From: Candidatus Uhrbacteria bacterium
Lineage (GTDB): Bacteria; Patescibacteriota; Patescibacteriia; JACQRZ01
Direction: 5' to 3'
Assembly (NCBI GenBank): GCA_016188385.1
Contig: JACPHV010000030.1
Location: forward strand, 1 to 46,608
DNA length: 46,608 nt
Shown piece by piece: positions 1-46,608 of the stretch. The translations under genes were made by a program, and so were the position numbers. The notes beneath the pieces were generated by a model, which did not search any database, was not told the origin of the DNA, and saw nothing but the letters and a program-made list of their open reading frames with translations. Within the stretch, counting starts at the first letter, position 1. Every line of letters starts with the position of its first letter.

Positions 1-1035
1 GTCCTTATGGCCTATCGCGCATTCTCGTTTCGGATTGCCATTGGATGCGTTGTCGCCGCCGCCGCTTCCGCGCCAATTGCTTTTATTGCCAATTCTTTAC
101 TATCGCGCCAGCTTCCCGTAACCATCATCGTACCTGACGCGCTTGCATTTTTGTCCGTGATCTGGTCGAAATTTACGCCGTTCTGGGAATACCGATTTAA
201 CGCTGCGCTTGATTTTGCTTATTTTTTCATTGGTAATGCCAATTTCTTTCTACTCGTTACCGGCATTGCAGGGGCTGCGTTTCTCTCTGTATCTCGAAAT
301 ATCATACAGAGACGAATCGCCGCGACTCTGTTCGTCGGATCATGCGCCATGTTTGCCTCTTTTATCATACTGCGCGGCTTTATATCATTTCCTTCATTGC
401 CGGAGTACGAACGGACAATTTACGCGGACCGTATGGCGGAAATCGCGTTTCTTTTTCTTTTCGTATTGAGTATCTACGCGATACAAAACGCTGTTCGGAT
501 TATTGCCGCGTTCAGGAGCCCATTGCTCATATTCACGGTGCTACTAGGGATCTCATTAGCGGCGAGCGTACATGTGTATGCGTCTTATCCGCGCAATGAC
601 GGCTACACGCCCTATCACGGATACACGATCGCACAGACGGATATTGACGCTGTCCGCATGATCGCCTCGCATGCCGATGGCGCGGAATTTATCGTCCTTG
701 CGAATCAAGTGGTATCTTCCGCGAGTGTGCGGGAATACGGATTTCGCCGCTATTATCAAGTGCCGGCCGATGCCGGCATGTTTGATCAATTTTACTATCC
801 GATCCCTGCCGGATCTCCGCTTTCCGTCTTGTATCGAGAAATGCTCGCGCATCCTTCAAGGAGCGTAGCAGAGCGCGCGATGAAATTTGTCGGAGTTTCG
901 AAGGCGTATTTCGTAGTCAATCGATACGAGCCAAGGTTTCGAACCATCATAGAAATGGCAAAGCAGGACGCGGATGATGTGTATGTGATCGGGGATGATT
1001 CGGTGACGGTTCTGTACTACGAGTTGAAACTGTAG
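1..1035 (+). CDS. Polytopic membrane protein with a soluble C-terminal domain, 5'-truncated; possibly a GT-C-like or surface-glycan-related protein
   Basis: Frame is open from base 1 (gtc ctt atg). Several hydrophobic segments are followed by a polar domain (YPRNDGY...YYPIPAGSPL). Convergent with the GT cluster. Confidence 0.6.
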   Translation, partial: VLMAYRAFSFRIAIGCVVAAAASAPIAFIANSLLSRQLPVTIIVPDALAFLSVIWSKFTPFWEYRFNAALDFAYFFIGNANFFLLVTGIAGAAFLSVSRNIIQRRIAATLFVGSCAMFASFIILRGFISFPSLPEYERTIYADRMAEIAFLFLFVLSIYAIQNAVRIIAAFRSPLLIFTVLLGISLAASVHVYASYPRNDGYTPYHGYTIAQTDIDAVRMIASHADGAEFIVLANQVVSSASVREYGFRRYYQVPADAGMFDQFYYPIPAGSPLSVLYREMLAHPSRSVAERAMKFVGVSKAYFVVNRYEPRFRTIIEMAKQDADDVYVIGDDSVTVLYYELKL

Positions 1036-1054
1036 AAACCCCTGCAAAATCGCC

Positions 1055-2290
1055 TCAAAAAAGTGTGAGCAGTTTCTTGCAGTACAAGTTCGCGGTATCA
1101 TCACGCACGGTTTGGTACGCGCGGGTACTCATGGTTTCATACTCCTTATTCGTAAGCTTTGCCAGGCGGTCAAGCGCGTGCGCGAGCAGAGTGACATCGC
1201 CGGGAGGATAAGAAAATCCGTTCTCTCCCTCGCGAACACGTTCTGCCGCGCCGCCGCTCCGAGCGGCAATGACAGGTACACCTGCTGCAAAGCTTTCTTG
1301 AATAACCATCGGGGCGTTTTCACAAAGCAGAGATGGCACTACGGTACAGTGGGTTTGTGAAAGGAGTTGCCGAACTCCTTCACGCGACACATGCCCTTTC
1401 ATCATAATGCGGCTGTCTTGCTGCGCAAGCCGCGCAACCGTGTCAAAAAGAGTGCCCGTACCGGCGATGACGAGCCGCGCGTTCGGATTGTTCAGTCTGA
1501 AAAAAGCGGCAAGCAAATCCGGCAGACCTTTATGGGCTTTTAGAAGCCCGACGTAGGAAAAAAACATTTCATTTCTCCCGAGCGCTTGAAGACGCGCGTG
1601 GAGAGCTTCCTCGAATTCTTCATAGGTAAACTTCATCGCGGACGGTATCGGATTTTGAATGACGTATTTGTTCGATGCCGGGAAAAATTTTTTCCGATCA
1701 TAAAAAGTCCGCAAAAATTGCGAAGGATATACTACGCTTGATGGCGAAACCATCGCGGTACGCATCAAAACGCTGTAGATCCGAGAAATGGAGAACAGGG
1801 GGTCAGCCACCATTACTCCCGCCTTTTTTTCAATCAATACGCCGCTCGGGATGCCGAGCTGAACGTCATGCACGGTGTGAATCCATGGAACGCGGGCATG
1901 CCGCACGGCGGCAGGAACCAAAAACCCAAGACCGGTCAGATTATGGGTGTAGATGCGATCGGGCTTTTCCTTTGCGATTACAAAACGCGCTGCCGCATAG
2001 CTATGAGCATTGAACAAAGCGCACGCATGCCAGATAAGACGTATAAAAAATGACTTCCCCTCTTCAATAGATGGAAACGAAAAAATGTTGAGCGGATAAA
2101 AACGATAGACCGTTAGGCCGTCTTCTTCTCTCCCGCGTGGCGCCAGAGAACGGAATCCATGCCATATTCCAGTCGTTAGAATGATTACTTCATGGGTTTG
2201 TTTGAGCTCATCCGCTATGGTTTGAGCAACTATTTCCGCGCCGCCGCGGGCATAGGGGCGGAATAAGCTCGCGATGATCAGTATTTTCAT
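1055..2290 (-). CDS. Glycosyltransferase family 4 (GT-B)
   Basis: MKILII...PYARGGAE N-terminus; VGLLKAHKG; ENAPMVIQESFAAGVPVIA (EX7E motif). Confidence 0.92.
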   Translation of the reverse strand: MKILIIASLFRPYARGGAEIVAQTIADELKQTHEVIILTTGIWHGFRSLAPRGREEDGLTVYRFYPLNIFSFPSIEEGKSFFIRLIWHACALFNAHSYAAARFVIAKEKPDRIYTHNLTGLGFLVPAAVRHARVPWIHTVHDVQLGIPSGVLIEKKAGVMVADPLFSISRIYSVLMRTAMVSPSSVVYPSQFLRTFYDRKKFFPASNKYVIQNPIPSAMKFTYEEFEEALHARLQALGRNEMFFSYVGLLKAHKGLPDLLAAFFRLNNPNARLVIAGTGTLFDTVARLAQQDSRIMMKGHVSREGVRQLLSQTHCTVVPSLLCENAPMVIQESFAAGVPVIAARSGGAAERVREGENGFSYPPGDVTLLAHALDRLAKLTNKEYETMSTRAYQTVRDDTANLYCKKLLTLF

Positions 2291-2291
2291 T

Positions 2292-3485
2292 TCAAGGAAT
2301 CAAGTGTTTCAGAAACAATTGCTTGACTGCCGTATAGGAATACTCTTCCTCCACGATGCGCCGTCCGTTTTTTCCCAACTCATGCGCGCGGGACGGATCA
2401 TTGAGCAGTTCAAACATTCTTTCCGCGAGGCGTTCAATCGTTCGCGGCGGCACAAGATAGCCATTCATGGAATCGCGGACAACGCTCCGTATGCCGGCAA
2501 GATCGGACGCGATGACTGCCGTACCGCATGCCATAGACTCAATCAGCACAAGGCCGAACGATTCGGATGAATCGATTGATGGCAGGACGGTGGCAGCCGC
2601 GAGAGAATAATACGCCGCAAGATCTTTTTCTTCCGCGATCCTTCCGGTAAAGATTACTTTATCGGCAATACCGAGCTGTCCTGCAAGGTTTTGATAATGA
2701 TTGATGAGATTGCCATATCCCACCAAAATAAGGGCGGGCAAAGGGTATCGCCGCGCGTTTTCCAGCATGCGCGTAAGCGCTTCAAACGCTTCAAGCAGAT
2801 ATTCGACTCCTTTGAAGTAATGCGCATCGTCGAGCCCTCCGACAAACAGTACGACAGGCTGATCCGAGCTTAATGAATGCTTCTCACGGATCGCTTCTTT
2901 TGCTTCCTCGCTCGCCGTGCCGTAGACGCTGGTATCCACGGAATGGGGCAGCACAACCATCTTGGAACGATACCGCGCAAAAAAAGGAGCAAGTCTTGAC
3001 TGACGCGCGTAGTCGAGAGACGAAATAAAAATGCGGTCTGCGTACTTAATGATCAACGGCAAAAAAAGCAGGGTAGTGAAGCGGAAAATCAGTTTCTCGT
3101 ACGCCTTTTTCCCGACAAGATCCATATGATAGGTGACGACATACCGCGTTCCCCAGACAAACCGAGCAAGCACCATTGCAAGAGCGGCATCTAAAAAGGG
3201 GTAATGGAAATGGGCGCGTTGAAAAGAACGTAACACCCAGAACAACTGTGGGAGTACGGCGGCATTCCCCAATGAAATAAACGGACGCAAGCGTCGTATT
3301 GCCATTAGACCATCTGTCTCTCGCGCGGGGATGTTGCGTTTCCGTATCCAGCCGTACCAAGGAGTCAGGATGGTCGTATCATATCCGCCTTCGGCCGCCA
3401 TGCGGGCATTCGCGTGAGCTACGACTCCGATGCCGCCGCGATATGGCGTGTATACGGGGGTAAGAACAGCGAGTTTTTTTTGCAT
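2292..3485 (-). CDS. Glycosyltransferase family 4 (GT-B)
   Basis: PYRGGIG; FVGGLD...FKGV; ESFGLVLIESMACGTAVIAS. Confidence 0.93.
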   Translation of the reverse strand: MQKKLAVLTPVYTPYRGGIGVVAHANARMAAEGGYDTTILTPWYGWIRKRNIPARETDGLMAIRRLRPFISLGNAAVLPQLFWVLRSFQRAHFHYPFLDAALAMVLARFVWGTRYVVTYHMDLVGKKAYEKLIFRFTTLLFLPLIIKYADRIFISSLDYARQSRLAPFFARYRSKMVVLPHSVDTSVYGTASEEAKEAIREKHSLSSDQPVVLFVGGLDDAHYFKGVEYLLEAFEALTRMLENARRYPLPALILVGYGNLINHYQNLAGQLGIADKVIFTGRIAEEKDLAAYYSLAAATVLPSIDSSESFGLVLIESMACGTAVIASDLAGIRSVVRDSMNGYLVPPRTIERLAERMFELLNDPSRAHELGKNGRRIVEEEYSYTAVKQLFLKHLIP

Positions 3486-3522
3486 AGACGGCTCTGACGT
3501 TACGGGGAATGTAAAAATTCTC

Positions 3523-4593
3523 TTAAAACAATCGCACTATCTGGCGCGCAAAGAAAAAATAGCATCTTGTCAATGGATTCGCAATCGCGCGCAAGATCGG
3601 GTTATCAATATCCTGAAATTGAATCACGGGATCGAACAGCGAAACAATCGCGCTTTCCGGCACGATGCGGGACCTTTGGATTGCTACGCGTTTCTTCCAA
3701 AGCGATACCCAAATCTGCTTGGAAAAAAATGAACGATACGCCCGAGTTTTTTCTTTCCTTGTCAACGTACCTTTTCCGATCGCTGAATGAACGCAGCTGT
3801 AAAAAAAGATTCCCCCTTCCCACACAAGAATAAGCGGAGCGAATATACACAATGAAGCGCTGCTGTAATTTTTCAATAGCATCAATACGCGATTACGTTC
3901 CATATAAAAAAACTTTTTTATGCTTCGAGAAAATTCGTAATGGTGGTATACGATCGAGGATGGGTCCACGATACAGCGAAAACCGGCTATGCGCATACGC
4001 CAACACAGGTCCGTGTCTTCGTGATACATAAAAAAATCTTCATCAAACAATCCTACGCGGCGCAAGACGGCAACGCGCAACAGAACAGCCGCCCCGCTGC
4101 AATACGCGACCTCTTTTCGTTCACAGTGATATTGCGCGAGCGTCTTCCGATATCCTCGCGTATACCCGAACCCTGCGGGATGCAAAGCATTGCCGCAGGA
4201 GTTAATGAGGGTACGTTCAGGATCGAGCATGATGAGGGGCTGCGCGGCGCCAATCAAAGGATCGGATTCCATCGCGGATACCAACGAAGGAAGAAAATCT
4301 TTTTCAAAGAGCACATCCTGATTCGCTAAAAATACATACTCAAATCCCTTTTCGAAGCAATATCTTATTCCCTGATTTGCGGCGAACGCATACCCCATAT
4401 TTTCCCGATTGGAGATGATGTGCGCATCCGGCGCGCGGCGGCGTACCGTGGGTACAGTATCATCACTTGATCCATTATCCACGACAATAAGGATCCGGTA
4501 GTCTTGCTTATGCGTCTTTTGCAACGACTCGAGAAAATGTTCAATATCGCCTTGGCCGTTATAGGTGACGACGACAAGCGCTGTGCGTATCAT
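3523..4593 (-). CDS. Glycosyltransferase family 2 (GT-A, RfbF/WbbL-like)
   Basis: VVVTYN, VVDNGSSD, NMGYAFAANQG, FFMYHEDTDLCWR. Confidence 0.93.
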   Translation of the reverse strand: MIRTALVVVTYNGQGDIEHFLESLQKTHKQDYRILIVVDNGSSDDTVPTVRRRAPDAHIISNRENMGYAFAANQGIRYCFEKGFEYVFLANQDVLFEKDFLPSLVSAMESDPLIGAAQPLIMLDPERTLINSCGNALHPAGFGYTRGYRKTLAQYHCERKEVAYCSGAAVLLRVAVLRRVGLFDEDFFMYHEDTDLCWRMRIAGFRCIVDPSSIVYHHYEFSRSIKKFFYMERNRVLMLLKNYSSASLCIFAPLILVWEGGIFFYSCVHSAIGKGTLTRKEKTRAYRSFFSKQIWVSLWKKRVAIQRSRIVPESAIVSLFDPVIQFQDIDNPILRAIANPLTRCYFFFARQIVRLF

Positions 4594-4594
4594 A

Positions 4595-5164
4595 CTAATA
4601 CTCCACGTCGACTCTGCCCGTGATCCTGTTGAACGTGATCGCGCGCGTATGCCCGCTCTTCGTATCCTTCAGAGTAATGAGCACTATGGACACGTCCGGC
4701 TTGCCATTCACCAAGCCGGCTGCTTGCGGGGCGCGGAACGCGAGATGTGCTTTATCGACCAATACGCCGTCAAACGTGATTCCGCCCAATTCAATATTTT
4801 TGTGAGCGCCTATATCAAATGATATGGATTCGCCGATCATATCATCTTTCCCTTGACCCTCCCACACGCCGACAGTATTTCCTTTTTTATTATCGGCAAA
4901 CAGCAAGACTGTATCGGATTTTTCGAGATATATGCCGAAACTTTCAGCCGTAGGATATTCCTTATGCGTGCCTGTTTGAGCGTAATTTTGCGTCTTGCGA
5001 AGCGCATCTGCAATCCTCATCGCTACAAGCCGCAAAGCTTCGTCCTGTCGGCCTTTTTGAAAACTCACTACCGAAGTCGTCGAGATGATACCGATAAGTG
5101 CGATGATAATGTGGATCTCGAAAAGAGTAAAGCCCTGAGGCGATTTTGGATTTCTATGGCGCAT
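4595..5164 (-). CDS. Minor type IV pilin/pseudopilin (FimT/GspH-like)
   Basis: Class III signal QG|FTLFE followed by a hydrophobic helix; C-terminal ITFNRITGRV typical of this class. Confidence 0.8.
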   Translation of the reverse strand: MRHRNPKSPQGFTLFEIHIIIALIGIISTTSVVSFQKGRQDEALRLVAMRIADALRKTQNYAQTGTHKEYPTAESFGIYLEKSDTVLLFADNKKGNTVGVWEGQGKDDMIGESISFDIGAHKNIELGGITFDGVLVDKAHLAFRAPQAAGLVNGKPDVSIVLITLKDTKSGHTRAITFNRITGRVDVEY

Positions 5165-5209
5165 AGTGCCTCATTAATTGAGTGGTAAGTACCAGTGACA
5201 CTAAAAAAA

Positions 5210-6040
5210 TCAATAGAATGGCAGGTAAAACGCGTGTTCAATAAATCTCATCAACGGATCGTGCGCGAGCAATACAATTGCCGTTGCGGCGGCAAGAAAA
5301 GGACCGAATGGCACAGCGCTTTTGCGGCCGTATCCGAAAAAGAGCATCAAGACTATGCTTGCGATCGCTCCGATCATGTACGCGAAAAAAAGCACGGCCA
5401 AAATCCCCGGATACCCTACCATAAATCCGAATAACAATCCAAGATAGATATCGCCGCTTCCCACCCACCTGCCTCCGGAGATCGCGTACTGTACAAAGAA
5501 AAAAAGCGCACCTACCAAACCGGCGACAAGATAGTGCAGAAAACCGATATTCATGGCACAGGCAACAAATGATGAGCATTCTGCCGCGCTTTGGAAAAAA
5601 GAACCATTCAACACATACGCGATTCCCGCGAATACCAATGTCGGAATCACCGGCACCACCATCCAACGCCAATCATAGACAAAAAGGATGATAATCACCG
5701 CAAGAAAAAACCAAAGCCGTGTCAATTCCACGATATCACCGATACCGACCGCGAAAAAACCATGAGGAAATACGATAGCATAGGACATCGCAAACAAGAC
5801 ACCGGCAGCACATTCAACAAGGGGGTATTGGATTGTGAGCGGTGCGCTGCAGGTTCGACATGTACCGCGGACTATGATATAGCTGAAGATCGGAATGAGA
5901 TCGCGGATTCCCAATACTCGTTGGCATGCATCGCACTTCGATCGCCCGCGAATGGGCGAACGTCCTTCATACGTACGCATGATATATACGTTCAAAAAGC
6001 TGCCGACAGCGAGACCAATGATGAATACGAGGATGATCAT
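5210..6040 (-). CDS. pilD: Prepilin peptidase (A24)
   Basis: GSFLNV, two CxxC pairs (CDAC, CRTC), catalytic YD and GSGD motifs, PFGPFL. Confidence 0.95.
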   Translation of the reverse strand: MIILVFIIGLAVGSFLNVYIMRTYEGRSPIRGRSKCDACQRVLGIRDLIPIFSYIIVRGTCRTCSAPLTIQYPLVECAAGVLFAMSYAIVFPHGFFAVGIGDIVELTRLWFFLAVIIILFVYDWRWMVVPVIPTLVFAGIAYVLNGSFFQSAAECSSFVACAMNIGFLHYLVAGLVGALFFFVQYAISGGRWVGSGDIYLGLLFGFMVGYPGILAVLFFAYMIGAIASIVLMLFFGYGRKSAVPFGPFLAAATAIVLLAHDPLMRFIEHAFYLPFY

Positions 6041-6116
6041 GATAGATATCTTGAGACCGTAGAAAAATAGCTAATATTTTGCTGCTGTCTCAGTTTACCA
6101 GGATAGAGGCAATAAG

Positions 6117-6144
6117 AAAAGAACCCCTCATGGAGGGGCTCTTT
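6117..6144 (-). terminator. Intrinsic terminator after the major pilin gene
   Basis: Minus strand reads GAGCCCCTC-CAT-GAGGGGTTC followed by TTTTCTTATT. Confidence 0.75.
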
Positions 6145-6162
6145 CACAACTACCCTATTCGT

Positions 6163-6639
6163 TTAGGTTCCCGGCTGAATGCCAGTTTGTGTTGCTTTAT
6201 GTGTCTTACCAGCCTCAAGATTTCCCGTCTTTGTCTCGAGTTGAAATGACACTTCGTATCCTGTACACGCATCCGTACAATTCGCAGGCAAAGCGGTATA
6301 TTTATAGACGAGGTTCGCTTTATTGGTTGGATCCAATGGAACCGGATTCAAATAAACCGTCCCGCAACCGGTAGTATCCTTTTGCGCGCCTACATCACAG
6401 ACGACAACGTAATCACCTGCACCTAAGGCGGCTGCAGCGCCCGCAGGATAATATCCTCCGGTATCACTGCTATAAAGCTCCAGTGCTGACTGAACTTGCT
6501 TAATGTCAGAAACTCGCTTTGAGTCGCGCGCCTTGGCACGCGCATTTCCAACCGACACCACCGTGACGGTCGCGAGAATGCCGATGATGCCGATGGTCAC
6601 GAGCAGCTCAACGAGCGTAAAACCACTTGCTTTTCGCAT
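6163..6639 (-). CDS. Type IV pilin (likely major pilin, GspG/PilA-like)
   Basis: SG|FTLVELLVTIGIIGILA, ARAKARD motif, four Cys; has its own upstream AT-rich region and terminator. Confidence 0.9.
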   Translation of the reverse strand: MRKASGFTLVELLVTIGIIGILATVTVVSVGNARAKARDSKRVSDIKQVQSALELYSSDTGGYYPAGAAAALGAGDYVVVCDVGAQKDTTGCGTVYLNPVPLDPTNKANLVYKYTALPANCTDACTGYEVSFQLETKTGNLEAGKTHKATQTGIQPGT

Positions 6640-6706
6640 ACACGTAATAATTATGCGTTAAATGATTAAATGCGATACCGTCAACCAAACGATATCATCT
6701 ATGGAG

Positions 6707-6715
6707 TTATCCACA
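6707..6715 (+). promoter_or_regulatory. Consensus DnaA box TTATCCACA in the pilC-pilin intergenic region
   Basis: Exact 9-mer, next to minus-strand TATACT hexamers at 6723-6733. Confidence 0.4.
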
Positions 6716-6762
6716 ACTTATAAGTATAGTATAGCATAATTTTTCATATGTGGGTATACCCA

Positions 6763-7980
6763 TCAGAACTGTGAAGTCAAAGTATACATCGGCAAAAGTA
6801 TGCCGGCGACCATGACGCCGACACCAAGCCCAAGCAATACCATAATCACCGGCTCAATAAGCGAGATGACATTTTCTATCATGGCATTGATCTCGCGGAC
6901 ATAAAAACTCGTCACCTTATCAAGCACATCGTCAAGCCGCCCCGTTTGCTCGCCTACCGAAAGCATCTGCGACACAAGCGATGGCACATATTTCGATTTG
7001 GCAAAAACGGATGATACGGGATTGCCATCCTCAACCGCTTTTATGGTCTGATCAATCAAGTCTTCATACACGGCATTGCCGATCACGTCGCGCACCACGC
7101 GCAGTCCCTGCGGAACTGTGATGCCACCGACCAAAATCGTTGAAAAACTCCTTGTAAAACGCACCAGATAGATATACTTGAACAAATCTCCGAAGATCGG
7201 AATTTTTAATTTAGCCGTATCAAACATCCGTTTCCCTTCCGGCGTACGCCCGTAATATCCGGCGCCGACTCCAAGTCCTATCGCTCCAAAAAGTATCAGC
7301 CACCAAAACGCCTGGAAAAAATCAGTTGTCCCGATAAGAATGCGGGTCGTCAACGGCAATACGACATCAGGCCCGAGCTCGGTAAACATCGTAAGCATTT
7401 TTGGAAGCACGAACGTCATCATCACAAACGCCGCGACGATCAACAATGAAATAATAAAAATCGGATACGTCATCGCGCCGACAATCTTGCTCTGCAGTTC
7501 GTAGTCCTTTTCTTGCTGGTCAGCCAAATAATTGAGAGTGTCGTCAAGCTTTCCGGAAGTTTCTCCGGATTTGATCATGTTGATAAAAAAGGTGCCAAAC
7601 ACCTTTGGATACCGTTCAAGCGCCAGTGAAAGCTTGGTGCCCCCTTCCACTTCATCAACGATTTCTCGCAACGCTTTTTGCAATGTTTGATTCTCCGCTT
7701 GATTAGAGAGGATGCGCAACGCTTGCACAAGCGGAATCGCCGCGGAAATCAAGATCGAAAGCTGTCGCAAAAAAATGGCAAGATCTTTTTTGGAAACCGT
7801 GTTAAAAAATTTATTGATCGCCTCAATAACATTCGACTGCTTTTTGATTTCCTCAAGGCTCGTCACCACCAGTTCGCGGTCCATCAATTGGGAAGCCGCG
7901 TTGTCTTTTGAATCGGCATCAATGGCGCCTTCTACTATCGCGTCAGCGCGGTTGCGCGCTTTGTATGTATATTGAGGCAT
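6763..7980 (-). CDS. pilC: Type IV pilus platform protein PilC / T2SS F family
   Basis: YTYKARN N-terminus; two GspF repeats (GETSGKLD, GEQTGRLD); IEPVIMV. Confidence 0.95.
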   Translation of the reverse strand: MPQYTYKARNRADAIVEGAIDADSKDNAASQLMDRELVVTSLEEIKKQSNVIEAINKFFNTVSKKDLAIFLRQLSILISAAIPLVQALRILSNQAENQTLQKALREIVDEVEGGTKLSLALERYPKVFGTFFINMIKSGETSGKLDDTLNYLADQQEKDYELQSKIVGAMTYPIFIISLLIVAAFVMMTFVLPKMLTMFTELGPDVVLPLTTRILIGTTDFFQAFWWLILFGAIGLGVGAGYYGRTPEGKRMFDTAKLKIPIFGDLFKYIYLVRFTRSFSTILVGGITVPQGLRVVRDVIGNAVYEDLIDQTIKAVEDGNPVSSVFAKSKYVPSLVSQMLSVGEQTGRLDDVLDKVTSFYVREINAMIENVISLIEPVIMVLLGLGVGVMVAGILLPMYTLTSQF

Positions 7981-9026
7981 TAGAATTGTTCCAGAAATCG
8001 GATATCATTGGCGTACAACAAACGCAAATCTCCGATATTCACATTATTCTTCATCAAATAGGATCGTTCAACGCCGAACCCAAACGCAAATCCCGTGAAT
8101 ACGTCCGGATCATAACCGCCGGCGGTAAGCACATGGGGGTGAACCATGCCGGCGCCGCCGATCTCTGACCATCCGTCTTTGCAATACGCGCATGATCTGC
8201 CGAGGCATAAGCCGCACGTTACGTCTATCTCGAAACTCGGCTCCGTAAAACGAAAATGGTAGGGGCGGAGCCGCGCCTTTCTCCCCTTTCCGAAAAAATG
8301 AGTGACAAAATGCTGGATCGTGCCGATCAGCTGCCGCATCGTGACGATACGATCAACCGCCAATCCCTCGAATTGATGAAACATCGGAAGATGCGAAATA
8401 TCAATCTGCCGCCGGTAGCATTTCGCGATGTTGATCATACGCACTCCTTGTCCACGTTTGGCGCGTTTCTCCATTTCCCGAACCTGGCCCGATGACGTAT
8501 GCGGTGTCAATACCACTCTACCATACGTTCCGCTTTCTTTCTCGCTGATGAAAAAAGTCTCCCATTCGTCACGCGCGGGATGGTCTTTCGGCATATTCAA
8601 CGATTCGAATGCGTAGTGATCCCATTCTAACTCGGGATAGCTCATGCGGGAAAAACCAAGAGGGGTGAATATCTTTTCGATCTCATGAATTGCCTGCGTC
8701 ACGAGATGGAGATGTCCCTGCGCGGCGCGTATACCGGGAAGCGTGACATCAAGCGACTGCTTATACGGCGCTTTTGATCCGGCTTCAAGCAGATGTCTCG
8801 CGCTCCGAAAGGCTTTTTCAAGTTCCTGCTTTGTCGAATTGACCAGTTGACCTACGAGACGGCGATCTTGTGCCGGGATGCTTCCGATCCGCTTTGAAAG
8901 CAAGGTGAAAGAACCTTTCCTGCCAAGGATATCAAATTCATACCGCCGCACCGTCGCCTCGTCGGTCATATCCGCAAGTTTGGCTATCGTGTGTGTAAGC
9001 AAGTTTTTTAGTTCATCCTGCAGCAT
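7980..9026 (-). CDS. pheS: Phenylalanyl-tRNA synthetase alpha subunit
   Basis: HPARD, HLPMFHQFEG, FRFTEPSFE, GFAFGFGVER, DIRFLEQF. Confidence 0.97.
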   Translation of the reverse strand: MLQDELKNLLTHTIAKLADMTDEATVRRYEFDILGRKGSFTLLSKRIGSIPAQDRRLVGQLVNSTKQELEKAFRSARHLLEAGSKAPYKQSLDVTLPGIRAAQGHLHLVTQAIHEIEKIFTPLGFSRMSYPELEWDHYAFESLNMPKDHPARDEWETFFISEKESGTYGRVVLTPHTSSGQVREMEKRAKRGQGVRMINIAKCYRRQIDISHLPMFHQFEGLAVDRIVTMRQLIGTIQHFVTHFFGKGRKARLRPYHFRFTEPSFEIDVTCGLCLGRSCAYCKDGWSEIGGAGMVHPHVLTAGGYDPDVFTGFAFGFGVERSYLMKNNVNIGDLRLLYANDIRFLEQF

Positions 9027-9044
9027 ACAATGTTACGGGTTTAT

Positions 9045-9431
9045 TCACCGCTGACGCGCCGGCTTACGAGAAATGAGGAATAATTCGGCAACAGAAAGTC
9101 CGATAATCAATAATAAGAGATTATACCATGTCAATAACCGTTGTCCTTGCAGTAATAAGATCCCGTCAAGCAGTACTGCAAAAAAGATCCCTTGTCGGAA
9201 TGATATGGCAACTTTCTGAAAAAGAAGCTCATCTCGCATCATGGCAAGCCGCATAAGAAATCCCAAGAGTGAAAAAGTCCCGGTCAAGGCGCAAGTCAAA
9301 CTGCCATAAAATAGGAGAAAACCGAATGGCCCCGCTTGAAACGGATTTACATTGACAAGCACAGTATACCACGCCCCCCATGAAATGAGAGTACCCGCGC
9401 TCAATATGACGAGATAGTGGATAAGCGACAT
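9045..9431 (-). CDS. Four-TM hypothetical membrane protein
   Basis: Four hydrophobic segments, SFRQG motif; tightly packed between neighbours. Confidence 0.75.
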   Translation of the reverse strand: MSLIHYLVILSAGTLISWGAWYTVLVNVNPFQAGPFGFLLFYGSLTCALTGTFSLLGFLMRLAMMRDELLFQKVAISFRQGIFFAVLLDGILLLQGQRLLTWYNLLLLIIGLSVAELFLISRKPARQR

Positions 9432-9436
9432 GGCGG

Positions 9437-9922
9437 TTATTGTAATCCTTCCGGTGTGGCGTCGTGCGATCCGGCAACGGCAAGAGCATTAGTTTCCAGC
9501 GTGAATTGTATGGCATACCACATGCAGCCGTTCGGCGAGGAGCAGATTGATTGCCTGTCAGCACCGAATGTCGCGTATATCATCGGGTTGGCGGCATCAG
9601 GCACTGTTGGAATGACTCCGATAAATCCTTCACGGCATTCATCGAGCGTCCGATCCGTAATTCCCGCTTTACTGATACAATCCGCTCCGGATACGCCGAT
9701 TGCCAGCGATCCGTCCGCGGCCGGAGGGAATACGGCATAACGCGAAGCAAATGCTCCCAGTGATGACTGCGCTTCAAGTACGCGGCTCATCATTTGGATA
9801 TCGCGGCTTCTCGCTTGTTCGTACTGATTCAAAAACCATGCGCCGAAACCGACCGCGACTACGAGCAACCCGGCTCCGATACGTTCAGCAAGCAATTGTC
9901 TCTGTTCGGAATCCATACTCAT
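9437..9922 (-). CDS. Pilin-like protein with one N-terminal TM helix and no class III cleavage motif
   Basis: ARSRD...QSSL...FP and YAIQFTLET resemble ARAKARD...QSAL...YP and YEVSFQLET of the 6163-6639 pilin; four Cys. Confidence 0.65.
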   Translation of the reverse strand: MSMDSEQRQLLAERIGAGLLVVAVGFGAWFLNQYEQARSRDIQMMSRVLEAQSSLGAFASRYAVFPPAADGSLAIGVSGADCISKAGITDRTLDECREGFIGVIPTVPDAANPMIYATFGADRQSICSSPNGCMWYAIQFTLETNALAVAGSHDATPEGLQ

Positions 9923-10233
9923 TCTTCACGTTGCGGCGCTTCCAAAATGACTTGGATGCGGCTGGCAAGCGGCTGCGGGCATCCGAAGTTGAGCGTGTGC
10001 AGAATTTCTTGTTCATGCCCTTGGAGCAGAGCGCCGATAGACGCGTCGGATACAGAAATGGTCAGAGCGCGATACTTGACATACGCGGCTTGCACGCGGT
10101 GACGGCGCGATTCACCGAGCTCTTTGCACAGAACCGCATTGACGCGTTCCAGAGCGAGTGAAAGCGTCACTCCGCGCGTCACATGTGCGCGTTGAGCCGC
10201 ATTTGGAAGCAATGATGAAAGGGGGGTGAACAT
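9919..10233 (-). CDS. DUF721/DciA-like protein
   Basis: 104 aa; ALTISVSDASIGALLQGHEQEILHTLN resembles the DUF721 KH-like fold pattern. Confidence 0.6.
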   Translation of the reverse strand: MFTPLSSLLPNAAQRAHVTRGVTLSLALERVNAVLCKELGESRRHRVQAAYVKYRALTISVSDASIGALLQGHEQEILHTLNFGCPQPLASRIQVILEAPQREE

Positions 10234-10245
10234 GTAATTTCTATT

Positions 10246-13200
10246 TTATAACTGCCTGTATTCGCAGATATCCTTAAAATCGCAGGATTTGCAATGCCAA
10301 CCGGGCGTAGGTGAAAAATCGCTTTTCTTCAATTCCGAAATTGTCTTCGTGATACGCCTCTTGAGCGCCTGTTTCTCCTTTTCAGTGCCGAGAAAAGAAA
10401 TTTTTTTTCCGCTCCCAAGATAATAATACGTCAGCTCAAGCGGTTTTTCGTGCATGATTTCCTCAACAGCGATCTGGTACAAGAGCAACTGTTCCTTATC
10501 CTGCGAGCGAAGCGTTTCGTCTTTTTTTTCGCCGCCTGTCTTGTAGTCAACGATTGCCACGCCTTCTTGCAAGCGGTCGATCCGATCGATCCTTCCTTTG
10601 ATGGTGATCAGCGCGTCTCGCTCGCCTACCTTCATGGTAAAATCCTGCTCTACCGCGTGGATCAGGGGGCGCGAGACAATCAAATCATCATAAAAAGCTT
10701 TCAAGAGCTCTCGTCCCTTCGCGCGGTATTGTTCCTTTTGGTGGATCGTGGCAAACCAATCGTCATGCCATGATTTTTCATAGATCGCGAGCAGATCCTC
10801 GTATGGCGGATAGTAAATCGCTCCAGTATCAGTATACTCCTTTTTCTCATTTCTGAAAAGCGCCGCTTGCGCTCGAGAACCGCGTTCTATGATTTGTTCG
10901 CCATAACGCTGCAGCGTGAGATGCAAGGTTTTTCCAAAACTGAACTGGGCTTTCCCGAATATCGGTATGTTCAGCAAAAAAGCGAATTTATATTGCAGCG
11001 GACAGGTACGAAATGCGGCGAGCTGCGTAAAACTGTATACGGTTGGGATCGGATACGCGCTCAATGACGCAAGCTGCTTGGGAGTGCCGCGATCCGACTT
11101 CGACAGCACATCGTCTTCTATTCCCGTTTTCGTGTCGGAATGCCGCGCATCCGATGCTTGTTCCAACAACCCGATTTCATATAAAAATACAGACGGTTTC
11201 TTCGCGCGAGTTCCTCCATAATCCCGCGAAGAAGTAAAGTGGACGCTTTGCTTCGCGCGAGTAAGCGCTACATAACATAAACGCCTTTCCTCCTGAAGAT
11301 GCACATCCCCTTCCGGCACGAGTTCTTTGGCAAGGCCTTCCGGCAGTGGAATCGCATCTTCCCGCTCAACAGTAGGAAAACGACGATCCACCATGTTTAC
11401 GATGAATACATGCGGAAATTCAAGGCCTTTTGACGCGTGAATGGTCATAACCTTGACAGAATCAGGGCCGCCGTCCGATGCGGCGCGGAGCCTGCCGGAA
11501 TCTCCGGCTTCTTGCTCGTATGAAATTAATTGGAGGAAGTCCTTGAGCCGCGCGTCAGGATGCTGCGTGCCGAACGCGTACATTTTTTTGTATAACTGAT
11601 TCAAGTAATCCAGCGCGTCTCTTTTTTCCAGCGTATCGGCATCTTTCAGAAACGCGAGATACCCCGTATCCCGCAGGATGTGAACGAGCAATTCCGCGCA
11701 CTTCCTGCCGCGCGCAAGATCAGCGTGCTTTTGAATATTGCCGACAATAGAGGCGATGGCGTCTCGATCATGTTTTGCGATGCGGTCCACTGTTTCGGGC
11801 TTGACGCACGCGTCGAACAATGACATGCCTTTCCGGCGGGCAGCGTGTCCAAGCTCGATAAGCGAAGATGTTGAGATACCGAGATGCGGCCAGCAAAGCA
11901 CTCGATACAACGCCGGCCCTTCATGGTAATTAACCAGCACGCGGCAGTACGCAAGCAAGTCAAGAATCACCGGTTTCGCATAGAGCCCCCGCATGGATAG
12001 AAATTGATAGGGAATCTCCAGCTCGCTCAATCGTGCCAAAAACGGATGCGCCGAGGTGTTGGCGCGCGCGAGAATGGCAAAATCCGACCATGTGGATTGC
12101 GGATCACCGCTCTTGATCTCTATGATCGCATCAATTACGGACTCGACCTCTTCATCAAGTGTCGCGCGATGGATATGGGAAATGACTCCGGTATAATCAT
12201 GATGAGCTTTCAGACGTTTTGATAATTCCCCCCGAGAGGCGCCGGTGTATTCGGAACTGTTGCCGTATCCGGCGAGCTGACATTCCAAACGATACGGATC
12301 ATTGCGTTTGATAAATTGATAGGAACAGTCAAGGATATTCTGGCTTGAACGATAATTTCTCGTCAACGCGATTTCTCTACTGTCAGGATAATCCTTTTTG
12401 AATTGCACGATATTCTGGTATGACGCGCCGCGAAATCTGAAAATTGCCTGATCGTCATCTCCCACTACCGTAAGATTACTACGCGGCGCGGCGAGCATGT
12501 TGATCAGTTCGTATTGCGCGAAATTGGTGTCCTGAAATTCATCAACAAGTACGGTGTGGAATTGCTTCTGATACTTTGCAAGCAGCGCGGGCCGCTGTCT
12601 GAACAGCCGCAGAGCGTACGTAATGAGATCCCCGAAATCAAGAGAGTTATTCTCTAAAAGCAGCTGTTGATACACATGATACGCGTCGGCTATCTCGCGT
12701 ATGCGCTTGAGGTCTTCAGGCGCGCCCGTGTTTGATTCATGATCCGTATCCAATTCCATAGTTTGCGCGTATTCAAGATATGCCTGCGGCGAGATGTCTT
12801 CATCCTTCGCGCGGGAAAAATGACTGATCAGGGCGTGGATGAATTTTGACGGATTGCCCAATGGACGGTAATAATCAAGATCGAATCGATCAAGATTTTG
12901 GCGTACGAGAAGCCACGCGGATGTCTGGTCGAGCAAAGTAAAGTCATTCGGCAAACCGATATCAAGACCGTGGCGTTGAAGCATGCGTTCGCAAAACGCA
13001 TGAAATGTCATGATCCAAAGGTTTACATATCCATAGGGAAGCAGCCGATCAACGCGTTCCTCCATTTCTCCGGCAGCTTTGTCCGTAAACGTGACGGCAA
13101 GGATTTCATCCGGTTTGCATGTGCCGGACAGGATCAGCCACGCAATCCTGCGAGTGATCACGGTTGTCTTTCCTGTTCCTGCTCCTGCGACAATGAGCAA

Positions 13201-13275
13201 AGGTCCGGGCGGAGCCGTTACTGCCGCACGCTGCTCTTCGTTCAAGTCTGTGAGAAGATAGTCAAGTGATTCCAT
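10246..13275 (-). CDS. UvrD/PcrA-family SF1 helicase fused to a C-terminal PD-(D/E)XK nuclease with four Cys (AddA/AddB/AdnAB-like)
   Basis: AGAGTGKT, DEFQDT, VGDDDQAIF, NYRS, TIHASKGLEF, EERRLCYVALTRA; then CPLQYKF, GRIDRID, VDYKT, CKSCDFKDIC. Start placed at MESLDYLL. Confidence 0.92.
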   Translation of the reverse strand: MESLDYLLTDLNEEQRAAVTAPPGPLLIVAGAGTGKTTVITRRIAWLILSGTCKPDEILAVTFTDKAAGEMEERVDRLLPYGYVNLWIMTFHAFCERMLQRHGLDIGLPNDFTLLDQTSAWLLVRQNLDRFDLDYYRPLGNPSKFIHALISHFSRAKDEDISPQAYLEYAQTMELDTDHESNTGAPEDLKRIREIADAYHVYQQLLLENNSLDFGDLITYALRLFRQRPALLAKYQKQFHTVLVDEFQDTNFAQYELINMLAAPRSNLTVVGDDDQAIFRFRGASYQNIVQFKKDYPDSREIALTRNYRSSQNILDCSYQFIKRNDPYRLECQLAGYGNSSEYTGASRGELSKRLKAHHDYTGVISHIHRATLDEEVESVIDAIIEIKSGDPQSTWSDFAILARANTSAHPFLARLSELEIPYQFLSMRGLYAKPVILDLLAYCRVLVNYHEGPALYRVLCWPHLGISTSSLIELGHAARRKGMSLFDACVKPETVDRIAKHDRDAIASIVGNIQKHADLARGRKCAELLVHILRDTGYLAFLKDADTLEKRDALDYLNQLYKKMYAFGTQHPDARLKDFLQLISYEQEAGDSGRLRAASDGGPDSVKVMTIHASKGLEFPHVFIVNMVDRRFPTVEREDAIPLPEGLAKELVPEGDVHLQEERRLCYVALTRAKQSVHFTSSRDYGGTRAKKPSVFLYEIGLLEQASDARHSDTKTGIEDDVLSKSDRGTPKQLASLSAYPIPTVYSFTQLAAFRTCPLQYKFAFLLNIPIFGKAQFSFGKTLHLTLQRYGEQIIERGSRAQAALFRNEKKEYTDTGAIYYPPYEDLLAIYEKSWHDDWFATIHQKEQYRAKGRELLKAFYDDLIVSRPLIHAVEQDFTMKVGERDALITIKGRIDRIDRLQEGVAIVDYKTGGEKKDETLRSQDKEQLLLYQIAVEEIMHEKPLELTYYYLGSGKKISFLGTEKEKQALKRRITKTISELKKSDFSPTPGWHCKSCDFKDICEYRQL

Positions 13276-13285
13276 AGTCAAAGGA

Positions 13286-13335
13286 AGTATACCGACCGCA
13301 CCACCCTTTACGCAAGCGATTGCCTGCGTTATAGT
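13286..13335. promoter_or_regulatory. Putative overlapping divergent sigma70 promoters
   Basis: Plus strand: TTTACG(13307-12)-17 bp-TATAGT(13330-35). Minus strand: TTGCGT(13315-10)-18 bp-TATACT(13291-86). Confidence 0.45.
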
Positions 13336-13370
13336 AATGTTCATACATTTAGTGACGGAGGAGGTAAGAA

Positions 13371-13559
13371 ATGAGCAGTGTGCTCTGGGCTGTCGTGTGG
13401 GCAGCCACATGTTATTTTTCCTTTTTCTGCGGCGTGTCTATGACCTGTCAGGCATTCGCAAAGGTGTCAAAGACTACCGTAGGCATCTCTCTTCCTGTCC
13501 ATGTATTGTTTGTCCTTTTTTGTTTTGTCGGAGCAATGATATTGCTCAAGGTGTTGTAG
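13371..13559 (+). CDS. Small two-TM hypothetical protein (62 aa)
   Basis: Strong RBS GGAGGAGGT just before ATG; two hydrophobic stretches. Confidence 0.6.
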   Translation: MSSVLWAVVWAATCYFSFFCGVSMTCQAFAKVSKTTVGISLPVHVLFVLFCFVGAMILLKVL

Positions 13560-13604
13560 AACTTGAATCGGAAAAGACCGCACCGTCACGAAAGGAGGCT
13601 TTGC

Positions 13605-14264
13605 GTGACGACAGGAACATTGACGGATGACAAATCCGTCAAAGGGATGGCCTGGCGAGCCGACGACCGCGAAGGGCGTGAGCTGCGCACTCCGCAAGTT
13701 CCGCCGCCCCCGCCACCGCCACCGGAGGGACCGAAAAAATCCGGGCCCTCGGAAGGGCCGGACAAGAGACGGGCGAGATATCTCGTCCGGCGAGCGCTCT
13801 TCGCGTTTGAAGAGGCGCTCGGACTCTATGCAGTGTTGGGGACAATGTTTCCCGACCTGCAAAGAGTCTTGCAGGTGGTAAACCTGCCGAACGTTCTTAC
13901 CAACATCATTGTCGCACTCCGCAACAAGCTCGCTGAACTCCATGACGAAGGCGAACCAATGGCGGATATCCCTCGAGATGACAGCGAGCAGATCGCGATG
14001 CAATACCTCGGGGAGATCCCGCAGCCCGCATGTGCCGCGCAACGCGACATGCTTTCCGGCGAAGACCTCGCGGAGCTCTCGCGCAAGCTCGGCGCGATAC
14101 CGGAGAGTTCCCGGATAGCCACGATCCAAGAAGTGGTTGGACCTGAAGTCCAAATCGGTTCCCCTGAATGGCAGAACGCATCATTAAAACCCGATGACGA
14201 GCAGGTCGGGCTTCGACGGTGGGTGTTTGTAAGATTAATTGAAAAGCTCCTTGGGCGAAAGTAA
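13605..14264 (+). CDS. Hypothetical protein with a poly-Pro (P8) tract
   Basis: AAAGGAGG RBS before an in-frame GTG at 13605; followed by a terminator. Confidence 0.65.
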   Translation: MTTGTLTDDKSVKGMAWRADDREGRELRTPQVPPPPPPPPEGPKKSGPSEGPDKRRARYLVRRALFAFEEALGLYAVLGTMFPDLQRVLQVVNLPNVLTNIIVALRNKLAELHDEGEPMADIPRDDSEQIAMQYLGEIPQPACAAQRDMLSGEDLAELSRKLGAIPESSRIATIQEVVGPEVQIGSPEWQNASLKPDDEQVGLRRWVFVRLIEKLLGRK

Positions 14265-14290
14265 AAAAGTAATCGCCAATGACCTTGTAC

Positions 14291-14325
14291 GCGCGCCGCG
14301 ACTTTGCCGGCGCGCTATTTTTATT
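14291..14325 (+). terminator. Intrinsic terminator
   Basis: GCGCGCCG...CGGCGCGC followed by TATTTTTATT; lies between convergent genes. Confidence 0.7.
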
Positions 14326-14336
14326 ATGAAATCATC

Positions 14337-14771
14337 CTATTCCAGCGTGCCTCGGTATCCGACATTACTGCCTTTTCGCCATTTACGAGCGACTCGGAGG
14401 CGGGCTAATTCTTTCTCCATCTTTGCGGACAACGTGGCGTATTCAATCGCGTCAAAATTCGTTTCCGCCAAAATCTCTTCAGCGCGTTTTCTCGCTTCCT
14501 CCGCGCGCTCTTCGATGATTTCTTCAACGCGCTCCGCAGTATCGGCTAAGATCGTAATCACGCGCTGGCGTACTTGCACGACTCCGCCGGACACGGCAAG
14601 CGGTATCGTTTCACTCAACCGAGAGATGATAAGCTCGCCCGGCTTGAGAATACCGACAAGCGGCACGTGATCTTCGAGTACGGTAATTTCCCCTTCCTCG
14701 GTGGGAAGCGTGACGTATTCTATCTCGTCAGAAAATACGATGCGTTCCGGCGTTACAATCGATAAATGCAT
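14337..14771 (-). CDS. atpC: F0F1 ATP synthase epsilon
   Basis: IVTPERIVF, GEITVLEDHVPL, ITILADTAE. Confidence 0.95.
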   Translation of the reverse strand: MHLSIVTPERIVFSDEIEYVTLPTEEGEITVLEDHVPLVGILKPGELIISRLSETIPLAVSGGVVQVRQRVITILADTAERVEEIIEERAEEARKRAEEILAETNFDAIEYATLSAKMEKELARLRVARKWRKGSNVGYRGTLE

Positions 14772-14797
14772 TGCGGCGGCACAAGTGGCGTTAACAT

Positions 14798-16186
<1,389 letters not shown>

Positions 16187-16202
16187 TTACTTGTTAACAA
16201 CT

Positions 16203-17117
16203 TCACACCTCAAGCGCCGCGCGTCCCGCGGAGAGCTCCGCGATCTCTTGCGTAATCGCGGACTGCCGGATTCGATTAAAGCTTAGCTCCAATTCGCCAA
16301 CCATATCAGATGCTGCTTCGGTTGCATTGTGCATCGCCATCATGCGCGCGCTGTGTTCTGAAGCTTCTGTCTCAAGCACCGATTGAAAAATCTGCGTCTC
16401 AAGCAAGCGCGGGATGATATGTCCGAGCACATGCTGTTCCGAAGGCTCAAACACGAATTGAGAATAATCCGCTTTCCCCGCGTCGCGATCTTCCGCCTTC
16501 TGTTGCGTGATACCGCCGCGTGCCGTACCAAGCGATGCATTCAGCGGCAGAAGCTGCCATGCCTCGATGTCCTGCTTCACGCTTGAAACGAATGTTGATG
16601 ATACGATATCCACTCGATCCAGAGAACCATCAGAGTATCCGCGAGTAATCATATGGATGATACCTGAAATATCAGTGATAGAGTTTGTAATATCTGCTTT
16701 TACAAAATCAGCGTTGATCACGTATCCATGGCGAGCTACGGTGTCGCGCGCGCGTTTGCCAAATGTAATAATGTCGACGTCACGCGCGCCCTGCTCGCGC
16801 GCGCGGCGTATTGCTTCAATGCCTTTGAGCGCCAAATGCGTGTTAAAGCTTCCGCATAGTCCGCGATTACTGCTCAAGATGACAACCGCGCTTCGTCGAA
16901 TAGGACGGACCGCGAGCAACGGATGGAGAGCGCGGTCCGCGCGCGATGAGAGATGCGCTAACAAATCCCACGCGCAGCGCGCGTAAGATCGAGTCGCGAG
17001 CGCGGCCGCTACGGCTTTGCGCATTTTCGCTCCGGACACCAATTCCATTGCTTTAGTGATCTTTTTGGTATTACGGACAGAACGTATCTGCCGTCGGAGA
17101 GTAAGTGTGCTTGGCAT
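16203..17117 (-). CDS. atpG: F0F1 ATP synthase gamma
   Basis: KITKAMELVS, RGLCGSFN, SEHSARMMAM, RQSAITQEI. Confidence 0.98.
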   Translation of the reverse strand: MPSTLTLRRQIRSVRNTKKITKAMELVSGAKMRKAVAAALATRSYARCAWDLLAHLSSRADRALHPLLAVRPIRRSAVVILSSNRGLCGSFNTHLALKGIEAIRRAREQGARDVDIITFGKRARDTVARHGYVINADFVKADITNSITDISGIIHMITRGYSDGSLDRVDIVSSTFVSSVKQDIEAWQLLPLNASLGTARGGITQQKAEDRDAGKADYSQFVFEPSEQHVLGHIIPRLLETQIFQSVLETEASEHSARMMAMHNATEAASDMVGELELSFNRIRQSAITQEIAELSAGRAALEV

Positions 17118-17119
17118 AC

Positions 17120-18652
17120 CTAGAGTTTGAAACCTATGTTGAATTCCTCGATGGCTGTTTTGAGGGATGTCTCGTCTTGCTCGCTCAATTCGCCCGTAGT
17201 ACGAATCGAGGAAAGAAGTTCTTTTTTGCTTGCTCCAAGAAAAGAACGGAACGCAGTCTCAAACTCTCGAATCTTTTCCGTTGGCACATCGTCAAGATAC
17301 CCGTTCACCGCGGCATAGAGAACCGCGACTTGTTCTTCAACGCTGAGCGGCTGGTACTGATTCTGCTTGAGAAGTTCCGTGAGTCGCGCCCCGCGCTTCA
17401 GCTGCTTTTGCGTCGCTTCATCCAAATCAGACCCGAATTGAGCGAATGCCGCAAGTTCGCGATACTGCGCGAGGTCAAGGCGCAATTTGCCGGCAACTTT
17501 TTTCATCGCTTTGGTTTGTGCCGCGGATCCCACGCGAGATACGGACAAGCCGACATTAAGCGCGGGACGAATACCTTGATAAAATAAATCTGTTTCCAAA
17601 TAGATCTGCCCGTCAGTAATGGAAATGACATTGGTTGGAATATATGCCGAAACATCACCTGCTTGCGTTTCAATGACGGGCAAAGCAGTCAACGATCCGC
17701 CGCCGCATTCTTTGCTCAACTTTGCGGAACGCTCCAGCAAGCGGGAATGGAGGTAAAAAATATCACCGGGGTAGGCTTCGCGTCCCGGCGGACGGCGGAG
17801 CAGCAATGATAACTGACGATAAGCTACGGCGTGTTTTGATAAATCATCATAGACAACGAGCACATCTTTGCCCTGATCCATAAAGTATTCGCCCATGGCG
17901 CATCCGCAGAACGGCGCAAGAAATACAAGAGACGCCGGATCTGAGGCGCCCGCGAGCACCACGGTGGTATATTCCATTGCCCCTTCCTCCTGAAGGCGCG
18001 CAACGATACGAGCTACCTTTGATTCTTTTTGTCCCACGGCAACATATATGCAGTGCACCGCCTTGTCTGTGTTCCAAAATTTCTTTTGATTGATGATCGC
18101 ATCGATCGCTACCGCGGTCTTGCCGGTCTGCCGATCTCCGATGATCAGTTCCCGCTGGCCGCGGCCGATCGGAATAATCGCATCAATCGCTTTTACTCCT
18201 GTCTGAAGCGGCTGATGCACTGATTGCCGCGTGATAACTCCGGGAGCAATCTTTTCAATCGGGTAGTGCGCCGACGCTTGGATCGCGCCGCGTCCGTCAA
18301 GCGGTTCACCAAGAGAATTTACGACGCGCCCCACAACCGCTTCTCCTACCGGCACATCCAAAATACGTCCCGTACTCTTCACGACAGTCCCTTCATGCAA
18401 TGACGTGTAATCCCCCAATATCATCGCTCCTATGGTATCTTCTTCCAGGTTAAGAACAACAGCGTGTATCTGTGTGCCGTCAGCGGTCTCGCAGGCAAGA
18501 ATTTCCGATTGCTTTGCCGAGCGCAAACCGACAATACGAGCGATGCCGTCTCCCACTTCGACGATGCGGCCGATATGCGAGACAGTAGCTTCTGATTTCA
18601 CATCGGCAATATGTTTTTCAAGAACCTCAAGAAGATAATTTGTATCTGCCAT
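17120..18652 (-). CDS. atpA: F0F1 ATP synthase alpha
   Basis: [26 protein letters not shown]. Confidence 0.99.
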
Positions 18653-18668
18653 AAGTTTTGGTAAATGC

Positions 18669-19076
18669 TTACGAGACGTTAGGAATAAGAGCGTTCTTGA
18701 GCTGATTGATCCGCGATTTCAGTGAAGAATCTATCATGGTATCGCCGATCGTGATGACGGCACCGGCAATCAGCGAAGTATCTACTGTTATCGCCGCTTC
18801 AGGCCTGCCGCCATGAAGCTTGGCGGCTGTTTGTTCAATGAATCGAATATCCGCTTCCACCAAAGAATGAGCCGATAGCACAGTGACGGTATATACGCCA
18901 TCACGTTTGTGCAGCTGGGCAACCAACTCTCGCGCGATAGCATCAAGAATGCGGGACTTGCCGCGGCGGACATAGTATGACGCAAGACGCGCGACTGCGC
19001 TTTGAACATCTTCCCTCTTCGCGCTTTTGGAAAATTCAATCAAGCTTTCGGCATACATGCGTGGCGTTGCTTTCAT
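18669..19076 (-). CDS. atpH: F0F1 ATP synthase delta (short form)
   Basis: Operon position; [22 protein letters not shown]. Confidence 0.85.
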
Positions 19077-19083
19077 ATCACCT

Positions 19084-19587
19084 CTATGTTGCTTTGCTCA
19101 CAAGATCCAAGGCTTTTGTTCGCAAACGGCCTGTGAGCTGCTCGTCGCTCACATCCTTAAGTATTCGTTCGCTCGCCGCAAGCACGAGCGCTCCGAATTC
19201 CCGCTCCGCGGATGCAAGCATGTGTTCTTTTTCCATACGGATTTTTTCCCGCGCTCCCTCCACGACTCCGTGCACTTCGCTCTTTGCTTTTTCCATGAGA
19301 GCCGCGGATTTTTCTTCAGCATGTTTTGTCGCCTGTTCGACGATCGCCGATGCCTGCTCTTTTGCTTTCTCGAGCTCTTCAGCTCGCATCTGTTCGACCG
19401 ATGCCAGCTTATCTTGAATCGTTTTTGCTTCCTCGATGCTTTTTTCGATCAATGCGCTTCTTTTTTCGAGCATGCCAAGCAAAGGTTTATACAAAAAACG
19501 ATGCAATAAAAATAGCAGTATGCCAAAATTTACGATCTGCGCGATCAAGAGCCGTACATCAATGCCTAGATTTGCTAATGCTTCCAT
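19084..19587 (-). CDS. atpF: F0F1 ATP synthase b
   Basis: AQIVNFGIL...FLYKPLLGMLEKR followed by a coiled coil. Confidence 0.95.
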   Translation of the reverse strand: MEALANLGIDVRLLIAQIVNFGILLFLLHRFLYKPLLGMLEKRSALIEKSIEEAKTIQDKLASVEQMRAEELEKAKEQASAIVEQATKHAEEKSAALMEKAKSEVHGVVEGAREKIRMEKEHMLASAEREFGALVLAASERILKDVSDEQLTGRLRTKALDLVSKAT

Positions 19588-19621
19588 ACGAGTAAGCGTG
19601 CTGGTACTTTCAAATTTCTCC

Positions 19622-19882
<261 letters not shown>

Positions 19883-19906
19883 TCAATTAATAATTAATAG
19901 TAAGAA

Positions 19907-20647
19907 TCAATGAGAAGATTCAATGGTAGACATTTTCAGAAATACAAGCGTTAACATCGCAAATACCATTGCCTGGATAAATCCCACGAATACTTCCAAA
20001 AACAAAAACGGCAGCGGGACGATATACGGAGCCAGGAAAAACATTACCATCAAGAGCACTTCGCCCGCAAAGATATTGCCGAAGAGGCGAAAAGAGAATG
20101 AAATGAGCTTTGCAATTTCAGAAATCAATTCAAGCACACCTACGAAAAAATTCAAGGGGTTCGAAAAGTTGATAAATCGCGAAGCGTATTTGAAGAATCC
20201 GATACTGGCGATACCGACGCATTGAACCACAACGACACTGATAAGCGCGAGCGCGAGGGTAAAGTTTAAATCTGCGGCAGTGGAACGAAAAAGTGGTACA
20301 AGAACGGCTTTACCTTCATGTACTTCTCGAATTCCGATCGAACCGACTCCCGGAAGCAATCCAAGCCAGTTCCCGATGAGCACAAACATAAAAATCGTAG
20401 CGACTAAAGGAAAAAATCGCAACGACTGGCGTTTGTCTCCCGTCACGCTATCCACCAGCTTCAATATAGTCTCAAGCACGATTTCAAAAAAATTTTGCGC
20501 GCCTCGAGGCACAAGCGAGACGCGTCTCGTAGCGATCAAAGATGCCGCGACGAGCGCTATCATCACGATCCAAGCGACAAGAATGCTGTTTGTGACGGGA
20601 AATCCCGCTATCGAAAATACTTTTTCTGCTGCTACGGATATATTCAT
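19907..20647 (-). CDS. atpB: F0F1 ATP synthase a
   Basis: SFSFRLFGNIFAGE, IQAMVF. Confidence 0.97.
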   Translation of the reverse strand: MNISVAAEKVFSIAGFPVTNSILVAWIVMIALVAASLIATRRVSLVPRGAQNFFEIVLETILKLVDSVTGDKRQSLRFFPLVATIFMFVLIGNWLGLLPGVGSIGIREVHEGKAVLVPLFRSTAADLNFTLALALISVVVVQCVGIASIGFFKYASRFINFSNPLNFFVGVLELISEIAKLISFSFRLFGNIFAGEVLLMVMFFLAPYIVPLPFLFLEVFVGFIQAMVFAMLTLVFLKMSTIESSH

Positions 20648-20669
20648 AGGTGTTTCTTCTCGATTGCGG

Positions 20670-20930
20670 CTATCGTTTGTCTGAGCACGCTTGTGTTTTT
20701 TCCGCCTCGGCCATCAGCTGGACTGTCTTGCGGAACACCAAGATGCTCGAGATAATAATTGATATCACAACGCCGATGAGAAAAAACAACGGGGAACTGC
20801 TCAAAAGCGCGTCCGCGTATCGCCCCAACAAAGCTAATCCAACCAACGGAACGGCCACCAAAAAACCAATGGTCCATACGATACCAAGCATCGACAACAT
20901 GTTTCCCGTTGATTGGCTTGATTTTTCCAT
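20670..20930 (-). CDS. AtpZ/AtpI-family membrane protein
   Basis: First gene of the atp operon; two TMs with the GRYAD...SSPLF pattern. Confidence 0.8.
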   Translation of the reverse strand: MEKSSQSTGNMLSMLGIVWTIGFLVAVPLVGLALLGRYADALLSSSPLFFLIGVVISIIISSILVFRKTVQLMAEAEKTQACSDKR

Positions 20931-20938
20931 AATTGGGA

Positions 20939-21091
20939 ATTGAGGCCTCTGAAAAAGGTCTTCACGGTCATTTCCGATTCACTTTCCGACTCAAAACTGT
21001 GATGAACGCGAAGGAATACTGGAGTATTCCGACAAGTTCAGCGCGGTTTTGAGACGAAAGTGGGCGGAAAGGAGCCGGAAGAAGTCTCAAT
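20939..21091. repeat. About 150-nt imperfect palindrome (MITE/REP-like relic or structured RNA)
   Basis: Nested arms: ATTGAGGC/GTCTCAAT, TTTCCG/CGGAAA, CACTTT/AAAGTG, CTCAAAAC/GTTTTGAG, TGAAC/GTTCA, centred on GGAATAC-TGGA-GTATTCC. Confidence 0.8.
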
Positions 21092-21121
21092 AGTATATAT
21101 CGAAAAAATATGATTGGTCAA
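21092..21121 (-). promoter_or_regulatory. Putative sigma70 promoter of the atp operon
   Basis: TTGACC(21121-16)-18 bp-TATACT(21097-92). Confidence 0.55.
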
Positions 21122-21129
21122 CTGTCAAA

Positions 21130-21954
21130 CTATGAAACTCCCGAACGCAGCTCTAATCCAAACAATCTTTGAGCATTTAGGGTTGTCTGTTTGGCGACGT
21201 GCTCAACTGTCATCCCTTTCAAACACGCTATCCTTTCCGCCACGTATTTGACATAGAGCGGCGAATTTCGTTTTCCTCGGAAAGGAACAGGCGATAAAAA
21301 TGGCGAATCCGTCTCTATGAGTATCTTTTCTAAAGGCGTAGCCATGACAACGTCATCATAGTGCCGCGCGAAGGTAATGATTCCGGTAAATGAAATCAAG
21401 AAACCCAAATCAAGATAACTCCGCGCTTGCTCAACAGTACCGGTAAAACAATGCATGACGCCTTGTTCACGCCGCTGCTCTAACGGCAGTATGCCGCCGC
21501 GCGTGAAATACGCGATGAGCATCTGAAGCATGTCATCATGCGCGTCTCGGCAATGGATGATGAGCGGCAACGACAGCTCGGAGGAAAGATTGAGGTGAGC
21601 TTCAAATAACGCTTTCTGACGAACCTTCTGCGCGTCGTCAGTCGCGTCATGCGCCAAGTGAAAATAATCAAGTCCGCATTCACCGATTGCAACCACGCGT
21701 TCTGACTGTTTGGCTAACGCCTTGAATTCCTCGGGATGAAACGGGACTGCCGTATCCGTCGGATGCTGCCCAATCGCCGCCCACACGGGATAGGCATGGT
21801 ATGCGCGCGCAAGGTCTACCGCTTGCAAGCTGCTTTCATACTCGCACCCTACAAGGATCATCCCGACATGTTCGCTCACACATTGCTTAATGAGTTTTTC
21901 CCTGTCTTCTTGATAGTGCCCGAATTGTATATGTGTATGAGTGTCAATCAGCAT
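21130..21954 (-). CDS. tatD: TatD family hydrolase/DNase
   Basis: DTHTH, IGECGLDY, HCRDA, MHCFTG, ETDSPFL. Confidence 0.95.
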   Translation of the reverse strand: MLIDTHTHIQFGHYQEDREKLIKQCVSEHVGMILVGCEYESSLQAVDLARAYHAYPVWAAIGQHPTDTAVPFHPEEFKALAKQSERVVAIGECGLDYFHLAHDATDDAQKVRQKALFEAHLNLSSELSLPLIIHCRDAHDDMLQMLIAYFTRGGILPLEQRREQGVMHCFTGTVEQARSYLDLGFLISFTGIITFARHYDDVVMATPLEKILIETDSPFLSPVPFRGKRNSPLYVKYVAERIACLKGMTVEHVAKQTTLNAQRLFGLELRSGVS

Positions 21955-21963
21955 ACCGGCGTA

Positions 21964-22740
21964 TCACTCGTTCTTAGTATTTCCTTCTTGTTCCTTGGGG
22001 ACGAATTTCTGCTGGGTCGCATCGAAGATATTTTTTGTTTCAGTGACAGCGTCATTGAAAATCTTTGGAGCGAGCGATGGAATCTTTTCTAACCCTTTCG
22101 TTTCAATATTGTACTCTTGCAATTTTTTTTCCAAAAATTCCGAATTCAACTGCCGTACATCTTTCGCTCCGGATTGGATACGTTCAAGTTGCCGTTCAAA
22201 TTCATCAATATCAAGCGGTTGGGGCCCTTGTGGCGCGATAGATGAAAAATCCGGCAACAACGGTTTGAGGATAACCGCCACTCGGACGAGCGAAGGCGCG
22301 AGCCGTGACTGCGTGACGGTATCGCGGATTTGATCAATCGGGATAATGGATACGATATAGAGAATTGCAGCGGATAAAAGCACGCCTTCGACAAATCCGA
22401 TTGCCGCTCCCGCGAATCGGTTGGTCGCTTTCAAAAAAGGAATGAATTTAAACACATTGACGAGCGAATCAAGAATTCGCACGATAATATGAAAAACAAA
22501 TCCGACGGCAAAATATACGAGGAAAAATCCCAAAACAGCCGCGAGCGGCTCCGCGATAAACGGCCACTCTTCCAGTGAAGGACGGATATAATAGGCAACC
22601 TCGTCGTAATATCGACGGGCTAATACCAACGAAACGATAAAGCCGATTACAAAACCTACCTGACGCACTAAGCCTCTGGTAAATCCAATAACGACAAACG
22701 CCCCCAAGATTACCAGGATTGCGACATCGAGGAAATGCAT
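21964..22740 (-). CDS. CvpA (colicin V production) family membrane protein with a C-terminal extension
   Basis: LDVAIL...GFTRGLVRQ; NRFAGAAIGFVEG. Confidence 0.85.
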   Translation of the reverse strand: MHFLDVAILVILGAFVVIGFTRGLVRQVGFVIGFIVSLVLARRYYDEVAYYIRPSLEEWPFIAEPLAAVLGFFLVYFAVGFVFHIIVRILDSLVNVFKFIPFLKATNRFAGAAIGFVEGVLLSAAILYIVSIIPIDQIRDTVTQSRLAPSLVRVAVILKPLLPDFSSIAPQGPQPLDIDEFERQLERIQSGAKDVRQLNSEFLEKKLQEYNIETKGLEKIPSLAPKIFNDAVTETKNIFDATQQKFVPKEQEGNTKNE

Positions 22741-22743
22741 ATG

Positions 22744-24264
22744 TCAGGCTTTAGGAATTAAGGGCGGGAAAAGATTGTCTTTTTTATTGATTGAGATGAT
22801 GGGTTCCGCGCGCCACGCAAGCAAGGCGTTTCCTCTTTCTGGAATCCGGTCTCCATTCAAGCCGAGTTGGGTCCGTATTTCACCGGCAGTATGAGGCATA
22901 AATGGGTACAGATACAGCGATAACTGACGTAATAATTCTAGCAATATGCTTATTGTCTGTACAGCGCTTGCGGTGTCTTCTTTAAGAAGGATCCATGGCT
23001 TTGTCTGATCAATAAAACGATCCCCCCATGTGATACACTCAAAGATTGCCGTAAGGGATTCATGAAGCGCGGCATGATCAAAACCTTTTTCCCACGCGTA
23101 TCGTAGGTCAGCCGCGGCGGATGCCGCCTTTTTCTCGGCCGGTAGTTTTGCTGTACCACAGTGCATATCCGGACATTTTTGCGCGAGTGTCAAAACACGG
23201 CTGGTAAAGTTGCCCAATCCTTTTGCCAGCTCCGATTCATAGCGCTCACGCAACCTCGCTTCGGAAAAATCACCGTCGCCTCCAAATGGTATCTCGCGAA
23301 AGAGAAAATATCGCACGACATCAATACCATACTCTCCGCACAACTGCACAGGATCAATCGCGTTCCCCAGTGATTTGCCGACTTTCTGTCCTTCAATGGT
23401 AAAAAATCCATGGGCAAAAATATGCCGCGGCAGAGGCAAGTCGGCGGAAAGAAGCATTGCAGGCCATAACGCGCAGTGAAATTTTATGATATCTTTCCCT
23501 ACGATATGGACATCGGCCGGCCAATAGCGGATAAATTTTTCTTCGTCCCATCCGTATCCAATTCCGGTAAGATAGTTGATGAGCGCGTCAAACCAAACAT
23601 AAATCACCTGCGCCTCATCAATAGGCAGTCGTATCCCCCACTTTACTTTTTCTCTCGAGATGCTGATGTCGTCAAAATGATCCTTGATATAATTCACGAT
23701 CTCGTTTCGGCGCGCCAGGGGCTGCACAAAATCAGGATTCTTTTCTATATGAGCTAAGAGCGCATCCCGATATTTTGACGCGCGAAAAAAATAATTTTTT
23801 TCTTCGATAAGCTCCGGTCTATTTTTATGGTAGGGACATAAGCCTTGTATGAGATCTGTCTCGCGCAAAAACGCTTCGCATCCGGTGCAATAAAGCCCTT
23901 GATATGTTCCTTGATAGATGTCTCCTTTGTCGTACACCAACTGAAAAAATTTTTCTACTCCCTTCTTGTGCCTCTCTTCGGTCGTACGGATAAAATCATC
24001 GTTTGTGATCTCCAGCTCTTTCCATGTGGCTCGCCACGCTTCGCTTTGGAGATCAAGATAGCTCTGGATATCAGCAAATCCTTTTTCTCGCGCCGCTTCA
24101 ACATTTTTTGTGCTGTTTTCGTCCGTGCCGGTCAAGAAAAAAACATCATCCCCTTTAAGCCGATGATACCGCGCAAAAGCATCGGCGATAAATGTAGCAT
24201 ACGCATGTCCGATATGCGGTTTGTCATTGACATAATAAATTGGAGTCGTAATGTAATACTTCAT
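22744..24264 (-). CDS. metG: Methionyl-tRNA synthetase (short form, no C-terminal tRNA-binding domain)
   Basis: YITTPIYYVNDKPHIGH, YVWFDAL, GKDIIKFH; start at MKYYITT with AGGAGG RBS. Confidence 0.97.
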   Translation of the reverse strand: MKYYITTPIYYVNDKPHIGHAYATFIADAFARYHRLKGDDVFFLTGTDENSTKNVEAAREKGFADIQSYLDLQSEAWRATWKELEITNDDFIRTTEERHKKGVEKFFQLVYDKGDIYQGTYQGLYCTGCEAFLRETDLIQGLCPYHKNRPELIEEKNYFFRASKYRDALLAHIEKNPDFVQPLARRNEIVNYIKDHFDDISISREKVKWGIRLPIDEAQVIYVWFDALINYLTGIGYGWDEEKFIRYWPADVHIVGKDIIKFHCALWPAMLLSADLPLPRHIFAHGFFTIEGQKVGKSLGNAIDPVQLCGEYGIDVVRYFLFREIPFGGDGDFSEARLRERYESELAKGLGNFTSRVLTLAQKCPDMHCGTAKLPAEKKAASAAADLRYAWEKGFDHAALHESLTAIFECITWGDRFIDQTKPWILLKEDTASAVQTISILLELLRQLSLYLYPFMPHTAGEIRTQLGLNGDRIPERGNALLAWRAEPIISINKKDNLFPPLIPKA

Positions 24265-24311
24265 ATGAGACCTCCTGTATAATGAGACTGTAGCCAAATA
24301 ATGCCGAGAGG

Positions 24312-25277
24312 TCAACGAAGATAGGCCGATACCACTTCCCGCATGTGCGATGCGTTTTTTGTTTCCATTAACTTTGCTCGTATATGTTTCGCTCCGTCAA
24401 AACCTGATATGTATGCCTTATAATGCTTTTTCATGACATCGAACGGTTTGATGCCTGAAAATCTTTTTTCAAATAATTCCGTATGTTCGCTCATCACTCG
24501 AATGCGATCTGAAAGAGTCACCTGATCTCTCGCCTTCTTCGAAGCAAAAAACCATGGGTTGCCGAATACGCCGCGTCCGACCATGATTCCGTCCGCGCCG
24601 GTCTGTTCCGCCTTCGCGTATGCGTCTTCGAGGTCCGTGATGTCGCCGTTGCCGATGATGAGCGGGCGTTGATCGCTCGAATCAAACGCGCGCGCGATCT
24701 GTACCGCTTTGCTTACGACATCCCAGCGCGCCGGCACATCGGACATTTCCTTTCTTGTTCTCGCGTGAAGAGTGATTGCCGCCGGTCGAACTTCAAGAAG
24801 ATAGGGCAACCATTCGTCGATGGCCACGCGGTTGAATCCTATGCGAGTCTTTACCGATACCGGCAGACAGGGAGCGCCGCGCATTGTTGCTTGAACGATT
24901 TCCTGCGCTCGTTTCGGATCATTGATGAGCGCGGCGCCGCTTCCTTGCCGTTCCACATTACGATCGGGGCACCCCATGTTAATGTCGATTCCGTCAAACC
25001 CCATTTCGGCAAGCAGTTGGGCGCACGGATAAAAATGTCTCGGATCCGCCCCGAATATCTGGGCAACAATGGGCCGTTGCTTTTCCGTATACCACAAATC
25101 AGGGAGCAGATTCTCTTTGCCCGCTGAACAGAGGCCATGGCACGAAACAAACTCGGTCATCATCGCGCTTGGCTTGCCGTATGTCGCGATGATTTCACGA
25201 AATGCGACATCAGTGACGTTTGCCATGGGAGCAAGGACAAAGAACGGTTTGTTCAGCGTTTTCCAAAAATTATGCAT
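24312..25277 (-). CDS. tRNA-dihydrouridine synthase (Dus family)
   Basis: LAPMANVTD, DINMGCP, SVKTRIG, HARTR, GNGDI, MVGRG; start placed at MHNFW. Confidence 0.93.
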   Translation of the reverse strand: MHNFWKTLNKPFFVLAPMANVTDVAFREIIATYGKPSAMMTEFVSCHGLCSAGKENLLPDLWYTEKQRPIVAQIFGADPRHFYPCAQLLAEMGFDGIDINMGCPDRNVERQGSGAALINDPKRAQEIVQATMRGAPCLPVSVKTRIGFNRVAIDEWLPYLLEVRPAAITLHARTRKEMSDVPARWDVVSKAVQIARAFDSSDQRPLIIGNGDITDLEDAYAKAEQTGADGIMVGRGVFGNPWFFASKKARDQVTLSDRIRVMSEHTELFEKRFSGIKPFDVMKKHYKAYISGFDGAKHIRAKLMETKNASHMREVVSAYLR

Positions 25278-25290
25278 ATCAAGTTTCCTC

Positions 25291-26871
25291 TCAACGAACG
25301 GTAAGTCTTCTGCTTTTGCGTTGATACGCGATCGCAAATCGATGCGCTTCGTCGCGGATGGAGCGCACGAGCTGGAGAGCCGGAGATTTTGGTGAAAGCC
25401 GCAGCGGATTGCGAGAAGCAAGGGTATAGATTTCTTCGAATCGTTTTGCAAGCGAAATGACAGGGATGGAAACGCCAACTTCAGACAGCGCTTTGTTCGC
25501 GCTCGAAAGCTGTCCTTTCCCTCCATCGATTATCAAAAGATCAGGTGTTTTTTCTTTTCCTTCTTTCGCCCGAGCGGCAAATCGCCTGACCACTTCTTCA
25601 ACAGCCGCAAAATCATTGATGCCCGAAACTCCCTTGATTCGAAAACGCCGATATTCGCCTTTGTTTGGCTGGCTGTTCAGAAATTGTATCAGTGATCCAA
25701 CGGTATGCGTGCCGCTAAGCGTAGAGATATCAACGCAGGCAATCCGTGTAGGAAGACTTTTCAAACGCAGCGCGATTTGCAATTCATGAAGCTGGCCGGT
25801 GGAACCGCCGAGCGCGGATACGAGATTCTTTTTGACTAAATCAAGAAGTTTTTTCCTGATCCCCTTCCGGGGAACAATCAGGCGAACAGCATGGCCCGCG
25901 AGCTTAGCCAATGAATGTTCCAGCGTCCGGCGAGCGGAAGGAAACAGCGGAAGAATAATTTCACGCGGAACATCACAAGAACGGTAGTATTGGATAAGGA
26001 AATCAGAAAGCATGTCGGCAGGCTCGTCGCGCTGGATCGCGGCTCTGTCAAACGTGTATTCCTTACGTCCGGAGATGATGCCCCGATTGAAGTGAAATAT
26101 CTGCAAACGGATTTCATCTGTTTCAAATAATCCGTTAATCACATCTTGATCGTACAGCTTCGGACGAGAAACGGCTTGCTCCTCGAGTTTACGGAGCGCG
26201 AGCAGACGATCACGGTACACCGCCGCTTGTTCAAACTTCTCCGCAGCGGCAGCTTGCTTCATCTTGTGTTCTGAATCAGTGATCACGTCACGAAGATCAC
26301 CTCGAAGGAATTTTTCGGCCGCCTTTACGGTCGCGCGGTATTCATCGGCAGGAATGATTCCCGTGCACGAACCGGAACACGCTCCAAGATGATATCGGAA
26401 ACAAGGATGCTTTTTTTTTGATTTTTTCTTGCACAGGCGAAACAGACGAGTTGCGGCGGCAAGAGCGGCATTGCGAGCAGCCGCGGATGGATACGGCCCA
26501 ATGAATATTCCGCGCTTTTCCAATCTTCGCGCGATCCCGATACGAGGAAATTCTTCGTCTGTAATCGTAATGAACGCGTATCGGCCAGGGGTCTGCAGGT
26601 CAATGTTATATTTTGGATGGTATCGCTGTATAAGTTGCGCTTCAAGAATGAGGCTTTCCGCCTCGGTGTTGGTGAGTATGTATTCGACATCAGCAATTTC
26701 TTTTGTCAATTCATAGGTTTTGATATCACGCGCGCGCCAATACGATGACACGCGTTTTCGCAAATCTTTTGCTTTGCCGATGTAGATGACAATTCCTTCC
26801 GCGCTTTTCATCACATAACAACCTGTTTGATGCGGCAAACTTCGTATTTTTCTCTGTATATATGTATCCAT
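25291..26871 (-). CDS. uvrC: Excinuclease ABC subunit C, without the C-terminal HhH domain
   Basis: GIY-YIG (GCY...YIGKAK), Cys-rich region, UVR motif, RNase H-like DIS/IDGGKGQL, IRDEAHRFA. Confidence 0.95.
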   Translation of the reverse strand: MDTYIQRKIRSLPHQTGCYVMKSAEGIVIYIGKAKDLRKRVSSYWRARDIKTYELTKEIADVEYILTNTEAESLILEAQLIQRYHPKYNIDLQTPGRYAFITITDEEFPRIGIARRLEKRGIFIGPYPSAAARNAALAAATRLFRLCKKKSKKKHPCFRYHLGACSGSCTGIIPADEYRATVKAAEKFLRGDLRDVITDSEHKMKQAAAAEKFEQAAVYRDRLLALRKLEEQAVSRPKLYDQDVINGLFETDEIRLQIFHFNRGIISGRKEYTFDRAAIQRDEPADMLSDFLIQYYRSCDVPREIILPLFPSARRTLEHSLAKLAGHAVRLIVPRKGIRKKLLDLVKKNLVSALGGSTGQLHELQIALRLKSLPTRIACVDISTLSGTHTVGSLIQFLNSQPNKGEYRRFRIKGVSGINDFAAVEEVVRRFAARAKEGKEKTPDLLIIDGGKGQLSSANKALSEVGVSIPVISLAKRFEEIYTLASRNPLRLSPKSPALQLVRSIRDEAHRFAIAYQRKSRRLTVR

Positions 26872-27058
26872 GAGACTATAGAAAAATAGTTTTTCCCCAG
26901 AATCAAAAAATGATTCAGGCATTATTTGCTATCGCAATTATACGGAATATTCTTCAGAATACAAGCTTGTTCACAAGTTATCACCAGACTTTTACACATC
27001 TTACCCATGACAGGCAACATGCATCGTAGTATGATGCGATATTACGGAGGTGTACCCC

Positions 27059-27364
27059 ATGCAAACCACCGGGTATGTGCGGACTCGCGCCGCACAGCAA
27101 GAAACGACATACGTAGAAAAATCAGTGAAAGCGTGGCGCAGCTACGCGAAGAGCAGAGAGAACAGGGGCGGGTTTCGGGCCGTCATGATCGCGACCTTGG
27201 TGGTCTCGGGAATCATGACAAAAGGCGTAATCCTCGCATACCTCATCCCCGCTCTGCTCGCCGCTTGCGCCTGGCCTCACTGCAGGGCACCAATTCGTGT
27301 TGCAATCCTCTTAGGAGGGTTCGCAACAACCGTTGCATCCCTCTACAACTCATTCTCTGGTTAA
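27059..27364 (+). CDS. Small membrane protein (101 aa)
   Basis: GGAGGTG RBS before ATG 27059; about three hydrophobic segments. Confidence 0.6.
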   Translation: MQTTGYVRTRAAQQETTYVEKSVKAWRSYAKSRENRGGFRAVMIATLVVSGIMTKGVILAYLIPALLAACAWPHCRAPIRVAILLGGFATTVASLYNSFSG

Positions 27365-27391
27365 TTTCGGGTCCCCCCTCCCCGGCCGGTC

Positions 27392-27488
27392 GCCCGGCAG
27401 CCTTTCCGCAATCGAGCGGGACAAATGCCCTTCAAGGCACAATCCTCATCGCTCGACCTTCAGGAAGCTGCCGGGCTTCCTTTTTTTT
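27392..27488 (+). terminator. Extended 85-nt multi-stem hairpin with a T8 tract
   Basis: GCCCGGCAGC/GCTGCCGGGC, TTCC/GGAA, TCGAGCG/CGCTCGA, TGCC/GGCA, then TTCCTTTTTTTT. Confidence 0.6.
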
Positions 27489-27489
27489 C

Positions 27490-27518
27490 TTGCCATTCGT
27501 ATGCGAGTGGCGTACTAT
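27490..27518 (+). promoter_or_regulatory. Putative sigma70 promoter
   Basis: TTGCCA-17 bp-TACTAT directly upstream of a TAAGGAGG RBS. Confidence 0.55.
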
Positions 27519-27539
27519 ACTATTAAGGAGGATAAGATC

Positions 27540-27620
27540 ATGGAAAGCTTACAGCGCGTTATTTTGGGCTTTCTGGCCGTGCTCGCTTTCTTTTCTCTTT
27601 TCACAAATAGCGGGCATTAG
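27540..27620 (+). CDS. 26-aa single-TM peptide MESLQRVILGFLAVLAFFSLFTNSGH
   Basis: Near-perfect RBS TAAGGAGG and upstream promoter; one hydrophobic helix. Confidence 0.55.
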   Translation: MESLQRVILGFLAVLAFFSLFTNSGH

Positions 27621-27654
27621 GAACTCTGGGTCTTTTATAAAAGGAAGGTGCGTA

Positions 27655-27819
27655 ATGGGTAAGTATGGGGCATGCGACACGCGTGCGCACATTGCGATTT
27701 TTCTGGTTTCCTTTCTCACAGCTCTGGCTGCAACGATCGCCGTTCAATCGGGGATTCCTGTACGGATAGAGATCATGAGAAAGGGAAAACAATGGATAAG
27801 ACGAACTTATCGTCTGTAG
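27655..27819 (+). CDS. 54-aa single-TM peptide with a basic C-terminus
   Basis: AAAGGAAGGTG RBS; IAIFLVSFLTALAATIAV helix; RKGKQWIRRTYRL tail. Confidence 0.5.
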   Translation: MGKYGACDTRAHIAIFLVSFLTALAATIAVQSGIPVRIEIMRKGKQWIRRTYRL

Positions 27820-27896
27820 GGTGGCGAGATCTGATCGCAACGGTGATCGTGGGTCTTGTAGTGACATTCGTCATCGGATTCACTGCGGCGCTATAG
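27792..27896 (+). CDS. 34-aa single-TM peptide MDKTNLSSVGWRDLIATVIVGLVVTFVIGFTAAL
   Basis: AAAGGG RBS; C-terminal TM helix; its stop codon overlaps the next RBS. Confidence 0.5.
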   Translation: MDKTNLSSVGWRDLIATVIVGLVVTFVIGFTAAL

Positions 27897-27905
27897 GAGG
27901 TCGAC

Positions 27906-28265
27906 ATGTTGCAAGAAAAAACGAAGGACGCGAAAGAGTGGTTTGTGCTTGCCGTAATCGCGATCTGTCTCTCCATCACTGAGCTTGTTTCCACGAGCTT
28001 ACGCCGCACCATGCTACGGCTCATCATCGCGATGATCGCTCTTATCCCGATCTCTCTTACGTTCAACGAACTGATCGAGAGGCATCGGCAGGAGCTCTCG
28101 ATGGAGTCAATGCAGTTCGGCCAGGTCGATTTCGTGATTGCCGAGACGGCGCGGCTCGCGGAAGTTGCAACTCTCATCTTGATGATTCAATGGAGCGGAT
28201 ACAGTGTCGCCGCTCTAGCGGTAATCGGATGGATATGGTGGAGTTATCGATGCACACGTTCTTGA
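27906..28265 (+). CDS. Small multi-TM membrane protein (119 aa)
   Basis: AGGAGG RBS; 3-4 hydrophobic segments; followed by a terminator. Confidence 0.7.
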   Translation: MLQEKTKDAKEWFVLAVIAICLSITELVSTSLRRTMLRLIIAMIALIPISLTFNELIERHRQELSMESMQFGQVDFVIAETARLAEVATLILMIQWSGYSVAALAVIGWIWWSYRCTRS

Positions 28266-28267
28266 TC

Positions 28268-28299
28268 GGCTCGCATACCGTATGCGAGCCTGACTTTTT
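28268..28299 (+). terminator. Intrinsic terminator
   Basis: GGCTCGCATA-CCG-TATGCGAGCC (perfect 10-bp stem) followed by TGACTTTTT. Confidence 0.75.
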
Positions 28300-28473
28300 G
28301 CAGAAGTCTTTGTTATCAACTACCACTGATACGTTCGATGCGCTATACTTAACATTAGATCATGTCAGTGATTCGACCTTTTACAAACTAACGCTAACGC
28401 AACACGGTAATGCTATGACAAGCGGCATTCCCTATGTGGGGAAAAACCGCCTTTGTTGGAGGAGGACCTTATC

Positions 28474-30417
28474 ATGTTGCCGAATGTGGTTATCGGGATC
28501 ATCTCCCAAATCAACTGGGGTGACCCGCTCGCCAGCCGTGTCGGCCTTCTTGATCTTGCTTTTTATGAACTTTCCCGCAAGCAGGCTCACACGAAAGCGA
28601 TGGTGATCGCGGGCGGCCTCATCTCGTGGCGGTACCACAAACCGCTCTACCAGCGGCTCAAGGACGATGACGAGCGATACGAGTACTGTTCGCGCCTCGC
28701 GGACGAACTCTCACGTATCATTCCAAGTATCGAAAATGGCAAAGTCTATCTCATGACCTCGCCAGCTCCGAATCTGGACGGACCGATCGGAGAACTCGTT
28801 GCAACGCTTCTTACCGACATTCGACGCGACATCCGCTACTATCCGCAGCAATGTGAGCGCATACCGTTTGACGGGATGAAAGACCCCAATCGGCTTGCGA
28901 TTCTCGTCTGTTCCAAGACGCTTTTTTCTTCCGACTTTCAGTCAACTCCGGTAGACAACGTCCTGAAACAGGAGCTCAAACGTTCGTCGCAAAAACGTGC
29001 AAAATTTTACGCCGTCGCCGGTCTGGGGGTGTACGTCCACAAGCCGCCGGATACGAAACCGGAATACATCGGCGTACCGGCTCTGCACCGACTGCAAACG
29101 GTGACGACCGAGAACCAGGTTGGAGTTGTGCTGCTTGATGTGACGGATGAGACGATCATCCCGACAATGGTCTCGTTCAAAGACCAGATCAGCCAGGAAC
29201 GATCGTACGTGTCGCTCCCCGCGGGACTGCCGCCTTTGAGCCGCAGCATCTATGCGAAACTCAAAGAAGGCTCTTTCCCGCTCGGCCAGCTTGCCGATTT
29301 GTTGGGTGAAGAAAAAGAAACCGTCCTTGAGACGGTACAATCGCTCACCCAAAGACAGTGGCAAAAATACCCGCAGATCCGTTTTGATATTTCATCGAGG
29401 CGCGTGGATTTCGAACCCCGATGGCTCCAATATCAACTACGGTATCCGGTGATTCCGACAGATACTGTGTCAACGACGTTCGTTGTGCTCGCATGCCTGC
29501 ATGCCGGCTCCAAGGAGCTCGAGTACGACTTCGTGCTTGAACGGCTCGCGCAGACCATCATCGAAAGCAACGCTGACGCGCTTGCCGCAGTGGGTGACCT
29601 TATCCAGGGATTGAAGCACGATTTGGAACATCGCGGTGAAGTGGTCGAAGGTACTCTGTATTCCGACCATGAAGAAATGGCTGCGATCCTGCTCTCACGC
29701 GTGCTTGGGAGTGTTTTCCAACATCGTCTTGAACGAGTTCTGGCTCGGCACGGTGCCAAAAAACGCTACTCCAAGCGTGAAATCTGCGAACTTCTGCGTT
29801 CGTGTATGCTTCCTTTTTATTACGCGGAAGGCAATCACGACCAGTGGGTAGTGGATATCGGATTTCGTACGCTCGCGCATTTCTCGCTCAAGCTGCGCAC
29901 CGAGCTTCACACGCTCACCGAGCAGATTCTTTCCGCGCACCGCTTGCCCTGCGTCTGCAAATCGGAATTCGCGAACATCCTTGAGGAAAAAATCATCGCA
30001 ACGCATCCGCTCGGTTGGCGGGCGCAGATGCCGGAAAACCTGAAAGCGGGTTTCGCTCATCCCCACAAAGGATCCACGAAGACAAAGACTGCCCGCCTCG
30101 AGGAAGTAATGTCCGAAACGCTCAACGACTGCAATGTCGTGTTCGTCGGCAACTTCCATGCGGCGTGCGCCACGGTTATGTGGAATCCGGAGCAAGGCCT
30201 GCGTGTCGGCTTCCAACTTTCGACGATGCTGAATAAGACCCAATTCGAGGAAAACAAGTCGAAAAAGGTCTTTCGTAATTTCGGCGTGGTGAAAATGGAA
30301 TCCGATAACGGACGGATATTCAGGTACTCTACGCGGTTTGTGGAAGGACCGCGCACTACGGACGAAAAGCAGAGCCGTTACTTAAAAGAATTGAAAGAAC
30401 GGTTTGGGAAATACTAG
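28474..30417 (+). CDS. Calcineurin-like metallophosphoesterase with an N-terminal degenerate MPE-like domain and a central winged-HTH-like segment
   Basis: GGAGGAGG RBS before ATG 28474. C-terminal motifs ACLHAG, VGDL, EGNHD, AHPH, GNFH; N-terminal GIISQINWG and AGGL; central SIYAKLKEGSFPLGQLADLLGEEKETVLETVQSL. Confidence 0.75.
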   Translation: MLPNVVIGIISQINWGDPLASRVGLLDLAFYELSRKQAHTKAMVIAGGLISWRYHKPLYQRLKDDDERYEYCSRLADELSRIIPSIENGKVYLMTSPAPNLDGPIGELVATLLTDIRRDIRYYPQQCERIPFDGMKDPNRLAILVCSKTLFSSDFQSTPVDNVLKQELKRSSQKRAKFYAVAGLGVYVHKPPDTKPEYIGVPALHRLQTVTTENQVGVVLLDVTDETIIPTMVSFKDQISQERSYVSLPAGLPPLSRSIYAKLKEGSFPLGQLADLLGEEKETVLETVQSLTQRQWQKYPQIRFDISSRRVDFEPRWLQYQLRYPVIPTDTVSTTFVVLACLHAGSKELEYDFVLERLAQTIIESNADALAAVGDLIQGLKHDLEHRGEVVEGTLYSDHEEMAAILLSRVLGSVFQHRLERVLARHGAKKRYSKREICELLRSCMLPFYYAEGNHDQWVVDIGFRTLAHFSLKLRTELHTLTEQILSAHRLPCVCKSEFANILEEKIIATHPLGWRAQMPENLKAGFAHPHKGSTKTKTARLEEVMSETLNDCNVVFVGNFHAACATVMWNPEQGLRVGFQLSTMLNKTQFEENKSKKVFRNFGVVKMESDNGRIFRYSTRFVEGPRTTDEKQSRYLKELKERFGKY

Positions 30418-30466
30418 TACCACTTTCATGCTACTGACATTTGATCACCATGTTCTCCCTTTTCTT

Positions 30467-30536
30467 GAGGAACCGCTGGTAAGCCGCAAATCTTACCCGC
30501 GGTTCCTCTGACCCCCTCCGCGCTTGTTGGGGGGGG
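30467..30536. terminator. Two hairpins between convergent genes; probable terminator region
   Basis: GAGGAACCGC-T-GGTAAG...CTTACC-C-GCGGTTCCTC, then a C5...G8 hairpin followed by AATTTTTATT. Confidence 0.5.
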
Positions 30537-30541
30537 AATTT

Positions 30542-33361
30542 TTATTGCAACACATGCTTCAAAAATTGTCCCGTATGACTTTCTTTCGCCTTCGAGACCT
30601 GTTCCGGCGTCCCTGAAACGATTACGCTTCCTCCGCCGCTCCCACCCTCCGGACCGAGATCAATGATATGATCGGCTGTCTTGATAACGTCGAGATTATG
30701 TTCGATAATCAGTACCGTATTTCCTTTATCCACAAGACGATTAAGTACGGACAGCAACTTCTTTATATCTTCAAAGTGAAGGCCCGTTGTCGGTTCGTCC
30801 AAAATATAAAGCGTCCTTCCCGTATCGCGGCGCGAGAGTTCTCCCGCCAGTTTGATGCGTTGCGCTTCACCGCCGGAGAGCGTTGTTGCTGATTGCCCAA
30901 GCTGAATATAGCCCAACCCGACATCAAACAACGTCTGCAGCTTGCCCTGTATCCGTGGAATCGCGCGAAAAAATTGAAGCGCTTCTTCAACGGTCATGGA
31001 AAGCACATCAGCGATTGTTTTTTCTTTATACATGATAGAAAGAGTTTCTTCGTCGTAGCGTTTCCCATTGCACACTTCACAGGGAATATATACATCCGGC
31101 AAAAAATGCATCTCGATTTTAATCACCCCGTCGCCCTGGCAATTGCCGCAGCGCCCCTCTTCCACGTTAAAACTAAACCGCCCTGGCGCATAGCCGCGCA
31201 TTTTTGATTCTTTTGTTGATGAAAACAGCTCTCTGATATAGGTAAAGACACCGGTATAGGTAGCGGGATTCGAGCGTGGGGTGCGACCGATCGGATTTTG
31301 ATCGATGATAATCACCTTATCAAGGTACGAGGTCCCTTCGATCTTTTGGTAGCGGGGTGATGCTTGCGTGTATATGCCGAGCCGTTGCGCGAGTATCGGA
31401 AATAACGTCTCGGCAACCAGTGTGCTTTTCCCGCTGCCTGACACTCCTGTCACGCAACAAAATACGCTCAACGGAAAAGAAACATCGATTGATTTGAGAT
31501 TGTGCTCATTGGCGCCGATTAGAGTGATGCTCCCTCGCGGATTCCGCCTCCTGCTCGGGACCGGTATTGATTCTTTGCCGCTTAAATAACGGCCTGTCAG
31601 CGATACGCGGCTGCGGATGATCTCGGCGGGTGTTCCCTGTGCCACTATTTCGCCCCCATGGATGCCGGCTCCCGGACCGATATCAAGAACGTAATCAGCA
31701 GCGCGGATCGTATCCTCATCATGTTCGACGACAATTACCGTATTGCCGATATCGCGCAGATGTTTCAGCGTGGCAAGCAACCGCGCGTTGTCTCGCTGAT
31801 GCAATCCTATTGACGGTTCATCGAGTATATAGAGCACGCCGCGCAATTCGGAACCAATCTGTGTCGCAAGATTAATCCGCTGCGCTTCTCCGCCCGAAAG
31901 CGTGCCTGCTCGCCGAGAAAGAGTCAGATATTCCAAACCGACATTCAGCAAAAATGAAACGCGTGCGACAATTTCCTTAATAATCTGGCTTCCGATCTTG
32001 CCGCGCGTGTCGGACAATTTCAATTCCGAGAAAAATGCCGATACATCTCGTATGGATAAATCCGTCACGTCAATGATAGATTTGTCTTGAATCGTGACTG
32101 CAAGACTTTCTTTGCGAAGACGTTTTCCAAAACATGCCGCGCAGGGCTTTTCTCTCATGAATTGCGCGATATCGAAGCGCCGATCTTCAGACTGTGTCTG
32201 GTGGTAGTAACGTTTGAGTTGCGGAATAACGCCCTCATATCCGCTTTCCGCATCCCCGTGGAGCAAGAGCTTTTGCACGTCTGACGGCAGGTCTTGAAAA
32301 GGAACAATGAGTGAAAAACGAGCTTCGCGCGAAAGCGTCTCCAGCGTGGAGTGGCGCACCCAAGCGATGGAACGCATCCACGGCACGATCGCTCCATCTC
32401 GAATAGACAATGCGCGGTTCGGTACCACAAGTTCTTCATCGAATTCCTGGATTACTCCTAATCCATGGCAGTCAGGACACGCGCCCTGCGGCGCGTTAAA
32501 TGAAAACATACGCGGCTGAAGTTCGTCAAAATTTATGCCGCAATCAACACAAGCAAGATGCTTGGAAAATAATTTTTCTTCATACGGCTTTGCGCCATCT
32601 TTTTTCACATCATGTGCCGTGCGTTTTTTCTCGATAAGCGCGATGGCAAGACCGTTCCCGCGCGCAAGCGCTTTTTCCACTGCTTCATGAAGGCGGCTCT
32701 TTTCGTCAACGCGAGCTTCAACGCGATCAATGAGCACGTCGATGGTGTGCTTCTGGTATCGTTTGAGTAAGATTGACTCCGTGCCAAGATTAAAAAAAAC
32801 ACCATCAACGCGTACGCGAGTAAATCCTTGGCGCTTCAGATCGGGAAAGACATAATCGTACGTGCCTTTCCGATCGCGCACGAGCGGCGCAAGGATATTC
32901 AGGCGTGATCCTGCGTGATCCGCGAGAATTTGTTTTGCGATTGACTGCGCGTCCTGATTTACGATTATCTGCCCGCATTGGGGGCAATGCGGTATTCCGA
33001 TCCGGGCAAACAACAAACGAAGATAATCATATATTTCGGTGACAGTGCCGACAGTGGATCGTGGATTTTGCGATAATTTTTTTTGCTGGATTGCGATCGC
33101 GGGACTCAATCCTTTGATGGAATCAACATCCGGTTTATGCATGACTCCTAAAAATTGCCGAGCATACGCGGAGAGCGATTCCACGTATCGCCGCTGACCC
33201 TCGGCATAAATCGTGTCAAAAGCAAGACTGCTCTTACCGCTTCCGGACAGTCCGGTAATCACGGTCAAAGAATTGATGGGAATAGCAGCATCAATATTTT
33301 TCAGATTGTGCTGACGCGCTCCCTTGATAAGGATCGCTTCGTTTTGGTCATTTGCTTTCAT
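30542..33361 (-). CDS. uvrA: Excinuclease ABC subunit A
   Basis: [17 protein letters not shown], zinc fingers, LSGGEAQRI (twice), GVSGSGKS; start placed at MKANDQ. Confidence 0.98.
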
Positions 33362-33364
33362 TGG

Positions 33365-33397
33365 AAAAAGAGAAGGGGCAACGCACTGGCGCGCCCC
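33365..33397 (-). terminator. Intrinsic terminator after the lipoprotein gene
   Basis: Minus strand reads GGGGCGCGC-CAGT-GCGTTGCCCC followed by TTCTCTTTTT. Confidence 0.55.
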
Positions 33398-33439
33398 GAT
33401 AATTTCGTCTACGTCGAACTTTGGATTGGCCACTATTTC

Positions 33440-34735
33440 CTATGGCTTCTCCTTCGGTTCGGGTGGCGAATCGATGATGAGATCGAGCGGAAAGCGAAAT
33501 GTGTCTAGCCAGCAATCGACACCGTTATCGCGCTCCACCCTCCCATACCGGACTGTATCGCAAGAATAGCGCCCTGCCGCTCGGATGGCATAGACTGTAT
33601 CCTGCTTTATGATCCAGGATACGATCCTTGTCTCGGCTAAGCTGTTTCGATGCAGGTACCATAACCTTTGTTTTGTCCCCACATAAAGTTTCTTACCTTG
33701 CGAAGTCTCTCGGACTGCACCCCACCAAAATGTTGGGGTATACCTTTCGCCGTCAGCCCACCCACCGATGAGAAGAACCCCCTTTTTTTCATCGTAGGCT
33801 AGGCGCTGATTGAACTCGTCACCCCCGTCACTCCCAGAATTCTGGGTGATGTCAAGCGGATATGTTGCCTTGACTATGTCGCTTACCATTTTAATTGGAA
33901 CCTCGGGGGCGACCTCGATTTCTATACCATCGAATACTCCCTGCGGTGGGATAAGGCGACGTTCGGATTTCATCTTGCTAAAATCCCATGCCTTGATTCC
34001 TCCATTTATGTGCCGCGGAAGTCCGATGTAGCCTGCGACGGTATTCATAACGTAGGGCCCGACTTCTCGTGCCGGACCGGGCTTGTGAAACGAAAGATTC
34101 CCGTCGCGTTCCACAAACGTACCGCCAAATCCCCAGTCAGGATATCCCCAAGCGGGACGGCCATCTATGCCGATGTTTTTTTTCAACGGATAGAAATTGC
34201 CTCCCGTGAATCCATACTCATCAGGATCAAGTCGGGCAAGCTCGAAGACGATGTCGCCCGTCTCTTCGTCTTTTGCCATGCCTGTCACCAGGTTCTCGGC
34301 ATTCCACGAAGAGTAATAAAGTTTGACACCGTGTTCGCTCCACGCCTGGAGCTTCTCAATTCCCTTCGGGGTGAGATACTTCCATGTGAAGTTATTGTAA
34401 GGTGCCCACAACGGCCGTGGTGTCGGAGTCGAAGTCGGCTCCGCGGTAGGGGTTGAACTCGGATTCGAGGTCGGAGAAGGGATCGGGGTCGGGCGCAAAT
34501 CCTGGCCATCAGGCACTATGACTACCGTACCCGTCGGAGATGCTGACGGATCCACGCCACCAGGCGCGGACGTTGCCGTCGTACCAGACGACGGATCCAC
34601 TCCACCGGGCGCGGACGTTGCCGCAGAAGTCGACACCACCGCCCCCTGCTCCTGGAATATATTCTTTACCGCGTTGCAGCCCCACAAGGCTGCGCTCATC
34701 ATGGCAGCCGCAAGACTGCCTATGACTCGTTTCAT
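33440..34735 (-). CDS. Putative lipoprotein with a Pro/Thr/Ser-rich linker
   Basis: MKR, hydrophobic core, LWG|C lipobox; AAGGAG RBS; PTPIPSPTSNPSSTPTAEPTSTPTP linker. Confidence 0.75.
   Translation of the reverse strand: MKRVIGSLAAAMMSAALWGCNAVKNIFQEQGAVVSTSAATSAPGGVDPSSGTTATSAPGGVDPSASPTGTVVIVPDGQDLRPTPIPSPTSNPSSTPTAEPTSTPTPRPLWAPYNNFTWKYLTPKGIEKLQAWSEHGVKLYYSSWNAENLVTGMAKDEETGDIVFELARLDPDEYGFTGGNFYPLKKNIGIDGRPAWGYPDWGFGGTFVERDGNLSFHKPGPAREVGPYVMNTVAGYIGLPRHINGGIKAWDFSKMKSERRLIPPQGVFDGIEIEVAPEVPIKMVSDIVKATYPLDITQNSGSDGGDEFNQRLAYDEKKGVLLIGGWADGERYTPTFWWGAVRETSQGKKLYVGTKQRLWYLHRNSLAETRIVSWIIKQDTVYAIRAAGRYSCDTVRYGRVERDNGVDCWLDTFRFPLDLIIDSPPEPKEKP
34545..34623. repeat. Two 34-bp direct repeats at 45-bp period (ATSAPGGVDPS twice)
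   Basis: GACGGATCCACGCCACCAGGCGCGGACGTTGCCG (34545) and GACGGATCCACTCCACCGGGCGCGGACGTTGCCG (34590). Confidence 0.9.
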
Positions 34736-34933
34736 TATCTACCTGCTCCTTTCGTTTCTGTGTCGCGACCGAAATGCTATTACTCAAAACACAGAGTATA
34801 CGCACATCCGTCGCGGCACAGAACATACTCTCATCATTGATCCGATTTCTCAAAGAACGATTGCTAGACATGATACTCACGAATGAAGAGAAAAGCAATA
34901 GAGGCGTACTCACAAAAAATGGCCAATCGCTTT

Positions 34934-36718
34934 TTAGCGCAGGAATCCTCCGGATTGCAACGACCAGAGACGCGCGTATAATGTTCCGCTTTGCGCCGAT
35001 AATTCCTCATGCGTACCTTCCTGAACGATGTTCCCCTGTTCTAATACAAAGATATGGTCCATTTTTCGTATCGTTGAAAGGCGGTGCGCTATCGCAATGG
35101 TCGTTTTCCCTTTCATAAGATGTTCCAACGAATCTTGAATATAACTTTCCGACTCCGAATCCAGGCTCGAGGTAGCTTCATCCAATATCAAAATCGGGGC
35201 ATTCTTCAAGATAACGCGCGCGATGGCGACACGTTGTTTTTCCCCTCCGGAAAGTTTTACTCCCCGCTCCCCGACCAGGGTTTCATATCTGTGCGGCAGA
35301 GCATTGATGAATTCTTCGCAATGCGCGAGCTTGGAGGCTGAATACACAGCTTCAACCGGAGCATCAGGATTGCCATATCGGATATTTTCAAACAATGATC
35401 GATGAAACAAGATCGGATCTTGCGGCACGTACGCGATAATACCGCGGAGGCTTGCCAGGGTAATGGAACGGATATCGTGATCGTCAATGGTAATAAACCC
35501 CTCGTTGACATCACGGAGCCGCAGAAGCAATCGCACGAGAGTCGACTTTCCGCCGCCGGACGGACCCACGAACGCAACGCGCTGCCCTGCATCGATCTTC
35601 AGATTCAAATCCTGAAATACAGGACGATTGGCGATATAGCTAAAAGAAACATGTGCAAACCGTATCGCTCCGCGCGACGATCCCAGAGAAATCGCGTCGT
35701 GAGCGTCAATAATCGAAGGGCGGTGATTGATAATCTCAACCATTTCTTTCGCATCGGCGACGCTTTCCGCGATATCGCGTATCGTACGTGGAAATTCCCA
35801 GAGTTGCCGCTGCATCTGCATATAGTACGTAAACGTAAGCAAAAGTATGCCGAGTCCGATAACACCGCTGTACCATAGATGCGTGCCAACAAAGAATACC
35901 GCAAACAACACCCCGATAAAAAGCAATGCTTGCGCGCTATCGTTGAGTGTACTTAATAGCCATGAAACAACAGACGCTCTGCGCAAACGTTCCACTGCTA
36001 CGCCGAACCTCTTATGTTCGTATTCAAAGCCATGGAAAAGGCGGATCGTCTCGCTATTCGTGACAGCATCGGCGAGCACCGCTGTCGTATGCGTATCCTC
36101 CCACGATCTCCGGATATCATAGGTAAGCTTCCATTTAGAGAAAAGGATATTTACTGCGATGAGCGCTACGACAAATCCTGCTATCAGAGCCATAATCTGA
36201 ATTGAATGAAAGGCAAGTATGATGATAATGGAAGCAAGTCGCACCGCCGGCGCGAAGAAATGCCAATACGCTTTGTCATTCAGTTTTTGAAACGACGATG
36301 AAAGACGGTTCACCCTTTGAACCAAAGCTCCTGTAAAAGTATCGGTAAAAAATCCGTATGACTGCGGCATGAGCTTCGTGAATGCTGTTGTTCGCAACTC
36401 TGCCATCACGCGCGCGGTGAACATGCTATCAAAAATAGATGCTCCCCGATACGCGACATATTCCACCATATGCAGGGCAAAGACGATCCACACGGTCGAA
36501 AGTAAAACATCACGAGCTTCTTCTGTGCGCGGGGCAGACGCGAGAAAATCAAAATACTCCTTGTAATAGAGCGGGTAAATCGCGCTCAACACAACCGCGG
36601 ATCCCAAACTAATCAACATAGATGAAAGTAAAAGAGGGTGCCGGCATGAATGCCCCCAATACACGCGGAGGACGTCTCGAATTGTTGCTGGTTTAATATT
36701 CATGGTATAGATATTCAA
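34934..36718 (-). CDS. ABC exporter, fused TMD and NBD (MsbA/Atm1/MdlB-like)
   Basis: Hydrophobic N-terminal half; GPSGGGKST, LSGGEKQR, ILDEATS, AHRLST. Start may be a few codons downstream. Confidence 0.95.
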   Translation of the reverse strand: MNIYTMNIKPATIRDVLRVYWGHSCRHPLLLSSMLISLGSAVVLSAIYPLYYKEYFDFLASAPRTEEARDVLLSTVWIVFALHMVEYVAYRGASIFDSMFTARVMAELRTTAFTKLMPQSYGFFTDTFTGALVQRVNRLSSSFQKLNDKAYWHFFAPAVRLASIIIILAFHSIQIMALIAGFVVALIAVNILFSKWKLTYDIRRSWEDTHTTAVLADAVTNSETIRLFHGFEYEHKRFGVAVERLRRASVVSWLLSTLNDSAQALLFIGVLFAVFFVGTHLWYSGVIGLGILLLTFTYYMQMQRQLWEFPRTIRDIAESVADAKEMVEIINHRPSIIDAHDAISLGSSRGAIRFAHVSFSYIANRPVFQDLNLKIDAGQRVAFVGPSGGGKSTLVRLLLRLRDVNEGFITIDDHDIRSITLASLRGIIAYVPQDPILFHRSLFENIRYGNPDAPVEAVYSASKLAHCEEFINALPHRYETLVGERGVKLSGGEKQRVAIARVILKNAPILILDEATSSLDSESESYIQDSLEHLMKGKTTIAIAHRLSTIRKMDHIFVLEQGNIVQEGTHEELSAQSGTLYARLWSLQSGGFLR

Positions 36719-36726
36719 TCGTGAAA

Positions 36727-38676
36727 TTATGTTCGAGACTTCCGAGTTCTTTTTTCAACAATAGTACGTATCGCGTCACGAAGCAAAATCGCTTTTTCAA
36801 AATCCAGACGCTCAACAGCCGCGCGCATCTCCTCTTGCAGCGCGACGAGATTCTTTCGCGCGTCAGATTTCACCGACTCCACGATTTCTCCCGGCAAAAA
36901 GGATGTTTCCACTTTTTTCTTGATACTTGCGGGAGTAATGCCATACTCCTTGTTATATTGTATCTGGATCGCTCGGCGCCTCTCGGTCTCCTCGATCGCT
37001 TTTTTCAATGACCCTGTCATGGTATCCGCGTACATCACCACGCGCCCATCCGCATGACGCGACGCGCGCCCGATCGTCTGTATCAAACTTGTCGCATTCC
37101 GCAAAAACCCTTCTTTGTCCGCATCCAATATCGCAACAAGCTCTACCTCCGGTATATCAAGACCTTCACGCAATAAGTTAATACCGACCAAGACATCATA
37201 CACGCCGAGCCGAAGATCTTTGATCAATGCCGCGCGGTCGATGGTATCAATCTCACTGTGCAGATAACGCGCTTTCACGTCATGCTCGGTAAGATATTCA
37301 GAAAGCTCTTCGGCGGAACGCTTCGTCAACGTGGTTACAAGCACGCGACTTCCCTTTCGTACTGTTACCGCTATTTCAGAACACAGGTCGGCAATGTACC
37401 CTTTGATCGGTCTTACCGTGACAGTCGGATCCAATAAGCCCGTAGGGCGAACAACCTGTTCGACTACTTGGCCGCTGCTTTGGGTCTCATACGAATCCGG
37501 CGTCGCGCTCACGAATATCGTATGATCGAGATAGGATTCAAATTCCGGGAATGTCAGCGGACGATTATCATACGCGGAAGGAAGGCGAAAACCATAATCC
37601 ACGAGATTCCTTTTTCGCGCATAATCGCCGCGGTGCATACCCTGTATTTGCGGGATGGTGGCATGACTCTCATCTATGCAAATCAAAAATTCCTTGGAAA
37701 AAGGATTGGAACGAAAAAAATCAAGCAAACAAAAAGGCGGTTTACCCATCGGACGTCCGTCAAAGTGCCGGGAATAATTTTCGATACCCTTGCAGTATCC
37801 AAGCTGTTCAATCATCTCTAAATCGTACTGCGTCCTCTGCTCCAAACGATGCGCCTCCAGCATTCCGAGTTGCGGCAAACGCGTACGGAGTTCCTCACGA
37901 ATTGACGAAATTGCCGATTTCCGCTTTTCCTCGGGAGCCACAAACGGCTTTGCGGGATAGATATGCGCGATCTGTGTTTTTGATGTTTCATCGAGTGAAA
38001 TCGGATCTAACAACGCGATTGACTCAACTTCATCGTCAAAAAATTCAAAACGATATATGTCGCCGCCAAATCCCTGCATGACATCTACCGTATCGCCGCG
38101 AACGCGAAAGCGTCCCGCGCGAAGTTCGGTATCATTGCGCTCATATAACGCGTCAACAAGTTTGGAAAGAAATGCGTGGCGTCCGATACGGTCTGCCTGC
38201 GATATGGTAATCTTGCTTTCCATAAAATCATGCGGACTTCCGAGACCATAGATACATGATACCGAAGCGATCACAATGACATCGGGACGGCTTACGAGAG
38301 AGGCCGCGGCTTCCATCCGCAACTGTTCGATTCTCTCGTTGATTTGAGTCTCTTTTTCTATGTAGGTATCGGTCTGTGGAAGATAGCTTTCCGGAAGATA
38401 ATAATCATAGTAGGAAACGAAATAGCATACTTTATTTTTAGGAAAAAAATTGCGGAACTCCGTGTAGAGTTGTGCCGCAAGCGTTTTATTATGCGCAATA
38501 ACGATAGTGGGTATCTGCAGCTGCTCGATCACGCAAGACAGTGTGTATGTTTTACCGGAACCGGTAATTCCGAGAAGTGTTTGCCGATCAAAGCGATGAA
38601 AGCCATCCGTTAACGATCGGATGGCTTTCGGCTGATCCCCCGCCGGTTTGAATTGAGAAACGAGTTTGAATTTCAT
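36727..38676 (-). CDS. uvrB: Excinuclease ABC subunit B
   Basis: PAGDQPKAI, GITGSGKT, YYDYYLPE, DESH, QTIGRASR, C-terminal UVR motif. Confidence 0.98.
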   Translation of the reverse strand: MKFKLVSQFKPAGDQPKAIRSLTDGFHRFDRQTLLGITGSGKTYTLSCVIEQLQIPTIVIAHNKTLAAQLYTEFRNFFPKNKVCYFVSYYDYYLPESYLPQTDTYIEKETQINERIEQLRMEAAASLVSRPDVIVIASVSCIYGLGSPHDFMESKITISQADRIGRHAFLSKLVDALYERNDTELRAGRFRVRGDTVDVMQGFGGDIYRFEFFDDEVESIALLDPISLDETSKTQIAHIYPAKPFVAPEEKRKSAISSIREELRTRLPQLGMLEAHRLEQRTQYDLEMIEQLGYCKGIENYSRHFDGRPMGKPPFCLLDFFRSNPFSKEFLICIDESHATIPQIQGMHRGDYARKRNLVDYGFRLPSAYDNRPLTFPEFESYLDHTIFVSATPDSYETQSSGQVVEQVVRPTGLLDPTVTVRPIKGYIADLCSEIAVTVRKGSRVLVTTLTKRSAEELSEYLTEHDVKARYLHSEIDTIDRAALIKDLRLGVYDVLVGINLLREGLDIPEVELVAILDADKEGFLRNATSLIQTIGRASRHADGRVVMYADTMTGSLKKAIEETERRRAIQIQYNKEYGITPASIKKKVETSFLPGEIVESVKSDARKNLVALQEEMRAAVERLDFEKAILLRDAIRTIVEKRTRKSRT

Positions 38677-38706
38677 TGATAATCGTTTTGACTACAATAC
38701 ACTACA

Positions 38707-39498
38707 CTATCTATGGCGCGAGTTCAATGGTTGGGCGATCGTCATGATATTCTTTCCATTCCACCAACGCGCGCGTACTCCGTCTCGAATGTAATATGAT
38801 CGTTTTATCGTATATCCGGCTTCATGGAGCAATGAACGCAATGCGCGGACCGTGTATGCGTGATAATAAAGGTGTCCTTTCACGCCTTCGCTTTTCCATT
38901 CCGTAATGATATCATTGATGCCAAGATCAAAATGGGAAATGCCATACTCCTTTTCCCATGGCAACAGCGCGAAAGATAACCTCCTGCTCAAACCGCTCCA
39001 TGCAGTCTTTGGCCCCTTGTCCAATCGCCAGAGATTCCAATTCTCCATGCAGAGCAAACCATTCGGCAAGAGAAATTGCCGCGCTCTCTTTAAGGCAGCA
39101 AGCGCTTGGCGGCGGCGGGGAATATGATGAAACGACGCGACCATGAATATCGCATGAAATTTTTTACCGCGCAATTCCTGAATATGGTCGAGGGAGAGAA
39201 TATCTCCAACGATAAATCGCGGCTCGAGCGGATGCGCGTGATATGCCGTTTCAGCTCGCGCGATGAGCGAACGGGAAGCATCGATCCCGACATACGCGAT
39301 GCTTTTGTGGGCTAGATAAGAAAAAAGCCGTCCGTTTCCGCAACCGATGTCAAGCACGCTATCACCTTCTTTGACAGACGAGTCAAACACGGTAAAATCA
39401 TTCCAGTGCTTCCGGCGTGTTCGATCAAATTGATCCGCGATCCGTTCGTACCCTTCGCGGGTCATGACGGTAAGCGCGTGAGCTGTATGCGGCTTCAT
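38707..39498 (-). CDS. Class I SAM methyltransferase, Trm9/ALKBH8-like (candidate tRNA cm5U34 methyltransferase)
   Basis: YERIADQFDRTRRKHW, VLDIGCGNGR, ASFHHIP, DIITEW, YYHAY. Confidence 0.8.
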   Translation of the reverse strand: MKPHTAHALTVMTREGYERIADQFDRTRRKHWNDFTVFDSSVKEGDSVLDIGCGNGRLFSYLAHKSIAYVGIDASRSLIARAETAYHAHPLEPRFIVGDILSLDHIQELRGKKFHAIFMVASFHHIPRRRQALAALKRARQFLLPNGLLCMENWNLWRLDKGPKTAWSGLSRRLSFALLPWEKEYGISHFDLGINDIITEWKSEGVKGHLYYHAYTVRALRSLLHEAGYTIKRSYYIRDGVRARWWNGKNIMTIAQPLNSRHR

Positions 39499-41187
39499 AT
39501 GAAACAATCACTTAAAGAATCTTCAGCTTCTATCATAGAACGCTTGGTGTCGCAAGGCAATTTTGACAGTGATGCTTTGCATTCGGCGAAGCGGGAATTT
39601 TCCGCAGCCACGAGCATACCCTTTCCGACAAACACGGAACTGCTCGCTGTGTATCGAGGACTTGTTGCCGAGCATACAATCGATTCCCATTCGGAGCTGG
39701 AACGGCTGTTGACGGTCAAACCGATACGATCCCTGTCAGGCGTTGCCATTGTCACGCTGCTGACTATGCCGTATCCGTGCCCGGGAAAATGCATCTACTG
39801 TCCTGATGAAGCACGGATGCCGAAAAGCTATATCGAGACGGAGCCTGCCGCGGCGCGAGCGCTTCGCCTGCAGTTTGATCCGTATGTCCAGACCGCGAAA
39901 CGCATATCCATGCTTGAGGGCAACGGACACCCGGCGGATAAAATTGAGTTGATCATCAAGGGCGGGACATGGTCTTCCTACCCGCCGCCATACCAGCAAT
40001 GGTTTATCAAAGAATGTTTTCGCGCGATGAACCATGCCGCCGATGGCTGTGAGACGATTCGTACCGCCGATGCGCATAATCCTTTTAATCGATTCGAGTC
40101 GACAGAGAAAGCCTCATGGGATGTGCGGACGCTTTTTGAACAACAAGCAATAAATGAAACTGCCGCGCATCGCTGCATAGGACTCACGATTGAGACAAGA
40201 CCTGACTTTATCAGTCCCCGAGAAATTAAACGCCTGCGTATGTTGAGCGTCACTCGCGTGGAACTCGGCGTACAGACGACTGACGATACAATTTTGGAGA
40301 CAATCAAACGGGGACATACTGCCGATACTGTCGTACGGGCGACAAAACTTCTCAAGGACGCGGGTTTCAAAGTGGATTTTCATCTCATGCCAGGATTGCC
40401 GGGAGCGACTCCGAAAAGCGATCTTGCGGACGCTCGAAAGATATTTTTTTCCGCCGATTTCGGACCCGATACCGTCAAATTGTATCCTACCGTGGTAACT
40501 CCGAATACCGTACTGGAAGAATGGTGGAAACAAGGACGGTATGAGCCGTATGACACGCAGACTGTCATTGAATTGCTTGCCTCCATCAAAGCAATCGTAC
40601 CGCCTTATGTTCGTCTGTCCCGTGTGATACGGGATATTCCTTCTGATAATATCTCTGCCGGTAATAAAGTGACAAACCTGCGGGAGGTCGTGCATGAATA
40701 TATGAAAAAACGGAATATGCGGTGCCGCTGTTTGCGGTGTCGGGAAACCGGACATCAAAACGATTCAACATTGAATGGCCGCTTATCAGAAATCACATAT
40801 AAGGAGCGATCCTATGCCGCTTCGGGAGGAATGGAATATTTTTTGAGTTATGAAAGTAAGGATGAATCGATCCTCTATGCGTTTCTGCGACTGCGGCTCC
40901 CGTCGAATGACGGGGAGCGAATTCATCATCTTCTGCCAGAGCTTCGCCGCGCCGCGCTTGTCCGTGAACTTCATACGTATGGACAGCTTGTTCGAATACA
41001 TGCAAAGGATGAAGAATCAACCCAGCACAAGGGATTGGGGAAAAAACTCCTTGAACGCGCAACGACAATCGCGACAGAAAACGGACTTACCAGGATCGCC
41101 GTCATTTCCGGCATTGGCGTACGGGAATATTACCGTCGCGCAGGCTATCGCCTCGAAGGAACTTACATGGTTAAAGCGCTCAATTGA
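39499..41187 (+). CDS. elp3: Elp3 family radical SAM/KAT tRNA U34 carboxymethylase
   Basis: RSLSGVA, CPGKCIYCP, MPKSY, GGTW, IETRPD, VELGVQ, RVIRDIP, CRCLRCRE, RELHTYG, QHKGLG, GVREYY; start at MKQSLK. Confidence 0.95.
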   Translation: MKQSLKESSASIIERLVSQGNFDSDALHSAKREFSAATSIPFPTNTELLAVYRGLVAEHTIDSHSELERLLTVKPIRSLSGVAIVTLLTMPYPCPGKCIYCPDEARMPKSYIETEPAAARALRLQFDPYVQTAKRISMLEGNGHPADKIELIIKGGTWSSYPPPYQQWFIKECFRAMNHAADGCETIRTADAHNPFNRFESTEKASWDVRTLFEQQAINETAAHRCIGLTIETRPDFISPREIKRLRMLSVTRVELGVQTTDDTILETIKRGHTADTVVRATKLLKDAGFKVDFHLMPGLPGATPKSDLADARKIFFSADFGPDTVKLYPTVVTPNTVLEEWWKQGRYEPYDTQTVIELLASIKAIVPPYVRLSRVIRDIPSDNISAGNKVTNLREVVHEYMKKRNMRCRCLRCRETGHQNDSTLNGRLSEITYKERSYAASGGMEYFLSYESKDESILYAFLRLRLPSNDGERIHHLLPELRRAALVRELHTYGQLVRIHAKDEESTQHKGLGKKLLERATTIATENGLTRIAVISGIGVREYYRRAGYRLEGTYMVKALN

Positions 41188-43330
41188 CGTTCTCGGGAAA
41201 TAATTGCGTTGCCGGAATAATCTCTTCGATCTGCCGTATCCCGCGCGTCCATTTCAGTTGAATTCCCGCAAACGCGATATCCTCAAAGTAATCAAGACGG
41301 ATCGGGTAGCGCTTCCCCGCTTCCAGATATATGCTGCCTGTCGTTCTTTTCATTGGATGCTTTCTCCAATCATCGATTAATTTGGCATTATTCACCCAAA
41401 GGCGGACACCATCGTCAGAATCAATGATAAAAGTATACCGATCGCTCTGACGCGCCTCGATGTATCCTGCCCACCTCACGGAAAACAGATTCGGGTCCAT
41501 CCCCGGAATAGGCGGCCCGTATGCCCAGCGGAAATCGACCACGGGATCGACACGCGTTACTTTCAGGTTGCTGAAATCATGAGAATCGAAATACATGGCA
41601 GTCAAGCCCGTCCCTCTCGAAACTCGCTCTTCAATTGGCGGAACAATACCGCTCAAATCATCCAAAGCATCTTGCAGCGAAAGGCTTGTATCGCCTTGCA
41701 AAAAACGGGCAATCGCGCTTTTTGTCGATCCGGTGATGGGAAAACCGCGCCGTTCGTAATACCACGCGAGATCGGCATTGGCATTGATGCTTAAGAGAAA
41801 AACAAAAATGTTGATTTTTTTGTTTCGCAAATCTTCGGAATCACTCGCGGCAAGTAATGCATCGGGAACATATTTCCATGTGGTAAGAAAATCTATGGTC
41901 GTACGCAATGCTTTCAAGAACTCCTTATCTTGCTTCACGCTCTTGCGATCTTGAAATATCTGGAGCGTGACGGCGGTAAAAAGATCGGATCCGAGGGTGC
42001 TGTTTTTTGTCGAATGAGTCGGATACAACGATGCTGTATTCACGCGCAACGGCACTGTGCTGCTGATCGGCAAACGGTTCTGTTGAAGCGACGCATGTTG
42101 ATCAGTCGAGGTGATCACATTGGCGCAGGTGGCGGGCTTGGCTAGATATCCGCACCACGCGTTCCACCATCCGAAACGTTTCTCTCCTTTCTGCATCTCC
42201 AGATACGAAGCGACTCCGATCAAATCGGAAAAACTTTTTATCATGGAGTCATGCCAAAGAAACACATTCCGCTGCGGCGCGCGAGCGAGGAATACCTCAC
42301 TAAGCGCTCTCGCGTACGAAACGGCGAAAGGACGGGCGGGATGATTTACCGTATGGACAAGATCGGTACGCACCATGGGAGAGGGAACTCGCACCGTCTG
42401 CGAGTACGGATCGATCGTAATCTTGCGTATCCGGTTGTCATCAATGACGACGATCCGTTTTCCTCCAAGATCATAGTTCAAATAATCACTCAAAAAAACA
42501 ACAAGGTCCTCATACCGTGCCAACGCAGGCAATGGGTCTGTCCGAAACCGAGCAAGCGTCGCTTGCGTGAAGTGCCATTCGATCGATCCGCATCTGACAC
42601 TGCGTTGCCGCATCAGTTGGGAATAGCTTCGATCGCATGAAGCGCGCGCATGCTGCGAAGGTGCGGATACGGCAGGTTGAACGCCATCGGAAAAATCCGA
42701 TTTTGGTATTAGCAAAGAAATCGGTTCTCGCACGGCAATATACAGGCTCTTGAGATCGGCTTGTTGCCCGTCTGTATTCCAGCATCGTAACGTGACAACG
42801 GAAGGATAAGGAATACTGATTTCAGCTGACCCCGACGGTTGTTTGAGGCCGACCCATTCGGGTATTGTGCCGCCTCCATGGCAAGCAAACGCGTTAACGC
42901 TGTCCCACTGCACGAGTACGCGCTCTGTTTTTAAAACTGATGTCCGATCACTGAGAAAGGTAACTGCGGGCAATGGCAAAGATTCATCCTGGTCATTCGG
43001 GTGTACTACTACGGTGCGCGTCTGCGGCGCTGACGCGAGACCTTCGGGACTCGTACAGGTAAGAGAGTAGGAATAATATCCCGTATTAAGTACGATCGTA
43101 CGCTGGCCTTGCTTCGGGAGGCGTTCTTCAGTGTCGAATGAACCTATGCAAAAAGATGCCGCGGGAGCATTCCAGTCAAGCGTTACCGGAGTGCCGGCGA
43201 TCGCAACATTTGGAAAGATGCCATAGTAAACTGTCGAGCCGCCTTCCTGCGCGAAAAGCTGGCTCGATAAAACAAAAGTTGACAGAGCACATACAAAAAT
43301 TGTTGCAAAAAGAGTGCGCATAGACAGCAA
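41180..43330 (-). CDS. Secreted/surface protein with a C-terminal PA14 domain
   Basis: Signal peptide; two Cys-containing beta repeats; GLTAMYF...RVDPVVDFRW...FSVRWAG...SDDGVRLWVN...IRLDYFE. Confidence 0.88.
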   Translation of the reverse strand: MLSMRTLFATIFVCALSTFVLSSQLFAQEGGSTVYYGIFPNVAIAGTPVTLDWNAPAASFCIGSFDTEERLPKQGQRTIVLNTGYYSYSLTCTSPEGLASAPQTRTVVVHPNDQDESLPLPAVTFLSDRTSVLKTERVLVQWDSVNAFACHGGGTIPEWVGLKQPSGSAEISIPYPSVVTLRCWNTDGQQADLKSLYIAVREPISLLIPKSDFSDGVQPAVSAPSQHARASCDRSYSQLMRQRSVRCGSIEWHFTQATLARFRTDPLPALARYEDLVVFLSDYLNYDLGGKRIVVIDDNRIRKITIDPYSQTVRVPSPMVRTDLVHTVNHPARPFAVSYARALSEVFLARAPQRNVFLWHDSMIKSFSDLIGVASYLEMQKGEKRFGWWNAWCGYLAKPATCANVITSTDQHASLQQNRLPISSTVPLRVNTASLYPTHSTKNSTLGSDLFTAVTLQIFQDRKSVKQDKEFLKALRTTIDFLTTWKYVPDALLAASDSEDLRNKKINIFVFLLSINANADLAWYYERRGFPITGSTKSAIARFLQGDTSLSLQDALDDLSGIVPPIEERVSRGTGLTAMYFDSHDFSNLKVTRVDPVVDFRWAYGPPIPGMDPNLFSVRWAGYIEARQSDRYTFIIDSDDGVRLWVNNAKLIDDWRKHPMKRTTGSIYLEAGKRYPIRLDYFEDIAFAGIQLKWTRGIRQIEEIIPATQLFPENVN

Positions 43331-43389
43331 ATAGACTACCGCACCGGCGCAATTCTTGCAAGCCTCGGCAACTTATTGTCGAGAACACC

Positions 43390-43605
43390 TTATTTCCGAT
43401 CGCGAGATATCTGCCGCAGACCCCGGAGCTTTTTCGACGCATCAGCAAGCGCCATCTTAAAGCGCTGTTCTGCCACCGCGACAGCATGTTTGGTGATTTT
43501 AGAATACTGTGAATCCAATACGTTGCGCGCGGCAAGAGATACGATCGTTTTTCCGAAACGATCTTTCGGCTGCAAGGAAAAAAAAGACATGAGTATAGGG
43601 TTCAT
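43390..43605 (-). CDS. Small hypothetical protein
   Basis: Start overlaps the upstream stop by 4 bp; fills the gap in the run. Confidence 0.45.
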   Translation of the reverse strand: MNPILMSFFSLQPKDRFGKTIVSLAARNVLDSQYSKITKHAVAVAEQRFKMALADASKKLRGLRQISRDRK

Positions 43606-44561
43606 ATAGTTCTTCTCTTTCGGACTTCGCTTGCCAAAAAACGCTCCACCTGATCAAGAAAATCCGGCTTATCAAATGCAAGCGCGCCGTACGCAAAAGA
43701 CATGTCAGGTGGAAATTCCCCAAGCGGCGCACCTTGATCATGCTCAACTTCGCGGGTAAAATCTTCCTGTGCCGCTTTTAGCTGATTTTTTTCGCTGCGG
43801 TATGCGCCGGCAATAAGACGATCAAGAACCACTGCTTGAGCGTGTTTGTTAATCGCGATGTTATGTTCTTCCTTCCGCCGCTCTTGCGCCAACAACAGAC
43901 GTTTGAGAAATTGTTCTTTTATTTCAGGTGCGATCTTGTCGTACCGCGGCAAAATACCGCTTTTCTCAATATCATCTCTCACTGCCAACACTGATTCTTC
44001 CTTGAACGATGATGAGTGAGTGTGTAGCTCTTTCCGAGCATCTTTCCGTACATGCCCAAGATAGATGGTGTAGACGATGCGTTGCGTGTCTCGAATTTCT
44101 TGTTCGTAATATGCCCTTTGATTTTTTTCCAGAGTGTCTGATTGCAATGCCGCTTGCGCAAGTTTCATACTCTGAATCATCATCCCTAATTTCGTATCAA
44201 ACATGCGGGGATCTTGGAGAAAGGCATCTACAATCGGGGTTTCTTGCTTTACCATCGCTCCAAGCGCATCTCTTCGGTGAGCGACGTACTCTTTGCCGTA
44301 ACGCAATTCGGCGCGTAATATCCGCTCTTGCGCTTCCGCCCGAATAGAGCGAACGCGCTCCCGCAGCGCATGAAGCAGCGACTCCGCGCCAGGGACGCCA
44401 ACAAACGCGTGCTCTGCTTTCGCAATCCAATGTTCCGCGGCGCGCGTTAACGTGTGCACTCTCTGGTGCGCCCTATCTTCGCGAGAAATCGGTGGTGCCC
44501 ATTCGTGAACCTCTTTTTTGCGCCCGCTATGCTCGTCATGGATATGTTCGCGTTTTTTCAT
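43602..44561 (-). CDS. Hypothetical charged, helical protein
   Basis: 319-aa ORF overlapping the xseB stop by 4 bp; no recognisable motif. Confidence 0.7.
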   Translation of the reverse strand: MKKREHIHDEHSGRKKEVHEWAPPISREDRAHQRVHTLTRAAEHWIAKAEHAFVGVPGAESLLHALRERVRSIRAEAQERILRAELRYGKEYVAHRRDALGAMVKQETPIVDAFLQDPRMFDTKLGMMIQSMKLAQAALQSDTLEKNQRAYYEQEIRDTQRIVYTIYLGHVRKDARKELHTHSSSFKEESVLAVRDDIEKSGILPRYDKIAPEIKEQFLKRLLLAQERRKEEHNIAINKHAQAVVLDRLIAGAYRSEKNQLKAAQEDFTREVEHDQGAPLGEFPPDMSFAYGALAFDKPDFLDQVERFLASEVRKRRTI

Positions 44562-44791
44562 ATTGAACTATCGTCGTCTGGCGTTGCCGGTTTGAACCTT
44601 CTCTTTATCTCAACCACCCTCTGTTTCATCTCTGAAACCTGTTTGGTGCAGTATTCCGCGAGCTCCAAACCACGTTCGAACTTTTTCAACGCTTCCTCGA
44701 TATCAAGATCGCCGCGCTCGAATTCCTTTGTGAGCGCTTCGAGTTCCTGATACGCGGCCTTAAATGTAAGTTTTGTCGCCTTTGCTGTCAT
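44558..44791 (-). CDS. xseB: Exodeoxyribonuclease VII small subunit
   Basis: TFKAAYQELE...DIEEALKKFERGLELAEYC; follows xseA. Confidence 0.93.
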   Translation of the reverse strand: MTAKATKLTFKAAYQELEALTKEFERGDLDIEEALKKFERGLELAEYCTKQVSEMKQRVVEIKRRFKPATPDDDSSI

Positions 44792-44795
44792 ACGC

Positions 44796-46073
44796 CTAAG
44801 AAAGAAGAGTGCCTTGCTTTTGCGACAGGGATACTGTCGCGCCAAACGAGCCGTCTGATACGGCAACGGATATCGATTCTCCCGATCGGACATCTTCAAG
44901 TTGCCGTATCACTGTCCCGTGTGAGCTACGTACTATACTATAACCACGCTTGAGTACTGTCAAAGGATTCATGTTTTTCAAATTCCGTTTCGCGGACTGC
45001 GCCGCAAGTTCGGCCGCAGAAAGCAAGTAGCGCGTCTTGTCCTCTATCTCAGTTGCTCTTTGACCTAAGAGCCGGGCGCTGTCATTGATTTGATTTTCGG
45101 TTCGTATGATGGCATCACAAAAATCGCGAATCACAGTCTGCAGGGCATATTCTGTTTTTTGAAACACGCGAGTGAGCAAACCAACGGCTTGCGTGACCGT
45201 ATGATCCTGCCGCTCAAGAATGGTGCGTACGGATGATTCGAGCGAGGATGCCGCGATACGAATATGCGAACGGATCTCTTGTTGATCAGGGACGATTAAC
45301 GTAGCGGCGTGGGTTGGCGTAGCGGCGCGCAGATCGGCGACATAATCCGCAAGAGTTTCATCGCGCTCGTGCCCCACACCGCACACCACGGGAATACGCG
45401 AAGAAAATACCGCCCGCACGACAGGCTCGGAATTAAACGCTTGAAGATCCTCGAGACTTCCGCCACCGCGTATGAGCGCGATCACATCGGCAAAGCCGGT
45501 GTTGCCATTGAACCATTGAAAAGCAGACACAATATCGCTTAGCGCTTGTTCTCCTTGAACGTGGACATGGATAAGCGATACCTGAACACCGGGCCACCGT
45601 TGGTTCAGAATACGCATGAAATCCGTATACGCAGCTGATTCTTTTGAAGCGATCAACCCTATGTACTCCGGAAACACGGGAAGCGAACGTTTGCGTTCAA
45701 CGTCGAATAACCCTTCCGACGCAAGTTTTTTCTTTGTCAATTCAAACGCGCGGCGTAGCGCGCCCTCTCCGTGAAGTTCAACGCGGTCAACGAAAATGCT
45801 GAATTTTCCGCTTTTGCCATGGATGCGAGGCGATCCTGTGACTCGCACTTTCATACCATCCTCACAAGCAACATCGAGGGTGTAGGCAAGCATAAAGCAC
45901 GATATCTTACTGTCTTCATCTTTCAAATCAAAAAACACCCACTTCCCCTGATTGACATGAAATGAAGAAACCTCGCCTTCGACAACCACCTTCTTGCGAC
46001 CGATGGCAAGATTGATATATTCGATAAATTCACTGACCGAAAAAATCGGCTGCACGTCATTCGTCATAGACAT
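44796..46073 (-). CDS. xseA: Exodeoxyribonuclease VII large subunit
   Basis: VEGEVSS, FDLKD, RGGGSLEDLQAFN, GVGHERD, AATPTHAA, LKRGYS. Confidence 0.97.
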   Translation of the reverse strand: MSMTNDVQPIFSVSEFIEYINLAIGRKKVVVEGEVSSFHVNQGKWVFFDLKDEDSKISCFMLAYTLDVACEDGMKVRVTGSPRIHGKSGKFSIFVDRVELHGEGALRRAFELTKKKLASEGLFDVERKRSLPVFPEYIGLIASKESAAYTDFMRILNQRWPGVQVSLIHVHVQGEQALSDIVSAFQWFNGNTGFADVIALIRGGGSLEDLQAFNSEPVVRAVFSSRIPVVCGVGHERDETLADYVADLRAATPTHAATLIVPDQQEIRSHIRIAASSLESSVRTILERQDHTVTQAVGLLTRVFQKTEYALQTVIRDFCDAIIRTENQINDSARLLGQRATEIEDKTRYLLSAAELAAQSAKRNLKNMNPLTVLKRGYSIVRSSHGTVIRQLEDVRSGESISVAVSDGSFGATVSLSQKQGTLLS

Positions 46074-46608
46074 CTACTATTTCAGAAATACGGAGTGGGA
46101 ATAGAGCTCCCGTATCATTCACCAAATCATGTGAGGGATCTGGTGGGCGCAACACGGAAAACGCATAGCTATCCGAGTCTTCGTAAATATCCTTGGGATC
46201 CAAAAATTTCATGATTCGCACGATACCGGAGTCACCACTCTTTGACGTATACCGCACGCGCGAACCAAGATAGATAGGCTGTTTTTTCGCGCCTTCCGCG
46301 GGTAAATATCCGATCGCTTCTCCGACCCCGTAAAGAATTCGTCCGTACCCGGTCGACGCGCGCATCTTGTCTGATACGCTGTTGCTCAAATTGCGAATAA
46401 CGGCCGCGGAGATAGTGTCATCTTTTGTCAGTGAATGCCGAATATGTTCCAATATACTCATTTCTGCTCCGGAAGAAACAAGCTCTCTGCTATAGATCGT
46501 TCCGATAAGCTCATCAAGCGTTGAAGAGTCAAACGACATATCCACGACAATGCCGCGCAAAGCCCGATACGTTTCCTTGATGCGCTCCAAGCTGCCATCT
46601 TTGACATC
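46057..46608 (-). CDS. Hypothetical protein, 5'-truncated by the window edge
   Basis: Frame is open to the window end; overlaps the xseA start. Confidence 0.6.
   Translation of the reverse strand, partial: DVKDGSLERIKETYRALRGIVVDMSFDSSTLDELIGTIYSRELVSSGAEMSILEHIRHSLTKDDTISAAVIRNLSNSVSDKMRASTGYGRILYGVGEAIGYLPAEGAKKQPIYLGSRVRYTSKSGDSGIVRIMKFLDPKDIYEDSDSYAFSVLRPPDPSHDLVNDTGALFPLRISEIVDVYDE

What the first reader, a model, noticed from the sequence alone, without database searches (positions are those of the whole stretch)
38707..41187. Elp3 plus Trm9-like methyltransferase: candidate bacterial mcm5U34 tRNA wobble-modification system
Seen: a full Elp3 (radical SAM CxxxCxxC, Zn-type CRCLRC, KAT motifs) directly adjacent to a SAM methyltransferase. 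The methyltransferase carries Trm9/ALKBH8-type features as I recall them: Y..IA..F..TR...W, D.GCGNG, an HH motif, D....W and YYH.Y. Known: in eukaryotes Elp3 makes cm5U34 and Trm9/ALKBH8 (with Trm112) methylates it to mcm5U, archaea have homologs of both, and typical bacteria use MnmE/MnmG instead. Inference: this bacterium encodes the two consecutive steps of the eukaryote/archaea-type pathway as a linked gene pair, possibly without Trm112 (none seen in the window). To my knowledge mcm5U formation is not established in bacteria.
Basis: partly seen in the sequence, partly recalled or inferred. Interest (0 to 1): 0.8.

Follow-up and report, generated by a model that had tools for sequence, protein, structure and literature searches.

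The report
Bacterial Elp3 paired with Trm9-like methyltransferase
A tiny groundwater bacterium carries, head to head, the two enzymes that eukaryotes and some archaea use to decorate the wobble uridine of tRNA, and the same pair recurs across its relatives, which suggests that these bacteria make a tRNA modification so far documented only outside bacteria.

Summary
Both genes are real. The + strand gene is a full Elp3 (TIGR01211, 573.6 bits, cut-off 350). The neighbour on the - strand is a class I SAM methyltransferase. The two are divergent, with start codons back to back, so they are not an operon.

A profile of the methyltransferase family hits yeast-type Trm9 (5cm2_Z) first in the PDB. A profile of its C-terminal, non-SAM half hits only Trm9 significantly. 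The Trm9 residues shown essential by mutagenesis (R29, D72, H116, W145, W168, Y243) are conserved. R241 is Leu in this protein and Arg in 35 of 68 relatives.

Among 61 genomes of the class, 36 have both genes, 1 has only Elp3, 3 have only the methyltransferase and 21 have neither. The pair is head to head in 29 of those 36. Across 80 loci from other Patescibacteria, 56 show the same arrangement.

The genome has MnmA and the U34 tRNAs, but no MnmG, no MnmE above cut-off and no Trm112.

Best reading: Elp3 makes cm5U34 and a Trm112-independent Trm9-like enzyme methylates it to mcm5(s2)U. This is inferred, not shown biochemically. I found no paper on it.

The parts
39487..41187 (+). elp3 gene. Start is ATG 39487 (566 aa) or ATG 39499 (562 aa); the longest ORF begins at GTG 39406.
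   Evidence: TIGR01211 ELP3 573.6 bits, cut-off 350, model positions 3-522 of 522. Best PDB relative is 5l7j, an ELP3 family chain, at 441 bits. Pfam Radical_SAM and Radical_SAM_C are over cut-off; Acetyltransf_1 (18.6 bits, cut-off 20.7) and ELP3_N (16.2, cut-off 27) are below cut-off.
38707..39498 (-). Trm9-like class I SAM methyltransferase gene (263 aa from ATG 39498; the longest ORF reaches TTG 39507).
   Evidence: Pfam gives only generic Methyltransf_25/23/11/12. Family profile A1 against the PDB: Trm9 5cm2_Z is first at 94.3 bits. C-terminal profile A2: Trm9 is the only significant hit. AF2 model has mean pLDDT 94.5.
39496..39501 (.). CATATG palindrome that holds the methyltransferase ATG (- strand, 39498..39496) and an Elp3 ATG (+ strand, 39499..39501). 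The start codons are back to back with no intergenic spacer.
   Evidence: Read directly from the sequence. M4 of the methyltransferase ORF is nearly invariant in A1.
39778..39801 (+). Radical SAM cluster motif CPGKCIYC (CxxxCxxC) of Elp3.
40723..40740 (+). CRCLRC, three Cys of the linker Zn site described for bacterial and archaeal Elp3.
   Evidence: Motif. Description of the Zn motif comes from passages of PMC6367351.
41023..41040 (+). QHKGLG, the acetyl-CoA binding motif (QxxGxG) of the KAT/GNAT domain. The motif name is my recall.
   Evidence: Acetyltransf_1 matches residues 538-581 at 18.6 bits, below the 20.7 cut-off.
39403..39450 (-). N-terminal motif YERIADQFDRTRRKHW. R31 aligns with YlTrm9 R40 (ScTrm9 R29). 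Y20 lies 11 residues before it, as Y29 does before R40 in YlTrm9.
   Evidence: Alignment to 5cm2_Z. Conservation: R31 68 of 68, W35 68 of 68, Y20 66 of 68. Residue roles from PMC4678810 passages.
39331..39351 (-). SAM-binding motif I, DIGCGNG.
   Evidence: G55, C56 and G57 are invariant in A1.
39118..39132 (-). FHHIP. H127/H128 align with the Trm9 HH pair (Sc H115/H116).
   Evidence: alignment. H128 is His in 67 of 68 and H127 in 45 of 68. H116A is inactive and H115A only mildly affected.
39028..39042 (-). NWNLW. W157 aligns with Trm9 W156 (Sc W145).
   Evidence: W157 is Trp in 68 of 68. W145A is inactive.
38896..38913 (-). DIITEW. W204 aligns with Trm9 W179 (Sc W168).
   Evidence: W204 is Trp in 67 of 68. 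W168A is inactive.
38854..38871 (-). LYYHAY, aligned with Trm9 RYYH. Position 213 is Leu here where Trm9 has R192 (Sc R241). Y215 aligns with Sc Y243.
   Evidence: Position 213 is R in 35 of 68 and L in 33 of 68; Y214 is Tyr in 67 of 68 and Y215 in 57 of 68.
38746..38760 (-). NGKNI. N253 is invariant and may be the counterpart of Trm9 N222 (Sc N271).
   Evidence: N253 is Asn in 68 of 68. HMMER's alignments stop before this residue, so the mapping is not settled.
39371..39398 (+). Promoter-like site TTGACA-16-TAAAAT (11 of 12), about 90-100 nt upstream of the Elp3 start and inside the methyltransferase coding sequence.
   Evidence: Consensus scan only. The region gave 5 sites against 3.8 +/- 2.1 in shuffles, so this is not evidence of function.
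39532..39560 (-). Promoter-like site TTGCCT-17-TATGAT (9 of 12), about 34 nt upstream of the methyltransferase start and inside the Elp3 coding sequence.
   Evidence: Consensus scan only.

Best explanation
The pair encodes a two-step bacterial version of the Elongator-type wobble-uridine pathway.

Step 1. Elp3 (radical SAM domain plus acetyl-CoA-binding KAT domain) works alone and attaches a carboxymethyl group to C5 of U34, giving cm5U.

Step 2. The divergently transcribed neighbour is a Trm9 homologue. It uses SAM to methyl-esterify that carboxylate, giving mcm5U, and it does so without the Trm112 partner that all characterised Trm9 enzymes need.

Step 3. The genome also has MnmA, so the Lys, Glu and Gln tRNAs probably end as mcm5s2U.

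The likely substrates are the U34 tRNAs of split codon boxes found in the genome: Lys-UUU, Glu-UUC, Gln-UUG, Arg-UCU and Leu-UAA.

Shown here: the identity of Elp3, the homology and active-site conservation of the methyltransferase, the gene linkage, and the absence of MnmG and Trm112. Inferred: both catalytic activities, the tRNA targets and the final nucleoside.
For: Elp3 identity:
- TIGR01211 573.6 bits against a cut-off of 350, full length.
- PDB hits to bacterial, archaeal and eukaryotic Elp3 at 321-441 bits.
- The Cys and KAT motifs are present.

Methyltransferase identity:
- Profile of 68 family members against 177,635 PDB sequences: Trm9 5cm2_Z is rank 1 (94.3 bits, E 6e-26). The next hits are 3sm3 at 87.5 and 1ve3 at 81.6.
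- Profile of the C-terminal half only (52 sequences): Trm9 at E 2.6e-5; the next best is E 0.86.
- Residues whose Ala mutants are zymocin-resistant in ScTrm9 (PMC4678810 passages), with conservation: R29 = R31 (68/68), D72 = D76 (68/68), H116 = H128 (67/68), W145 = W157 (68/68), W168 = W204 (67/68), Y243 = Y215 (57/68).
- JGI names 4 of the 120 listed homologues TRM9 or ALKBH8.

Linkage:
- Of 61 class genomes, 36 have both genes, 1 has Elp3 only, 3 have the methyltransferase only and 21 have neither.
- The pair is head to head in 29 of those 36.
- Of 80 loci from other species, 56 are divergent-adjacent, 1 is co-directional and 2 lie within 4 kb.
- 10 of the 16 loci without a nearby Elp3 were tested, and all 10 genomes have Elp3 elsewhere.
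- One of the 3 methyltransferase-only genomes carries an in-frame TAA in the gene.

Genome context (100% complete):
- No MnmG.
- MnmE model hits only at 90 and 74 bits against a cut-off of 252.6.
- No Trm112.
- MnmA at 382 bits, cut-off 237.
- The U34 tRNAs are present.

Precedent: Elp3 and Trm9 genes cluster in Sulfolobus (PMC6144793 and PMC5372719 passages).
Against: - No biochemical or nucleoside data exist for any of these organisms.
- This protein has Leu at the position of ScTrm9 R241. The R241A mutant keeps about 1% of specific activity (26 against 2105). 33 of 68 family members share the Leu.
- Alone, the protein ranks Trm9 only ninth in the PDB (27.2 bits). Its C-terminal half alone finds nothing.
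- Foldseek ranks Trm9 eighth, although with the highest target TM of 0.81.
- The lead of Trm9 over 3sm3 in the full profile search is only about 7 bits.
- All characterised Trm9 enzymes need Trm112. It is absent here and over cut-off in only 3 of 61 relatives.
- One genome has Elp3 without the methyltransferase (G018). Three have the methyltransferase without Elp3: G007, G011 at a contig edge, and G022 with a stop.
- One of the 36 (G051) scores only 99.4 bits. It was counted because it covers profile positions 1-220.
- No tree with named Trm9, ALKBH8 or archaeal Trm9 sequences was built.
- The search among longer proteins found no ALKBH8.
Confidence: 0.68

Rival explanations
1. The methyltransferase is a Trm9 homologue coupled to Elp3, but it does not make plain mcm5U. 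The Leu-type subfamily found in this genome has lost the Arg that contacts the cm5U carboxylate and has gained a helical insertion of about 12 residues. It may therefore act on a different Elp3-derived intermediate or on a different atom, or it may be much less active.
For: Position 213 is Leu in 33 of 68 family members and Arg in 35 of 68. The Leu type carries an insertion (window residues about 179-190, with W184 and Y188 conserved) that is absent from the Arg type. Median lengths are 257 and 238 aa. R241A in ScTrm9 lowers specific activity about 80-fold.
Against: All other mapped active-site residues are kept in the Leu type, and both types sit head to head with Elp3. In the Trm9 model R29 is proposed as the main carboxylate-positioning Arg, and its counterpart R31 is invariant.
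Confidence: 0.17
2. The methyltransferase has a target unrelated to Elp3's product, such as another tRNA or rRNA position, a protein or a small molecule. On this view the conserved head-to-head arrangement reflects only a shared regulatory region.
For: Pfam and NCBIfam give only generic class I methyltransferase matches, none above a specific family cut-off. Foldseek does not single out Trm9. Three genomes keep the methyltransferase without Elp3.
Against: The non-SAM half matches only Trm9 in the PDB. The Trm9 substrate-binding residues are conserved. Co-occurrence holds even where the genes are apart: 7 of the 36 class genomes, and 10 of 10 tested genomes from the wider set. One of the three Elp3-less copies has an in-frame stop.
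Confidence: 0.1
3. The pair is a relative of the bacterial MnmL/MnmM (YtqA/YtqB) system, or of another MnmEG-dependent mnm5U route, and not an Elongator-type route.
For: The radical SAM part of Elp3 also matches TIGR01212 (MnmL/YtqA) at 83.6 bits. From my recall, ytqA and ytqB also form a radical SAM plus class I methyltransferase gene pair.
Against: The TIGR01212 score is far below its cut-off of 180, whereas TIGR01211 is met over its full length including the KAT domain. MnmG, which supplies the substrate of that route, is over cut-off in 0 of 61 class genomes. No chain named MnmM is among the 60 listed PDB matches of the family profile.
Confidence: 0.03

Closest known systems
Eukaryotic Elongator (Elp3) with Trm9-Trm112 (yeast) or the ALKBH8-TRMT112 methyltransferase domain: mcm5U/mcm5s2U34 synthesis
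   Same: The same two enzyme families are present in the same presumed order. Elp3 has rSAM and KAT domains. The methyltransferase keeps the counterparts of Trm9 R29, D72, H115/H116, W145, W168 and Y243.
   Different: There is no Trm112 and no Elp1/2/4/5/6 here. The counterpart of R241 is Leu in this protein. The genes are linked head to head. Thiolation would come from bacterial MnmA and not from the eukaryotic Ncs6/Urm1 route (pathway named from recall).
Archaeal Elp3 with Trm9-Trm112 (Haloferax volcanii HVO_1032; Elp3-Trm9 gene cluster in Sulfolobus solfataricus)
   Same: Elp3 stands alone without the other Elongator subunits. Elp3 and Trm9 genes cluster (PMC6144793 and PMC5372719 passages).
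   Different: Archaeal Trm9 is a Trm112 partner. The 2017 review found archaeal Trm9 orthologues only in Sulfolobales and Halobacteriales, whereas this family is spread across Patescibacteria.
Dehalococcoides mccartyi Elp3 (PDB 5l7j), the studied bacterial Elp3
   Same: It is the best PDB match of the window's Elp3 (441 bits). It is a stand-alone bacterial Elp3 with the three-Cys Zn motif.
   Different: DmcElp3 has a shortened N-terminus. The window's Elp3 has about 90-95 residues, counted from its likely start codon, before the rSAM cluster, with a weak ELP3_N match. The passages I read name no downstream methyltransferase for Dehalococcoides and state that direct evidence for xcm5U there is lacking.
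Bacterial MnmE/MnmG (plus MnmC or MnmM) cmnm5U/mnm5U34 pathway
   Same: It serves the same tRNA position and probably the same decoding purpose. MnmA thiolation is shared.
   Different: The enzymes and chemistry are unrelated. MnmG is over cut-off in 0 of 61 genomes of the class, and MnmE is not over cut-off in this genome.
CmoA/CmoB/CmoM, the bacterial mcmo5U34 methyl-ester route
   Same: A class I methyltransferase methyl-esterifies a carboxyl group hanging from C5 of U34 (from recall).
   Different: The side chain and its synthesis are different. CmoB models match the window methyltransferase only through the SAM core (30.5 bits against a cut-off of 209).

Membership tests
Elp3 (TIGR01211) | Full-length match above the curated cut-off | tested here: met
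   573.6 bits against a cut-off of 350, model positions 3-522 of 522.
Elp3 (TIGR01211) | Radical SAM CxxxCxxC cluster motif | tested here: met
   CPGKCIYC at residues 125-132. Pfam Radical_SAM 56.8 bits.
Elp3 (TIGR01211) | C-terminal KAT/GNAT domain with an acetyl-CoA motif | tested here: met
   QHKGLG at residues 540-545. The TIGR01211 match runs to the C-terminus. Pfam Acetyltransf_1 alone is below cut-off (18.6 against 20.7).
Elp3 (TIGR01211) | Three-Cys Zn site of bacterial and archaeal Elp3 | tested here: met
   CRCLRC at residues 440-445. Feature described in PMC6367351 passages.
Elp3 (TIGR01211) | cm5U34 formation on tRNA | not testable with these tools
   Needs an enzyme assay or nucleoside mass spectrometry.
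Trm9 / ALKBH8 methyltransferase domain | Class I SAM methyltransferase core with the SAM-binding Asp (Sc D72) | tested here: met
   Methyltransf_25/11 match. D76 aligns with D83 of YlTrm9 and is Asp in 68 of 68.
Trm9 / ALKBH8 methyltransferase domain | Substrate and catalytic residues R29, H116, W145, W168, Y243 (Sc numbering; Ala mutants zymocin-resistant) | tested here: met
   R31, H128, W157, W204 and Y215 align with them. They are kept in 68, 67, 68, 67 and 57 of 68 relatives. Mutant data.
Trm9 / ALKBH8 methyltransferase domain | Arg of the RYYH strand (Sc R241) | tested here: not met
   It is Leu213 in the window protein. Across the family it is R in 35 of 68 and L in 33 of 68.
Trm9 / ALKBH8 methyltransferase domain | Asn that recognises the uracil ring (Sc N271) | tested here: inconclusive
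   An invariant Asn (N253, 68 of 68) lies near the C-terminus, but HMMER's alignments to 5cm2_Z stop before it.
Trm9 / ALKBH8 methyltransferase domain | Closer to Trm9 than to any other solved methyltransferase, also outside the SAM core | tested here: met
   Full profile: Trm9 is rank 1 at 94.3 bits against 87.5 for the next. C-terminal profile: Trm9 at E 2.6e-5 against 0.86 for the next. Single-sequence searches and Foldseek did not discriminate.
Trm9 / ALKBH8 methyltransferase domain | Obligate Trm112 partner | tested here: not met
   PF03966 has no match in the 100%-complete genome. It is over cut-off in 3 of 61 class genomes.
Trm9 / ALKBH8 methyltransferase domain | Occurs together with Elp3 | tested here: met
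   36 of the 39 methyltransferase-positive genomes among 61 have Elp3. 59 of 80 loci have Elp3 within 4 kb. 10 of 10 tested genomes without a nearby Elp3 have it elsewhere.
Trm9 / ALKBH8 methyltransferase domain | Branches within the Trm9 clade in a tree with named eukaryotic and archaeal Trm9 | not tested
Trm9 / ALKBH8 methyltransferase domain | Methylates cm5U34 to mcm5U34 | not testable with these tools
   Needs an enzyme assay or nucleoside mass spectrometry.
MnmL/YtqA radical SAM (TIGR01212) with MnmM | Match above the family cut-off, with MnmEG present to supply the substrate | tested here: not met
   TIGR01212 scores 83.6 bits against a cut-off of 180. MnmG is over cut-off in 0 of 61 genomes.

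The most novel reading that the evidence does not exclude
Patescibacteria (the Candidate Phyla Radiation) as a group make mcm5U/mcm5s2U34 with a minimal two-gene module: a stand-alone Elp3 and a Trm112-independent Trm9. mcm5U would then exist in bacteria, and the Elp3-Trm9 pathway would not be confined to archaea and eukaryotes. Because MnmEG is lacking from the whole class searched, the relatives without Elp3 may carry no C5 side chain on U34 at all. Atlas leads point to similar methyltransferases in Chloroflexota, the phylum of the studied bacterial Elp3, and in Asgard archaea. The module may therefore link these lineages.
Probability: 0.55. Interest if true: 0.72.

Novelty: new variant of a known kind. 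Interest (0 to 1): 0.62.

Why it matters
- **State of the literature.** In the passages I read, mcm5U-type wobble modification is treated as eukaryotic and archaeal. A 2017 review states that no bacterial genes resemble the eukaryotic Trm112-partner methyltransferases. A 2020 review says direct evidence for xcm5U in bacteria is lacking.
- **A concrete candidate.** A conserved Elp3 plus Trm9-like pair across a huge bacterial radiation that lacks MnmG gives a testable candidate for bacterial mcm5(s2)U.
- **A Trm112-free enzyme.** A natural Trm9 without Trm112 would help separate catalysis from the activating role of Trm112.
- **Translation in reduced genomes.** The pair shows how ultra-small genomes keep wobble decoding with two genes in place of MnmE, MnmG and MnmC.
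- **Annotation.** It would also correct the current generic label: NCBI names on listed homologues read "class I SAM-dependent methyltransferase".

Tried and rejected
**Searches that did not discriminate**
- A single-sequence PDB search with the whole methyltransferase ranked Trm9 ninth at 27.2 bits.
- The C-terminal 118 residues alone gave no significant PDB match; the best hits were E 0.83 and 1.1, both unrelated proteins.
- Foldseek against the PDB ranked Trm9 eighth. All top hits are class I methyltransferases, so the fold does not discriminate.

**Searches for fused or longer forms**
- The search among longer proteins found no ALKBH8-type protein and no fusion with Elp3 or Trm112 among 54 hits. 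There was one 542-aa fusion, P0121, with PF03808. The tool warns that this is weak evidence.

- It was not built.

**Atlas search**
- It gave only generically named clusters, from Chloroflexota, several Patescibacteria phyla and Promethearchaeota. I treat these as leads only.

**Alternative rejected**
- The MnmL/MnmM reading was considered and rejected.

**Expression**
- No RNA holder was listed. The four holders are DNA runs of groundwater metagenomes from one study.

- The pdb_via library was not on the machine.
- PMC5018218 (Elp3 from Dehalococcoides) is not held. Whether that paper discusses a downstream methyltransferase is unknown to me.
- Supplementary files were not consulted. Supplementary alignments of PMC4678810 and PMC6144793 may bear on bacterial homologues and on residue mapping.

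**Literature searches behind "not found in print"**
-.
- Trm9 with Patescibacteria: 0 papers. Trm9 with Candidate Phyla Radiation: 0 papers.
- Elp3 with Patescibacteria: 3 papers held, 2 listed. I opened one; its two Elp3 passages concern an archaeal Thorarchaeia gene cluster. The other listed title is a plant polysaccharide review and was not opened.

**How the papers were seen**
- All cited papers were seen only as passages from "find" calls or as search listings.

Full report
**What is there**

The window is contig C5 of a 1,035,094-base genome in 46 contigs, rated 100% complete with 0.39% contamination. Names on the records of the nearest homologues are Candidatus Uhrbacteria and other Patescibacteria.

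At the finding's coordinates lie two ORFs: 38707..39507 on the - strand (266 aa) and 39406..41187 on the + strand (593 aa). They are divergent. The longest ORFs overlap, but the likely starts abut.
- The methyltransferase Met at ORF residue 4 is nearly invariant in the family alignment. It is also the start of the 263-aa stored forms. This places its ATG at 39498..39496.
- Elp3 has ATGs at 39487 and 39499. The TIGR01211 match begins at ORF residue 44.
- The sequence there is a CATATG palindrome, so the two start codons stand back to back.
- Promoter-like hexamers lie inside each other's coding sequence. The scan found 5 sites against 3.8 +/- 2.1 in shuffles, so this says little.

**The + strand gene is Elp3**

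- TIGR01211 gives 573.6 bits (cut-off 350) over model positions 3-522 of 522.
- Pfam finds Radical_SAM and Radical_SAM_C. It also finds the GNAT domain and ELP3_N below cut-off.
- The best solved relatives are ELP3 family chains: 5l7j at 441 bits and 6ia8 at 421 bits, then eukaryotic Elongator Elp3 at 321-346 bits.
The three-Cys Zn site is described for bacterial and archaeal Elp3 in PMC6367351 (passages).

**The - strand gene is a Trm9-like methyltransferase**

Family libraries give only generic class I methyltransferase matches. A single-sequence PDB search ranks Trm9 ninth.

I collected homologues: 170 at E <= 0.001, of which 120 were listed. Nearly all that carry a name come from Patescibacteria. 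JGI names 4 of the 120 TRM9 or ALKBH8, and the other named ones carry generic names. I aligned 68 of them, counting the window protein (A1).

The A1 profile, searched against 177,635 distinct PDB sequences, puts Yarrowia Trm9 (5cm2_Z) first at 94.3 bits (E 6e-26). Two uncharacterised archaeal methyltransferases follow at 87.5 and 81.6 bits. That margin is small, and the solved chain lacks the N-terminal 38 residues.

I therefore built a second profile from the C-terminal half only. It starts 8 residues before the WNLW motif and so leaves out the SAM-binding motifs.
- It uses 51 of the 80 loci plus the window.
- 29 loci were left out. In 22 my motif search failed, 5 failed the length filter, and 2 were mis-anchored and dropped by hand.
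- Trm9 is its only significant PDB match (E 2.6e-5). The next are E 0.86 and worse.

**Active site**

Létoquart et al. 2015 (PMC4678810, passages) mutated conserved ScTrm9 residues.
- D72A, H116A, W145A and W168A were inactive.
- R29A, R241A, Y243A and N271A lost at least ten-fold in activity.
- H115A was mildly affected.

Through the HMMER alignment to 5cm2_Z these map to the window protein as follows (counts):

| ScTrm9 residue | Window residue | Conservation in the 68 sequences |
|---|---|---|
| R29 | R31 | 68 |
| D72 | D76 | 68 |
| H115 | H127 | 45 |
| H116 | H128 | 67 |
| W145 | W157 | 68 |
| W168 | W204 | 67 |
| R241 | position 213 | R 35, L 33; Leu in this protein |
| Y243 | Y215 | 57 |

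Two further points:
- Y20 (66 of 68) lies 11 residues before R31, as Y29 does before R40 in YlTrm9. The paper places that Tyr near the cm5U carboxylate.
- An invariant Asn (N253) may be the counterpart of N271, but the alignments stop before it.

The Leu-type sequences are the window's closest relatives. They carry an insertion of about 12 residues that the Arg type lacks. The AF2 model is confident (pLDDT 94.5). Foldseek ranks Trm9 eighth among many class I methyltransferases, with the highest target TM of 0.81, so fold alone does not discriminate.

**Linkage with Elp3: the 61 genomes of the class**

In the 61 genomes of the same class, own genome included, Elp3 is over cut-off in 35. It is present as fragments in 2 more (G006 and G057).

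The methyltransferase profile gives a clear two-level picture.
- Full-length matches score 139-300 bits in 38 genomes.
- One borderline case scores 99.4 bits and covers profile positions 1-220 (G051).
- Generic methyltransferases score at most 98 bits and match only the SAM core.

Counting G051, the table is:

| Genes present | Genomes |
|---|---|
| Both | 36 |
| Elp3 only | 1 (G018) |
| Methyltransferase only | 3 (G007; G011 at a contig edge; G022 with an in-frame TAA) |
| Neither | 21 |

In 29 of the 36 the genes are head to head, with under 1 kb between match edges. In 3 they are 3-5 kb apart on one contig. In 4 they are on different contigs.

**Linkage with Elp3: 80 loci from other species**

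In 80 loci from other species found with the family pattern, Elp3 is placed as follows:

| Position of Elp3 | Loci |
|---|---|
| Divergent and adjacent | 56 |
| Co-directional | 1 |
| Within 4 kb | 2 |
| Not in the flanks, with at least 1.8 kb upstream | 16 |
| Not assessable because the flank is too short | 5 |

Ten of those 16 genomes were searched and all ten hold Elp3 over cut-off elsewhere. These genomes are kin, so the counts are not independent events. Even so, the association spans many named candidate phyla.

**Rest of the pathway in this genome**

- MnmG: no match, and over cut-off in 0 of 61 class genomes.
- MnmE: only two sub-cut-off GTPase-domain matches in one 463-aa frame (90 and 74 bits, cut-off 252.6). 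I read this as another GTPase.
- Trm112: no match. It is over cut-off in 3 of 61 class genomes, each inside a 350-390-aa frame.
- MnmA: present at 382 bits (cut-off 237).
- tRNAs: ARAGORN finds 40. They include Lys-UUU, Glu-UUC, Gln-UUG, Arg-UCU and Leu-UAA. Gly-UCC was not found.

**Mechanism proposed**

Elp3 alone forms cm5U34 from acetyl-CoA and SAM. This has been shown for archaeal Elp3 in vitro according to PMC7663514 and PMC5372719 (passages). The Trm9-like enzyme then methyl-esterifies it to mcm5U without Trm112. MnmA adds the 2-thio group on the Lys, Glu and Gln tRNAs. The enzyme identities, the active-site conservation and the linkage are shown here. The activities, substrates and products are inferred.

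**Comparison with what is known**

- The pathway itself is the known eukaryotic and archaeal one.
- Elp3-Trm9 clustering is described for Sulfolobus.
- Bacterial Elp3 is known. It was called "one specific clade, Dehalococcoides" in 2020 and "numerous bacteria" in 2026.

What I did not find in print is a bacterial Trm9 or an Elp3-Trm9 pair in Patescibacteria. The 2017 review states that no bacterial genes resemble the eukaryotic Trm112-partner methyltransferases.

I file the methyltransferase as a Trm9 homologue that works like Trm9. It is a Trm112-independent bacterial variant, and in this genome it is an R241-less one. It is not a plain member of the family.

**Verdict**

It is a new variant of a known system and is directly testable. 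Interest is moderate to high.

Noticed in passing
G000 contig C42, complement 72093-72169 (outside the window): ARAGORN calls a tRNA-Ile with anticodon UAU and only one CAU tRNA in the genome. The TilS model gives only a 23-bit sub-cut-off match. AUA may therefore be read by a U34 tRNA and not by a lysidine tRNA. Whether Elp3 touches this tRNA is unknown.
   Followed up: partly
61 genomes of the class (G000-G060): MnmG is over cut-off in 0 of 61. 24 of the 61 also lack Elp3. Those genomes show no known route to any C5 side chain on U34.
   Followed up: partly
G022:C19:24051-24731 (-): The Trm9-like gene carries one in-frame TAA in a 99%-complete genome that has no Elp3. This looks like decay after loss of the partner.
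   Followed up: no
G053:C3:39260-39895; G026:C75:2239-4035; G065:C88:1715-2932: In-frame TGA codons occur in the methyltransferase (2, in G053) and in Elp3 (1 each, in G026 and G065). Possible causes are sequencing errors, pseudogenes or a different reading of TGA. None was examined.
   Followed up: no
window 38854-38871 and about 38938-38973 (- strand; methyltransferase residues 213 and about 179-190): The family splits evenly into an Arg type (35) and a Leu type (33) at the Trm9 R241 position. The Leu type carries a 12-residue insertion with a conserved Trp and Tyr. In most Leu-type members, but not in this protein, a Lys or Arg sits just before D199.
   Followed up: partly
window 36727-38676 (-): A 649-aa ORF starts 30 nt downstream of the methyltransferase stop on the same strand. 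I read it as UvrB-like from its sequence; no family search was run. This neighbourhood is shared with only 1 of 80 related loci (L033), so it is not a conserved part of the module.
   Followed up: partly
G051:C4:186969-187112; G032:C41:6279-6419; G043:C7:33902-34042: Trm112-like domains over cut-off occur in 3 of 61 relatives, each inside an open frame of 350-390 aa. These may be Trm112 fusions. G051 and G043 also have the Elp3-methyltransferase pair.
   Followed up: no
P0121 (542 aa): One longer protein matches the whole family profile (223 bits) and also carries PF03808. It is a fusion of unknown meaning.
   Followed up: no
window 41180-43330 (-): A 716-aa ORF converges on the Elp3 stop and overlaps it by 8 nt. 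It has an N-terminal hydrophobic stretch. By eye the C-terminal region looks like a PA14-type carbohydrate-binding domain; this was not checked with any tool.
   Followed up: no
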